Part shown: in pieces, positions 1-64,000 of the stretch
How the letters are laid out: every line of letters begins with the position of its first letter
Numbering within the stretch: the first letter of the stretch is position 1
Origin: Epithemia pelagica
Lineage: Eukaryota; Protista; Bacillariophyta
Direction: 5' to 3'
NCBI GenBank assembly: GCA_946965045.2
Contig: OX337231.1
Location: forward strand, 2,790,001 to 2,854,000
Length of the DNA: 64,000 nt
Notes under the pieces: model-generated
Told to the model about the DNA's origin: nothing
Seen by the model: only the letters and a program-made list of their open reading frames with translations
The model's database searches: none
Made by a program: the position numbers and the translations under genes

Positions 1-134
1 GCTTCACGATTCAAGTCAAGTTGATGATCATTAGACGTCGAGTTGAAACTAGCTGAGAGATCCTGATGCAGTTCATATGCCTCGTCCTTCTCACTTCTCG
101 TCTCGACCTCTGGCTCGACGCTCGATGTGTTCCC

Positions 135-3083
135 TCAGGAAGAGCCCTCTCCTTGCGCCTTAGTTTTCTTGGATGGCAGTCGCGACTGAACATTCTTGAT
201 CTGACTCTCCACTGCATCTGCTTTACGTTTGGCCTGCTGAGCCTCAGACAGAGCCTTCTTTACATCATCCAAGATGGGGTTGACGTCGTCGTGAAAACTC
301 ACGACATCCAACAGGAAGTGCGTCAGCATGGGCCCCACCTTGGGATGATTTTTAAAATTATGCTCGAGAAAATCTTTCTGGAGTCGATAAGTTTGTAAGA
401 CTGCCCACAATAGCTCCGGGGCTCGCTCCACACTGGTTGCTTGTGAAATGGCGATTTCACTGCAAGCGCGTCGAGGCTGGCTCAGAACCTCGAATACAAT
501 TCGAGTGATGTTCTGTACCAAGTCCCAACGACGTTCTTCTGAAAGATTGGTATCGGACCCATAGTCCTCCACCTGGTCCTTCATATAGATAAACAAAGTA
601 TCTAGAAAACGACGGGCCTCGGACAACAGACTCTTGGCGATGACCTTGGCTTCCCGAGACATCGGCGAATTCGATATGTCAGACAGAAAGGCAGAGTATT
701 TTTCAGACATCATCGCCCGGATAGTGTTGGCTGCTCCGGAGTCTCGTGAACCCGACCCTTTGAATTTGGAATAGGTGTCAATCTTGGGGAGCTTGCTAGG
801 GTTGTTCCTGGCTTGCTCAGGAGTTCCAGCCAATGCCGTCGGGGCAGTGAGCTGGAAGGAGTACAACACCTTCTGGTCCCCAGGTGACTCCATGTTCGAA
901 CGGTGGCCCTCGTACTGGACCTTGACATTTTCCGAAAAGCTCTGCGAAACCAATGTTGATTTTTCCATGAGTCCGATTGGATCCACAAACTTGAGGATGT
1001 CTTTGGCCATGCTGTTTGAATTCACAAAGGCGGCGACTTGCGAGAGAGATGCGAATTTGAAACCTTCTATCTCGACCGTTTGATTTTCGGAGCGTGCTTC
1101 CAAATCGCTGAGCCGAGTGTTGTTTGACCGAGTCTCCTCTTCAAGTTGGCTAATGATCTTTTTGAAATTGCTTATATCCTGACTCGACAAATTAAACATG
1201 GACGTCGTTTGTCCGCCAGGTTCTCCCCCGGCCCGAATAGCAGCCGCTGTGGTTTTCCTGATATGATGCTCAAACTCGTTGAGCCCTCCCTTGAGGAAGA
1301 ACTTTTCGGCCACTTGCAGGGTAGGAGCAGAACGCGATAGTTCTTGCCAAATAATTCGATTGACCTGCTCGGTTATGAGCGCAACAACCTCTTTTCGGGA
1401 TGAGTGCATCGCTTCGGTCTTGATCATTTGAACCTTTCGATTCAAGTCATCGATGGAGTCGTACATTCGCTGAAAACTGGCTCCGTGTTTCTCTTGTGTC
1501 TCACTAATGGCAGCCAGCAAGCGAGGATCAAGGGATCCGAGTTCTGATTCGGGCGATTGGTCGTCGCTGATCGCTTGCCAAATTGTGGCGGCCTGAACTC
1601 CACTTGGTGGTGTGCCAATTATTCCATTGAGCACATTTATTTTGTCCACTAGCACATTGATTAGGTCTGTTTGTTCCTGTTGCCGAGTCCGCAACACCAA
1701 TACCTCATTCGTCAGTAGACGATGAGATTTCGCCACCGCCCGAGAATTCTGGATAACCATCGCTCGGAAAGTCTTGTCGTCCACGTCCGCTGGAATTGGG
1801 CGAGGCCCATTGTCTTCCTCGATGGGCGAAGGTACTTCAACTTGCTCCAACGCCAATCTCTTCGCGGGTGTAAAGGCGGCTCGTTGCGCTTGCTTCTGCA
1901 GTTGAGAGAGCGACTTCATGCGTAGCGGAGTGGAATCTCGCACAGCCGTCGCCTGCAGGTCGTGAGAGTCATCTTCCTCTCCATCCTCAGGAATGGTAGC
2001 GTCTCCCGCCAACATGGCGAAAAGGTGAGACCATAACCAAACTGGCTTCCGAGTTTGGAGCATCTCTTGGATCTTGTTGTTGGGCAGCTTCGTTGCATCC
2101 AAAAATGGATCTTGAAACGCCAGAGACTGTCCCCTGGGTGGAACCGGTACATCAATGAACAAACAGCGTTTTAAGCCCTGTTCCCGAAGAGAATCCAGGA
2201 AAGACGGCCCTTTACGATGCGACTTCTTCGTACAATGGCCCTTCAAGTGGCGGCAAAACTTACCAGCCGCCCCCACGATTGCACCGCACAACAAATCCTC
2301 AACGAGATCAAGCTCTACAACAGTCACAGAATTCTGCAATTCAGACGCGATGGGCTCACCATTGTTAACCGCCGAACCACTAGGTTTGAGTCCCGTGTCA
2401 TAACAACTCAGACTCGCGTTCGCATAATCCAGAAACTGCGAAGGGTCCTTCGCCTTGGCAGACGGGCCCGACGTGGCACCTTCCTGCTTGATGTCAAACA
2501 AGACAGAATCGGTTTTACTCTGCGATGAAAACTTGAATGGCTGTTTGACAGACGTGCCGGTACTAGTGTCGCCGTGTTCCATCTGCCACGCAGCTGCTAA
2601 GATGTCGGAATCCGTGACACCGCCGTCAAGAGAGAAAGATTCACAAGAGGCAACGCCAGAAGGACCTAGGCCCTGCGAACGATCGAGAAACTGATCACCG
2701 AACGCCCGAAAACCCGAAACCGACACAAACTCCTCCCCCGTACCAGACGCACGCGGCGACAAGGCATCGCCACGCAACGTCGACGCACGAGGATCCCGCA
2801 ACGCTGGAGCGCCCACCCCCAAGCCGAACGAGGAAAACGCCGACGTCAAGCCAGCCGCAGCAGGGCTGCCCGACACCGGCGGCGCGGAAGGTGGATGAGA
2901 CACCGGGGAATCACGATCGCTACGCGAAGCGGAACGCAAATCGCGGAAAAGCGAAGCACGAGCAGAGAAACCAGCAGACGACATGGGGGCTTTGGCAGGA
3001 CGCAACAGCAAAAACAAAATACAGATCAACGCAAAGAGAGATACTAAACCTGCAGGGAAAAGCACCTTCATCCAATAATCCAA
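135..3083 (-). CDS. 982-aa intronless orphan ORF, putative ORF1/Gag-like protein of a retroelement continuing left of the window
   Basis: Long uninterrupted ORF. Contains a C-x10-C-x6-C-x4-H knuckle-like motif (CGAIVGAAGKFCRHLKGHCTKKSH), coiled-coil-like segments and a C-terminal helical region (WDLVQNITRIVF...LLWAVLQTYRLQKDFLEHNFKNHPKVG). It resembles repeat-associated diatom hypothetical proteins from memory only; the TE assignment is inference. Confidence 0.5.
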   Translation of the reverse strand: MDYWMKVLFPAGLVSLFALICILFLLLRPAKAPMSSAGFSARASLFRDLRSASRSDRDSPVSHPPSAPPVSGSPAAAGLTSAFSSFGLGVGAPALRDPRASTLRGDALSPRASGTGEEFVSVSGFRAFGDQFLDRSQGLGPSGVASCESFSLDGGVTDSDILAAAWQMEHGDTSTGTSVKQPFKFSSQSKTDSVLFDIKQEGATSGPSAKAKDPSQFLDYANASLSCYDTGLKPSGSAVNNGEPIASELQNSVTVVELDLVEDLLCGAIVGAAGKFCRHLKGHCTKKSHRKGPSFLDSLREQGLKRCLFIDVPVPPRGQSLAFQDPFLDATKLPNNKIQEMLQTRKPVWLWSHLFAMLAGDATIPEDGEEDDSHDLQATAVRDSTPLRMKSLSQLQKQAQRAAFTPAKRLALEQVEVPSPIEEDNGPRPIPADVDDKTFRAMVIQNSRAVAKSHRLLTNEVLVLRTRQQEQTDLINVLVDKINVLNGIIGTPPSGVQAATIWQAISDDQSPESELGSLDPRLLAAISETQEKHGASFQRMYDSIDDLNRKVQMIKTEAMHSSRKEVVALITEQVNRIIWQELSRSAPTLQVAEKFFLKGGLNEFEHHIRKTTAAAIRAGGEPGGQTTSMFNLSSQDISNFKKIISQLEEETRSNNTRLSDLEARSENQTVEIEGFKFASLSQVAAFVNSNSMAKDILKFVDPIGLMEKSTLVSQSFSENVKVQYEGHRSNMESPGDQKVLYSFQLTAPTALAGTPEQARNNPSKLPKIDTYSKFKGSGSRDSGAANTIRAMMSEKYSAFLSDISNSPMSREAKVIAKSLLSEARRFLDTLFIYMKDQVEDYGSDTNLSEERRWDLVQNITRIVFEVLSQPRRACSEIAISQATSVERAPELLWAVLQTYRLQKDFLEHNFKNHPKVGPMLTHFLLDVVSFHDDVNPILDDVKKALSEAQQAKRKADAVESQIKNVQSRLPSKKTKAQGEGSS

Positions 3084-3395
3084 TAATCAACCTGACGACA
3101 GTGAGCCCAAACAAACACATCCAAAGCCCAACCACAAAGCTTGCGTCCAATCTTTTGGTTCAAGTCACATACGATCCTCTTGGGCTTGTCTGTTGTTTCT
3201 CTTGCTGTTCAGTTATCTCTGCGTACTGCTGTCCGTTGTCGTCTGTGATTGCCCGATTAGCTTGAGGCACATAGCGCCCTGAGTCCATATATTCGAATTA
3301 TTTAACCCTTTTTATTTCAATTTTTTTATTATTGCCCTAATCTTCTTTTTGTTGTTGTACGAGTATAGAGTCCCAGTTGTTGCAGCGGCGGCAGT

Positions 3396-3443
3396 CATCA
3401 TGTCACATCATGTCACATGATACGAGTACATGATGTCACATCA
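3396..3443. promoter_or_regulatory. Cluster of ATGTCACAT motifs forming two perfect odd palindromes
   Basis: ATGTCACAT occurs at 3400, 3410 and 3433. TCATGT-C-ACATGA (3408-3420) and TGATGT-C-ACATCA (3431-3443) are perfect palindromes. A regulatory function is inferred only. Confidence 0.35.
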
Positions 3444-6400
3444 TTCCACTTCCACCCAGTTGCTGCCACGAAGGAAGTAGAAGCAAAACGAGAAGCTCTG
3501 ATCGAATGGCAAGTCGGCCTTATAAACTGTGCTCTCGTCAACAACTACTCCTACGAAAGATGGAAGCACATCGTCAATGTGATGATCCTAAAAGAGCCCA
3601 ACAATCTACGTATTCACCGTCTTCGTGTCATTCATCTCTACGAACAAGATTACAACCTTGTCCTAGCGATCAAATGGAGGCAACTCATCCAATTAGGCAC
3701 CAATCAACGGACACTGCACCCAATGCAATTTGGAGGAGTTCCAGGCCGTGATGCCGTCATCCCAACACTATGCGAAGAACTACAATACGAAATATCAAGG
3801 GCTAGCAAACGCCCATTGGTTCATCTTGACTACGACGCGACAGCGTGTTATGACCGCATTGTTCTTTCCTTCGGTAGTCTCGCTTCTAGAAGCTTCGGTC
3901 AACATCGCTCTATTGTGTTTGTCAACGCTAAAACACTAGAGGAAGCGAAATATTATCTCAAAACAAAACTCGGCGTATCAGAACACCACTACCAGCACTG
4001 TCAACTTTTTCCAATCTACGGGTCCGGGCAAGGAGCAGGAAACTCTCCAGCTATTTGGTGTGTCATCTCGACAATTCTCTTCGACACCTACGACGAAAAA
4101 GCTCACGGCAGCGTCTTTCATAGCCCCGATGGTTCTGTATCAACTGCAATCCACATGATCGGATTCGTAGACGACACCAGTGGAAGCGTGAACGATTTTC
4201 TTCGAGACAGTCAAGCACCACCTGAGCACTATATCGAGAAAGCTCAAAGCGACGCTCAGCGATGGAACGACCTACTCAGCCTATCCGGCGGTGCTCTCAA
4301 TGTCGAAAAATGTTCTTATCACTTTCTCTATTATACATTCAACGTCGACGGACTTGCAATACTACAACCCGACTCCTTCGGACCACGGATTACCATCAAG
4401 TTTCACGACTCTGATCAGGCTACTCCCATCAAACAACTTTCTTCGTATCGCAGCCACAAAACATTGGGCGTGCAAAAATCTCCTTTCTGTACGGATAAAG
4501 GTCTGTTCCTTGCCCTTGCCAAGAAGAATCAAAAACATGCTTCAGTCATGGCTACTAGTCCGTTCTCGAGAACCGACGCCTGGGCTTACTATCATGCAAT
4601 TTACTTACCGAGCATATGCTACCCACTTCCTTCTTCCACTCTGTCCGATGCACATTGTAATGCTTTGCAAGTGCAATTCAAAAAAGCTTTTTTACCCAAA
4701 TACGGCTTCAATCGACATATGCCAAATGCCGTTGTCTACGGACCCAGTGATCTTGGAGGCCTTGGACTTCGTACACTCTCTGTCGAAAGGGGAATCTCCC
4801 AGACCTATCTTCTACTGGCATGTCTTCGCTCTCCTGGCGTCCCTGCCAAGTTAGCCAATATCGCCATCTCTTGGGCACAGTTTCTTGCTGGTACTAGCGT
4901 GTCTGTTTTCGAGGACGTCTCAACTCCGATACCATATCTTGCACCGATGAAATGGATCCTCCAAGTACGACAGTTCCTTCACTCAACAAACTGCCACATC
5001 GAACTCGAAGCTACGTTCCTCCCCAAACTTCAACGAGAGAATGACCGATTCCTGATGGATCTTGTACTCGAGTCACTGACTCTTACCCCGATGGAACTCC
5101 AGATGCTGAACGCTTGTCGCATGTACCTGGGTGTCACCTTACTCAGTGATATAGTTACTCCTGATGGCAAGAAACTGTCGCTATTCACCACAGAATATCG
5201 TCACGATAACTTTTCAACCCATCACGGCTTGATTCCGTATCAAACAAAGCCCAGCTCTCGAGCGTGGAATAAATGGCACAAATTGCTAGAACTTCTTCGA
5301 CAACCAAGCACTCAATTTCTCCTAGCGACTCCCCTTGGTCGATGGCTCGTTCCAGGCCATGAAACATACCGCCATTGGAAATACTTGATCGACTGCCCCA
5401 GCTGTACACTTTACGTCTCCGAACAGGAAGGGTACCGCCATTACTGGTATCAACACCCGCTATTCCTTCCTACGTCTCAGATGTCGCCGAAACCTCCCCC
5501 CGCTGCTGTTCCCGCTCATGTGATTCAAAACGGCCCCGGATTCTTCTTGTCACCATGCCGCCCACAGCAACTGCCTCCCACACCATCTTCTCCGAACTCA
5601 TTTCTTGAGTACACAGCTAGTCTTGCCAGATGGGACCAACAGCTTCTCTCCCAACTTGACTTCCTTTGTCCGACTGCTGCGATACATCATGTTTTCCAAA
5701 CAACAAACCGCCTTCTCTTCTGTAGTGACGGCTCAGCTGCTCTTTTCACCGGCAAGTTTGGCTCCATCTGCAGCACTCCTCATGGTCAACGCCTGTTCCA
5801 TCTTCGCGGTCCGGCTCCCGGGTACAGAACCTCGTCTTTTCGCTCTGAGAGTTATGGTATGCTTGCGATTCTACGAAGCATTTTTCACATCACCAAGTTT
5901 CTCGGTCTCCACCTCCAGTCCCAACTTCTTCTCTATACAGACTCGAAAAGTCTAATTCAAAGTGTCAAGAAACGTCTCGAATGGGCATACGACTTCCCAT
6001 ACTCGACTATGGAAGCAGATTGGGATATCCAACAATCCATCACGTACACCCTCCGCCAATTTCCTGTGATTCCACAGTTTCTTCATGTACGTGGACACCA
6101 AGACAGAACCAGATCTTATGCTACACTCCCACTCCCAGCCCAACTTAATGTCGATGCAGACCGTCTTGCTGAAGATTACGAGTACCCAGCTTCAATCTCA
6201 TCCACACATGCTCCTCTCATTTCAGGCAGCCAAGCCATGCTCCACACACCACTCGGTACTGTTCACTCAAACTACCGCGGTACCCTACGGTATCTTGCTA
6301 CATGGACCACTCTTTGGGATTACCTTACCAACAAGTACGACTGGCCTCTCTCGGTGTATGACTCAATCGATTGGCCTGCCCATGGCCGCGTCATCAAAGC

Positions 6401-7139
6401 CTCTTTTGCCCGGCGCCATTTTCTGATAAAATTCATACATGACTGGCTTCCCCTTGGATACCTGCGCTCACGTTATGCAGTGTTTTACTCGGAAACGTGT
6501 CCTCTTTGCACTCCACCTGTTGTTGAGACTCGAACGCACTTTCTCCGCTGTCCTCACCGTCAATGGAAAGGCTCTATGGTTACCGAACTACAACAATTTT
6601 GGCGACATCAGCACCTTGATCCTAACTTGTCCTTGATTCTGACCGAAATGATCCATTCTTGGCTTGCAAACCTTCCACCTGTGTTCCCTACTTTTCCCGA
6701 TCTTTATCGCACCCTTATCACCAACCAACGACTTATTGGCTTTGAGCAACTTTTCCTCGGACGCTTCTCGCGGTTGTGGAGTCGACTTCAAGATTCATAT
6801 CTTTCTCAACGGAACCTTGCTAAACGCTTGATCTCTGGCACACACTTTGTCACAGGCTCAATAAAAATCATGTGGAAACATATTCACACTCTTTGGATAA
6901 CTCGGAACCAAGACGTCCATGGCAAAACACCACCTACTATTGAAGCAGCTGCTTACGCTCAAGCTCAACGCGAAGTCTGTGCTCTTTATGATCTACAACA
7001 TCAAGTTCCCGTGGCTTATCGTGATATTTTCTACTCTTCTACCGATGCCCACTTCGAAGCGGAAAGTTCCTCGTTTCTGCTTCGCTCCTGGATTAACACC
7101 TGGCGTCCTGTTATCAGCAGGACCGTTTCACTCTCCTAA
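3417..7139 (+). CDS. Reverse transcriptase-RNase H polyprotein fragment of the LINE (first ~19 codons are host flank/TSD)
   Basis: RT motifs LRVIHLYEQDYNL, LDYDATACYDRI, GSGQGAGNSP and GFVDD. RNase H catalytic set SDGS / RSESYG / YTDSKS / HVRGHQD / NVDADRLA. C-terminal CPLC...ETRTHFLRC zinc finger. Confidence 0.92.
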   Translation: MIRVHDVTSFHFHPVAATKEVEAKREALIEWQVGLINCALVNNYSYERWKHIVNVMILKEPNNLRIHRLRVIHLYEQDYNLVLAIKWRQLIQLGTNQRTLHPMQFGGVPGRDAVIPTLCEELQYEISRASKRPLVHLDYDATACYDRIVLSFGSLASRSFGQHRSIVFVNAKTLEEAKYYLKTKLGVSEHHYQHCQLFPIYGSGQGAGNSPAIWCVISTILFDTYDEKAHGSVFHSPDGSVSTAIHMIGFVDDTSGSVNDFLRDSQAPPEHYIEKAQSDAQRWNDLLSLSGGALNVEKCSYHFLYYTFNVDGLAILQPDSFGPRITIKFHDSDQATPIKQLSSYRSHKTLGVQKSPFCTDKGLFLALAKKNQKHASVMATSPFSRTDAWAYYHAIYLPSICYPLPSSTLSDAHCNALQVQFKKAFLPKYGFNRHMPNAVVYGPSDLGGLGLRTLSVERGISQTYLLLACLRSPGVPAKLANIAISWAQFLAGTSVSVFEDVSTPIPYLAPMKWILQVRQFLHSTNCHIELEATFLPKLQRENDRFLMDLVLESLTLTPMELQMLNACRMYLGVTLLSDIVTPDGKKLSLFTTEYRHDNFSTHHGLIPYQTKPSSRAWNKWHKLLELLRQPSTQFLLATPLGRWLVPGHETYRHWKYLIDCPSCTLYVSEQEGYRHYWYQHPLFLPTSQMSPKPPPAAVPAHVIQNGPGFFLSPCRPQQLPPTPSSPNSFLEYTASLARWDQQLLSQLDFLCPTAAIHHVFQTTNRLLFCSDGSAALFTGKFGSICSTPHGQRLFHLRGPAPGYRTSSFRSESYGMLAILRSIFHITKFLGLHLQSQLLLYTDSKSLIQSVKKRLEWAYDFPYSTMEADWDIQQSITYTLRQFPVIPQFLHVRGHQDRTRSYATLPLPAQLNVDADRLAEDYEYPASISSTHAPLISGSQAMLHTPLGTVHSNYRGTLRYLATWTTLWDYLTNKYDWPLSVYDSIDWPAHGRVIKASFARRHFLIKFIHDWLPLGYLRSRYAVFYSETCPLCTPPVVETRTHFLRCPHRQWKGSMVTELQQFWRHQHLDPNLSLILTEMIHSWLANLPPVFPTFPDLYRTLITNQRLIGFEQLFLGRFSRLWSRLQDSYLSQRNLAKRLISGTHFVTGSIKIMWKHIHTLWITRNQDVHGKTPPTIEAAAYAQAQREVCALYDLQHQVPVAYRDIFYSSTDAHFEAESSSFLLRSWINTWRPVISRTVSLS

Positions 7140-7285
7140 CCGACCTCGCCACGTTTCTCCCCCCTGTCATACCTTGTCCCGTCCTTTAGTCCTCGCTTCA
7201 CATTTTGTGTGGAGCCAGGCGCGTCGGTCGACGCTACCCTAGCGGGTGCGCGCGGCAGCGTTAAAATAGATTGTACCTTTTTTTT
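3474..7285 (+). mobile_element. 5'-truncated non-LTR retrotransposon (LINE with RT + RNase H + CCHC; Ambal-like diatom type)
   Basis: Flanked by the 14-bp direct repeat TTGCTGCCACGAAG (3460-3473 and 7286-7299). The ORF is intact but starts inside the RT N-terminal region with no endonuclease. A ~146-bp 3' UTR ends in a T-run. Confidence 0.9.
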
Positions 7286-7436
7286 TTGCTGCCACGAAGA
7301 TTCTTGAAAAGGATCTTGGATTTTCTGTTAGCCGACAGTTAATTTGACGGTAGCCCCATTCATTCCTTGATCCAGCCAAAAAATGAGGGACCCTTCGCAT
7401 GGTGTGTCTTTTCCAAGACACCAAAAATCTTCGACA

Positions 7437-10192
7437 ATGAAGTTTGCGTCCAAACATGCCACGACGGCGGTGTTGTTATGGTCGTTTTTCCTATCAGTAA
7501 CCTCACAGAATGCCAATCCAAGTAGTAGCAACAAGCAGTTTGTTCCTGAGAACGTTGAAGAGAACACGGTCTACTGCGATATTCCCCCGTACCAAAGCAC
7601 TGCTTTCGAGCCAAAAGATGAAATGTGCGAGAATGTTGTAGACGATATACTCGGAGATGAGGATGCTATTCAAGCCCTGGCGGAAGCATATGCTCCCCAT
7701 TTATATTTTCACCCCTTGGAACTTTTCACCATGAGCTCCGTGAACCGCACTTTTGGAGATCCATCGAAAGGACAAATTTTTTTCAACGGCGTTGATCGCT
7801 TGATCTTTGACGAAGAACTGAACCAAACATCTCTCGCACTTACAACGCGCGATCCTGATTATGTTCTTTATTCTCATGCTTTCTCATTTGAGCATGAACT
7901 TGAAACGGAGTACAAGCTTGGTGATGGTTTCGACGAGAATGGGCTCTCTTCAGCCCCCATTTACTTTCGACCTTTTGATTCTGGCAACGGGACAATCACG
8001 TTCCACTATCTCATGTACTACACATGGAACGGACCAACCAACATGGGTATCCTGAGCACGTACAATGGAACAGATAACTATGTGAGGCTTTCCCTGTCAC
8101 CTTGGGGTGTTCACGAGGGAGACTGGGGTGAGTTTCTTTTTGAACAATATTGCTGTTTTGGGTTTGACAGTTGACAGGTTCATCCTAACACTTTTTTTTC
8201 ACGCGACAGAATCTATGAGTGTAACAGTGTGCAAGCATCCCAGCGCTAGCCAGCCACTTGGCATCACATACAGACAGCGCGACTTTGGACAGATGCTGGA
8301 TTGTACTCGTGGCGAATGCACGTTCCATGAAGATAGCGCAACAAATCCAGTCGGTTTTGTTGCCCTCAATAGCCACGACGTGTATCCGTTTTCCGCGCGA
8401 GAGCTAGTCTATGGGGAAGCATATCCTCTTGAATTCTGGATCAACTTGCAAGCCGTTCTTACGGTTGACCGAACTGCGTACATGGATTTAGACGGTAACA
8501 CACGGCGTTTTTCTCCGAGTTCCGATAATGTCATACGCCTTGCGGAGCAAGAGGACATCGTCCCGGATGCTTCGGAAGATTCTCAGCAATGGGGAGCCTT
8601 TGGAGGCAGATGGGGACGGTCATCAGTCTCAAGTGAAGACCTTGTCTCTGAGTACCCTTTTTGTTTCGGCAGGAATACGCTCAGTTTCGTGGAGTGTCCC
8701 ACAGAAACCGAGGATCCAGTGTTTCTTATTGTCATGCAAATGTTAGGCGTAAATTCGACTTCTAACCCAATGCTCGCAGCAGCAAAGGCGTTGTCGGATT
8801 TCCTTATCGACTTCTTTGCCGATAGCGTCAGTGCCCCAACTGGGCCCGCAGCGGAAGCCTACTACTCGCGTCTCAACGGTGTCGGGAATGCTCCTATTTG
8901 GGATCGCATTAGTTCAGATTCCACCGGTGCTCAATACTGTCAAGAACTTGTGGACAACATACCTGATACAACCCGGCTACCCGCGGATTCTGAAGTATTG
9001 CCGCTTGTCAAGAACGTCATTGGGATTGTTTTGATGTGTATTGGTTTCACTTTTCTCTCGATCTGCTACTTCATTTTTTGGAAAACTGAGGGAGTCCGCC
9101 CCCTCCTAGAGAAAGATGAAGATGGACGATACATGAGACCCTCAAGATCAGCCAGAAGCTGGGTATACCGAAAGCTTGGCTCTATACGGGTGCTTGGGTG
9201 GTTTCCTTAGGCGGAACAATTCTGTTTTTTACAGGTAAGCAAGACATTGAGACAAAGTTCCACATCTATTGTGCCTAACACATCATTTCTGGTTGTAGGC
9301 TACGGTATTTTACTGAGCCTTCTTGAAGACACATTCCCTGGACTCGACTTCGAAACAATCAACAACATTTTTCTTACCTTGGGTATATTTGTGATGATAA
9401 TAGACACGTTAATCCTAATTGCAATCTGGCTACGAAGCGACGATCTCTGGCTTCAAATCAATGAAACATATTTCGACATCGTTGGCGATGACGAAGGAAT
9501 GGAGCAGTTTAAAAGAAATGAGGTCCTCAAGCATAACCATGGTCGCATTCAGACCTTTTTCATGGTGGCATATTCATTTCTGTTGTTGAGTCTAATCCTT
9601 GCTGTTCTCATGGTTGTGATCGGCATTTTCAACGTTGGATTCTCGTATGCATTTGGATATGCATGCAGGGAAGTAGTCGGTGCACTAGATGGAATTTGCA
9701 TTAGATTTGCGGCGTTCGACATGAGAGAAATCAAGTGCGGTGATGACTTTCTATCGGTACGTTTCTATCTCTATTCGTTGTGCAAGTATCTCGCGTTCTT
9801 TAACCTCGCCAACTTATCTTTTGAGCAGTTTTGCAACGATTGGGCACAAAAGGAAATGGTTATGACACTATGGGGGGCCTTCATTGTAACGGTTGGTCAC
9901 TTCTTCTTGATTTCCGCTTGAGGGATGGCAGTCATGCATAACCGATTTGCAAAGAGGGCGATCGCGCTTCTTCCCACTCGAGAAGATTACGCCAAAGGCT
10001 TTCTGTACTCAACTCGTTGAGGACGACAAAGTAAGCAGTTCAATTATGCCAATAGACGTACCAGAATCCTCAGAGCAGTCAGACCAAATCCAAGATGAAG
10101 ACACAAAGGATGCTGACAATGGTGAATCAGACAACGTGGAACAAGAAGAGACAAACGAGGAAGAAGTCGAAACGGAGAATGCAACAGGTTAA
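7437..10192 (+). pseudogene. Signal peptide + Vps62/DUF946-like domain + multi-TM protein, with apparent lesions
   Basis: Vps62-like motifs YAPHLYFHPLE and HEGDW|ESMSV across intron 8128-8209. Further introns at 9235-9298 and 9757-9828. Splicing requires a frameshift between 9120 and ~9175. There is an in-frame TGA at 9919-9921, and the acidic tail lies in yet another frame. Confidence 0.6.
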
Positions 10193-10412
10193 TTCCATCG
10201 ACCGAAGCGAATGAGAAAGGCCAAACGTCGCTTTATATCATTTTATTTCTAGTGTATTTATGTTAATTGAGCATACACGGCGTTGTACACATATCTATAA
10301 TATGACAGGCGCCATTGGACCACTGCTCTCTAAAGGAAAGACAAGAGACATGCATACAAATGAAGGGACCAAAGTTTGGACAAGCCAGAAGGGGAATGGT
10401 TTCATGACATTT

Positions 10413-11441
10413 CTATCGTCGAAAGGCAGGAACCACGTGAGTGGGAACAATTCCGCCCTCTTCCAAAAAGAGGTTTTGTAACAGTTGCTCTTCTGGCAAA
10501 GCGCCAAAGTTTACACCGCCAAGCTGGGGTGCATGAATTCCTGATGAAACAAATATGCTCGGAATAAGAGCTGAGTTTGCTCCCATAATATCGTGATGAA
10601 GCGAATCTCCTACATGAGCAACACGAGCAGCCGGTAAGCACAGTACATTAAGACAAGCCTCAAAATGTTCAGCTTGAGGTTTTCCAAAGAGTCGGATGTT
10701 GGTCGCTCCGAGTTCAACATAGCGCTGAGCGATCTTTCCCGGCATATAATTGGTTCCGCCGGTTGGTGTTTGAACAATGACATCAGGGTTGGCGCAAACA
10801 AGAGGTAGATTTCGTTCAAGGCATGGCTGAAGCAAAGGATCAATAACTTCGTGGGTCTCTCCATCTTGTAAAAATGAACCCAGGCTAGGCGATTCAAGAT
10901 CTCTCCCTCTAAACCAAACTTCTGATCCATGAAGGAGCAAGAAATCAGCTTCGTCCACCGTTGAAGCCACTTGAAGTCCTCCGCAATGATCAAGGAATGC
11001 TTGTGGTGTGGCAGTCAATCGTGGATTGGATGCGTCGCTTGCATCCCATGTGAACATTAGAGCCTTGGAGTTCGGGCCGTACTCTTGACGTATATACTTG
11101 GAGGCCTCCTCTCCCGATGTTACCGCCCCCACGAAAAGATTCTGATCAAATCCAAGTTTCGGGAGTTTCAGCATGGCTTTGTCACTTGGTGCTGAGGTAT
11201 TGCTCAGAATAATCAGCTTCTTGTTCTTTCGCGCAAGGTGTTTAACCAGTTCGACTGCTCCATCCAGGGCATTTGCACCATTGTGAAGAACACCAAATTG
11301 GTCAAGAATGAAGCCGTCATACATGTCAACAAGCTGATCGGAAAAACACTGGTGGGTTGAATAGACCAGGCGATTTGAAGAAACATCTCCGAAAAGTGCC
11401 ATTAGTGACGTAGCTGAGCGAGATGGATTGGTTATTCTCAT
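10413..11441 (-). CDS. HAD-superfamily hydrolase, subfamily IIA
   Basis: Motif I FILDQFGVLHNG, ILSNTS, CANPD, GKP and motif IV HVGDSLHHDIMGA. Confidence 0.9.
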   Translation of the reverse strand: MRITNPSRSATSLMALFGDVSSNRLVYSTHQCFSDQLVDMYDGFILDQFGVLHNGANALDGAVELVKHLARKNKKLIILSNTSAPSDKAMLKLPKLGFDQNLFVGAVTSGEEASKYIRQEYGPNSKALMFTWDASDASNPRLTATPQAFLDHCGGLQVASTVDEADFLLLHGSEVWFRGRDLESPSLGSFLQDGETHEVIDPLLQPCLERNLPLVCANPDVIVQTPTGGTNYMPGKIAQRYVELGATNIRLFGKPQAEHFEACLNVLCLPAARVAHVGDSLHHDIMGANSALIPSIFVSSGIHAPQLGGVNFGALPEEQLLQNLFLEEGGIVPTHVVPAFRR

Positions 11442-11634
11442 CTTTTGTATCTGTAATCATAGAGTATAAGGTGTATTAAAGAGAGATTTGTTTGTAGGAG
11501 TAAGTGCCGACGGCGACGGCCCAAGGCGCACTACAATATTAGACGCGTCCTTTCCCCGTCACAGGGGACGCTTTTGTGTCGCGTTAAATGGGGGGGGGGG
11601 CGAAAACTCGGCTTCACATTCGCAATAATTCACA

Positions 11635-12304
11635 ATGGTCTTGACTGCTGTTGAACAACAATCGATGGACTTCCAAGATCAGGAGATTGATGCTAGCATA
11701 GACTTTTGCTACTGGCTTGCACTCCTACCATGCCATTTTGGGGCCTGTCCGTACAAGACGGTTCTAAGGAAGAAGTAACGAAAACCGATGTGTAAGTGCG
11801 AGCGTTATTGCGTTCTCGAATTTCTTAACGAAGTGGTCTTCACGTGCCTCATATGTCTCTTCTCTTGCTTGTTGTGACATGCTTGTTCAGGTCAATTTGT
11901 GGTACACATGTGGAAAAGCGGCCCTATGGTGAATTGGGAAGTGTAACTGCTTTTGTTGCGTTTCGGCGAATTCTGGTATTGGGGAAATTCAACCTGGATG
12001 TGGCTGTGACGAAGAACGTGTTGACGAAATTGTTACAGAATTAAAGAAGCGAATGCGTGCACGAGGTGACACTGCACAGATTCTTCGCTCAGAGGAGACT
12101 CTGCAGCGTCTTGACAAACTTGATGCCAAACTTGTAAGTATCGATGCTTCCTATGATCGAGAATTCCTTTGCGCATGAGATTATGTTGACGAAAGGCGAA
12201 CTCACACCGATTGCTGATATTGCCATATTCTGTTTCAGGATCTTATCATGCAGCACTTAAGAATCCCACCTGATTCTATGAAGATTGATCCTGAAACCCG
12301 CTAG
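11635..12304 (+). pseudogene. Small 3-exon Cys-rich hypothetical protein with two frameshifts
   Basis: GT-AG introns at 11792-11890 and 12134-12238 join EEVTKTD|VSICGTHVEKRPYGELGSV and NCFCC...PGCGCDEERVDEIVTELKKRMRARGDT...KL|DLIMQHL*. Frame breaks are needed near 11765 and 11944. Confidence 0.55.
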
Positions 12305-12706
12305 CTCTGAGCTGAACGGGGAAGGGAAAGATATGATGCCATTCACCATTGTTTGATCGAGTGTATTTTTTTAAATGGTTTTCGTTTTGTATTTGTGAAT
12401 GAGTCATGCCTTGTGGGACCAGTATTTTCCTTTGATTGTTTCCGATAGTGGTAGATGTTTTACATACTAGAAGTAAGAACGACACATCGTTGAGAGTCTA
12501 TGAGATTGATAAACATGAATGGATCACATGAGGTACGTGCATCTCCGATCTCCGATGAATCGTACTCCTATTATGGGACTGCTCAACTAGCTAGAGGAGC
12601 AGCTACTCCTACCTACTGTACACGTTTAGTACCAAATGACAAAATGCGTCATTTTCAAAAAATGACATGGAAAATTTAGGTTCTAAAATTTTTTTCCAAA
12701 AAACGC

Positions 12707-13115
12707 TTGTTTGGGGGCAATCAAAATTTGCCCCGTCACAGCGACGATGGCAGTGACGAAGAAGAGGCCACAAATCCTCGTCCCTCGAAGCAAGAGACGA
12801 CGCAGTGGTGGAAAGCTCACCCAGTGACCGCCCTGAAACACGTCTTGTCGCTGGCACTGACGCTCTTTAGCGTTGTCGTGGTGTCGGCTGCTATTTTTAC
12901 CAAACAAACGACGGCAACCAGAGAGAAAAACGTCCATCCCATTTTGGCCTATATTGTTTTCTGGGGTTTGATTCTTTGGCTGGCCATGATGGAAGGTGGA
13001 TTGAACTGCATGGTGGGTCTAAAGCCCATTAACAAGTCGGTGTACCGCAAGACTCATCCCCGCACACACAAGATCACTTCCCTGGCTCACAAAGGAGATA
13101 ATCTAGAGCGATTCA
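12707..13115 (+). pseudogene. SIT: Silicon transporter (SIT family) N-terminal fragment, inside TIR element
   Basis: HPILAYIVFWGLILWLAMMEGG...VGLKPINKSVYRKTHPRTHKITSLAHKGDNLERFI matches SIT TM1-2 and the following loop. It breaks off just before the GRQ motif, and no in-frame ATG is evident. Confidence 0.8.
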
Positions 13116-14102
13116 TCTTGTCCCCTTGCTTGGAAAAGGCGACGAGGTTGCTGTTCTGGTAAACAATCTTGGTGGAACTTCTAATTTCGAAATGTCCATA
13201 CTCGCACGATCATGTATCAAGTTGTTGGAAAGTAGTGAGTTTGGAGTTCAAGCCAAACGCGTGTATGTCGGATCATTCATGACTTCATTCGATATGCATG
13301 GAGCGTCATTGACCATTCTTAACGTGACGGACCAAGCGGACATCATAATGTATCTCGATGCGTCAACAACCGCTCCCGCATGGGCATCATGCGACATCTG
13401 GTCCGATGGATCTGCTCGACCGTCTGCTACGGAACTACCTGAAATCATTGTGGACGAGAAAGTGGCAGAACTGAATTACCCACATCTTCAGATTAATGGC
13501 TTTTCGCAGATTGCCCAAAAGATGCTAGTGTCAGCGACTGGTAAGCTTGCGGATGCCGAGCCTATCTTAACAAAATACGATACAGTAGTTGGCGATTGCG
13601 ACTGCGGAATAACGATGAAACGGGGAGCACAGGAGATTTCGGGCCGTATTGAAAAGGGCACAATCCCAACTGATCATCCCGTAACGATGCTGAGCGCATT
13701 AGCCGATGCGGTTTCGGCTTCCATGGGAGGAACATCCGGTGTACTTTTGGAACTCATGTTTCGGAAAATGTCCTCCTTTTTGAGTTTTTGTCCCTCCATT
13801 GGAGTGGTAGAAATGGGCAAGGCGGTCCAAGCTGGTGTTGATGCGGTAAGTCTCTATGGAGGCGCTCACGTTGGTTCACGTACCATGCTTGATGCATTAG
13901 TTCCTGCCGCGATGGCCTTGATGACTAGTGGCTTGGCGGCAGCTTCTACCAAAGCGAGGGAGGAGCAGACAGCACGGCCAAGATGGCGACCGCTTCTGCA
14001 GGACGCTCAAATTATCTCTCTGAAGATGTATTGTCAGGGACTCCAGACCCTGGTGCTGTGGCTGTTGCAATTGTCCTGGAAGCAATGGTTGCTGCTTTGT
14101 AA
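13116..14102 (+). pseudogene. DAK: Dihydroxyacetone kinase/triokinase (Dak1 C-terminus + Dak2 domain) 3' fragment, inside TIR element
   Basis: Motifs VAVLVNNLGGTS, GSFMTSFDMHG, VGDCDCGITM, MGGTSGVL and RTMLDAL. After a 1-nt frameshift at ~13962 the frame continues GADSTAKMATASAGRSNYL...PDPGA to TAA at 14100-14102. The N-terminal half is missing. Confidence 0.88.
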
Positions 14103-14430
14103 TCTGGTTCGAAACTGGATAATGGACATCAAGAGAACGTTCCAGGACAAAGAATAACCCACGGTTAAGTAACTATGTTTCTGATATACACATTTATCCA
14201 ATTCTGTTGTGCTGGAAACATGATGTCGGTGAATCTTCTGGCATACAAGATGCGATTTGTTTCCATATTAAGAGACCCTGATTTGCTTGGAGCATAAGGC
14301 ATCATCCTCCCCACCACATCAGGCCACAAAGTTCTTTGTCGCCATTACCTAGACCAGAACCTCTAGCTACACTTCGATTTTGGTCGATAAAGCGCATTCG
14401 ATACTGCCAATTCTCTTTGTTCTTCTTTCT

Positions 14431-14508
14431 GTTGTTTCTGTTTTGAGCTTTGAGATGGACCTGTTTGGTTGTTGTTTCTGTTTCGAGCTTTGAGATGGAC
14501 CTGTTTGG
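14431..14508. repeat. 40-bp tandem duplication (2 copies)
   Basis: GTTGTTTCTGTTTYGAGCTTTGAGATGGACCTGTTTGG at 14431 and 14471, one mismatch. Confidence 0.9.
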
Positions 14509-15135
14509 CTTTGGCACCCTCTTGAATGGCACTGTTGGTTTCCTGCTGAGTCATGCTGGATATTCTGGTCAAAGACATGTTGTCGTTGTTGTTATTGTCA
14601 TTGCTTCTGTTTGGACGCTGCTTCTTATCAGGACGGTGTTTGGCCTTGGTAGACAAGTGGTGGGCATGGATACTACATTATGGTGGTGACCGGATCCGTT
14701 CCACGAAATGGAACGATGCGGCTGCCGACTGCCGCGGTGAAACATGCTTGCCATACCAACAAGAGCTGTTCAAGAAGGTCCGAGTAAGTACACTGTGATT
14801 CACAACAAGCCCAGGGTTACGATTCAACAAAAGTAAGTACGGAAATGGTGAGTGGTATGGCAGAAGATGTCGATGACACAAAATGACACGAATCTCACCA
14901 AAAGTTGCCTTCTGCTCTGGCTCTTTTTTGGATGCCACAACCACAACCAACTCAAACATGGAGCTACAGACTTTCTAAGTACACTATTGTTGGGAGTTTA
15001 GAGGCCTTACCTGACCCATGGTGCTCACGAATCGGTCGAGAACGGCCGACAACAACGATTGAATTTTTAGAAACCTTAATGTGTAGGAAAAAAATGTCAT
15101 TTTTTAGGGTTTTGTCATTTGGTACTAAACGTGTA

Positions 15136-15252
15136 CTCCCACTACTCTCTTCTACTCCTACTACTCCTACCTCGAAGTCTAAGAAGTAGTAGGAGTAGGA
15201 GTTGTAAAAGGGAGTACTCCTAGCTCTCTAGCTAGAGGTACTCCTACTCGTA
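15136..15252. repeat. CTAC/GTAG-rich palindromic intergenic tract
   Basis: 13-bp inverted repeat CTACTCCTACTAC (15152-15164) / GTAGTAGGAGTAG (15186-15198) and palindrome GGAGTACTCC (15211-15220). Related motifs occur at 12562-12617 and 33506-33533. Confidence 0.7.
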
Positions 15253-15522
15253 CGCTCTCATATTATAGAGTCCAGTAGCAGGTAGAGTATACAGCAGAGT
15301 TCGGGATTATACTCCTACAGTGTTTGGGTGCACAATGAACACGCGCGGTCACGTGTTTGCCGTGCAATATGCGCGAACTCCATCCAGCAATTATTTGGGT
15401 GTACCACCTCGAAAGACGGAGACGACATAAGTCGTTGGATTTGGAGGATAAGACAAAGTCGATCAGGATCTGAAGATACTTTGATCTGATTTCGACCATC
15501 ATTCTTTAGAAGAAGGAAACGA

Positions 15523-16323
15523 ATGAATCAAGAAGTGCTGCCCTCTCTTGAGTTTACCTCCGCAGAGTTGTCAAGCGATGAGTTGGAACGGAGCTCTCCA
15601 CAGACACGACCGATTATCAGCCCGGATTCCTCGTTTTCCTCCGGAATAAATTGGGCACAGGTATACAGCAGCGATGAAGAGTCGCAGAAGGCAGGACAAC
15701 GGCGTCTCTTTGAGCGCTCAACGTCAGATGTATCGTTAGCGGACGTATCGATGATATCATCAGAAGGAACTGCGTGGAATTCTCAACTCCGAGAGCCTCA
15801 TCGAAGACCTCGTGGTATCAATCATCGACGCAGCATCGCGGACACTGATGAAAGTTCTCAGACCGAGGAGAGAACCAGATCTCCCAGGTCAAGTGTTCCA
15901 GTGGTTTCACTTATGCTTCCTTCTCTTGCACGATGTACACCTTTGAAATGGCTAGTTGGTCTTTTCCTTGTTTCCTGTTACACAACTTTCTGGCTTCCGT
16001 ATCCAGAGATCAGACCTGCTGTGACACAAGTTCCCACAGCATCGGAGTACGGATCGCAGCTTTCTGAAATTCACAGAATCGACAGTAACAACACTATCCG
16101 AGCCGTTGGTTCCTCTGGTGCCATGCTTCATGCACGCTCCACACCGGAGGTGGAGCTCGAGTTTCGTCCGGGCTTAGACCGATACTTTGAACAAGAAGGC
16201 TTCTCAAACCACGCGTGGACGATGTATGCTAATGTGGGGGCGCTTGGTACGGTGATTGCGTGGGCTGTAAGGGAACAGCACCGCCGCCGTGAAGATGGAG
16301 TTGCTGCGGAACATCGCTGTTAG
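15523..16323 (+). CDS. Hypothetical protein, Ser-rich N-terminus with 1-2 hydrophobic segments
   Basis: 266-aa ATG-initiated ORF; hydrophobic segment LKWLVGLFLVSCYTTFWL. Confidence 0.6.
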   Translation: MNQEVLPSLEFTSAELSSDELERSSPQTRPIISPDSSFSSGINWAQVYSSDEESQKAGQRRLFERSTSDVSLADVSMISSEGTAWNSQLREPHRRPRGINHRRSIADTDESSQTEERTRSPRSSVPVVSLMLPSLARCTPLKWLVGLFLVSCYTTFWLPYPEIRPAVTQVPTASEYGSQLSEIHRIDSNNTIRAVGSSGAMLHARSTPEVELEFRPGLDRYFEQEGFSNHAWTMYANVGALGTVIAWAVREQHRRREDGVAAEHRC

Positions 16324-16508
16324 CCTTCATTTTTGTTTTTATGTTTATTTGTTGGATTTGTTTACCGGTATTTCCGTTTGATGTTTATGTGGAACGATTG
16401 TGTAGAGGAGAAACCGTTCGCTCCAGCATGGGGAACTGGTACCTTAATCCTTTTGGGATGCAAGAAACCCTGTGTCTCTGTGGCTTGGATTTTAGTTTGA
16501 TTTATATA

Positions 16509-16634
16509 AACTACTTTTGAATTCTTGTTTTCGCACACCATCGTAATCCCATAGTTCATTACTCTCTCTGTAACTTCTTTTGAATTCTTGTTTTCGCACA
16601 CCATCGTAATCCCATGGTTCATTACTCTCTCTGT
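16509..16634. repeat. 63-bp tandem duplication (2 copies)
   Basis: Units start at 16509 and 16572 with 2 mismatches, between convergent 3' ends. Confidence 0.92.
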
Positions 16635-16956
16635 AGGGAAAGGTGGAGTGAGTTGAAGACTGGACAGGTAGGCCGCTTCATTCCACCTCGTTCGTCCCTT
16701 TGCGATGAAGCTCGGCTGTTGTTAGAATGTGCAATTTTGCCCTATGTAGTTTGCATCTTCCAGACACGTAACGTTGGACGAACAACATGCCCAGAAATTG
16801 ACGGACAAAAAATATATAAACCCGATCACATCAACCAACACACACAACGGTGCCGAAATGAAGAGCGTCTATTGTCAAAGAAGCAGAACCGCGTTGCTGT
16901 CGTGGAAGGCTCCAAACTACAAAGACTTCCACGTTCATTCCAGTCTATATTAATAC

Positions 16957-17364
16957 CTAAGCATCATCTTCCGCTCTCAATTTGGCCGCCGCGTTGGTGA
17001 CCCGAATGGCTAGTTGTTCAGCCCGTTCAACAATCTGTCTTCGTACGCGAGTTGACACAGCTTTCCCAACAGTTGCGGCATATGTTCTGTTGTGCATCAT
17101 GAGCATTTCCAAGTCGGCAACATTTTGAACAACCACAGTTTTGAAGCCGTGGGGATGAACATTGCGTGTTTCCTTGTTCGATCCATATCCAATGGAGGGC
17201 ATTGGTAGTGCACCCTTGAATCGACGACGGACGCGTCCATCAATACCTTTAGGTTTGCGCCATGATGGCTTTACACGCTTGAAAAGATCTGATTGATGGC
17301 GCGCAAACTTCTTTGTGCGCTTCTTCACAATTGTCTTCTTTACAAGTGGAGTGGGACCCGCCAT
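16957..17364 (-). CDS. RPL32: 60S ribosomal protein L32
   Basis: [13 protein letters not shown]...[17 protein letters not shown]...MPSIGYGS signature. Confidence 0.97.
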
Positions 17365-17876
17365 CGTTGTTGTTCCTGACAGACACGTGAAAAAACATTG
17401 TGAGTCTGCGGAGGCACCATTCTAAGAATAAAGACAGCGTAGTATATCAAGCTTATGCAACATCAACCAGATCCGACGTACCGAAACTTTTGCACTAAAG
17501 CAATCTACAATCCGCCAACCTCGCAACAAAGGTCGGGATGTTGATGTTGTCCCTTGTTCCCTCTGGGGAACTCTTGCTTTTAGTGAACTGGTAAGCGATA
17601 AACCACAGAACTATTTAAAAATGATTTGAAACTTTAAACATTTAAAGCATTTCCATGGCGCATCAATAACTGTAAACCCACATATCCTCCATTTAAGTAG
17701 CCAGGGAAGATACTGCAATCTGCAATGTGAAAAATCGTTTCAAAGAAGAAGGAAACCATCGAGTGAAGTACAAAGAGGACGATAAAAGCAACTACAGCCG
17801 TAAGCCGGTCCCTCGGAACAACTACTAACCGCGAAGAAAAGGGTATGCTGCCGAAGGGGCAGGACGCGGACCCGCC

Positions 17877-20099
17877 ATGGGCAATATCGGCTGCGAACAC
17901 GTTCCCCATGGTCGAACCACGACCCAACCGCCAACCAAAAACCAATCCGCCCCCGCCCATCGGTTGGAAACACATACAACGCACGGCGGCCACAACATGG
18001 ACCATGGAATCACTCCATGGTATCAGAAAAAGCAAACAAAACCAACACCGCCAGCTCAAGCCCCGTTTCTCCCGTCCCCATGGCAGCCATGGCACAACCC
18101 AGAAAACAGCGATAGCCAAAACACAGCACTCAACGGACAAACAAGCCCGATGCAACTGCTACGGAGTAGCAACACCAATCCCCCAACAAACCACCAAACG
18201 GCCGCACAGGAGGAGCAAATGACCATGCCGGAGACAACGATGACTGTGCCAGACCACCAACCCAAGGCAACAACAGATGAAAGACACCACACAACCCACG
18301 ACGGCCCAAGCCACGTCGACAACACAACAGACCACCAGTCACTCCCCCGCCAACGCTTTCAATCCAACGTAACGACAACACAAGCGTTGACGACCCAACC
18401 GACCGCCACTCCGGCAGACACAAGTGCAACCACCAAGCACCAGACCTCCCGCCCTCCAGCCCAAGGAGTCACCCGACAACTGGAACAAGCCTTGCACAGA
18501 GTCACAACAGCAATGAAAATGACCCTGCCAAAAGACCAATCCACCAGGCATGCCCACAAAACCTGTGAAAACGCCGTTTTTCACCCGAAGCTCAGAGCAG
18601 AAGCACCAACAAACCACACCGACGAACAACCACCGAAGACGCAAGTCCATTCCAAACCCTCCACCGGTCGCCGCCCGATTCGTTCCAAGGACGACGTGAC
18701 GGCACTCGGCCCAATCCCCCTTGTTGCAGCACCGATGCACAAGAACCACACCACCGCCATCACCCCGGACCGCCGCAACAACAACAACAAAAACAACATA
18801 GAAAACAAAGAAAACAAAAAAACAAACAAAACCAACGCCAAAGCAAAGACCACCACCACCCACAACACAGAAGAAAACAACAAAAACAACAAAGAGATCA
18901 ACCAGAACGAAACCATGGACGAAGAAGCAAGCAACCACCAGGGATGGGAGCACAACAACGTCAACAACCATACCAACACCCAGCCCACCACCAACAAAAC
19001 CAACCAGAAGGAAGGAGAAACCGAGCCCAACAACGAACAGACAACGAACAACAACGACCATGCAACCCAAACGACAAACCCGTACATGAAGAAACCCAGG
19101 AGCGAAACGAAACGCCCGGCGTCGCCCGAACCAAAAACGCTGATTCATTTACACGTGGCGATTAACCATCACCCCAACCCACAAGTTGAGTCAACTCTCC
19201 CACGGCTCACAGAACAAGCCTTGAAGACGCATTTCAATGAAGTCTCTTTCCATCACAGCAAACGAGAAGAGCCCATGTGGCTCCAAGTCCATTCGGTCGA
19301 TTTCCTGGAGACCAAGCAGTCGGGAACACGATCCTTTCGCAACAACAACCAAAACGGGTCCAACAAGGGAGGAGGGCACACCTCCACGTTCCATGTAACC
19401 CTTTCACCAGCACCTGCCAACGACGTTTTTGATTCAGGGATCTTCATCGAACAAGGACTCCGATTCGTGCTCCAAATGTGGCACAAACACCACAACGACG
19501 ACTTTGTGTACGATGAATTCGATTCTCAGACGGTCCTTCCGCCCGGAACGAAACAATCGAACCCGACAATCAATCCTCGCTTCGACCAGATCAATGTGTA
19601 CCACCCAGCCTGTAACAACAGGAAGAGCGACACGTTCGGAATCATCGTCGGTGTACCCGCCCAGACAATCAAACATTGCCGGGCGGCACTGGATCTCACG
19701 TCCGACATCCAGAACACCCTCACCCCTCATCTCCCTAGGAAGTTACACTACGTGGACTTCTTCAACCACATCGGCTGCCGTTCGGGAACATTTAGCGGCG
19801 AGCTCAAGAACAAACAAAAAGGACAGGTTCCTGCCATCTACGTCACGGCATCAACGAGAAACAACTTCGAAGCATTGCTTCGAAGCTACAACGCCTACAT
19901 GGCCGCAAATCGAAACTCCGAAATGAAATGGAACAAAAACAACATTCAGCTGATTCCCATGCCGACCAGTCAAGCCAATCGGACAGCAACACTTGAAGCA
20001 ATCAAGGACATCGACCAATTTTTTGGTGCGTGCGTACGCATCAAGCTTAAACCAATCAACCCGGAAGCGACCGATGGAGATTGGAAACGACTTCGATAG
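17877..20099 (+). CDS. ORF1-like protein of the CRE-like element
   Basis: 740-aa ORF with an N/T/K low-complexity N-terminal half and a globular C-terminal half. The frame continues for ~37 codons past the TAG at 20097-20099. Confidence 0.6.
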   Translation: MGNIGCEHVPHGRTTTQPPTKNQSAPAHRLETHTTHGGHNMDHGITPWYQKKQTKPTPPAQAPFLPSPWQPWHNPENSDSQNTALNGQTSPMQLLRSSNTNPPTNHQTAAQEEQMTMPETTMTVPDHQPKATTDERHHTTHDGPSHVDNTTDHQSLPRQRFQSNVTTTQALTTQPTATPADTSATTKHQTSRPPAQGVTRQLEQALHRVTTAMKMTLPKDQSTRHAHKTCENAVFHPKLRAEAPTNHTDEQPPKTQVHSKPSTGRRPIRSKDDVTALGPIPLVAAPMHKNHTTAITPDRRNNNNKNNIENKENKKTNKTNAKAKTTTTHNTEENNKNNKEINQNETMDEEASNHQGWEHNNVNNHTNTQPTTNKTNQKEGETEPNNEQTTNNNDHATQTTNPYMKKPRSETKRPASPEPKTLIHLHVAINHHPNPQVESTLPRLTEQALKTHFNEVSFHHSKREEPMWLQVHSVDFLETKQSGTRSFRNNNQNGSNKGGGHTSTFHVTLSPAPANDVFDSGIFIEQGLRFVLQMWHKHHNDDFVYDEFDSQTVLPPGTKQSNPTINPRFDQINVYHPACNNRKSDTFGIIVGVPAQTIKHCRAALDLTSDIQNTLTPHLPRKLHYVDFFNHIGCRSGTFSGELKNKQKGQVPAIYVTASTRNNFEALLRSYNAYMAANRNSEMKWNKNNIQLIPMPTSQANRTATLEAIKDIDQFFGACVRIKLKPINPEATDGDWKRLR

Positions 20100-20204
20100 C
20101 TACGAGAATTCGTCGCCGTATTCCCGGAATACAACAACGAGGACCCAGATGCGCAATACTACACCCTCTACCTGCGCAAGACCCCTGACACACACATGCT
20201 CACG

Positions 20205-22708
20205 AACGGCTAAGGCCAATTGGGATTGGAACAGCCATCAGAAGAGTAGCGGCCAAGACAGCCCTAGTTCACCTTACCGATGCCATTCAACCCCTCATGC
20301 TCCAAGGAGGCCAGTGCGGCATACAAGTGCCCGGGGGAGTCGACTTTGTCGCACAAACCACGGCCATGGCAGTGCGGCAATACATCGACCGAAATCCAAC
20401 AACGACAAACCCATCAACAACATCAACAACAACCGACAGCCAGACGAGACCTCCAAGCCGAGCACTGGTCATGCTGGATCTAACAAATATGTTCAATAAT
20501 GTGAGCAGAACCGAAGCAAGAAAAATCTTGTTAGAGCACGAAGAAACAACACCACTGGTCCCCTTGTTTGACCTGTTAACACAACACACCTGCAAACAAT
20601 GGTACTTTGACGAAAACAAACAAGCACAGTTTTTACAGCAAGAAGAAGGGTTCCCACAGGGCTGCCCTTTGAGCCCGCTATTCTCCTGTCTCGTCTTACT
20701 GGCCTTAACAAACAAGCTGAACAAAGAACAAGCCAAAAGAGCACAACCACGACAGCGCAACAACAACCCACACGACGACGAAATGGGCGGAATAGGACAC
20801 ACCGCATCCATCATGGATGACACATCAGTGTGTTTGCCCCACTGCGACGTCCCATGGTTCCTAAAACGGTTCGAAGCACTCGGTCAGCCTTTGGGAATCA
20901 TTTTGAACAAAAACAAAACAACAATTCTTACCTCCACTGACGGTACATCCCCAGACACTCTAGACCCAACCGACAAACAGTGCCTCGAACAAGCGCTGTC
21001 GTTCCTTTCTCCAGAAGACCCGGCAAAAGCCGAGATCACAAACGGTGTACGATTTCTTGGACAGCCTATAGGCTCCAGCAAATTCGCCCAACAATACATC
21101 CAAAACAAAGTGAAAAAGATGCACCACAAACTAGACTGTTTCTTGCAACTGCCCGACCTCCAAACCAAACACAACCTTTTCAAATTCACCGTGGTATCGT
21201 CCCTGTTGCACCTGCTACCATCAGACGTCAACCTGGCACACACAACAACAAATCCAAGAACGACGCTTTGGTCAAGCCCAACAACATTAGAGACAGAAAA
21301 AATCGTCACACGTTTTCTCTCAGAACTCACCTCGCTCCCCGAAACAGAGATCAGCACTTCGGCTTGCCTCATTGCGGCAATGCCACAACGACTCGGAGGC
21401 CTCGGCTACCAACAAGTGGCCACATCGGCGTACCCAAGATTGCTAACCCAAACGGCACGAGCAATCGCCTTAGCAACCTTAAGAGAAACACCAATCCCGA
21501 AAGTCCACCAAAGGGAACTTATCAATTGGCAAGAAAGCACCGATGAGTACATGACAATTTTCAGAAAAACACTTTCACTATACGCCAATGAACACGCAGA
21601 AGAGCAATTGTACACACCAACGAGGTATGACCATACCACTCACAACAGACTTCTCCATCACACAGTCCAAGAACATACCCTACCGCGATTGGTAGCCGAA
21701 ACCACACCAGAACAACGAACCTTCCTCCCCGGTTTATTGTCGCCTCTCACCAGTTTGGCACTGTCTCTTCCCTTGACAGCAACACAATTTCGCTATCCAA
21801 ACAAAGTATTCCAAACAGCAATCAAAAGAAAGTTGCGGCTCCCCTTGTTCGTGAATGATCCAACACAGTCTTGGCCACAGAAATGCCGCTGCTCGAAGAG
21901 CAAGGCAATTGACCCTCTGGGAGACCATTTGTTCTCATGCACCTCCGCTTCGAAAACAGCCTTTTCGAATGCAATTCGAGATACCTTATTTGATGTACTA
22001 AGACAACTCGCACCAGCAGCTGGAACAGTCGAAACCACCCACGACGTCCACGTTGAGCCACCTGGTTTGGCTCCGCAACACGAGCGAAACATACGGCCCG
22101 CCGATGTTGGGATGCTCCTCCGAAAGCCACACCACAACGACCACTTTCAATATGTGGCAATAGACATCACAATTCCCCCACCTCAGCAACCTTTACCAAT
22201 CAACGACCCGTCCGACCACAAAACAATAGCCACAATGGCATCTAGGGCGCATCAAGAGGCAGCAAGGGCTAAGTTCTGTCGGGATCCACAAACAGCAACA
22301 CACCTGCTCCACAACAGAGTCTATCTCTTACCATTCTCCGTCGACCACCTTGGTTCCTTGGGATCCTTCGCCGATACCCTTCTATTCCCATCAGAATATC
22401 GCAACCAAACCTTATCAACAACCGAACCCCCGCCATGGAACAACCCCTTTTTCGGAAAAGACGAAAAGCGAAGCAAATCACATCCCGCGGCATATGCACT
22501 CTTCCAACAACTGAAAGAAGCACCAAACAACCTGCTTACAAAGGCAAACAAAAACACAAAAAAGTTCGGCTATCCAGAAGCAAACATATACACAATCGGA
22601 CACTTTGCAAAAGCCTCATTGGGACATGCAATAGTATCGGCACTGGCCAACCATGCCAACAATAACATCACAGCGATCCAACATCACCAATCCAATCGAA
22701 AAACTTGA
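20205..22708 (+). CDS. RT-RLE protein (N-terminally incomplete)
   Basis: LRPIGIGTAIRRVAAK begins ~20208, upstream of the listed ATG. Further motifs: LDLTNMFNNVSR, GFPQGCPLSP, SIMDD, MPQRLGGLG, CRC...DPLGDHLFSC, RPADV and AIDITI. Confidence 0.88.
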
Positions 22709-23019
22709 ATCACACAATTGCAAAATCTGGCAACACCACGTTTTGCACCAGTCACTCCGATCTACTCCCCGGCTCCAATGGCACAGTTCATCACTGCCAC
22801 GGACACAGCCCCACTCCTTTGCGAACTCACCGCTTGGGAGTCACACTTTACCATAGACAGTAACATACTAAAAAAAGCTTGCTAAACATGCTCTAATGCG
22901 AGACGTGCGCAGACCTGCACTTCAGACATGCGCCGAACCATTTTGGTACTGCAGATTTCTCACTTTTCTCTTCTTCATAAATCCGTATCCAGCAATTGGA
23001 TCTGTATCAAGACTCAATC

Positions 23020-23871
23020 ATGACAACCCCGTCAATTCGCGGTTCGGCCATCTCATTCAATGGTGGTAAGATGAGCCACGTCTTTGTCCCGGGGAAAGGT
23101 CGATATGAAGAGGGCTTCACTTCAGATACTGCAAAGAGGTGCTTTGAAGACACATCAAGTATTGTATCGTTGAAAGTCCACGGAGAATGCTGTATTCTTG
23201 TGCGGAGGCCGATAACACAAGATCCAAACATGTCTTTTATCGATACGGAAGGGAGTGCATGTCCCGTCTATGAATGGATATTTGGGACAAGGCTAGATAC
23301 AAAAGGCAAGTCACCACCGGAAAATCACATTCCTGTTCCGACACAAGAACACACGAGCGATCGAGGAGAGGCGAAACTTCTCCACCCCGCAGTCTTTCAG
23401 AAGCATACCTACTGTTTTGTCCCTTTGGACAAAGACCTTGTTGTTGGAAAAGGTGGCAAAAAGACCAAGCCGGGTCCCGACACATATGCTGCCATTGACG
23501 CGGGCGTGAAATCCGGTGCCCTACCTGATCCAAATGCTGACAACGCACCCGATTATATTACTGTCGAATGGATTGGTCGCAAGCACCAGGGTAATATGGA
23601 TTGTTTGGACGTCGACCACGCCATTACCATTCATGGTAGCACGGTTGTTCCAATCCCCGTACGCACTCGAGCAGCCATTGAGCAAATGGCGCGCGAGGTG
23701 TCTATCGAAGGTCTGGTCTTTCAGGACCGAGAATCTGGAGAAAGATTCAAACTGCGTTTTGATATGATGGTGGATGATTCTTTGTTCGCAATGAGAACAA
23801 AACAACGGGTTTCAACACCGGAGTCTACCTCAATCAAACCATCTATCATTAAATCAGTGAGTGGAACTTGA
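23020..23871 (+). CDS. RLIG1: RLIG1/C12orf29 (DUF5565)-like RNA ligase-type nucleotidyltransferase
   Basis: Collinear motifs recalled from RLIG1: KMSHVFV, LKVHGECC (motif I), TRLDTK, FVPLDK, TVEWIG...QGN, TIHG and IEGLVF...FKL. Confidence 0.65.
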   Translation: MTTPSIRGSAISFNGGKMSHVFVPGKGRYEEGFTSDTAKRCFEDTSSIVSLKVHGECCILVRRPITQDPNMSFIDTEGSACPVYEWIFGTRLDTKGKSPPENHIPVPTQEHTSDRGEAKLLHPAVFQKHTYCFVPLDKDLVVGKGGKKTKPGPDTYAAIDAGVKSGALPDPNADNAPDYITVEWIGRKHQGNMDCLDVDHAITIHGSTVVPIPVRTRAAIEQMAREVSIEGLVFQDRESGERFKLRFDMMVDDSLFAMRTKQRVSTPESTSIKPSIIKSVSGT

Positions 23872-23916
23872 GGATTTCAAGAGATGGTAGGAAAGCTAAT
23901 CAGAGTCTATTATATC

Positions 23917-25517
23917 CTAGCGGCATTCGTGAAAGACATCTCGTTTCTCGGGAAGGAGCATTAAGCTTGTCATGCTCCCAACCATTTGTACGCCAAGCCA
24001 ACAAATAGCTTGCTTACATGCACAGTGATCGTCTGCGAAGAAGTTGTATGAAAACATAAGTACGACGCTCAAGGTGGTGTCGACAACGAAACAAGGATAC
24101 TTTTCTGTACTCACCACACCAAGAATATCCATTATAACTTGGATGCTTGTCGATGAATGGGCAGGATCAATACCCACGTATTTCATACCAACCGGAAGTA
24201 GTGATCCAATCGCAATACTGATCATGACAATGGCAACCAGACTAGTTGTTATGGCCATCGTCTCTGTGATAAAAACAGATTTCATTGCATGTGAGCTCAA
24301 GTCGTAAGGTCAGCATCGTAAAATGGAAAATGTACACTTACCTGGAATGGGAGTTGCAAAGACTGCTGCTCTTACACACCCACTGACACCGAGAATTGCT
24401 GACAGAATCAAACCCGCGCGAAATTCTTGCCATAAATACTCTCGGAGGTTTTGGTCTGTGATGGAACCAACGGCGAGCCCTCGGATCACTTGGAGCATGG
24501 TTATAAAAAGAAGAATCTGTGTCAGCATTCTTTTAAGATAACTTGATCCAAATCTTTTTCTCCACCAAACCTACCTCGAACGCTAGCCTGATTTCCGGCA
24601 TTTCCTCCAGCACCAACGAGCATGGTAAGGAATTGAACAATGATTATGTGTTCTTCCAGCACTTCTTCATTTCGCTTAATGATAAAGGAAGAAAGCGACT
24701 GTAATACCATCAGTCCAACCAGCCAAGATGCACGGTCCTTGAGATCCGGCCAAAACGATGAATGGGTAGGTATAGATTCGCCGTCGTCAACATTGAAACG
24801 GTCCAGTTGACCGGGGGGCTGAGAGAACAAAGAGTCCTCCTCCGTCATGTCGTCGCTGAAGACGTCGCTTGAGTTCCTAACCATCCGGCGATCAAGGGCT
24901 GAGTCCGAGGCAGCTTCGGCATTCTGAGTTTTCTCGATTCTGTCCATATACTCAGCCCCAGCCCCTACTTGTCGCCGATGATGTAAGCCTCGCCCACTCG
25001 AATGTGCGTCCAAGTCATCACGTACAACAGCCTCTACGATATCAGAATTCCTATTTTGCGAACTGGAGAAACTCCAACGCCTTCGTTTCGTCCGTTTTCG
25101 TTTCGAAGGTGATGGAATTTTGGGACTTTGTTTTTCTTCAGGAAAATTGGTGACTTTCGCTCTTCGTTCGTCATGTTGCTCTCGTCGCATCAACAGCGCG
25201 TGCTCTAGATCACCGCTGTCCGATGATATCTCTTCTTCAAAACGGGCAATCTTGGAACGGAGACGTGCGTTCTCTTCAAGAAGGCTAGCCACTGTCTGCT
25301 GCTGATCATGATATTCCTTGGGAGCTTCACTGGAATTGGCTTCCTCCAGGTCCGGTATACGTTCATGATCTCTGCGACCACCAAACATACCTCTTGCGCT
25401 CCTGAACAAACTGCTCTCTCCTCGTTTCTCACTGTGAGCTCGCCCTTCAACCGCAACGTTCTTTGCAATAGGTGGCAGTTCCATCGCTACGATACGGGAG
25501 CTGTGGTAATGCTTCAA
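23917..25517 (-). CDS. MgtE/SLC41-type divalent cation transporter (multi-exon)
   Basis: WLVGLMVLQS, FLTMLVGAGGNAGNQAS, EFRAGLILS and DPAHSSTSIQVIMDILGV; split by short GT-AG introns. Confidence 0.85.
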
Positions 25518-25620
25518 TGTGCCCAGAAACTACGATGACAGACTTCACAGATTGCTCGGCAGGGCATGTAAGGCTTAGCCTTACTTTTTTTGGCCTCGAG
25601 TCACGTCACGTCGTGCGCAC

Positions 25621-25664
25621 AGCAATTGGCCCATGGAGGCTCCAAAGCAATTGGCCCATGGAGG
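25621..25664. promoter_or_regulatory. 19-bp direct repeat in a divergent promoter
   Basis: AGCAATTGGCCCATGGAGG at 25621 and 25646. The repeat is seen directly; function is inferred. Confidence 0.45.
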
Positions 25665-26164
25665 TTACACCACAACCAACAAAAGCCCTCTGCTGCTCCG
25701 GTTACTTTGCGAGTGAAAAAGGCATATATATCGCTGATAGGTCGCGTAAGAGGCGTCTATTTAAATTTTAAAATAAGATGTGGGGGATGGCGACTTTGAT
25801 CTTGGTCGTGGGTCGCTTCTTGTACCTTTTTACAATACAATTGACTCAAAATCGTACTGGCTATTGTACATCAAATACTATAGCCCATAACACGCCTGCC
25901 ATTTTGTTGACAACGGGCGTATCTGAGGATCGCCCAACGCTCACAAAAAAATTTTAGGCGATCGTTAGGCGTTGGAACGGATAGATGAACGGGATCTTTT
26001 CTATGATGATGGCGATACAATTTGTGTAACAAAAAAAGCAGCGATGGACAGGACGAGGGACAACATCTCTAGTTGGGACTTTACTTGATCCGAGAAAGTG
26101 CTACCGAGTAAGACCAGAAGGGTGCACTGGCCGCTGACTGACTCCGCAGATAACGAAGAGGACG

Positions 26165-28450
26165 ATGGTGATTCCATCATCCTTACCTCGCGGCGAAGCG
26201 ACAGCATTAGGTCGAATGCGATCGTTGCAAACTGAGACGGCTGTAAAACAACATCGCTCTGCTTTGCCAGACATGAACCATAGTAGTGACCCCTACGTCC
26301 AAACTTGCGATGTCCCTGATTTTGTTCGCCTTCGAAGCGAACCAAATCAGTCCGCCAAAGGAGAAACATGGTACGACTATTTCTTCGGACCGTCGGGAGA
26401 CGATACCAGACAACAGCTACAGCATGCGCGTGAAAGGCATAATCAACAAGAAGGAAGGGAAGAATCCGCTGTGGAAATGAGGGAAGAGGGAACAGCGAGG
26501 AATCGCGCCTCGCTGACAACTTCTAGACAACAGCAAGAAGAGAGTAGTACCTTTCCGAAATGGTTGGCTTGGCTGGACCCGACAGTAAGAACTGTTCCTG
26601 AGGCCAAGCCAAAGACGTCAAAGTCATCATCCATTTTTTCCGGTGAAGAATCAGACGCCTTATTTCTTGGCAAAGGCCGAAGAAAGAAATCGCGTGGCGT
26701 CGTAATTGATGCCGATGACGACCTAGCAGACTCCAACCGAAGGAGACTCATTGACCCACCAGCTGAAGGAGGGAATGATGAAGACACTTCACTAGATGAT
26801 TCTTCCATCGAAGAATCAAAACTGTTTCGTGACTTGGACTCTGTTCCATCGACACGAGTAGACACCATTGCAGGATCGATTAAAACGAGCGATTTCGACA
26901 TGTATGATGCATCGTCTACAACCGCCAGTGTAACGAACTCAGTGGTTGACAACAAGATTGAGAATCTCAAAATGCCTCGAACGAAGAGTCGTGCACCTTC
27001 TGTGGCAACCAGAGACAAAGCGGCCGCAGAACAGAAAAGTCTAGAAGCCAGAAGGCAAATTTTGGTCAAGGAGCTTCGCACTACTATAACAACTTTTGGC
27101 CGATACGATGTGAAGACTGCTAATATCAGCGCCGCCCTTGGTGATCTCCTTGACGAATCAAAGCAACATGACCAGTCCATCAAGCTCCATCGTGATGCCG
27201 TGGAAATCTACAGTTCAAAACTGGGCGATGACCACTCCACCACAATGGAAGCAAAGCTTCAACTAGGAAAGGTCCTGGAAAATGCTGGTGAATACGACGA
27301 GGCGATCAACATTTATTTCTTGGTCACAGTAATGAGAAGAGCAATAAATGGAGAGAAAGACCCGTCCGCCGCGGACTCTCTGGTGCTCATGGCAGATGCT
27401 CTACGAAACAAAGATGACTACCACCAAGCCATCAAGGAACTCAAAAGAGCGCTCAAGATCTATCGCGAGGCTCTTGGCGATGCACATAACAAGGTCTCCA
27501 CCACTGTTGATGAAATTGCCTCACTTTATGTGACTGTTGGAGACTTTGAGAAGTCGGCTGCCATTCTCGAGGAGGTCGTCAAGCTCAAGGCTGTCACACA
27601 AGGAATGCAAAGCAGAGCAGTTGCATCCACACTATGCAGCCTTGCGACAACATATGAATGTTCTGAAGATTTTGCAAAGGCAATGAAATCAATGAAAAAA
27701 GCGTACAAGATTTATACTGAGATGGATGGCTACTCATCCAAAGAGGCTACTAACACGTTGAACCGAATCGCGCAGCTTTATGAAGCAACCGGAGACCATG
27801 ATAGAGCATCAATAGCTTACTTGGGTGTTCTTCGAGGAAGAAAAATCAACCATGGAGATGACCATCTTCTAGTTGGAGAAACATACTACAAACTTGGTCA
27901 TTCGCTTCGCGAAAGCGGCCAACATGACAAGGCCTTGAAATGCCTCAAAGAAGGATTGCCCATTTTTGTGAACAAGGGTGTGGAGATAAACGACGTCGAA
28001 ATGATTGCCGAGGTCATGCACGAAATGGCTCTGATAAACAAGGATCGAAAAAGATTCAATGAAGCTGCGCGAATCTTCAAGCAAGAACTCGGAGTGCGGA
28101 GAAAAATTGGACAGGCAGATTACCCTATGATTGCAAGAACACTTAATCATTTGGGGGTCACAGAGTACGAGATGAAGAACAACAACAAGTCTTTGAAATA
28201 CCTAATCGAAGCTTTGACAATATTCAAAGACAGAGCGGAAGGAAGCGTAGAGTGCGCTGAGGTTCTCTTTAACACGGGATTGGTCTTTGAGTCCTCAAGG
28301 AACAGAGAGCGAGCCATGGAAGCCTATGACGAAGCTGCACGCATATTCAAAGAGCATGGCTACAAGGAAAATCACCCACACCTTGCCAAAGCTGTACGGA
28401 AAATCGAGAAGCTCCAGTCTCAACGCAACGGCGTGACACAAAAGACATGA
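26165..28450 (+). CDS. Tetratricopeptide-repeat protein (kinesin light chain/NPHP3-like TPRs)
   Basis: Multiple 42-aa-type TPRs (e.g. ALKIYREALGDAHNKVSTTVDEIASLY) after a disordered N-terminus. Confidence 0.85.
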   Translation: MVIPSSLPRGEATALGRMRSLQTETAVKQHRSALPDMNHSSDPYVQTCDVPDFVRLRSEPNQSAKGETWYDYFFGPSGDDTRQQLQHARERHNQQEGREESAVEMREEGTARNRASLTTSRQQQEESSTFPKWLAWLDPTVRTVPEAKPKTSKSSSIFSGEESDALFLGKGRRKKSRGVVIDADDDLADSNRRRLIDPPAEGGNDEDTSLDDSSIEESKLFRDLDSVPSTRVDTIAGSIKTSDFDMYDASSTTASVTNSVVDNKIENLKMPRTKSRAPSVATRDKAAAEQKSLEARRQILVKELRTTITTFGRYDVKTANISAALGDLLDESKQHDQSIKLHRDAVEIYSSKLGDDHSTTMEAKLQLGKVLENAGEYDEAINIYFLVTVMRRAINGEKDPSAADSLVLMADALRNKDDYHQAIKELKRALKIYREALGDAHNKVSTTVDEIASLYVTVGDFEKSAAILEEVVKLKAVTQGMQSRAVASTLCSLATTYECSEDFAKAMKSMKKAYKIYTEMDGYSSKEATNTLNRIAQLYEATGDHDRASIAYLGVLRGRKINHGDDHLLVGETYYKLGHSLRESGQHDKALKCLKEGLPIFVNKGVEINDVEMIAEVMHEMALINKDRKRFNEAARIFKQELGVRRKIGQADYPMIARTLNHLGVTEYEMKNNNKSLKYLIEALTIFKDRAEGSVECAEVLFNTGLVFESSRNRERAMEAYDEAARIFKEHGYKENHPHLAKAVRKIEKLQSQRNGVTQKT

Positions 28451-28774
28451 GAATGGGAGATGTTGTCGTGTGTAATATTAACTGAACCATTGAAATATAA
28501 ATTTTCCCTTTCTCATCTTAACCTTTTCTGTCCCGTGTCCTGTCAGTTTTCACCTTTAATATGAACTCCAACGGTTTTCCCCTGTCTTTGGTGTTCAACT
28601 AACGCCATTATCGTTCATCCATCGAAGCAGTGACCATGGCAGCGTTGTGTATGATGACACCCCTGCTCTCATACATGACCTATAGCTATGGCATAGACAA
28701 CCAGAACGATCTAGAGGGGTAAGTTTATACTTTATTACGCTTATACTATTTCGACGACCTTCGACGACGAAGGC

Positions 28775-29239
28775 TTACTCGTCGTCTTCTTCATCTTCGG
28801 CACTAGCACGTGCAACGGATCCGGCAATTCGATCCAAATCTTGTTGTCCGACAACAGTGACCCGGCGGCCACCGGAAGGTAGTTTTTCCATAACCTTCAT
28901 TTCTTCCAACTGCAACAGAACTGATCGGATGACTCCACTGGAAGCCTTACGAAAGTGTTCGGTGCGTGCACCACGACGGTAGGCACCTCCATACCATTTT
29001 TGAAGCTGTCCAATACCAATGCCTGGTCGCAAGTATACTTTGCGGGCAATCGAAGCAGCACGGATGTAGTACCAATCGTCACCATAGGGGGCCAATTCCT
29101 TGAAAACGGCAGTTTTGATTGTGTCGCTCCAGACAGGGAGATCAAACTTGTCTGAGTTTTTCAAGTGCTCAGCATAAGCTGAAATGAAGCGTGTTGCTTT
29201 GACATCGCGAACACAGATTCCGCGGGCTTCTTCTGCCAT
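28775..29239 (-). CDS. RPS19: 40S ribosomal protein S19
   Basis: VRDVKA...KELAPYGDDWYYIRAASIARKVY...GQQDLDRIA. Confidence 0.97.
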   Translation of the reverse strand: MAEEARGICVRDVKATRFISAYAEHLKNSDKFDLPVWSDTIKTAVFKELAPYGDDWYYIRAASIARKVYLRPGIGIGQLQKWYGGAYRRGARTEHFRKASSGVIRSVLLQLEEMKVMEKLPSGGRRVTVVGQQDLDRIAGSVARASAEDEEDDE

Positions 29240-29767
29240 TCTATTTTGGTAAAATCAAAGGTGTGGGTCTAAAAGGCAAGGAAAACAAATTGGAAGACGA
29301 CGTCAGACCATTGCATAAGCCATTATTCAAACACAACTGAGATGCTTCCCAAGGAGCTCCTAGGGATCACATGTAAATTTGCTGTGTTTCTCAGTTCCAC
29401 TACGTCCCCAGCAACTCCTATTGAGAGACTGACAGAGCTCCTTTGCGTCAAAAATTCGCCACGACACCTCAAAAACCTCCATACAATAACACACCTGAGC
29501 TATAGATATAAAGGATGTATATGTGTCTCTGAATAGTCAGCTCATACAAATCTTTCAGCATCGGGGTCCAACAGCAAGAGGAGAGTGGCAGGTCGAGGGC
29601 AACACACGAAACGGAAGAGATATTGTAGTAACGAGTAAGGAGGTAAATTAACGTGACTGAATAAATGTCATGAGTCTTTTATGACGTCATCGAGTTTCAG
29701 TTTTTCCGCCTCCTCCACCACCGAGTTTTTGTCCTTTTAGAATTTTGGGCTTTACCCATAATTCATC

Positions 29768-31042
29768 ATGACAAAGCGAAAACGTTCCAGCGGTCGCAAC
29801 ATCAAAACAACCACAAATGAACGAGGAACGAAACGAAACACCGATAGTTTCAATGATGATGCGGGAAACTGGTCCAAAAGCAAGAGGACCCGTATGAGAC
29901 GGCTCAAAGCCAAACAACGAATTTTATCAGAGCATCATTCTTCTATCGAATCACGTACCCCTCAGGATGGGGACGGTGACATCCAGAGAGTCTCGAAGAA
30001 TTCACGCCACCAGATGAATAGTCTCGATGATTCTAATGGAGACACTGCATCGAAGAATGGAACAGAAGGTGGAGGAGGCGGCTCAGAAAGACAACTCAGA
30101 ATGAACCCCTCCAAGGCCTCTTCACTTATCGAATCTTTTAAAGCACGCCTGACGGGAAGTAGATTTCGCACTCTTAACGAAGATTTGTACACGACCACAT
30201 CTCAACAATCACTTGAACGCTTCACAAAAGAGCCCCACTTGTTTGAGGAATATCATGATGGATTTCGCCATCAAGTCAGCTCATGGCCCGTAAATCCAGT
30301 CGTGGTGATTGTAAACAAGATTCTCAAACAACAACAAGCCAGACCGAAGACCGAAGGAAAGCTTGTGGTTGCAGATTTTGGCTGTGGTGATGCGCAGCTT
30401 GCCCATGAGCTGTTACAGCTGCCGAAAACTGATTTAGGAGAAATCAGTACGGAACCTAGTGCCAGAAAGAAAAGGAAGAGACGAAAAGGTGGCAACGAAG
30501 AGCAGTCTATGAAAACTTCGTCTGAGGTCGCGGTGGAAAGCGATTGTTTTCGAGTTCACTCCTTTGATCTTGTTCAACCTAGAAATGAATCAAGGCGGCA
30601 TCTGGTCACTGCATGTGACATGGCAAATGTTCCGCTGAAATCGTCATCGGTTGATGTTGGTGTATTTTGCCTCTCTCTGATGGGAACCAATTTAGCTGAT
30701 TTTATCCGAGAGGCACATCGCGTCTTGAAGCCAAATGCTTGTTTGTGGATTGCGGAAGTTCTCTCGAGATTCTCTAATGATGGCTCATGTTCTACCCAGA
30801 GTAAACCCCAGCCTGCATCTTCCGCAAAACAGCCACGTGCTCATCGGAGCAAAAAAGGGATTCACACAGAGAAAAATGGGTTAAATGCATTCAAAACCGT
30901 CCTGGACGATCTTGGGTTTCGGTGCGTGGACACTGATTCGTCCAACAAGATGTTTTTCCTTCTTCGGCTAGTCAAGAGTGGGAAAAAGCCGGATGCCTCC
31001 GTGGCGTACACTGCTAAACCCTGTATATACAAACGCCGTTAG
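29768..31042 (+). CDS. RRP8: Ribosomal RNA-processing protein 8 (rRNA m1A methyltransferase)
   Basis: ARLTGSRFRTLNEDLYT, YHDGFRHQVSSWPVNP, VADFGCGDA, FCLSLMGTN and AKPCIYKRR. Confidence 0.93.
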   Translation: MTKRKRSSGRNIKTTTNERGTKRNTDSFNDDAGNWSKSKRTRMRRLKAKQRILSEHHSSIESRTPQDGDGDIQRVSKNSRHQMNSLDDSNGDTASKNGTEGGGGGSERQLRMNPSKASSLIESFKARLTGSRFRTLNEDLYTTTSQQSLERFTKEPHLFEEYHDGFRHQVSSWPVNPVVVIVNKILKQQQARPKTEGKLVVADFGCGDAQLAHELLQLPKTDLGEISTEPSARKKRKRRKGGNEEQSMKTSSEVAVESDCFRVHSFDLVQPRNESRRHLVTACDMANVPLKSSSVDVGVFCLSLMGTNLADFIREAHRVLKPNACLWIAEVLSRFSNDGSCSTQSKPQPASSAKQPRAHRSKKGIHTEKNGLNAFKTVLDDLGFRCVDTDSSNKMFFLLRLVKSGKKPDASVAYTAKPCIYKRR

Positions 31043-31295
31043 AACAAAGAGACAAATTTCTAACAGCTTTGTATAGAAATACTCTGTTGACACTTAGGAA
31101 CTTAGGATGGGGATATTTATTGGAGCGCGGCAATGCCTTGCAATCCATGGCTACGGTCGTATCTATTCCGAAAAATCAGCCAACCCAGCTGATTCTCACA
31201 CAACAGAAATGCGTAATAGGTAGCATTTACGCAAGCGAAAAGGTAAAAGATGGATTCCTCCAAAGTTTCGCGTCAACATAGAAACATCACAGTCG

Positions 31296-31331
31296 GAAGA
31301 AAATAATAGCTCCGAAGAAAATAATAGCTCC
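31296..31331. repeat. 18-bp tandem duplication
   Basis: GAAGAAAATAATAGCTCC x2 between convergent RRP8 and CDC40. Confidence 0.85.
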
Positions 31332-31402
31332 GATTCTGTTCACCTTGTTTGAGGAAGTGGGTCTCTTAGTCTTCCTAGTCACATTTTGATTTTTGATAGC
31401 CT

Positions 31403-33388
31403 TCATTGCCACACTTTAATGTAGCCATCCCAAGAACATGTGAAAAGTGTGGAAGGCTCGATTGGGTGCCAGACTGCACAAATGGTAGGTTTTCCTGGCT
31501 CATGAGCTCGATACTTTTGCAGTATTTTGTGTCTTTTCCAATCCCAAATAAATAATGCCCCCGTACCGTCACCGCTGACAACGAAGCGTCCATCCGGCGA
31601 GAAGGTCATTTCGCATGCGTATCCAGACACAATGTGTCCTGAGAACTTTTTGTTGTGAAGGAGCTTGATTTTAGGCGTTGTTTGGATGCAGCAAATGGTA
31701 TTGTCCAACGACTGTCCACAGATGAACTGTCCAGACGGATGCATTGACATACACGGCATGGAATGCATCGTAGGATCAGAAATGTATTTAACTGGTACGC
31801 CTATGTCCCACTCCCAAACAAGTATTTTCTTGTCATCACTGCTGCTGACCATGACGACGGGCTCGTTCTTGTCACTCTCGACGAATAAGATAGCATTTAC
31901 AGGTGCCAGATGGTGGTTGTATTCTTGAGTGAGCTCGCCAGTTTTGGTATGATAGGTGACGATGCGATTGTCACTGCATCCTACCACAAAGTAGGAGTCA
32001 TCTCTGGGATAAAACTGAATACAGTATGGAACCTTCCCGTTACCAAACGTCTGGACAGACTCTCCAGACTCGGTGTCCCACAAACGAAGAAATCGATCAA
32101 ATGACGCAGAAACAAAGTGCGAACCAGTAAGATTGAATTGTACATCGCGAACAGCGGCAGAATGACCGCAGTAAGTACGGACAACTGTTCGTTTCTCAAC
32201 CGACCAAACTTTGCATTTCCCGTCCAATCCTGCACTCAGCAGCAGATGACCTGTCCCCGGATATAAGCGAATGCGATGGATTCCTTGTTTGTTCCTTTCT
32301 CCAAAACGTGCCACACATTTCTTCGGCATATGGCTTCTCACAGCATCATCTACTGAAATTGAGGAAGCTGAAGCAAGCCCTGGAGGCGGTGCCATCCATG
32401 AACGTCCCCTGTAGTCATATTCTGCATCACCATGAAATGTTGAAGAAGCTTCCATGGGCTTTGGTTCCTCCCCAAGTTTAGTGGACTGTTGGGGCGGAAG
32501 AAGATGAGCCATTTTCCGTTCCAACACGCGGTCAAGCGTCATGACAGGCTTGTCTTCTTCCAAACCTCGTACACGGTTTCTTTCTTTGATGTATTCACGC
32601 TCAGCCTCTTGTTCAGGTGCCAAGTCCCCAGTTTCCGCGTTGGTGAGTTTGTTCTGGGAATGCCATGCTTCTTGTTTCGTAGGTGGCCCCCAAACACCAA
32701 ATTCCAGTTCATCATCAGATCCCAGAACCAGTGGGTCTCGCTCTTTCCCTCTCTTTTCTACCAATGCATTCTTCACTCTCCTGCGGATTTCTTCGTCCTG
32801 TTTGAACTTGGAAAGGCGCTGTTGTTCGTATCCCAAGGTTGTTCGTATCAATTCCGTCGGTTGAGACGGATCACCATCAAAGACCAACGGCATGGCCCTG
32901 CCGCTCCGTTGAAAGTCCAATCGTTGCTGATGGAACGAGGTTTCATCAATAGCCACGTTTGCTTGCATAACTTTAGGTTGATATCGAGAGAGTTGGCGTT
33001 GGCCATCGGTGCTCAAGTCATTGGATGGGCCTTGAACAGGTTCGTACAGGACGTCTCTGGTGGGATTGTTCGTCAATATCAGCATCTCGGAACTTGCATG
33101 TTTTCGCTTCAAACTGTTTCGTCCTTCATCTTGCTGGTTTCTCTCGTTCAGTTGTGCCAGGGCTTTTGTTTTTAGAGACACCGCTGGAGCCGCGTTCAAC
33201 TCACTACGATCAAGACGTTGAACAACAGGGACTAAGTTGTGCATCGAGGAGGATGCAGCCTGTGTATCGACACCGCTATCCAGATTCTCTTTAGAAGGCT
33301 TCCTTTTCTGGGCGCCTTCAGTGGGTTTGTGTTCATCGTCGTCCTCACCATCACTGCTGCTTCCATAATCTTTCAATAAGGAGTCCAT
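31403..33388 (-). CDS. CDC40: Pre-mRNA-processing factor 17 (WD40)
   Basis: YDYRGRSWM, GHLLLSAGLDGKCKVW, QEYNHHLAPVN, HSMP, GYACEMTFSPDG and terminal IKVWQ. Confidence 0.92.
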   Translation of the reverse strand: MDSLLKDYGSSSDGEDDDEHKPTEGAQKRKPSKENLDSGVDTQAASSSMHNLVPVVQRLDRSELNAAPAVSLKTKALAQLNERNQQDEGRNSLKRKHASSEMLILTNNPTRDVLYEPVQGPSNDLSTDGQRQLSRYQPKVMQANVAIDETSFHQQRLDFQRSGRAMPLVFDGDPSQPTELIRTTLGYEQQRLSKFKQDEEIRRRVKNALVEKRGKERDPLVLGSDDELEFGVWGPPTKQEAWHSQNKLTNAETGDLAPEQEAEREYIKERNRVRGLEEDKPVMTLDRVLERKMAHLLPPQQSTKLGEEPKPMEASSTFHGDAEYDYRGRSWMAPPPGLASASSISVDDAVRSHMPKKCVARFGERNKQGIHRIRLYPGTGHLLLSAGLDGKCKVWSVEKRTVVRTYCGHSAAVRDVQFNLTGSHFVSASFDRFLRLWDTESGESVQTFGNGKVPYCIQFYPRDDSYFVVGCSDNRIVTYHTKTGELTQEYNHHLAPVNAILFVESDKNEPVVMVSSSDDKKILVWEWDIGVPVKYISDPTMHSMPCMSMHPSGQFICGQSLDNTICCIQTTPKIKLLHNKKFSGHIVSGYACEMTFSPDGRFVVSGDGTGALFIWDWKRHKILQKYRAHEPGKPTICAVWHPIEPSTLFTCSWDGYIKVWQ

Positions 33389-34035
33389 CTCTCATGAAGA
33401 GTCTTTCTCAGTCAAGCTCAGTGTAATGTGAGGCCACAACGAACCCTAACACTCATGGTCAAAGTTCCTTGTTTAGCTACTTTGTCTAGTGGTAGTAGCG
33501 AGAGGAAAAGTACTCCTAGCTAGAGAGGTACTCTTAGGTTGCTCTCCTAGAACCAAAGGACCGCCACAACCGGCGGCACAAGTCCTCCCCTTGGTCTTCG
33601 GTTTCCAGTTGAAAGTTGAACATTGATTTGAATGGTAGTTTATAGCTCGAAAAGGGAGGATATAATGTTCTTTCGTTCATGGAATCAATTGATAGGTTTG
33701 AAATTATCGAAAGCGGGAACCAGTGGTTTCACCGACAATCACAAGCATATGTGAGGAGAAAGGAGATGCCTCATACATTCACCATGTGCATCTTTACCGA
33801 TGGATGTTAGCCCCAATATCTGTCAGTTGAGGGATTCGTGCTGATACTTCGATAGAAAGACTTAAAATGCCAGAAATCAATGGAGAAGAGCAGATTTCTC
33901 CTCTTGACACTACGCAAAAAAAGAAAAACAGAATCGACATTGATTCCTCGCCTTTGAGAAACTAGCTCTTCCCACCTCAGGTCCTGATGAGAATGTTATG
34001 ACGGCTCCTGACACGTTTTGTGGGATCCGACAGGA

Positions 34036-35034
34036 TCAGGGTTCTTCAGTTTCATTTGATGACAGGCTTTTGTCATCTTCATCTTCACTACCACTGTCGC
34101 TTGAAGCCGATTCGTCATCACTGCTGCTTTCAAATGAACCATTCTCGCTGTGACTCACTTGTTTCTCAGTGAGAGGCTGTCGGACATTTTGCGAGGCTGG
34201 GGGTTTCAGAACAAGGTCTGATTGTGTGGCCATATTTTGGGGAGGTAACCACTCGCTTGAATTGCTGTTACTGGTGTGATTCTGTTCCAGAAGACCACAG
34301 ATGACAAGCAGTTTGTTCATGAAATGTCTAAATCGTGGGTACTCCTCTTGGAGTTTGCCCAAGCACGCCTGTTGATATGTGATGCTGCTGTTGGACCAAT
34401 TTTTAAGCACGTTTGAAGACGCACTAACGACGTCTTGTATCAGTTGGCGTAGCCCAGCATCCTTCAATTCTGCTTCCAGCCACACAGACGAATGCAGCGC
34501 TTCCAACATTGATGGCGTGATCTGAAGATTGATGTCGTCCCGTTCATGGGAGAAACTATGCGATGCTGCCGATCCCTGTTGATTGAGCGGTGCCCCAGCC
34601 TGATGGTTCTTGAAGACATGGCGGTTTCCATTCCGATCCAAGTACTTGCTTTCTTGATATGGCTGGCATTCATTGGGAGTTGTTGAGCAATGTTCCTTGT
34701 GCTTTCGGCAGCATGCCACACTGCAGTAGGGTGCGCGACACTTGGGACATTTGTAATTTGGTTGATCTACCTCCTGGCATACCGAACATTTAACCGACTT
34801 AGGGCTGGAGATATTGAGACTTCCATTGTTTTTATGCTCTCGCGGATTTTGATGTTTCGCCTTTGGTCTGTGTCTCCGAGACGGTGGACGCCTTGACCCA
34901 GCAGCTGTGCCCCTATTATTTGTGATTCTCTCGTACCTTCTGTTGGTATGGTGGCCGCGTGTAGAGCTGGAGATCTCATGTTCTCTTCCCTGTGGTTGTG
35001 ACCTATTCTCTGAGAGTCCTTCTTTGTGCGCCAT
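34036..35034 (-). CDS. ZNHIT3: Zinc finger HIT domain protein (ZNHIT3-like)
   Basis: CSVC...[23 protein letters not shown]; likely start MAHKEG at 35034. Confidence 0.8.
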
Positions 35035-35232
35035 GGTCGTGTTCTGCTTCGTTTTGTTCAGTGAAAGATCTGCTCTCTTGGTTGGTCTTCTTCCAAGGAT
35101 TTTAGAGCGACTGAAACAAGATCTGGAGTCGCACAAAATCTCCGTGACAAAAGGTGGATCAAGGAGGAAAGATGACCCAGACAAAACGCAAGGTGCGAAT
35201 GGGGCGACGCTTGAATACGAAGGGAGCACAAT

Positions 35233-36129
35233 ATGAACCGATCATCCCTATTGCTCCTCGTCTGGACTTGGCTGAGTTTCTCTCGCCTCATCTTGGGAGA
35301 AGAGGACATTGTTTCCGCTGAAAAGCCTCTTACAAGCGAATCTGAAAAGGCTTCGGTGGAGGGAAAAAGAGACGATGAAAGTGATGACCTCCATCCTCTC
35401 CCTTATATTTTGACCTCGCGTGATTTCGGACGGCATATCAGTGATACCAATGTCTGGCTGTACGTTTTCATGATACATGAGAATTCTTTCTTTTTGTGAA
35501 TGGAATAAACTGACAAAGTTGAATTGCTCGCTGCGCAAACTTGTCACTTCATTATTACTCTTACCTCTTCTTGATCATTTGCGACTCGTCACTTCATTTT
35601 GTTTAACTTTGGATGCAAAAGTATAGAGATTTATGCACCTTGGTGTGGACATTGTGTTTCTTTTTCATCAACATACAGCGAGATTGCTGTACAATATCAT
35701 TCAGGGGCGAAAAAGGATCTCGGTATTAAGGTGGGGAAAGTGGACGGTGATGCAGAACGAGCCCTATCTGCTCGATTTCACGTTAGGTCTTACCCCAGCT
35801 TTTACGTCATTGATGGATGGAGTGTTTACAAATTCGAACAACCAAGAAGCAAAAGCACGTTGATGAAATATGTGGAAGGCGGATACAAAACGGATGGTAT
35901 CCTCATGCCTTTCTATTCATCCCCGCTGGGCCCTGTTGGATTGGCTCAAGGAGCACTGATTTCGTCTGGATTTACTTTATCGGACACATTCTCATGGCTT
36001 CAAAATACCTTCGGATTGTCTCCAGTTTTTGCGGGAATGATACTTTTCGGAGGAGCATTTGTCGGTTGCTTCGTAGTGATCGTCGTCGTCGCGATTGTAT
36101 TGACATCACCGCGAGAGAAGCAAGATTAA
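35233..36129 (+). CDS. Membrane-anchored thioredoxin/PDI-like protein (TMX-like)
   Basis: Signal peptide; intron 35460-35621 gives NVWL|[11 protein letters not shown]; C-terminal TM helix and a short REKQD tail. Confidence 0.85.
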
Positions 36130-36417
36130 AGTAATTTTGGTCCTCTTACGGCCCTCAGATCGCGTGCTTCGATTCCATCTCGGGATCGTCGGTGGTGAAA
36201 ATTCATGCAAAAATACATTGTCCCTATATCTGGTAGTATAAATGATATTGAAGTTATGTTTGATGTCACATGCATGATAAAGTCCATTTCTTCGGTAGTT
36301 CATCAAAGACTCACAAGACTCACAACGCTTGAATACATTATCCCCAAATTTTCGCCTAGCCAATCACAACACCCTTGCATCGATTGATACAATTCATGGA
36401 CTCATACTTGCCTCCAC

Positions 36418-38433
36418 TCAACGGGGCGTTGCAATCGATGGGCTGTCCTCAGCAGATTGTGGGGGACCCAGAGAAGCCGGTCGTATGATTGTCCACGTTA
36501 AAAAGCAATCAACGGTTTTACTGTGGTTGCATAGTCGATAGGAATTGCCTGGCGGCACTCGAAATAAGTCCCCCGGCTTGAGCAAAAATCGCTGAGCTGT
36601 TTCTGGATTAAATGTCGCCTCTTCGTTGTCGTCCTCGGGGTCGCTGTAGGCGACCTCCATTGCTCCGGGTTGGCATCGGACAACGGTAAACACTTGTGAA
36701 CAGGATCCGACAGATTCGGCGTCTTTGATTCCCTTTGGTGGGAGAGTTAGATTACCAGTGATGTATCCGACATAAACAGGCTTGGGGCCATTTGGAACAT
36801 TGAAAGCTTGGGCCGCTTTACCAACAACCTTTCCTTCCGACTTTGATCGCGACTTGGAAAGTGGAAGTTTCCGCGCCTCCATGTTGTCAACGTAGCTGAT
36901 AACCTTTTGTTCTCTCGTTTCTTCAACACCGTCATCCCACAAAACTGCCTCGTCGCTTTCTGAGATGACATACTTCTTCCTTATCTTGGTACTGTCGAAT
37001 GCTTCATCCTCTTTACGCTCCGAAATGGAGGCCTCGCTGGACGCCCCACGCCCACGCGACTTTGATTTCGTGCTGGTTTTTTCTCGACTGACCTGTGGGA
37101 CCTTGCGTGGCTTGTACGGGGTATCTTTCGAGCGCACGAACCGTTTCACAACAGGCATATTATCGAGCTCGGAGGAAATGGTTTCGTCCGCATCCTGTGG
37201 TCCATACTCCGCCCTTTCGTTCTTCCAGAATTCAAGCGGTCGGCACCTCGCACGTCCCGATCTGCGGACACCAGGTGGAGGGGTTTCTTTCAAATCGGAC
37301 ACAGGGATACTCTCGTACTCCCTAGGAAGAGGGATCCCTTTCGGTGAAAATGTCGCATTCTTACGAGACACCTTTCTTTTCTTAGCGGGAGGAGCCTTTA
37401 TGACAACAGAGCGCTGGTCAGATTCCTCTCCATCGTCAGAAACTTCGCGCCTTTTACGAATCTCATCGCCTTTCTTTTTCTTCTTTTTCATTGCTGACTT
37501 CAACTTCTTTTTCTTCGATTTTTCTGGTTTTTGCCTTGCTTTGGTTTCAGTCTCTTGTTCCTGTTCTGGAGTTGGCTCGCTTTGTTCGCCTGCGTTTATT
37601 GTGGAATCATTGTTTTCCATCTGTGCCGATGAGATCTGAGAACTATCCTTTTCCTGTTCTGGAAGTGATCCGGGGGTATTAACGATACCGATATCACCTT
37701 CATCGTCTGGAGAGTCAGGTGGTGACGGTGGTATCAAATCGTTGTCGGGTGGCCCAACATGATGGGAAACTTCGTCGTCATCGCTGACGGCTGCATCACC
37801 ATCTTCGGGATGAACGGGGTCAAAATTTTCGCCATTATCGACTCCACTCATTTCTTGTGAATGTGGAGTGGACTGCACGCCAACGAGCTCCTCCTCATCT
37901 TCTTGTGTAGCAGGTTGAAGTGGGGTTTCTGCCCCTGATTTCATCGGCAGTGTAACGTAGCCATCCTCCGAAACACCCTCATCATTATCAGCTTGCACGT
38001 CTCTCTGCCCTTCTTTCTCATCGTGGACCACGGGAATCTTGCTCGGTGACATCTTCTTTTCAGGTAGTGGGGACGCTGTAGCCACAGGTGACAAATCTGC
38101 ATCTGTAACATTTCCTGCAAAATTCTTGATTTTATTAATCATATTGTTTGACAACGCAATTTTGGGCGTTTTATCATCGTCAAACTTATTTTGTTTCTGA
38201 CCCTCAATAGAGAATCTCATTGGACGAACGGGTCGCTCGTTGCCTCCCTCACTTTCAGTTGAGGTCTTCTTGTTGGTTTGTTGTTTGGTCGTCGTCGCGA
38301 CAGCAGCTGCGAAGAATGCATTATAATCTCCTTCTCGCAAATTTCGGCTATCATCTTGTCCAGGTCTTGGTAGAGTGGTGAGCGTCACTCCGGAACGCTT
38401 TCCTACGAAAGGGAGATCACGAAAACGCACCAT
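36418..38433 (-). CDS. CENPC: Centromere protein C (Mif2/CENP-C)
   Basis: CENP-C motif RRSGRARCRPLEFWKNER and a C-terminal cupin (GNLTLPPKGIKDAESVG...FRVPPGNSYRLCN). Confidence 0.88.
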   Translation of the reverse strand: MVRFRDLPFVGKRSGVTLTTLPRPGQDDSRNLREGDYNAFFAAAVATTTKQQTNKKTSTESEGGNERPVRPMRFSIEGQKQNKFDDDKTPKIALSNNMINKIKNFAGNVTDADLSPVATASPLPEKKMSPSKIPVVHDEKEGQRDVQADNDEGVSEDGYVTLPMKSGAETPLQPATQEDEEELVGVQSTPHSQEMSGVDNGENFDPVHPEDGDAAVSDDDEVSHHVGPPDNDLIPPSPPDSPDDEGDIGIVNTPGSLPEQEKDSSQISSAQMENNDSTINAGEQSEPTPEQEQETETKARQKPEKSKKKKLKSAMKKKKKKGDEIRKRREVSDDGEESDQRSVVIKAPPAKKRKVSRKNATFSPKGIPLPREYESIPVSDLKETPPPGVRRSGRARCRPLEFWKNERAEYGPQDADETISSELDNMPVVKRFVRSKDTPYKPRKVPQVSREKTSTKSKSRGRGASSEASISERKEDEAFDSTKIRKKYVISESDEAVLWDDGVEETREQKVISYVDNMEARKLPLSKSRSKSEGKVVGKAAQAFNVPNGPKPVYVGYITGNLTLPPKGIKDAESVGSCSQVFTVVRCQPGAMEVAYSDPEDDNEEATFNPETAQRFLLKPGDLFRVPPGNSYRLCNHSKTVDCFLTWTIIRPASLGPPQSAEDSPSIATPR

Positions 38434-38669
38434 GGTGAAAAGTCTTCTCTGCAATCTGCTGGAACAGGTCTCTTTGCTTGTGGTATTCGTGTGTGACAAG
38501 TGTACAAGTAATTTATTATTAATAGCTCTGTATATAACTGAAATATAAAGAGCATGTACCACTCGTGATTCACCGGCCCATCTTCAGCGCGCCGGGGGAT
38601 ACATCCAAACGAGCACATAGTGGCCGACCGCACGCTATCGGGCCTAATAGGTGTAGCAAAGAGAGCAAC

Positions 38670-40292
38670 CTACACGTAACTCTGCGACAGCGAGGAAATA
38701 GAGCGACTCACTAAGGTGAAGTTTTGCTCTGCTGTATTCTGTATTAACAGTTTCCGGATGATAGATAGAAGACCCGAAACATTTTCTCCGCGGTTCTTCC
38801 GCAACACAACACGTTTCATTCCATCAATGGCAAACAGTCCCTCATACTGGGCTAGTTCCTCTACATACTCTTGGCTGTGAGCAAAGCGCGCAGCGTTGTG
38901 AAGCTGGTAGGGAAGTTTCTTGTCACTTGAATCTGATGTCTCGACCAGAAGTTCGGTCGAAAAGGCGAATATACCGCCTGTTTCCAGAGCATTGTGTACT
39001 TTGGCAAAAACTGGTTCCAAGTCTCCGATGTAACAGAATACGTCACACGCAATAACCAAGGAGGCCGGGTCTATAATATGCGAGTCATCTGTTGACATTG
39101 GCTTCTCTTCATCGAAAATTTCAATAATGTCACCGACGACAAGCTTGTCGTAACAACCACGCTCTTTAGCCTTCTCAACCATTTCGGGTGATAAGTCGAT
39201 TCCTTCGAGCCTCTTAGAGCAGTCTCTGAATGCCATACCAGATAACCCTGTTCCGCATCCAAGATCCACAGTCCTGGAGAAACAGCGATCCGAATCTTTG
39301 CGAACCTTTTCATCGATGAAAAATCTCATTTCACGCGGGGTTTGGTATGCCAATTTCTCCAACAACGTATCGAATCCCTCGGCAAAGGTGGAGTAAAGAC
39401 CCACAACATAGCTTTTGGGGCACCGCTGAATAGCTTTCACATATGTCTGGTCGTTCCCACTGTCGTCGTCCATGGTTGCAAGCCAAAACTGAGCCAGGGA
39501 CCATTGCTCGTGTTCATCTGGTAAATATCGGAGCACACGCTTGAAATGAGACTGAGACCGACTTCGGTACAAAAGCATCGGCTCCATTTTACGGAAGAAA
39601 AGACCTAGCCGATACTCTCTCTTGATTATAAATTCAGTGTCATCTGCTGAGTGTGGAGATAATCCGTGATCAATCCAGAAGTTTTCCAAGGCAGAACATA
39701 TTTTCGCATAGGTCTCTTCTTCAGATGGGCTCAAGGCTCTTCGGCTGGGGTGATTCGGTGCAGCTTTTCCCAAGGAACCCCTTACAAGAAGACTTTCCTC
39801 CTGACGTAGATCTACCAGAGAGCGCACCAGCAAGCCGATCCATGTCGTTCGGTAAGAGGCAAGACCTTCCGATAGTTGGATGGCTTTTCTCAAGTTCTCT
39901 TGTCGGATGGGGGAATCTGAATGGACCAGCGAAAGCGCCATGTATCCGAATGGCTTTCCTGGCGCTATTTCAATCGCCTTGTCGGCCCAGTACAAAGGAT
40001 CTCGCTCGTTTCCCTGCATATTGCTTGGCGAGATTGGAGAATCGACCTCATTTTTGCTTGATTTGCAAACTCTTTCTTGTTCAGCTAACAAACATGAAAG
40101 CTTGGACATTAAGCGGGCATTCCGCGGTTTCGTTTCGATAAGCGCTTTCAGCCTAGTGACCTCATTTTCTCGTGAGGACATCTCCATTGGAGCACAACAT
40201 AACGACTTATGTTTTTTCTTTTTTCCCACAGATGGTACAGTGGACGGTGTAGAGATGGGCATTAACGGTCGGATGAGATGGAGGATCCACAA
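38670..40292 (-). CDS. TPR-like + class I SAM-dependent methyltransferase (COG4976-like)
   Basis: YVVGLYSTFAEGFDTLL, VDLGCGTGLSG, LEGIDLSPEM, ACDVFCYIGDL and RFAHSQEY. Start codon uncertain. Confidence 0.8.
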   Translation of the reverse strand: MWILHLIRPLMPISTPSTVPSVGKKKKHKSLCCAPMEMSSRENEVTRLKALIETKPRNARLMSKLSCLLAEQERVCKSSKNEVDSPISPSNMQGNERDPLYWADKAIEIAPGKPFGYMALSLVHSDSPIRQENLRKAIQLSEGLASYRTTWIGLLVRSLVDLRQEESLLVRGSLGKAAPNHPSRRALSPSEEETYAKICSALENFWIDHGLSPHSADDTEFIIKREYRLGLFFRKMEPMLLYRSRSQSHFKRVLRYLPDEHEQWSLAQFWLATMDDDSGNDQTYVKAIQRCPKSYVVGLYSTFAEGFDTLLEKLAYQTPREMRFFIDEKVRKDSDRCFSRTVDLGCGTGLSGMAFRDCSKRLEGIDLSPEMVEKAKERGCYDKLVVGDIIEIFDEEKPMSTDDSHIIDPASLVIACDVFCYIGDLEPVFAKVHNALETGGIFAFSTELLVETSDSSDKKLPYQLHNAARFAHSQEYVEELAQYEGLFAIDGMKRVVLRKNRGENVSGLLSIIRKLLIQNTAEQNFTLVSRSISSLSQSYV

Positions 40293-40641
40293 TAGATTGG
40301 GGTGGTCTGTGCGTTAGCCCGTTTTCATGTTGGTCGAAAATTGAAAAATTGCCTCCACATTCTGCTGCGCTCCGTTTTTGTGTCGGGCTCATCGACCTCC
40401 CACCATTTGCGGTATCCGTTTGCATGTTGGAATCATTCAAGAGTGGAACCAGGTTAGCTTGAGTGAGAGCGAGTGCTATCGACTACAGCAAAACCATTGC
40501 TTAGCAGCTTACTCGATCTGGACATTTTTTATTCATTTACATATCCCGTTACATCGCGCTTTCAGCTTGATCGCCCACAACTAGTGCTGCGCCTCCTCTA
40601 AGTGACTGAAGCGACGCAGGGAACCTTACTGGTTCGGGACA

Positions 40642-43401
40642 ATGTCTACCAACAACAATGAAGATAATCCACAGGCGGGAGCTGGCCGCCCCCTACCGAA
40701 GAAAGAAGCAGATCTGTTTCGTAGTTTGGTGAAACAACATGAAATGAAACAATACAAGAAGGCAGTGCGCCAAGCCAACACGATTCTAAAAAGATTTCCC
40801 AATCACGGAGAAACATTGGCGATGAAAGGATTGACTCTTAGCTATATGTCCAAACGAGAAGAAGCGCATGAGCTTGTAAAGTTGGGCTTACGAAATGACT
40901 TAAGGTAAGTGGACTTGTGGACTTAATTCAGATTTCAATGACGTGTTGGCTGTTGGCTTACCGTGCTCACAACTTCGAATAGATCGCACGTATGCTGGCA
41001 CGTTCTGGGTCTTCTTCATCGATCCGATCGTAACTATGATCAAGCCATCAAAGCGTACAAGCAAGCATTAGGTATTGATCCGCAAAATCAACAGATTCTG
41101 CGAGATCTTAGCTTTCTGCAGATACAAATGAGGGATCTCAAGGGTTTTGCTGTTTCTCGGAACATGCTCCTGACTCTCAAATCTAATGCGAAAATCAACT
41201 GGATCGCTTTTGCCCTGGCGAGACATCTGAATGGAGATCTGGATGGGGCAATCAAGGTAATTGACACTTATCTGGGAACTCTAAGCGAAGGTTCGCCTGA
41301 ACTTGGTCGATGCTACGAGTCCAGTGAACTAGCAATGTACCGAAACAGTATCCTCGCTCATATGCCCAACAATTACCAAGCGTCTTTGGAGCATCTGAAT
41401 GCAATTGAAGGCATTGTGGTTGATAGAGCTTCATGGCTCGAGAAAAAGACCGAGTATCAGCTCAAACTAGGTTTATTTGACGAAGCCAAAAAATGTATTA
41501 TGGAGATGTTCCGGAGGGGAATGACCGAAAATCACAGGGCCCATTCTTTCTATATGTGTGCCGTCCTCGAACTCAATAGTGATATTCATGAAGAATTGAT
41601 ACGGCTGAAAGGAACTCAGACTTTGGCGTCGCTGATCCCCTTGACTCCCGAACAGAAACAGACGTTGAGTGAAGTTTACGCCAACGAATTGCTCCCGGCC
41701 TTTCCGAGTTCGCATGCTGTGCAAAGAATACCTTTTGCTTTCTTGGAAGGAGATGAGCTGAGACAAGCCATGGACGGTCGGTGTCGAAGAGATTTGGTAA
41801 AGGGAGTTCCTTCACTCTGCGCTGAGCTTTGCTCCTACCTCTACGTTCGTGAAGAGGATCGTTTTGTCAAACCTCGTGACCCTGTCGACATCAAGGAACA
41901 ACCCGTGTTTCAGATGATTGTCAGCATGGCAAACGACTACTTATCAAATCTTGAATCATGTTCAAAGCTGCATGTGGATGACGAGGCTGAAGCCCCTGCG
42001 ACGACAAAACTTTGGGCTCGCTTTCTGAAGGCCGGCCTCCATGAGTGTGCGGGGGAATTCGAGGAAGGCATCAAACTTTTAGACCAGTCGATTGAAGAAG
42101 ACCCGTCTGAAGTTGACCTGTACGAGTTGAAGGCTAGGTTACTAAGATCGGCAGGGGACATCAAAGCAGCTGTTGAATGCCTGGACAAAGGACGAGAACT
42201 GGATCAACAAGATAGATATATCAATAACCAGACCACGAAGTATATGTTGCAGGCAGGAATGGAGGAAGAGGCGCTTAAACGTATTTCTTTGTTTACAAGA
42301 CATGAAGGTAACGCAGAGCAGAACTTGTTTGACATGCAATGTTCTTGGTATGAGTTGGAACTCGCGGACTGTCTACGAAACAAGCAGGAGTGGGGGAGAA
42401 GTCTTAAAAAGTTCACCGCGGTTGTCAAGCATTTTGAAGATTTCAACGAAGATCAATTCGACTTTCACGCGTACTGTTTGCGAAAGATCACCTTGAGAGC
42501 ATACGTGAGTGTTTTGCGCTTTGAAGACGAATTGTACGGGTTGGATTATTATTGTCGAGCTGCAGCAGGAATAATCAGAATTTATCTACACCTTTTGGAT
42601 CATCCAGAGGAAGACGAAACAAAAGAGCCCGATTATTCAAAGATGACCGCTGCAGAGAAACGGAAAGCAAAGTCCATCGCTCGGCAAAAGAAGGCGGCGG
42701 AAAAGAAAGCTGAAGAAGCAAAAGAGAAAAATGACGCCGTGAATAAAAATAAACAGCAGAAGGGAGGAAAGCCTGTAACTTCGGACGAGGATCCCATGGG
42801 CAAGGAACTGTTGAAGAAAGACGCTTTGGAAGAAGCGGCGAAGTTCTCAGGGATGCTAGCACGTTTTGCACCTGGAAAGTTGGACACATGGATATTGCGA
42901 TACGATGTGGCTATTCGTCGTAAAAAGGCATTAATGGCTCTTCAGGCTTTGTATAAAGCTCGAGCAATCGCCCCCAACAACTGTGACGTTTTCGCGAGGA
43001 TTGTGGACTTCTGCAGCCGCTTTGAGGAGCTGAAGAATGGCTCCGATCTAGTGCGAGAAGTGTTCGGCTGCGAAACACCACCTCTTCTGAACAATGTTTC
43101 TCTCGCCGATTTCGTTCGAGATGCCGCAGACAAGGTCAAAACTGGTGCCAGTCGAGAGGTTGATTATCTCGACTACAGATGCGCTGTTGCGAAGGCTCTA
43201 GTTTCAACGAAGAGTGGGAAGGTCGAAGAAGCATCTTCTTTGATATTAAGTGGAGGCGTCAAATGCAGAGGTGTGAATATCGAGACATGCATTAAAGCAG
43301 TTGAAGTTTTGAAGTCATTTGGTGATGAAGGAGAAGCTGCCACTGATCGTTGGAAAAAGTCTGTCAAGGAACATTTCCCTCGGCTCTTAAATTTGGACTA
43401 A
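40642..43401 (+). CDS. NAA15: N-alpha-acetyltransferase 15, NatA auxiliary subunit
   Basis: LPKKEADLFR...KQYKK...HGETLAMKGL; intron 40905-40982; SHVCWHVLGL; DQFDFHAYCLRK. Confidence 0.95.
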
Positions 43402-43417
43402 GATACTCTAGCTAATC

Positions 43418-44070
43418 TCAACCGTCACTGTCATGAGCGGTATCACTATGGTCTTTAACCCATTGTTTTTCCCATTGTTCAATTCTCTGAACGTTACTCT
43501 CCATATCTTCAATAGTATTGGATGGAACTTCATGGACAATGTTCTTGTCGTAGGCCTCACGAGCCTCGTCTAGAATGACCTGCATTATTTCACTCTCCAT
43601 GTTAGAAGATCGCTTGCGATCTGAGTATCCCCGTGATGATAGTCGATCGTACAAAACCTCTGTTTTGGTTCTCAGGACCAACACAAGGTCAAACCACTTC
43701 TCAGGGAAAATCTCACAAACATGGAAATCAACAACACATCCTATTCCTTCTTCTTCTGATTCATCAATGAGGGGTTCCATCGCATCCAGAAGCTTATCTT
43801 CATCTAGAATCTCTGTTTCCAGAGCTTCATCTCGTCCTTCCGTACAATTGTGCTCCTTTATCAAATCACCAACGCATAGGTGTCTCATTCCTAGTTTCTC
43901 CTAAAACAAACAGGATTTTTATTAGAACATTTCCGTGGCGTCATGGAGCAGTCTAAGCCATCCTTCTCTCTTACAGCTATAAGCGAAGCTGTGGTTGTCT
44001 TTCCGACACCTGGCGTCCCGGTAACGAGGATGTTAGGTCTCTTGCGGCTTGACGTTTCTTCGTCGCCCAT
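43418..44070 (-). CDS. AK6: Adenylate kinase 6 (Fap7)
   Basis: PNILVTGTPGVGKTT; intron 43901-43974; VDFH...FPEKWFDLV...LYDRLSSRGY. Confidence 0.93.
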
Positions 44071-44289
44071 GGTCATTCGCAGTCCATTGAATTCTGGGAC
44101 TCAAGTACGGTTTCTCGCGGGACTCCTTCGCTTACGGGATCGCCCGCATTTGAGCGACCGGCATGAAGTACGAAAGATGAATCCTCCACGTGTCGTCGGT
44201 TTGAGAGATTTCGATTTGGTTGATGGCCGTCACAATGTTGAGATCTCCCTCGTCTGTGATAGTGGGAGCTTATAATCTTTTGTCTTTCA

Positions 44290-46269
44290 ATGGTTACAAT
44301 GAGATTTCCGGTATCCGCTCTTCTTTACACTTTGTGTGTTTTGCTGGTACTTAGCACAGAAAATGGGGGACGTGTACTTGCAAAGAAACCCAGCAGGCCA
44401 ATAACAAGCTCCAAGAGCCGTTCATCCTCGGGACCGAGCGGCAGTCGACCTCGTGTTACTCAACGCCGAAAACCCCTGTATGAGGACGACGAAGACGAAG
44501 ATATCGGATTTGATGATGGTGGGTATGACGATCGATCGTCGAGTGTTGATGACGAGACGGACGATGGAATCTTTGGTGAAGAAGATGACGATGAGGATGA
44601 GTACGTTCCACGCCGAAAGCCTGCGAGATCTGCGAATCGCCCGCCTTCAGCGTCAAAGTTGTCGCGAGAATCTACTATTCGCTCTTCAAAACCATCTAGT
44701 AGACGTCCTCCTCAGAGTCGCCCTCCTCCTCGCTACGAAGATGACGAAGAGGAGGAATACCGTCCTAAGAGTCGCCGTCAACAGCCTGCTCGCCCAAGTC
44801 GATCACAGCCAAATCGACGTCCCGACCCTCGTCAATCAAGACCTGGTCGCCGATCGAATCCCAGCGACCGCCGATCTGGTTCAGTAGTTCCCTACACCAG
44901 GCACCAGCAACCATCTATGTTTGCACGCAGCTTGGATGCCATTCGAAGCTCTGTCCCCGACCCAAGTACTATTCGCGAAGTCGCGAGTACCTCTCTCAAC
45001 GCAGCACGAGCGACCACTTCTTCGCTTTCAGCAAACATTTATCGAGAAATCAAAGGCCTAACGAGCTCAGAACTTGAGCAGGTTTTGCTTAAAGCCACGC
45101 GACCTGACGACAGTCCTGTCAAGGGCAAGCACGTAGAACGCTTGGTGGGGGTTACCTACCAAATTAGTTCTCGTTTCGATATTTATGATGCTGTTCTTCG
45201 GAAACTCTGGGCGAAAATGGCCGAAAAGGATTGGAGAACGAAGGTCAAGGCTCTTTACGTCTTGCACCGCTTCTCAGCAGATGGAGCTCCGGAACATGCA
45301 GCGGCTCTGAAAGCCCACTTGCGAGAGCTTCGACGCACACGAGACCCCAAACGAAAGGACAAGTACTTCAACTCGAAGCAGCTTTTGGCTGGCGACTCTA
45401 AGCCCGAATATGCAAAGTTCTTTGCTTTCATGTCGAGGTACGCTCACTACGTGCTTCTCCGTGCGCAATGTTTTAGTGGATCGTTTGATGAAATTGCCGC
45501 CGAACCAAAAGTAGACAGGAAGAAAACTCCAAAACCCATTACCAATACGGCTCTCCGCGCAGAGCATTTGGACGCTGCAGCAGTTCTTCTCAAGGCAGGA
45601 TTAGCGTGTCAGCTGAAGGATGGGGAAGACTGCGAAAACACAGCCATTGCTGCCGAACGTGTAGCGTCTGACCTCATTGGCCTTACCGGCGCGGTTGCTA
45701 TCGCACTGAATCGCGTTCTTAAGGAGGACAATCTCAAGGGCGGAGACCCAGTATTAATCCAAAAATGGTGTGAGTTGTACAAGAAACAACTGTTGCCCCA
45801 AACAAAGACCATGGTCAAGAAGATTTCTCCGAAATTGGACGCCTATGGGCTGTTTTTGCCTTCACGAATGGGTACGTCTGTCTCTCAAGAACTTCTTGAA
45901 AGGGGTCTTAACCTTCTTGAAGAAGATGACGAAGAGGATGAAGAAGCGGGCGAAGACGAAGGAGCCGCCGCTGGGAAGGATGATGCAGAGGAAGACAAAG
46001 CTGCTGAGGAAGGCACTGAAACCAAGGTACCAAGAAAAAGGGCAGACGCGGAAGCAGACGAAGGCGTCGATGACGACGAAGATGAAGAAGTGCCCTCGAA
46101 GCCGAGTAAAGCTCAGAAATCACGAAGAAGGCAAGAAGAAGAAGAAGAACAGGAAGACGAGGAAGAGGACGACCAGGGAGAGGAGGATGAGAAAGGTGAT
46201 ATGGAGGACGATGAGTATGAATATGAGGAGGAAGAGGAAGAATACTATGATGACGAGGACGAAGAATAG
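44290..46269 (+). CDS. ANTH/ENTH-domain protein with N-terminal signal-like peptide and acidic tail
   Basis: LLKATRPDDSPVKGKHVERL...KDWRTKVKALYVLHRF matches ANTH helices; hydrophobic N-terminus. Confidence 0.7.
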   Translation: MVTMRFPVSALLYTLCVLLVLSTENGGRVLAKKPSRPITSSKSRSSSGPSGSRPRVTQRRKPLYEDDEDEDIGFDDGGYDDRSSSVDDETDDGIFGEEDDDEDEYVPRRKPARSANRPPSASKLSRESTIRSSKPSSRRPPQSRPPPRYEDDEEEEYRPKSRRQQPARPSRSQPNRRPDPRQSRPGRRSNPSDRRSGSVVPYTRHQQPSMFARSLDAIRSSVPDPSTIREVASTSLNAARATTSSLSANIYREIKGLTSSELEQVLLKATRPDDSPVKGKHVERLVGVTYQISSRFDIYDAVLRKLWAKMAEKDWRTKVKALYVLHRFSADGAPEHAAALKAHLRELRRTRDPKRKDKYFNSKQLLAGDSKPEYAKFFAFMSRYAHYVLLRAQCFSGSFDEIAAEPKVDRKKTPKPITNTALRAEHLDAAAVLLKAGLACQLKDGEDCENTAIAAERVASDLIGLTGAVAIALNRVLKEDNLKGGDPVLIQKWCELYKKQLLPQTKTMVKKISPKLDAYGLFLPSRMGTSVSQELLERGLNLLEEDDEEDEEAGEDEGAAAGKDDAEEDKAAEEGTETKVPRKRADAEADEGVDDDEDEEVPSKPSKAQKSRRRQEEEEEQEDEEEDDQGEEDEKGDMEDDEYEYEEEEEEYYDDEDEE

Positions 46270-46799
46270 AATCTCAGTTTTACCAGAGACCACCTACCAA
46301 GGTTCCTGTCTAACTATAATCACTCGGTACTTAGATTTATCAATCTGTTTCTCAACATCCAGCTTAGTCAGATTGTTGTAAGTTTCAAATGACGAGAATA
46401 CACATTCGTAGGCCGATGGTCGGCAAGTTGGTGTTGTAGGTCATGGTTAAGTAGCTCCGTGCCCTCGTACTCTGGAAGGGTAGTTCTTTATAACCTCGCA
46501 CTGGATGGAATATTGAAAATCGATTCGATGAATACTGAAATATTACACTATAATGAATAAGTACAAATACATATTCAACGACAGAGAAAGAGACCGAAAA
46601 TGTTGTATGACGACAGAATATGGACCCAAATATACATGTGCAGTTCCCTTTTGCTGTTCTTCCTGTTCGCTATCACAGAACTCCATTCGTGTTGCATGAT
46701 ACCTTTGGACGAAAGAGAGATATTCATTAAAGAACCAACTTCATAGCCACAAATATCATATTGAAGAAAACAAACTTACTCCTATTAGAGAGCTGGAAG

Positions 46800-48563
46800 A
46801 TGATGCAAGTCCACGAGACAGCAATGCAAAGTCGGACACTAACCGACGTACAGAAGCCACCGACGAAACTGCGAAGAGGATCATTTTCAGAGGGAGAAGC
46901 CTTTTTCCTTCGTAAGCTTCTCCTTGACGCAAATCCTGTTTTTGGCCCAGATGGCCCTGCAAGTGATCAGCCAAAGAGAACACTTGATGATGAGGTGCTT
47001 CTTTCGGTTCCCCTGATGCACGACACTCCTGCCCCCGCTCCAACAAGACCTTCTATATCGGCAAAGCTGCCGTCCAGCCACCAAAAAGCCAAAAGACGTT
47101 CCATCAAGGGTCTTTGGGAAGCACATGCAAGTGGTGTAAATCCAAAATCGCTGACTCGACGCGGATCGCTGACTCTCAGCGGTTCTTCACCTGAACTCCG
47201 ACAACTCATCGAAGAAGAGGAAGAAGCCGCCAGGAAAGCTGTGACAGAACAATTAGCTAAAAGACAATCTTTGACTGCCGAGGACGATGACGATGACGAC
47301 GCACTCTCAGACCAAGAGGTGAGACCAGAAAAGAAGGCTGCAGATGAGATTTCGGTAGCGTCGTCATGGGACGAAGAAGATGATCACAAAATGTTCAACA
47401 CATGGGAGGTAAGATATCTTTCCTTTTTTCCGTTATCAATCATGCGTATTAATTTCGCTCACACGTGCTCTCTGACGGTAACAGGTGCTGAAAGATGAAT
47501 ATGCCATTGACTTTGGATTCGATTACAACACCGAGCATGTGACAATCGAAAATATTCTTGCCGACGATGACGTCGGTAATACATTCAAGATTTTGGGTAC
47601 TTCTGCGGATGATGTCAGTTCACACCCCCATGTTCTATCACCGCCACTTTTGGATGCACTGTCGAATTTCCTTCCCCAGGAACTCCAGGGTCAAAACTTT
47701 TGGATGAGGTAGGTCAGGTCGATGTTTTCAATACTCTCTCTCCTGCGAAGATCTAACCATACGCTCCGCCGAGGAAATGCAGGTTTTCATTAGTACGTGA
47801 TGGAGCCAGCCTGGCAACTCTCAGAGAGTACGTCCGAGCTGCATCGTACACAATTTTAGCAATTGAGACCCCAGATGGACAGGTTTTCGGGTCTTTCACC
47901 AGCAGCACCTGGCGAACCAATTTGGGTTTCTTCGGAGGTCCACCAGCTTTTGTGTGGAAAATGAGACATAGTCGCCGGACGAGATGTGCTTCGTTATTTG
48001 ACCAAGCACAACTCGAATCAGAAATCGACGTGTTCAGTTGCATAGAGCCTGAACAACTTGTCCAGGCATGTCGTCACGATTCGTTGTCTGTTGGAGGAGA
48101 CGACGCCCCTTTGGTACCTATGGAGGGGAAATCTTCAGAAAGTATGGACGAGGATGGGTTTGCAATAGCAGTCGAAGAGGACCTCATGGGAGGAACAACG
48201 AGTCCATCGAGGACTTTTAAGAGCCCTGCGTTGCGTGGTCTGGGCGAGAAAACTTCTGTTTTTGACATCGCTGGTCTGGAAATTTGGAGTTTCACACCAT
48301 GCATGGATGTCTCATCAGCTCAGAGATTAGAGATGACAAAATATTACATCGAAGAAAGTTCCCGAGGCGGGACAAGTACTCATTCTGCTGATTCTGTTGA
48401 TTCGTTTGGTAGCAAGGACTTGATTCAAGAAAAGTTTTACAGACGTGTGGGCTATGATCTGGAATCTGAGGAACGACGCCAGCGATGGCAATACGCGAAT
48501 ATGATGAATCCGACAGGTTCGAACACCCGTGGATTCGGAGCAAGTCCTCGATTTGTTTCCTAG
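46800..48563 (+). CDS. TLDc-domain protein (OXR1/NCOA7-like), multi-exon
   Basis: HVLSPPLLDAL...LQGQNFW, RDGASL, AIETPDGQVFGSF and FDIAGLEIW. Confidence 0.82.
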
Positions 48564-48699
48564 GTAGTACGAGGATGAGTGCAACCTTCCTAGTACTCTG
48601 GAAGACAAGTTGCTAAAAGTATTATGAGTATCAAGAACACCTCTGTTCTCGAATATGTATTAGAGATACATTAAAAATCTATGTGCCAAGAGATCTGAC

Positions 48700-49619
48700 T
48701 TAGAAGTTGAGGAGGTTTCCCTCGAAAGGTGCCATGACTTCACCAGAGTATGGCTTGACAATACCGGTAAGGGCAGGGACAGATCCTGGGATGGTTTGTT
48801 CGCAAAGGAAGCCGAAGATACCAAGCATGGCAAGACGGCCATTGTTGATTTCCTTCTTGAGTCCGGCGGCCTTGGCTTCTTCAGACTTGTTCTTGGAGAA
48901 GCCAAAGGGGTCGAACAAGTTGAAAGGAACGGGGTGGGGAATGTCGTCGAAGGCAGGCTTTAGGATGAAGAAAAACAAGTTTAGATCGGACTCTGTTCTC
49001 TGTTTCGAGCATCAGACAAAAACATCAAACACTTACGTATTTTCCGGGGGTTCCTCCGCTCATGTAGTGGGGCAATGCCGAGGAGGCACCAGAGGCAGGG
49101 CTCAATTCGGAGTAGAACTCAAGGAAGCCAACAAAAGCAATAATCTGGAGCTTGGATGCGAAAGGAAGGGCATCCCATTGTTCCGGGGGGCTGAGGTCAG
49201 TGGAAGGGTGGGGAGTTCCGGAGGTGGTCAAGGCCCAGGGGAACACAAAGTTGCTCTGCACAATGTATCCAACGAAAGCGGCCATGGCAACACGTCCGTG
49301 CTTGATTTCGGAGTGACGCAACCAGGCAACAGTCTTTTCCTCAGAAGTTCCCCAGAAGGAAGCATCGCTCAAGGAAAGGGGGTCGAAGTACTTGATGATG
49401 GGGTTCAAGCCGGCGGCGAGTTCTTTAAGGTCCTCCTGTGTTCACGAACCATCGACAGTAATGGTGTGTTAGCACTGCCTGAGCAAACAATGTGGCTTGT
49501 TTTCAACCACTATTATTACCTACCTTGGTTTCGTGCACAGCGGTGTTGACACGGCTGGGGGCACTAGGGGCGAAGGCGGCGGCACCGCAGAGGGCAGAAG
49601 CAAAGACAAGACCCTTCAT
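48700..49619 (-). CDS. Light-harvesting (fucoxanthin-chlorophyll) protein, multi-exon
   Basis: Presequence MKGLVFASALCGAAAFAP; WLRHSEIKHGRVAMAAFVG; KKEINNGRLAMLG. Confidence 0.93.
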
Positions 49620-49872
49620 TGTGTTGGTTGTTTAATAGAACAAATAAAGTGACACGAAGGGTGAGATGAACTACCTACTGTGGACGAAGATACCATCAAA
49701 CCGAAGGTTCAACCCCCCATGCGTGGGGTGTTGGCTCTTTGGCGCCTGTTGGCACGAGAATCGGGAGAAACGCGACTCAAAAGTCGCCGTGGTGATATGC
49801 GACTGAGCAACCTGCATGACACACTCGCGGAGGCTTCTATGAGAATCTACCCCTAACAACAACCCCAAATCG

Positions 49873-51937
49873 TTAAACTATTGCGGAGCCTGTGTTTCGA
49901 TGCAGTTCAGGTTCAGGCATTGCCTCATTCAAGAACACAAATGCGTGTCTCCAGGTACTGGAAAGTTCCCGGGTCAAGTCAGGGTGTTGGGCCTCCATTG
50001 CGTTGGGAGAATCTGCCCAGCATACAATCAACGTGTTGACTGCTCCTTTTATAACATTCGTCATAACGGATGCCACCCAAAGTCCAATGATAAATCCAAT
50101 GAAAGCAGCCCATGCGCCAGGATGAGGGAGTGAACCAAAAAAGAAGGAATCACTTTCTTTGATCGGTCCCTTTGATTCCACTGGTGACAATGAATATTCC
50201 AACAGCCATGCTGTAAAAGCGGTAGCCAGGGCAATTAAAAAAGTGGTGAACGCCAAAACATAGGAAACCAAGTTGTCTGTGATGATCGCGGTGAACCCTC
50301 GTGCACGAAAGAGCTCCATCACTCTCTTTCCACTCTCCACGTAAGAGTACCCATAAAGACCCACAAAGATGTAGGCCCACTGGTTGAAAGCACGTATCAA
50401 CTCCTCCAAGAGATCAGCAATACAGTCCAAGATACAAAGGAGTATGCTACCACAAGCGTCATTGGTGTCTGGATCTTGTTGTCGTTGTGCCCGCGCCGAG
50501 TCAATCAGGAATCGAAAAACTGCTACCAGTCCTTGCAGGAGCGAGCCTAGACATATGGACCCAAATGAGAATGTCATGCTTCTGTAGAGGGAGCCGAGTA
50601 TTGCCGACGAACAGCAGCTGTCAGCTTCTGACTTGTCGAGGCACCATGTAGCCATAACACCTGCTACACAAACATGCATGGTATTCTTTCACCCACAATT
50701 AAGAAGTAAGGGAAGGGACCAAGTCCAGATGGTACCAAAAAGCAGGCTATACATCAACTCACCATCACAATGGCACTCGTCCAATAGAGTGACAGCAAAA
50801 AGAAAAGCAGAGTGTACATGGAAGGATCACACACATTGCTGTAGTTATCGGAGTCGACATCAGAGTCGAGGTCTGGGTGTTCCGCATGACATTTGCTGTT
50901 TTGGAAAACAAGTGTACCTTTCAAACAAAAAAATAAGAGCCACATCAAAGTGAACGAGGATCTTTGACACAAAGAGCTTGCTTACCAACAACTACATAAA
51001 ACCAATAGACGACCCACAAGAAACCAACTTGCGAGAAGAAAAATGCAACAAGGAAGATGCCACAGTTGCAACCAATGCCCTCCAACGAGATCTTGAGGTT
51101 GATTCCTGAAGCAATGTGGAATGCAAATGAGAATGAGGGAATCCGCAGAATCACGGTTGCCTTTTTCTCACAGTATCACGTACCAGCAAAAGGGACCATT
51201 TTCCACGCTGCACGTATGTAATACGCGACAGACAGCAACGCAACGCCACTGAGAACCATGAGAAATATCCATCCTGTGGATATTGCTGCACCGATCAGCA
51301 ACAGTGCCGTCCATCTGCCCCCATGTACCAAGAGAAGCAAGATCTAATGAGTGTTCTTTTTAGACAAAAAAGCTTCAAAGGATCGAGTTCCATCCACTTA
51401 CGCCAATGAAAGACTCAGACAAATATATATCATGGTTTTTGGACAAGGTTTTAGTAGGGCACCCGTCCCAAAGAGCCCATACAGAAACGAAGCAACACAA
51501 CACGGTATAACCATGCAAATACCAATTCGTTCTGGATATACTTGCATGAACGCGGCAACTTGATCCAGAAACAAATTAAATTCTCGCATATCGTCGTCTG
51601 TGACATCGTCACTTTTTTGCATTTCTTGTTGGAAGTAATCCATATCAATATGAAAGTTCTGGAACCCCTTGGGTGCCACCGATATGCTTAACCACACCAT
51701 GACGGCCAAATGAATCAGAAACAAGAGGGCGAAGGGGACATCTTGCCATTGAGGTGCAACTACAGTGCTATCCAACTCGCCGTCGGTTTGTACCGTGGTC
51801 AAGGGAACGACGTGTTCGTCCTCCTCTTCATCGGCTGTGACGACGGCAACTTGGCCCGCTGCTTCATAGTCTTGAACCGCCGTGACATGTACGATTGGCG
51901 TGGTTTCTGAATTTCTCATGCGTCCCATTTTTTCCAA
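49873..51937 (-). CDS. Choline transporter-like (CTL/SLC44/PNS1) protein, multi-exon
   Basis: WQDVPFALLF, SFGSICLGSLL, FNQWAYIFVGLYG and TLIVCWAD. Confidence 0.85.
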
Positions 51938-52192
51938 ACAAAAAATGCGGTGACGGCGAAGAGTGTCATGGTCGATCCGAGTCGTGTTTCGACAAGGCGT
52001 AGTATATATCTATCCTACAATACGCCATCACCTTTCCCGCCCTCTAGCAACAGTAGACTCGAGCGTATCCAATCTGGTTTGTTTGACAACCGAAACGGAC
52101 GACTATACACTGCAAGCGAAATATATCATCCAGCCGTATGATTCTAGAGTAATTATATCATGTATCCCACCATGGCCGTGATAAGCAGCCGT

Positions 52193-53755
52193 CTAGTAAC
52201 GGTAGGATTCGGGTTTGAAGGGACCTTCCACGGGGACGCCAATGTAGTCGGATTGCTCTTGGGTGAGCTTGGTAAGCTTGACGCCCAAGGCAGGCAAGTG
52301 AAGACTGGCAACCTTTTCGTCCAAAGTCTTGGGGAGAACGTAGACTTGTCCACGTGCGTACTTGTTGGTGTCCTTCTCCTTCCAGAGTTCAAGTTGAGCC
52401 AAGACTTGATTGGTAAAAGAGCAAGACATGACAAAGGAAGGATGACCAGTGGCACATCCCAAGTTGAGCAAACGACCTTCGGCAAGGATAATGACGGCAT
52501 TGCCACTTTCGAAAGTGAACTTGTCTACTTGGGGCTTGATGTTAGTGCGCTTGGCATCCTTCATGAGACCGTCCATGTCGATTTCGTTGTCAAAGTGACC
52601 AATGTTTCCGACAATGGCGTTGTTCTTCATCTTGGCCATGTCAGCGGCCATGATAATACCCTTGTTACCGGTTGTGGTGATGAAAATGTCACCAGTAGGA
52701 AGGAGGTCTTCAAGTGTCATGACTTGGAACCCTTCCATGGAGGCTTGGAGGGCACAAATGGGGTCAATCTCGGTCACGTACACGACGCAACCACAGGCAC
52801 GAAGGGCAGCAGCGCAACCCTTACCGACATCTCCGTATCCGCAAATAACGGCCTTCTTTCCGGCAAGCATGACATCGGTGGCGCGCATGATACCATCGGG
52901 GAGGGAGTGCTTGCAACCATAAAGATTGTCAAACTTGGACTTGGTGACCGAGTCGTTGACATTGATGCAGGCCATGAGAAGGGTTCCGGCCTTTTCCATG
53001 GTGTACAAACGGTGAACACCAGTGGTGGTTTCTTCGGAGATACCCATACAACGAGTGGCAATCTTGTTCCACTTGTCGGTTTCGCCGGCCTCGAGGAGAC
53101 GACGGATGATGGAAAGAACAATCTTGAATTCGGCATTGTCGGTGGATGCGGGATCGGGGAGAGTTCCGTCCTTCAAGAAAAGGTCCTCGGCCTTCTTACC
53201 TTCGTGGATAAGAAGGGTCATGTCACCACCGTCATCGACAATGAGATCGGGACCGTGGCCCTTGCCGTCGTCCTCCGGCCAGGTGACCGCGTTCAATGTG
53301 CACTCCCAGTATTCCTCCAACGATTCGCCCTTCCAGGCAAAGACGGCGGCCGATTCGTCACGGGCAATGGCGGCGGCGGCGTGGTCCTGTGTGGAGAAGA
53401 TGTTACACGAGCACCAACGAATGTTACCGCCGAGTTTCTGGAGTGTCTCGATCAAGACGGCCGTCTGAATGGTCATGTGAAGGGAACCCGAGATACGGGC
53501 ACCTGCAAATGGCTGCGCGGGGCCAAACTCCTCACGGCAAGCAATGAGACCAGGCATCTCGACTTCAGCGAGTTCAATGTCCTTGCGACCGTAGTCGGCG
53601 AGGGAAATATCAGCAACTAAAGACGGTCATTGGTCCCATGTGAGAAAGATACCAAAGATACATTTGATCGCTACCAGATTTTGATGGCAGACAAGGCCAC
53701 CCTTCGTCTCCAGTATGGTCCAGTCTTACGTACCTTTGTAGTCTCCGGTAGACAT
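52193..53755 (-). CDS. AHCY: S-adenosylhomocysteine hydrolase
   Basis: Exon 1 MSTGDYK (53734-53755); intron 53617-53733; [38 protein letters not shown] and PFKPESYRY. Confidence 0.97.
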
Positions 53756-54358
53756 GGTGGTAATCTAGGTTCGTCGGGATTCCTTTGCAAGTCTCGGTCA
53801 GTGAGATTTTATGAGGTCGACGAAACGGCACGAGATGATCTCTCTGGATCTCCGACCAAATCTTGGCGCAAAAAACAAGTGCGTGTTGTCTGACTTTTGA
53901 CCCGGACGGGCAAGAAGTCAGACTGGTTGGAGGTTGTCAAGCGAGGTCTCATCCACGTGGACACATGCCGTACGGTACCGGATGTCATGCGATCCAATCA
54001 AACATCTCCAATCATGTCACTCAGCTGTCATCCTGGGTGGAACGTTCCACTTGACGACTCCCGAGAACGTGCTTGTGGTGGTGTCTCATCCCCCCAAACC
54101 ACAACCACATACGACTGCAGCATGCGACTGCGACTGAATGCCTCGCACTTTCGTACACGACCACGACTACAAAGGGGCAAATTTCTCGCTCCCCGAGTCC
54201 TGGATACATCCAATATCCCTTGCACGGGATATGAAAGCAGCATTTTTCATGGACGTCTTGGAAGCCGGTACCTCCTGTCCGTCGACCGTTTTGGCACCAT
54301 TTCGGTCGCGCTGATTTCCCCGGGGTTCTTCAGTTTTTTTCTGGTGCGCTGAGCAATC

Positions 54359-54368
54359 ATGACGTCAT
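54359..54368. promoter_or_regulatory. ATGACGTCAT palindrome (bZIP/CRE-type site), also at 29681-29690
   Basis: Exact 10-bp palindrome upstream of the sigma-factor ORF and upstream of RRP8. Binding is inferred. Confidence 0.35.
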
Positions 54369-54539
54369 ACATCTGGCTTGAGTTTCGCCACATCCATCAC
54401 ATTCGGCAGCACCAACAAAGCAATTACCCAATCCCAATCTACGTAGTTTTAGCAAGAAAACCATCCACATCACCTTTCTCGCCTCGTTCTTCTCCTCCTC
54501 TTTTGTGTACGGAGTACGGATCATACACTACATTTCACT

Positions 54540-56309
54540 TTGAGCCATTGGTTCGATACTGCCATGAATACTTGCAATGAGAGGATACGGGAAGAGTCTT
54601 CTCGATCCAGGAACCATGGCACCATGACAAATTCACGAACCAATAGTGGTTGGCATTTGTATTGGGGACCAAGGCGTAGCGTCAATTCACTGACTTTTGT
54701 TACTTTTGCTGCCCTTTCATGGACCGGGGTATCGGCGTTTTGTCCTGATGCTTCATCGATCACTCGCTCTTGTGGTGGTAGTGGTGCTCGTGAAATGGAA
54801 TTTGGCAGAGATTCGAACATGCCTCGTTCCATGTCAACCTTTGCCGAAGTGGAGAATCCAGCCCGAACCTCTAGCAACTTTGTTCGTTCACCCCGTCCGG
54901 TGATGGTCGAGTCGGAATCGACAAGACACCAACGTGCAGAAATCGAAAGGGTCGCATACGGCTCCGAACATGTCCCCTATGGGACTTGCAATTCACAGTT
55001 GGCCAACAACACTACCGACCACGTGACTGAACGGCGAGTTCAGTTCAAGGGTCTTTCCACGGGGCCGAATCGCAACAGGCATCGAACCAAACTTCGAATT
55101 TCCGAACGAGGAGGAAGGATATACTCGTCTACCATGCCCGGGTTTGGTGTCGAGTCTGATCGTTTGCGAGCATATCGAGACGGTGTCCGCCTCGCCGAGG
55201 TGGAAACGGGCCGCAAAAGTGCCGAGAGCACCGAATCGGAACGGGAAAGAAAGCGCCGACAACATGGAGAAACATTATACCGAAACAGTGGAGCTGTTCC
55301 GGAAAGTCTTATGCAATTCGCAGGTGCCATTCATCAAGAAGAACGCATCTCCAGGAAAGAGGAGATTGAACTGGGAGAGCTCACACAGGAAGCGGTTCGT
55401 CTGCAACAGTTGTACGACCGCCTCAAAGACAAGCTCCAGCGTGAACCGACGGACAATGAATGGTGTGCAGCGGCAGGGAAGATCAATATGAACGCCATTG
55501 AACAGGCGATTCAGGATGGATTTGAAGCCAAGAATCGACTGGTGGCCTCGAACCTCCGGATTGTCCAGAGTGTTGTCAATATCTATCTCCGCAATGGACT
55601 CTCGGCGCAATACAATGCCGGCGACATGATGCAGGAAGGTATTCTAGCTTTGATTCGTGCAGCCGAAAAGTTTGAACCTGAACGAGGGTGGAAGTTTTCA
55701 ACATATGCAATGTATTGGGTGAGAGCATCTGTGAAACGCAACCAGGTTGCTCAATCAAGACCAGTCCCAGTACCACATCGAGTTTATGAGAACCACAAGC
55801 GTTTGCTAAGAACCCAAAGAAAACTCGAGCTCTCTTTGAATAGAAGGCCGACAAAGAGGGAGCTGGGAGATGCTGTTGGCATGTCCGAACTTCAAGTGGA
55901 GCGTTGCTACAATGCCATGCAACAAAAGTTCTACTCTCTGGATCAAGAAATTCGAAACACGAAAAAGCCTCTCCGCGCCAACGAACGGAATGATCGCCTG
56001 GTGGAAATCGTCGAGGCCAGGGTGGTTGACGACGAGTTTAGTCTCAATGCAGTTTCTCTGAGGGAAGCGTTTGTGGAGACTCTGAGCCGACACCTGACAG
56101 CTCAGGAAGTGGAGCTACTAATGCTTCGATACGGATTGAAGGACTGTCCTGAGCATGAGAAGGTTGGGGGACAGCCGACGATCGCCGAGCTGAGCCGTCA
56201 CTTGAATCTCACTCCCGACAAAGTTCGCCGGATCATTAAACGAGCCTTGAAGCAACTGAAGGAAGTGGATCCACAAGAGTGGCTCGTATTCAAGGAAGAG
56301 CTATGCTAA
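54540..56309 (+). CDS. Nucleus-encoded plastid RNA polymerase sigma-70 factor
   Basis: Region 2 LVASNLRIV...DMMQEG...AAEKFEPERGWKFSTYAMYWVRAS; region 4 HTH; hydrophobic segment ending VSAF. Start uncertain. Confidence 0.92.
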   Translation: MSHWFDTAMNTCNERIREESSRSRNHGTMTNSRTNSGWHLYWGPRRSVNSLTFVTFAALSWTGVSAFCPDASSITRSCGGSGAREMEFGRDSNMPRSMSTFAEVENPARTSSNFVRSPRPVMVESESTRHQRAEIERVAYGSEHVPYGTCNSQLANNTTDHVTERRVQFKGLSTGPNRNRHRTKLRISERGGRIYSSTMPGFGVESDRLRAYRDGVRLAEVETGRKSAESTESERERKRRQHGETLYRNSGAVPESLMQFAGAIHQEERISRKEEIELGELTQEAVRLQQLYDRLKDKLQREPTDNEWCAAAGKINMNAIEQAIQDGFEAKNRLVASNLRIVQSVVNIYLRNGLSAQYNAGDMMQEGILALIRAAEKFEPERGWKFSTYAMYWVRASVKRNQVAQSRPVPVPHRVYENHKRLLRTQRKLELSLNRRPTKRELGDAVGMSELQVERCYNAMQQKFYSLDQEIRNTKKPLRANERNDRLVEIVEARVVDDEFSLNAVSLREAFVETLSRHLTAQEVELLMLRYGLKDCPEHEKVGGQPTIAELSRHLNLTPDKVRRIIKRALKQLKEVDPQEWLVFKEELC

Positions 56310-56685
56310 CATCTTCTTCTCCCGCTTTTGTAAATATGCTACTATATACATCATCCATTCAATGAGCATCTATCCACTCTGCAAATAGCTCCCGGCATTC
56401 TTTCACCTCATAAATCTCTACTGCCATTAACCGCTTTCTACGATTGAGATCCATTATTATTATTAGTCTTCCTATATTTTAATGCGATACTCAGAAGGTC
56501 TGGCCGGGGCCGTGGAAGTGAAATAAATAAAATGATGCACTATCAACTAGCTCGGTTAAGAAGGGATCAATCGACGAAAGACGTCAACGTGACATCCACT
56601 TACTATTCATCGGGACTACGAATGCCGGTCCAACGCCACACGCCTGTATCTTTATAATCGTGCTTCTGTCACTACGGGAACACAT

Positions 56686-58076
56686 CTACTTCTTTCTCTT
56701 TCGACCTCTCTTGGACTTTTTCTTCGGTTTTGATTCTTCGTCACTACTTGTGGGTGGAGAGTCTTCAATTGGCTCTTCCTCTTCGTCGTCGTCTTCGACC
56801 TCTGCATCGATAACTGTGAGCGGTTTCACAGCATCTCGAGGTACGGAAGAGACATCCGCCGCTTGTCCGAAACCTGCTGGCTTCTCTCTGGGTGGGGCGA
56901 ATATAGTGGGTGCTGGTTCAGTCTTGGCCGCCGTTGCAGCTGCGCTTCCGGCTGCCACCGGTTCGAATTGTAACGAACTTCGAACAGCGACAGAAGTGGC
57001 GGTAGTGACAATGTTGTTCACGAACCAGTACACGCTCAAAGCAGCAGGAACATTGAGAGCAAACCAACCAATCAAGACAGGCAAAATCTTGAGCACAATG
57101 TTGTTTTGTTGTTGATCCCCTGTTTTGGGCTGCATTAGTTCCATCGAAGCAAACTGAGAAACAACCAAAAGGACAGGAAGAATCAAGAAGGCAACCGTGT
57201 CGTCCCACCCAAGCGCAGGGCCAGCATCAGTCCTGAAAAGAGAAGGACAGAGGTGTAAGATATCACGATCTACTTGACCACAACTATACAGGTTCAGTTC
57301 TTGAATTGAACTTACCATCCTTTCAAGAGCCAGTCTGAGCCATGGGCCGGATCTGCTCCGTAAGTGGGGCCCTCAAGGTTTGGAAGGAAGAGGAAAGGCT
57401 CGTCAAGTTTGTTCTCCTTGGCCAAGTTGAGGACAGCTCGGTACAGTCCAATAAAAACAGGGATCTGGACAAGACTTGGAATACATCCTGCCAAAGGATT
57501 GATTTCATTCACCTGGTAAAACTCAGCTACTTTTTGGTTCATGACTTCTGGATTACTCTGGTACTTGGCCTGGATCTCCTTAATTGCTGGAGCCATGGCT
57601 TGCATCTTGGACGTAGACTCGAGTTGGGATTTCGTCAACGGAAAAGTCAGAACTTTAATCATCAAAGTCAATACAATGATACTAATTCCCCAAGCATTGG
57701 CGTCGAGACCCAGACTGACACTTGCAGTGTGAATGAATTCCAATACTCCTTCAATAGGGCCTGTCAAAAAGCCAAACCAGCCATTGTCTTGAGTCGGAAC
57801 GGCATCCACAACATCTCCCGCAACGTCCATCACATCGGATGCTGCTCCACTCACTCCTGCCACAACATCGGATGCAGCATCACTGACCCCAGTCACTACA
57901 TCCGTGGTGCCTTCCACAGCATCGGCCAAGGTAAAGGACGAAAACGCGTCAAGCAAACAGCTCGGAATATCACGGAGCGGTTCGGCCCGAGTTGTGTATT
58001 GGAGATTGGGACGCACTGGAGCAAATGCCTGAACGCCTGCAAGAAGCAGGGCGTTGAACAGCACCGAGACGATCAT
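56686..58076 (-). CDS. ALB3: Plastid ALB3/YidC/Oxa1 insertase
   Basis: Signal + VQAFAP; WGISIIVLTLMIKVLTFPL; NPLAGCIPSLVQIPVFIGLYRA; intron 57233-57315. Confidence 0.93.
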
Positions 58077-58170
58077 CGTGCTCCTATGATAGGTTTATCT
58101 GCACTCTCCTCTGTGTTTGTTGCGTCAAACCAGCTTCTGAGGTGTCACGGTGGCAGTCTTGGCTCATCCC

Positions 58171-58913
58171 TACCCCCTAGCGGGGGTGGTTTTGAGGTTG
58201 TAGTTTCTGTGAACCACCCCCATACCTTTTTCCTGGCTCCAGTCGGCCGGCATATCTCATTCCTTCCACCGCGATAACAACACGACAATCAAACTTTGTC
58301 GTTGCTGGTGACCTCCTACGGCCACCCCATCATGATCCGACCATCACATGCTTCATATCGGTACCATGGCAGTGCATTGTGAGGGGCACAGTGCATGCGG
58401 GCCGTTCTAGGAAAGGTCCAATACAGTGACGCTGTAATACGGCACAATAGGAGACCATGATGGCGTGAACATACATTAGAGTTGCTGTTTTGCTATCAAT
58501 ACACTGTGTAGCTACTACTGTGATGTGTATTGTGTACCAATAGGTGTTCAAACAATGTAAGATAAGAGCCATATAGTCCCTTTGAGTTGCTTCGTTCGAA
58601 ATGGCAAGACGTCGCTTCCGTACCTGTGCCACGAGGCATGGCGCCTATGAGTCTGATGCATAATAGCCTTAACCTTTAAATTTTGGTGATGCCGATGCAT
58701 CCTACACTATTGGTTTGAGGTCTATGACTGGAGAGACAGGTTTGAAGAGTCCAAATAGGTGCACAACAACCTGTGCAGCACCATGGTCCGTGTTGTTATC
58801 GTGGTGGAGGAAATGAGCTATGCCGGCCAACTGGAAACTGGTTATTTTTGGCAAATAGGTATGGGGGTGGCTCAGAGAAATTACACCCTTTAAGCCACCC
58901 CCGCTAGGGGGTA
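58171..58913. mobile_element. 743-bp non-autonomous TIR element (MITE; MULE- or hAT-like)
   Basis: Imperfect TIRs of ~114-125 bp (58171-58284 / 58789-58913), with the first 19 bp perfect (TACCCCCTAGCGGGGGTGG). Direct repeat GGCTCATCCC at 58161-58170 and 58914-58923. Confidence 0.9.
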
Positions 58914-59272
58914 GGCTCATCCCTTTGTGATGGTCTCGACTCTCCATCCAGTCGATCTTTTCCAGAAATCTCAAGGTTCAAGGTGTGAAGTGGAATGGTA
59001 CGCTAGGTAGTAAACGATAAAACACCAAACGCAGCCGCAAAAAGTGACACGTGGAAGGATAGCGTCGCTTGTGGGGTTGGTTGCAGACTCGCCCTCTCGC
59101 TTTCGCGATGTCCCCACAATTGCTTGTTGGCGACCGTTAGCTTCATCATCAACAACGTATTACATTGGATTGAATTGGACTGGTGTGGCCAACACCCCCA
59201 CTCATTTGACTGTTGAGCATCAATTCTTGCTTTCGTAATACGTTCAACATCTGATTGATTAATAACCTCAAA

Positions 59273-60249
59273 ATGAGCGAAACTGGAGAAGCGACTGTCG
59301 AAGCAGACGGAACCACAACGTTTGAAACACCTCCATCAGATGCCAATGGGACATTTGGCGGGGAGGAAAGTTTTAATGAGACCATGGGTGAGACTCCAGA
59401 GGAGGACATGGCTGAGGCAGCGAAGGGTATTGATCCAGCGATGTACTTGATTGTAGGGGCAATCGTAGTTGTCTTGCTCTTTTTCATTCTTCGTCGGAAA
59501 AAGAGCTCAGAAGGCGATGATGACTTTTTCGCAAACTTAGACGGAGAAAAGGTAAGAAGAGTGCTTTCTATTGACAATTTGCTTGGTGTACTCTTGGAGA
59601 ATACAGGAATTGATGAATGCCGTTTTCACTTGGTCGAATTTAGTTTAATCTGAAACTACCCGCAGAGGTTGAGGAATATCGTACAATCAAGGGAAAATGT
59701 ATCCAGGCTGGCTGGGATCCCACTGAGCGACCGACTGGTCCCGCTGCGCAAAGTAGTGGCCCACATCGCGTGTTGGCCCAGGCCTTGATGAAACGTGCCA
59801 TTGCAGACATTCCAATTGTTACACATATCCAGAAAGAATCGGTGGGAATGAACAGATTATATTCACAGTCCATGTGTTCCGTGTCGCAGTGGCGGTCATT
59901 CCAAGCTGCGGAGCAATTGGTTTCGGCCGAAGTCGAGGAAGTCCGAATGGAGGCTGACTTGGTCGAGCCCGGGTGGGCGGGTGTCATTTGGAGGCAAGCC
60001 ATGCAATATCATCAAATGTTGAAGGACCGACAGGAACAAGAGGCGAAGCAGGCAGAAGCTGCTGCACGCAAAGAAAAAGAAGAGGCAAATAAATTGAGCC
60101 CCGAAGAGGAAAAGAAAGCTAAGGAGCTCGCAGCGGAAAAGGCAGCCCAAGAACTCATCAAGGCAGAGGAGAGGGAAAAGCAGAGCAAGAAATCCTTCAA
60201 CAGTGGTATGAAAAAGGGCTATTTGGACAAAGGTGGTAAAAAGAAATAG
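59273..60249 (+). CDS. Sec66/Sec71-like single-pass membrane protein
   Basis: One TM helix; intron 59552-59643; LAQALMKRA...WRSFQAAEQLVSAEVEEVRMEADLVEPGW resembles the Sec66 domain. Confidence 0.65.
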
Positions 60250-60648
60250 AATGTATAGAGTACGAATATGAGTGAACTGGTGCTCGACATAACTAATGAC
60301 TATGGTGTGGCGGTTGCGAGGACATATTTGACAATTGTTCACCTCCAACTAAATGGTGCAGAAATGAAGAGGTTCTGCGGCCGTTGACATGCGCTCAGTG
60401 CCCCACGTCTTCATCAAGGCGGTTCTATAAGAAAATCTTGAGATCGTCTATTCATCAAAACGTGACTGCAAACAAATTCTATATGATTAGGTACCAGGAG
60501 GTAAAATGGAACACAGGATTTGCTCCTGTGTATGTAGTACTCTGTGAACACATGACAAGATGGTAACCTTCGAGGATATGAGCAGCGATCTCACAATGCT
60601 GTGGTGTAGACATGGGGTATTTCACAATGTAATTCAATTCACACAAAC

Positions 60649-61845
60649 TCAGAAAAACATGGCTCCACTTTCCTCGTTGCCAAAGTTTTCCGTGTGCATC
60701 TCAACGTGCTCGTCCAAGTTTCCACCGAGGTTGAAAAGACTTCCTTTGGAGAGATTTCGAACCAAATCTTTTACTTCATCACTGTGTTGCTCAAGTTTGC
60801 GTTCTGTTTCACCTGCGATGAGGTGCTCCCAGAAACTGTGGCACTCTTGAATGATCTTAACTGCGTATTCCTTGTTCATGAACTTTTCTCCAAGTCCAAA
60901 AGTATTGGGAGGCTTTCCATCGGGAATCTTATAGGTTCGGTACCACTCTCGAATGGCACTCAACATTCCTGGCATGTGAGCTTCGACATCTTCAATGTCA
61001 TTGAGGAATGGGGCCCATTTGTCCTCTGCGTCGATGGCAACGACCTTCCAGTCGCATTCACCCTCATCGATCATACACAAAATACCAAGGACCTTGACTG
61101 GTCGGATGTCCTGTTTCACGAACCGAGTAAAAGTGAGAACAGCAAGGAAATGGACCTTCCTTTTCTGGTCGTGAACTTACACCGGGTTTGATGATACGGG
61201 CACCGATTTCGACGACATCGACTGGGTCATTGTCACCACGAGTTCCTTCAGCATCTGGGTGGATGTGGGTGGGATCTTCCCATGTCTGTGGAAAGCATCC
61301 ATAGTTGAAGTAGATGTCTCCCTTTTTGAACTGGTAGTTCGAGAACATGACAATCGGAGGTTAGATTTCGACCACGATGACCAACGTCGAAGAATCTAAA
61401 ATCTACCTACCTCACGGAGCTTGCCCTTCTTGGTATCCTGTTTGATGGGATTGCCTGGTTCATCTGTGGCGATTTCGTATTTCTTTCTGTTAGAACAAAC
61501 AAAGAGAAGGTTTCGACAAGTTGAGTGAAAGAATGGACAGACACAAAATCCCAGGACTTCATAACGCCGTGGGTCTTGGAAAAAATGGCTCACTGACCTC
61601 GTGAACTTGCTGATTTCACAAACAAAGTTGAAGTAGGGAGTTTCAGATCGAGTTTGTGGGTTCAAATGAACCAAACTGACATCGTGCCAAAGCGAAATCT
61701 TCTTTCCAGCATCAGAGACGGCTTGAATACGGTAGTCCAGTGTGTCGATTTCACCGCCTTCTTTCACTCCAACATCAGATCCAGAAAAGGAGCTGCTGTG
61801 CTTCATTTTGCGCACGTCGTTCAAGGGGATAAGCGTTTCTTCCAT
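60649..61845 (-). CDS. PPA: Soluble inorganic pyrophosphatase (family I), multi-exon
   Basis: [46 protein letters not shown] and [12 protein letters not shown]. Confidence 0.93.
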
Positions 61846-62483
61846 TGTGACTTTCAATTGTTGGTTCCTCTGTGAAACGATAGAGATGTGCAGACCAAGA
61901 CCGTGCACCTTTTGTCGATTGTCGATTATAAGGGATGTCGAAGTCAAAAGTCATGAGAATCGAATGACATACACATCAACGGGTGTGTTGTTGTTCGTTG
62001 TGAGAGTTGAGCAGTGAACACGTAAGCGATGCAAAATGTGCAGGAAGATGTGGGTCTCGTCACCAACTTTCTACAGTATTGAGTACAACACTATAGCTAA
62101 GATATTTATAAATAAAAATGCAGACGACATCGATGAGACATGATACTATGAAGACAATAGTAGGACGTCAGCCGCCATTGAGCGCCGGAGTCAGCTCTTG
62201 TCTCAAGATGGACACAAGAGCAAGAATCTCGCAACGACGACATCGACAGAATTGCATTTTCCGGTGAATCTGTGTCGACAGTCGACAGGGTTACCATGGC
62301 GTATACCAAAGAAACGAGCTGGCAACAGTGACAATGTTAACTGCGATAATGGGAAATTTCCATTTGCTCCATTGAAGTAACGTCGAGATTACGATCAAGC
62401 GAGACTCATCAAGCTTTAGCTGGTGAATCAGTGCGTCCACGGCGTCGAAAGTTTCACTATGAGAATCCATGCTCTTTCCAAAT

Positions 62484-63779
62484 TTAAGAAGATCCAAGTT
62501 TGAAGATATGAAGACGTCCAGGTGAAGCCGATTGGCATGTGACCCTGTCGCTCTCGAGATCTTCGTCGGATGGAAAGTGTCTACTTCCAGTAGCGGCGAC
62601 GAGAATCCCGTTTTGCGACGACGAAGATCTGTGAAAGGAAATCCCATTAACCGTTTGGTTGAAATAACCATCCAGAGTGCCCAACAATTCACCGGAAGTT
62701 GTACTGTAGCATTTGACGCATTTGTCTACACCACCGACAAACAAACGATCGGATTGACCGTCGAGATCAAATTCAAGACGTTGATTTGTATCGGATCTAG
62801 TAGCAAAGCTACGAATTCCACGAATGGGTTCGGACTGAAACTCTGGATTGCCAGACAGCATTCGCAGATCCCAACTGAGGACTGTATCCGATCGACGACT
62901 GGAACTGTACAAAAGATAGTCCGCCGATGGAGAAAAGCGAAGCTGAGTAACACCACCTTGAGCTCGTGACTGGAACCATTTGACTCTGGCTTGAGAAAAG
63001 ATAGCCATCGCATCATCCGATGTCTCTTCCTCGATTGAGATAAAACGTCGCTTTTTCTTTGAGTGACTTCTGCCATGCCCGACTACACAAATTCCATTCA
63101 TTACAGTGCCGGTTGGTTGTTCTGAAACACGATTGTCGTACACGTAGATTGATCCAGGTGAATAGGTTCCCACGCAAAAGACACGGCTGTCTGGGGCATC
63201 TTCAATGGCAGACACGAGGCCTTTTTGCCCATCGGAAGACCGTCGAGTCTTGCCCAGTCGAAGAACGGTAGAATCTCGTCCAGGCACAGCGAGATCAAAG
63301 ACGCGAATGCATCGGTCTGTTCGGAAGCCTCCTGCGAAAATATGCTGACCGTTGGACGAAAAGCTGACCACTGTTGGTGATTCCATTTCATCCAAAGCAT
63401 TGTAGGGTCGATATGAAGCTCGAATCGTGCCTGTGTAAGCATCAAAGAGATGGACGGGTTGGCCGCGGCAGGTGGCGACAAAACAGCATGTTCCAGGGTC
63501 GGATGAATTCATATATGGGTACCATGAATATGATCGGACTGTATCACCACCTTGTGCAACCAACACAGTCTTCCAATCGGCCACAGCCGAAAGATCTTCA
63601 TTCTCACTTGGTTTCGCTTCCACAGGGGGTGTGTTGTATAGTCGAAGTTTGCTGTCGCTTGACGTGCTCGTCAACAAGCAAAGTCCATCCGGAGAAATAG
63701 AACACCCTTGATAAAAGCTTTCCTTATCCTGCAGATCGGAACTTTCAGCAATTAGAGTTGCATCAAGATGACTCATCAC
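62484..63779 (-). CDS. WRAP53: Telomerase Cajal body protein 1 (WDR79/TCAB1)
   Basis: SISPDGLCLLT, SYSWYPYM, QPVHLFDAYTGTIRASY, GGVTQLRF, WDLR and TNQRLEFDL. Confidence 0.88.
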   Translation of the reverse strand: MMSHLDATLIAESSDLQDKESFYQGCSISPDGLCLLTSTSSDSKLRLYNTPPVEAKPSENEDLSAVADWKTVLVAQGGDTVRSYSWYPYMNSSDPGTCCFVATCRGQPVHLFDAYTGTIRASYRPYNALDEMESPTVVSFSSNGQHIFAGGFRTDRCIRVFDLAVPGRDSTVLRLGKTRRSSDGQKGLVSAIEDAPDSRVFCVGTYSPGSIYVYDNRVSEQPTGTVMNGICVVGHGRSHSKKKRRFISIEEETSDDAMAIFSQARVKWFQSRAQGGVTQLRFSPSADYLLYSSSRRSDTVLSWDLRMLSGNPEFQSEPIRGIRSFATRSDTNQRLEFDLDGQSDRLFVGGVDKCVKCYSTTSGELLGTLDGYFNQTVNGISFHRSSSSQNGILVAATGSRHFPSDEDLESDRVTCQSASPGRLHIFKLGSS

Positions 63780-64000
63780 TCATCAAGAAAGACGGAAAAG
63801 ATTGTGTCTCGGCGGTGGTCGGTGCTCGTCTCGCGACTCGCGATTCCGAATTGTGATCTGTGAATGGTCGCTCTATAGTCGTGGTTTGCAAATATCGTAT
63901 TATGCCCAACAGTTTTCTAAGAGGAGTCCGCTGGCCAGGCCAGCGTGGAGATAGTGTTACATAGGAGTATGATCAGGTTTGCAAGACTAAAGCGCGCATG

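Follow-up and report, generated by a model that had tools for sequence, protein, structure and literature searches.

Pack-type elements are regarded as exon-shuffling engines in plants and, lately, in animals, and the route by which they acquire their cargo is debated. The Pack-TYPE transposons of plants include Pack-MULE, Pack-CACTA, and Pack-Mariner elements (PMC8903248, PMC6379663), and the Pack-TYPE criteria applied here come from the first of these papers. The Pack-TIRs of animals have been explained by gap filling with template switching, with short microhomology or small insertions at the breakpoints (PMC8277862). CMC elements combine 5'-CAC...GTG-3' ends with a duplication of 2-4 bp and with subterminal repeats (PMC6004678). 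For diatoms, no report of a Pack-type element was found in the literature, and an earlier note on the present DNA had likewise known of none. The stretch analysed here (64,000 nucleotides of Epithemia pelagica, hereafter the window) contains an element that is very probably a non-autonomous cut-and-paste transposon of the Pack-TYPE/Pack-TIR kind. It appears to have acquired fragments of a silicon transporter (SIT) gene and an OBG-type GTPase (OBG) gene first, and a fragment of a dihydroxyacetone kinase (DAK) gene replaced its centre later. The case would extend the Pack-type phenomenon to diatoms, with a cargo that includes the silicon transporter, the signature gene family of the group.

The transposon body covers positions 12621-15133 (2,513 bp) and ends in perfect 24-nt terminal inverted repeats (TIRs) with TA on both sides. 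The inverted-repeat search returned arms at 12618-12644 and 15110-15136 (27 nt, 100% complementary), and the 24-nt core occurs at two sites only in the 64 kb, both of them element ends, against 0 expected in shuffles. The left TIR (12621-12644, plus strand) has CACGTTTAGTACC as its first letters and is identical in the sister copy L003; the right TIR (15110-15133, minus strand) was placed by the repeat search and the TIR count. In a third member of the family, L004, one compensated variant is present in both arms. The dinucleotides TA at 12619-12620 and 15134-15135 are the two copies of the target-site duplication, and the TA/CACG...CGTG/TA layout is also seen in L003 and L004. The flanks of L003, GTA...TAT, ruled out a longer reading with a GTAC duplication of 4 bp or a TIR of 27 nt.

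The left subterminal region (12645-12740, plus strand) was recognized by three-copy alignment, end-to-end alignment, and motif count. About 70-95 nt of it are common to the family, and a second AATGACA motif lies inside. The right subterminal region (14794-15109, plus strand) is family-specific, with 93% identity to L004 10167-9822 and 3-5 times the single-copy read depth; for the right end the depth is 3-5.5 times that level. The two element ends align imperfectly with each other over ~75 nt, and 5 of the 11 AATGACA occurrences in the window fall inside the 466 bp that make up the two ends. Both flanks consist of CTACTCC-type low-complexity DNA, the right one being a tandem array of the 9-bp unit TACTCCTAC repeated four times. 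The outline drawn in the earlier note was accurate in all these respects: perfect 24-bp TIRs (27 bp with GTA/TAC), TA on both sides, diverged subterminal repeats, and a CTACTC-rich tract on either flank.

The order inside the element is left end, SIT fragment, DAK fragment, antisense OBG fragment, and 340-bp right end, by which the whole interior is assigned. The interior had been described as lacking a transposase, and no Pfam match to one was obtained for any interior ORF. The right-end ORFs were considered as transposase remnants; Pfam gave nothing and the protein atlas only sub-threshold matches. A scan of the element against Rfam returned nothing, and a scan for bacterial promoters and terminators was uninformative.

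The SIT N-terminal fragment (12741-13116, plus strand) is defined by Pfam, read contigs, and the alignment with L003, with which it is shared as far as 13116. The reading frame at 12707-13162 matches Silic_transp (PF03842) at profile positions 3-101 of 513 (E 1e-31). The fragment starts within the coding region and is without its own in-frame ATG. A separate SIT locus, represented by DNA and RNA contigs, matches from 12741 to 13113, where 23 of 373 positions differ (6%), and splits from the element beyond that point; its upstream sequence differs from that of the element. The segment on the other side of the DAK fragment, which the earlier note had left unidentified, is the 5' region of an OBG-type GTPase gene with its first residues (14373-14790, minus strand). 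It lies antisense to SIT and DAK and is collinear with L003 11779-12196. Its identity comes from the longer sister copy, in which the ORF running through the equivalent point matches PF01018 (GTP1_OBG) at positions 1-89 of 155 (E 2e-18). A 40-bp tandem duplication occupies 14430-14508 inside this fragment, and a read contig departs from the element after 14790, where the fragment ends. For the SIT parent locus, a word-based, length-limited search found only the sister copy, and an exhaustive search of representatives gave nothing above 62% identity; the SIT and OBG parents are known from read contigs alone.

The DAK fragment (13118-14370, plus strand) comprises the end of Dak1, followed by Dak2, the stop codon (14100-14102), and ~270 bp of 3' flanking sequence, as established by Pfam, a PDB sequence match, and alignment to its parent gene. 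The frame at 13126-14157 matches Dak1 at 236-313 of 313 and Dak2 at 2-131 of 174. The parent gene, L002, is intact and lies on a third contig (ctg1359l). The fragment aligns to L002 10284-11564 plus CTCTAGCTAC, with 1,191 of 1,281 positions identical, three indels in the 3' flank included. In the coding part, identity is 97.5%; the 24 differences in 985 positions comprise 12 synonymous and 12 non-synonymous changes. Retroposition was ruled out, since 270 bp of 3' flank were copied and the joint has no poly(A), which favours DNA as the template of the copying. The three-way comparison of the window, L003, and L002 identified extra bases at both joints, a single C between SIT and DAK (13117) and the pair AC between DAK and OBG (14371-14372). 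The joints read GATTCAT/C/TTGTCCCC and CTCTAGCTAC/AC/TTCGA, respectively. The former, which does not qualify as a clean microhomology joint, may contain an ATTGT microhomology. The earlier note had already recognized the SIT 5' fragment and the DAK 3' fragment with its stop and 3' flank. Of the parental loci that it proposed to locate, DAK is intact at L002 and a separate SIT locus appears in the contigs; the SIT and OBG parent loci themselves were not retrieved.

By their reading frames and orientation, the three cargo pieces are non-functional. The frames of SIT and DAK do not agree across their joint, and a 1-bp deletion after 13960 frameshifts the DAK part, where the parent retains the A. 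The GDGDCG motif in the element's DAK shows a G-to-C change, and the OBG piece is antisense. Both the SIT and the DAK piece were called as genes by the ORF caller of the public protein collection, which is a practical warning for diatom annotation.

Copies of the TIR elsewhere in the genome, which the earlier note had proposed to look for, were found with differing cargo. The sister copy L003 (9909-12545, ~2.6 kb) lies on another contig and agrees with the window element in its ends, in the TA on both sides, and in carrying SIT and OBG fragments. It is 96.8% identical to the window over 12618-13116 and 97.0% over 14373-15138; the centres differ. Where the window has DAK, L003 has more SIT (Pfam positions 3-120, 252-360, and 387-441) and more OBG, whose N-domain also continues. 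L005 is the allelic haplotig of L003 (99.7% identity). The 2.1-kb L004 has only the ends in common with the others and is TA-flanked; no Pfam domain was found in its interior, so not all family members carry recognisable genes. All three independent insertions (window, L003, and L004) have TA flanks within differing flanking sequence, which makes spread by segmental duplication unlikely. The Pack-type reading of the earlier note is thus supported by TA-flanked copies with the same TIR at unlinked loci, through which the element is no singleton in the sense of the packFinder clustering step, and by a DAK parent on another contig. The family appears small, with roughly 4-5 loci in this raphid pennate diatom. 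Its members insert at TA and are recognized by the 24-nt TIR, subterminal AATGACA motifs, and ends of unequal length (left ~90 bp, right ~340 bp). Searches of the window and the retrieved loci yielded no autonomous partner sharing these TIRs. A hAT remnant beside L004 was rejected as the partner on account of its position outside the TIRs and the 8-bp duplications that hAT elements make. The exact 24-mer TIR had no matches among JGI metagenome contigs, and two such contigs with a 19-of-20 TIR pattern were attributed to chance, as they match over only 25 nt inside a long ORF and are densely coding.

The two larger copies indicate the direction of change. The SIT part of L003 continues past the joint like the independent SIT transcript contig, and its OBG part continues into its domain; for this reason, the window form is the derived one. 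An ancestral member would have gained the SIT fragment on the plus strand and the 5' fragment of the OBG-type GTPase on the minus strand. Transposition of this SIT/OBG-bearing element would next have produced two loci, L003 and that of the window. The lineage of the window copy would later have lost the 1,374 bp at its centre, consisting of the remaining SIT sequence and most of OBG, and received 1,253 bp copied from the DAK locus instead, probably by double-strand-gap repair following excision or an internal break. According to the gap-filling model, synthesis started from the two retained ends would have changed to the DAK locus as its template, with 1-2 extra bases added when the ends were rejoined. 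Since an ancestral-type copy has been preserved as well as the derived one, it can be read directly which segment was exchanged, where the two breakpoints lie, and which locus was the donor, and all of this matches the gap-filling/template-switch model. The capture from at least two unlinked loci proposed in the earlier note holds in that the DAK parent is on another contig, and needs refining into a stepwise history of SIT and OBG, transposition, and then DAK. If the element still moves, it would be mobilised by a transposase acting in trans. A bolder proposal, which we consider improbable, is that this transposase represents an undescribed TA-targeting diatom lineage, that Pack-type capture is a live exon-shuffling route in diatoms, and that the window and L003 are the donor/acceptor pair of one capture, made when a gap at the donor site was repaired. 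If true, the pair records a single capture event.

The structure could conceivably be an artefact of assembly or a functional fusion gene of SIT and DAK that lies between inverted repeats by chance. Three bases differ between the window and the public ENA record of the contig, one of them within the left TIR (position 12626, G in ENA and T in the window; read contigs back T), and in the left subterminal region (12650-12740), read contigs carry the variants of the sister copy. However, both chimeric joints occur in Logan read contigs, whose source sample may be that of the assembly. One contig (13008-13186) runs across the SIT/DAK joint without any difference; its depth is 170, against 172-179 in the flanks, as expected of a single-copy sequence. 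The DAK/OBG joint is crossed, again with 0 differences, by a contig (14288-14438) from an unrelated marine metagenome study. The broken frames and antisense orientation described above speak against a functional fusion, and the same ends surround different cargo at other loci, which leaves this explanation with hardly any probability. The empty site that the earlier note had proposed to look for in the other haplotype or related strains was found neither in the ENA assembly, where no haplotig of the locus is present and eight flanking proteins all form single-member clusters on the one contig, nor among the read contigs, none of which skips the element.

A considerably stronger competitor, although still the less probable account, is that a resident L003-type element broke internally and was patched with DAK filler DNA by transposition-independent gap filling, the DAK-bearing form never having moved. 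The window contains the single known DAK-bearing copy, whose two breakpoints lie in the interior, away from the ends, and carry small insertions, and this route lies behind most single-copy Pack-TIRs in animals (Tan et al.; PMC8277862). On present data, however, it makes the same predictions as excision-coupled repair. Moreover, the divergence of DAK from its parent (2.5-3.3%) about equals that between the copies (3.0-3.2%), which fits a capture close in time to the transposition from which the two copies arose. An RNA-derived contig (13645-14423) also crosses the DAK/OBG joint yet has the parent-like A after 13960, hinting at a second DAK-OBG version; it may represent a further copy, the allele of another strain, or a chimeric contig. 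A separate question concerns the superfamily alone and leaves the Pack-type reading untouched. The earlier note had proposed IS630-Tc1-mariner, which the TA duplication fits; this remains a candidate assignment, as CAC...GTG ends with a 2-bp duplication fit CMC (CACTA/Mirage/Chapaev) too. Such termini and duplication are reported for CMC MITEs and ENS1_Cis (PMC6004678), and gene capture by CACTA elements is well known (PMC6379663). The multiple subterminal repeat motifs of the present family are typical of CACTA-like elements. Nevertheless, membership in CMC seems rather unlikely: a TA duplication in three of three insertions is a hallmark of Tc1/mariner/pogo, and many Tc1-type ends start with CA as well.

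Among the described systems, the miniature CMC elements (PMC6004678) share CAC/GTG termini, a 2-bp duplication, and subterminal repeats with the present family. They differ in that a strict TA target is not a stated CMC feature, and no CMC transposase is linked to the family. Non-autonomous Stowaway/Tc1-mariner elements resemble it in general features, namely the TA at every insertion, the ends starting with CA, and the lack of coding capacity. Unlike them, the window element is far larger than a typical MITE, has asymmetric ends (~90 and ~340 bp), and carries gene cargo. The plant Pack-TYPE elements (PMC8903248, PMC6379663) are closer: they are non-autonomous TIR elements in a 0.3-15 kb range with a target-site duplication and without a transposase, their interior consists of fragments of several host genes from elsewhere, and they are multicopy at distinct sites with fused, partly antisense cargo. 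The differences are the diatom (stramenopile) host, the tiny family of ~4-5 loci, and a superfamily assignment that is tentative here. The model of neighbouring insertions and aberrant excision (Catoni et al.) fails for the DAK replacement and could fit the first SIT/OBG capture if the SIT and OBG genes were neighbours. The animal Pack-TIRs (Tan et al. 2021, gap filling/FoSTeST; PMC8277862) agree in several points: a parent is identifiable at >90% identity, the breakpoints are internal, the joints show short microhomology or small insertions made de novo, and the cargo is partly multicopy (here SIT/OBG) and partly single-copy (here DAK). In contrast to those cases, a sister of the ancestral type survives here, and the exchange of 1,374 bp for 1,253 bp can be read directly from it rather than from a consensus.

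The transposon at 12621–15133 of the window (2,513 bp) carries pieces of three genes, those for a silicon transporter (SIT), a dihydroxyacetone kinase (DAK) and an OBG-type GTPase (OBG). A repeat search of the window returned inverted arms of 27 nt at 12618–12644 and 15110–15136 that are 100% complementary. Their 24-nt core, starting CACGTTTAGTACC, occurs at just two sites in the 64-kb window when up to three mismatches are allowed, and at none in shuffles. Past this perfect core, the left and right ends align imperfectly over ~75 nt, and 5 of the 11 occurrences of the heptamer AATGACA in the window fall in the 466 bp of the two ends. The borders read ...CTACTG-TA-CACG...CGTG-TA-CTCCC..., and the flanks on both sides are low-complexity DNA of the CTACTCC type. 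The region therefore reads as an earlier note had described it, with perfect terminal inverted repeats (TIRs), TA flanks, subterminal repeats and CTACTC-rich surroundings. In the right flank, a 9-bp tandem array (TACTCCTAC, four copies, 15134–15217) is followed 13 nt further on by an inverted partner (36-nt arms, 75% complementary), so the target region should be able to form a hairpin. A 31-nt stretch in the left subterminal part (12700–12730), with a GGGGCAA/TTGCCCC hairpin, recurs in other genomic contexts; read contigs there match this stretch only and diverge on either side.

The cargo is composed of three segments. For SIT, 12707–13162 matches Pfam Silic_transp at profile positions 3–101 of 513 (E 1e-31). 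For DAK, 13126–14157 matches the end of Dak1 (236–313 of 313) and most of Dak2 (2–131 of 174), and it aligns with solved dihydroxyacetone kinases from about residue 273 on. A 5' piece of SIT and a 3' piece of DAK are thus present, as had been proposed, and the SIT reading frame enters DAK out of frame. The third segment, which the earlier note had left without a name, can now be assigned: 14373–14790, antisense to SIT and DAK, comes from an OBG-type GTPase gene, of which it covers the 5' region and the first residues, since in a sister copy of the element (L003) an ORF running through the equivalent of 14373 has a GTP1/OBG domain match. After this segment comes the family-specific right end. 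The interior does lack a transposase, in that none of its ORFs matched a transposase family in Pfam; the element has no match in Rfam either.

The sister copy was reached through the SIT ORF: a 2.9-Mb contig encodes a 160-aa relative that is 94% identical to it. There, a 2.6-kb element (L003 9909–12545) with the same TIRs, bordered as TA-CACG...CGTG-TA, lies in unrelated, non-repetitive DNA. Its left 496 bp are 96.8% identical to window 12618–13116 and its right 767 bp are 97.0% identical to 14373–15138, whereas the centre is unlike that of the window element. In this centre, SIT goes on as three broken ORFs (profile positions 3–120, 252–360 and 387–441), and the ORF on the opposite strand matches PF01018 GTP1/OBG at positions 1–89 of 155 (E 2e-18). 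A second contig (L005) has the same element at 99.7% identity with the same neighbouring genes and is the allelic haplotig of L003. In the OBG-derived segment, both copies share a tandem duplication of 40 bp (window 14430–14508, L003 11839–11918). An RNA contig of read set X4 lacks it (joint 14428 to 14469); the source of this contig may be another copy or the OBG parent.

A third family member was found on a 367-kb contig (L004) by an ORF search with the right end. It is 2.14 kb long, is also bordered as TA-CACG...CGTG-TA, and has in common with the other two just ~70–95 bp on the left (90%) and ~345 bp on the right (93%); its interior contains no Pfam domain. Both TIR arms have the same A-to-T variant. 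The insertion site is a perfect 14-nt palindrome, TACGAG-TA-CTCGTA, so that the inverted repeat reads as 32 nt (9819–9850 and 11937–11968). Nested within this member is an inverted-repeat element of about 848 bp (10352–11199), probably a miniature TIR element of another kind; its inverted ends are perfect over 18 nt (CTAGTGTCTATTCTACCC), and GTCCTCATATGAGGAC palindromes occur inside it. The L004 element also contains, at 11619–11705, a hairpin of 38 nt with an 11-nt loop (92% complementary). A hAT transposase remnant (8875–9647; Dimer_Tnp_hAT, E 4e-16) is located 175 bp beyond the element end; it was rejected as a partner because it lies outside the TIRs and hAT duplications are 8 bp long. TA-flanked relatives with differing interiors, of the kind that the earlier note proposed to look for, thus exist. 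Read depth over 14620–15183 is 3–5.5 times single copy, and in one more read contig the right end is linked, at 14807, to a different sequence; together these indicate a family of roughly 4–5 loci. TA borders all three independent insertions, and the GTA/TAC extension of the window TIR was rejected as part of the duplication or TIR, as L003 does not share it; TA alone is therefore the duplication, with CACG as the first bases of the TIR. Two of the three sites lie in TACTAC/GTAGTA-rich DNA, and there may be a target preference.

The DAK ORF is present in a public protein collection, from the 1.6-Mb contig of ENA assembly ERZ21939226 that contains the window, and its nearest named homologues come from the raphid pennate diatoms Entomoneis, Mayamaea, Nitzschia and Seminavis. 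The other member of its 90% protein cluster is encoded on a different, 2.06-Mb contig, where a complete Dak1-Dak2 gene provides the intact parental locus that had been sought (L002). Retrotransposon reverse-transcriptase genes lie near this parent (RVT_2, L002 3738–6032) and downstream in the window (RVT_1, about 20297–22708). Window 13118–14349 and L002 10284–11564 are identical at 1,191 of 1,281 positions, with all three gaps in the 3' flank, and the match extends ten further bases (CTCTAGCTAC) to 14370. The coding part differs at 24 of 985 nt (12 synonymous, 12 non-synonymous; pN/pS 0.33). Among the changes is a G-to-C in the conserved GDGDCG motif. In addition, the element lacks one A after 13960, which causes a frameshift. 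The captured stretch extends ~270 bp beyond the DAK stop and has no poly(A) run at its end, which argues for copying from DNA.

Read contigs confirm the chimera. X1 and X2, two DNA-like contig sets of the organism, show no differences over both flanks and 13008–14516. A contig at 13008–13186 crosses the SIT/DAK joint at a depth of 170 (X1) and 121 (X2), as compared with 172–179 and 119–128 in the flanks, so the joint is real and at single-copy depth. In X5, a marine metagenome from a separate study, one contig (14288–14438) crosses the DAK/OBG joint without differences. No read contig skips the element. The RNA-like set X4 includes both source transcripts. That of DAK starts to match at 13118, preceded by the upstream sequence of L002. 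That of SIT matches 12741–13113 with 23 differences and then continues like L003, with unrelated sequence upstream of 12741; its variants also turn up in X1 and X2, with the depth of a single copy, which shows that there is a separate SIT locus, as had been expected. At 12650–12740, DNA contigs show the variants of the sister copy, which is attributed to contig paths crossing 40 identical bases at the TIR. Another X4 contig (13645–14423) spans the DAK/OBG joint, yet has the parent-like A after 13960 and seven other differences; it may stem from one more copy with DAK or from the allele of another strain, or it may itself be chimeric. The window differs from the ENA record at 12626, 9073 and 12827; the first leaves the record with an imperfect left TIR (CACGTGTAG), and read contigs side with the window. 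The upstream plus-strand gene has a 105-nt GT..AG intron (12133–12239), shown by a spliced X4 contig. Its transcript ends near 12484, ~135 bp before the element, and the insertion is thus intergenic.

The left-end/SIT and OBG/right-end joints are identical in the window and L003, which indicates that SIT and OBG were captured once and then moved to a second TA site by transposition. Past the inner joints, SIT in L003 is seamless, as in the independent transcript, and OBG runs into its domain, so the window form is the derived one. In its lineage, 1,253 bp of DAK took the place of 1,374 bp (L003-type positions 10405–11778). The joint sequences are GATTCAT-C-TTGTCCCC (SIT/DAK) and CTCTAGCTAC-AC-TTCGA (DAK/OBG). 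At the SIT/DAK joint, where SIT reads on as TGTGGG and CAAT stands before DAK, ATTGT may be a microhomology. Both ends are kept, the centre is swapped for ectopic sequence, and 1–2 extra bases lie at the joints. This is exactly what is predicted by the gap-filling model, according to which the DNA synthesis that repairs an excision site or an internal break jumps to a template at an ectopic locus (PMC8277862). Here, the switch would have been to the DAK locus. The main rival is a later break repair, independent of transposition, that brought in DAK. The divergences bear on the timing: ~6% between SIT and its parent, 3.0–3.2% between the copies, and 2.5% (coding) or 3.3% (overall) between DAK and its parent. 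These values fit a stepwise order of capture and place the DAK event at about the age of the split between the two copies, which is compatible with DAK capture during donor-site repair.

The presence of a genuine Pack-type element in this diatom is well supported. In full-text searches, the Pack-type literature concerned plants and animals, one diatom MULE preprint expressly excluded Pack-MULE status for its element, and no description from diatoms was found; on these searches, the element is the first for the lineage. The mechanism itself is unsurprising. What this case adds is that both forms, ancestral and derived, are still present, and it preserves a clean natural record of how cargo is turned over. 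The earlier assignment to the Pack type is borne out: the element resembles Pack-TYPE/Pack-TIR elements in all operational criteria assessed (PMC8903248, PMC8277862), with TIRs, a duplication, a suitable size, no transposase, gene-derived cargo whose parent can be identified, and relatives that make it a non-singleton. Its proposed place in IS630-Tc1-mariner is a candidate assignment, as TA at each of the three sites points to the Tc1/mariner/pogo superfamily. CMC is a second candidate: its elements are reported to have CAC...GTG termini, duplications of 2 bp and subterminal repeats (PMC6004678), and the window element is like them in all three features.
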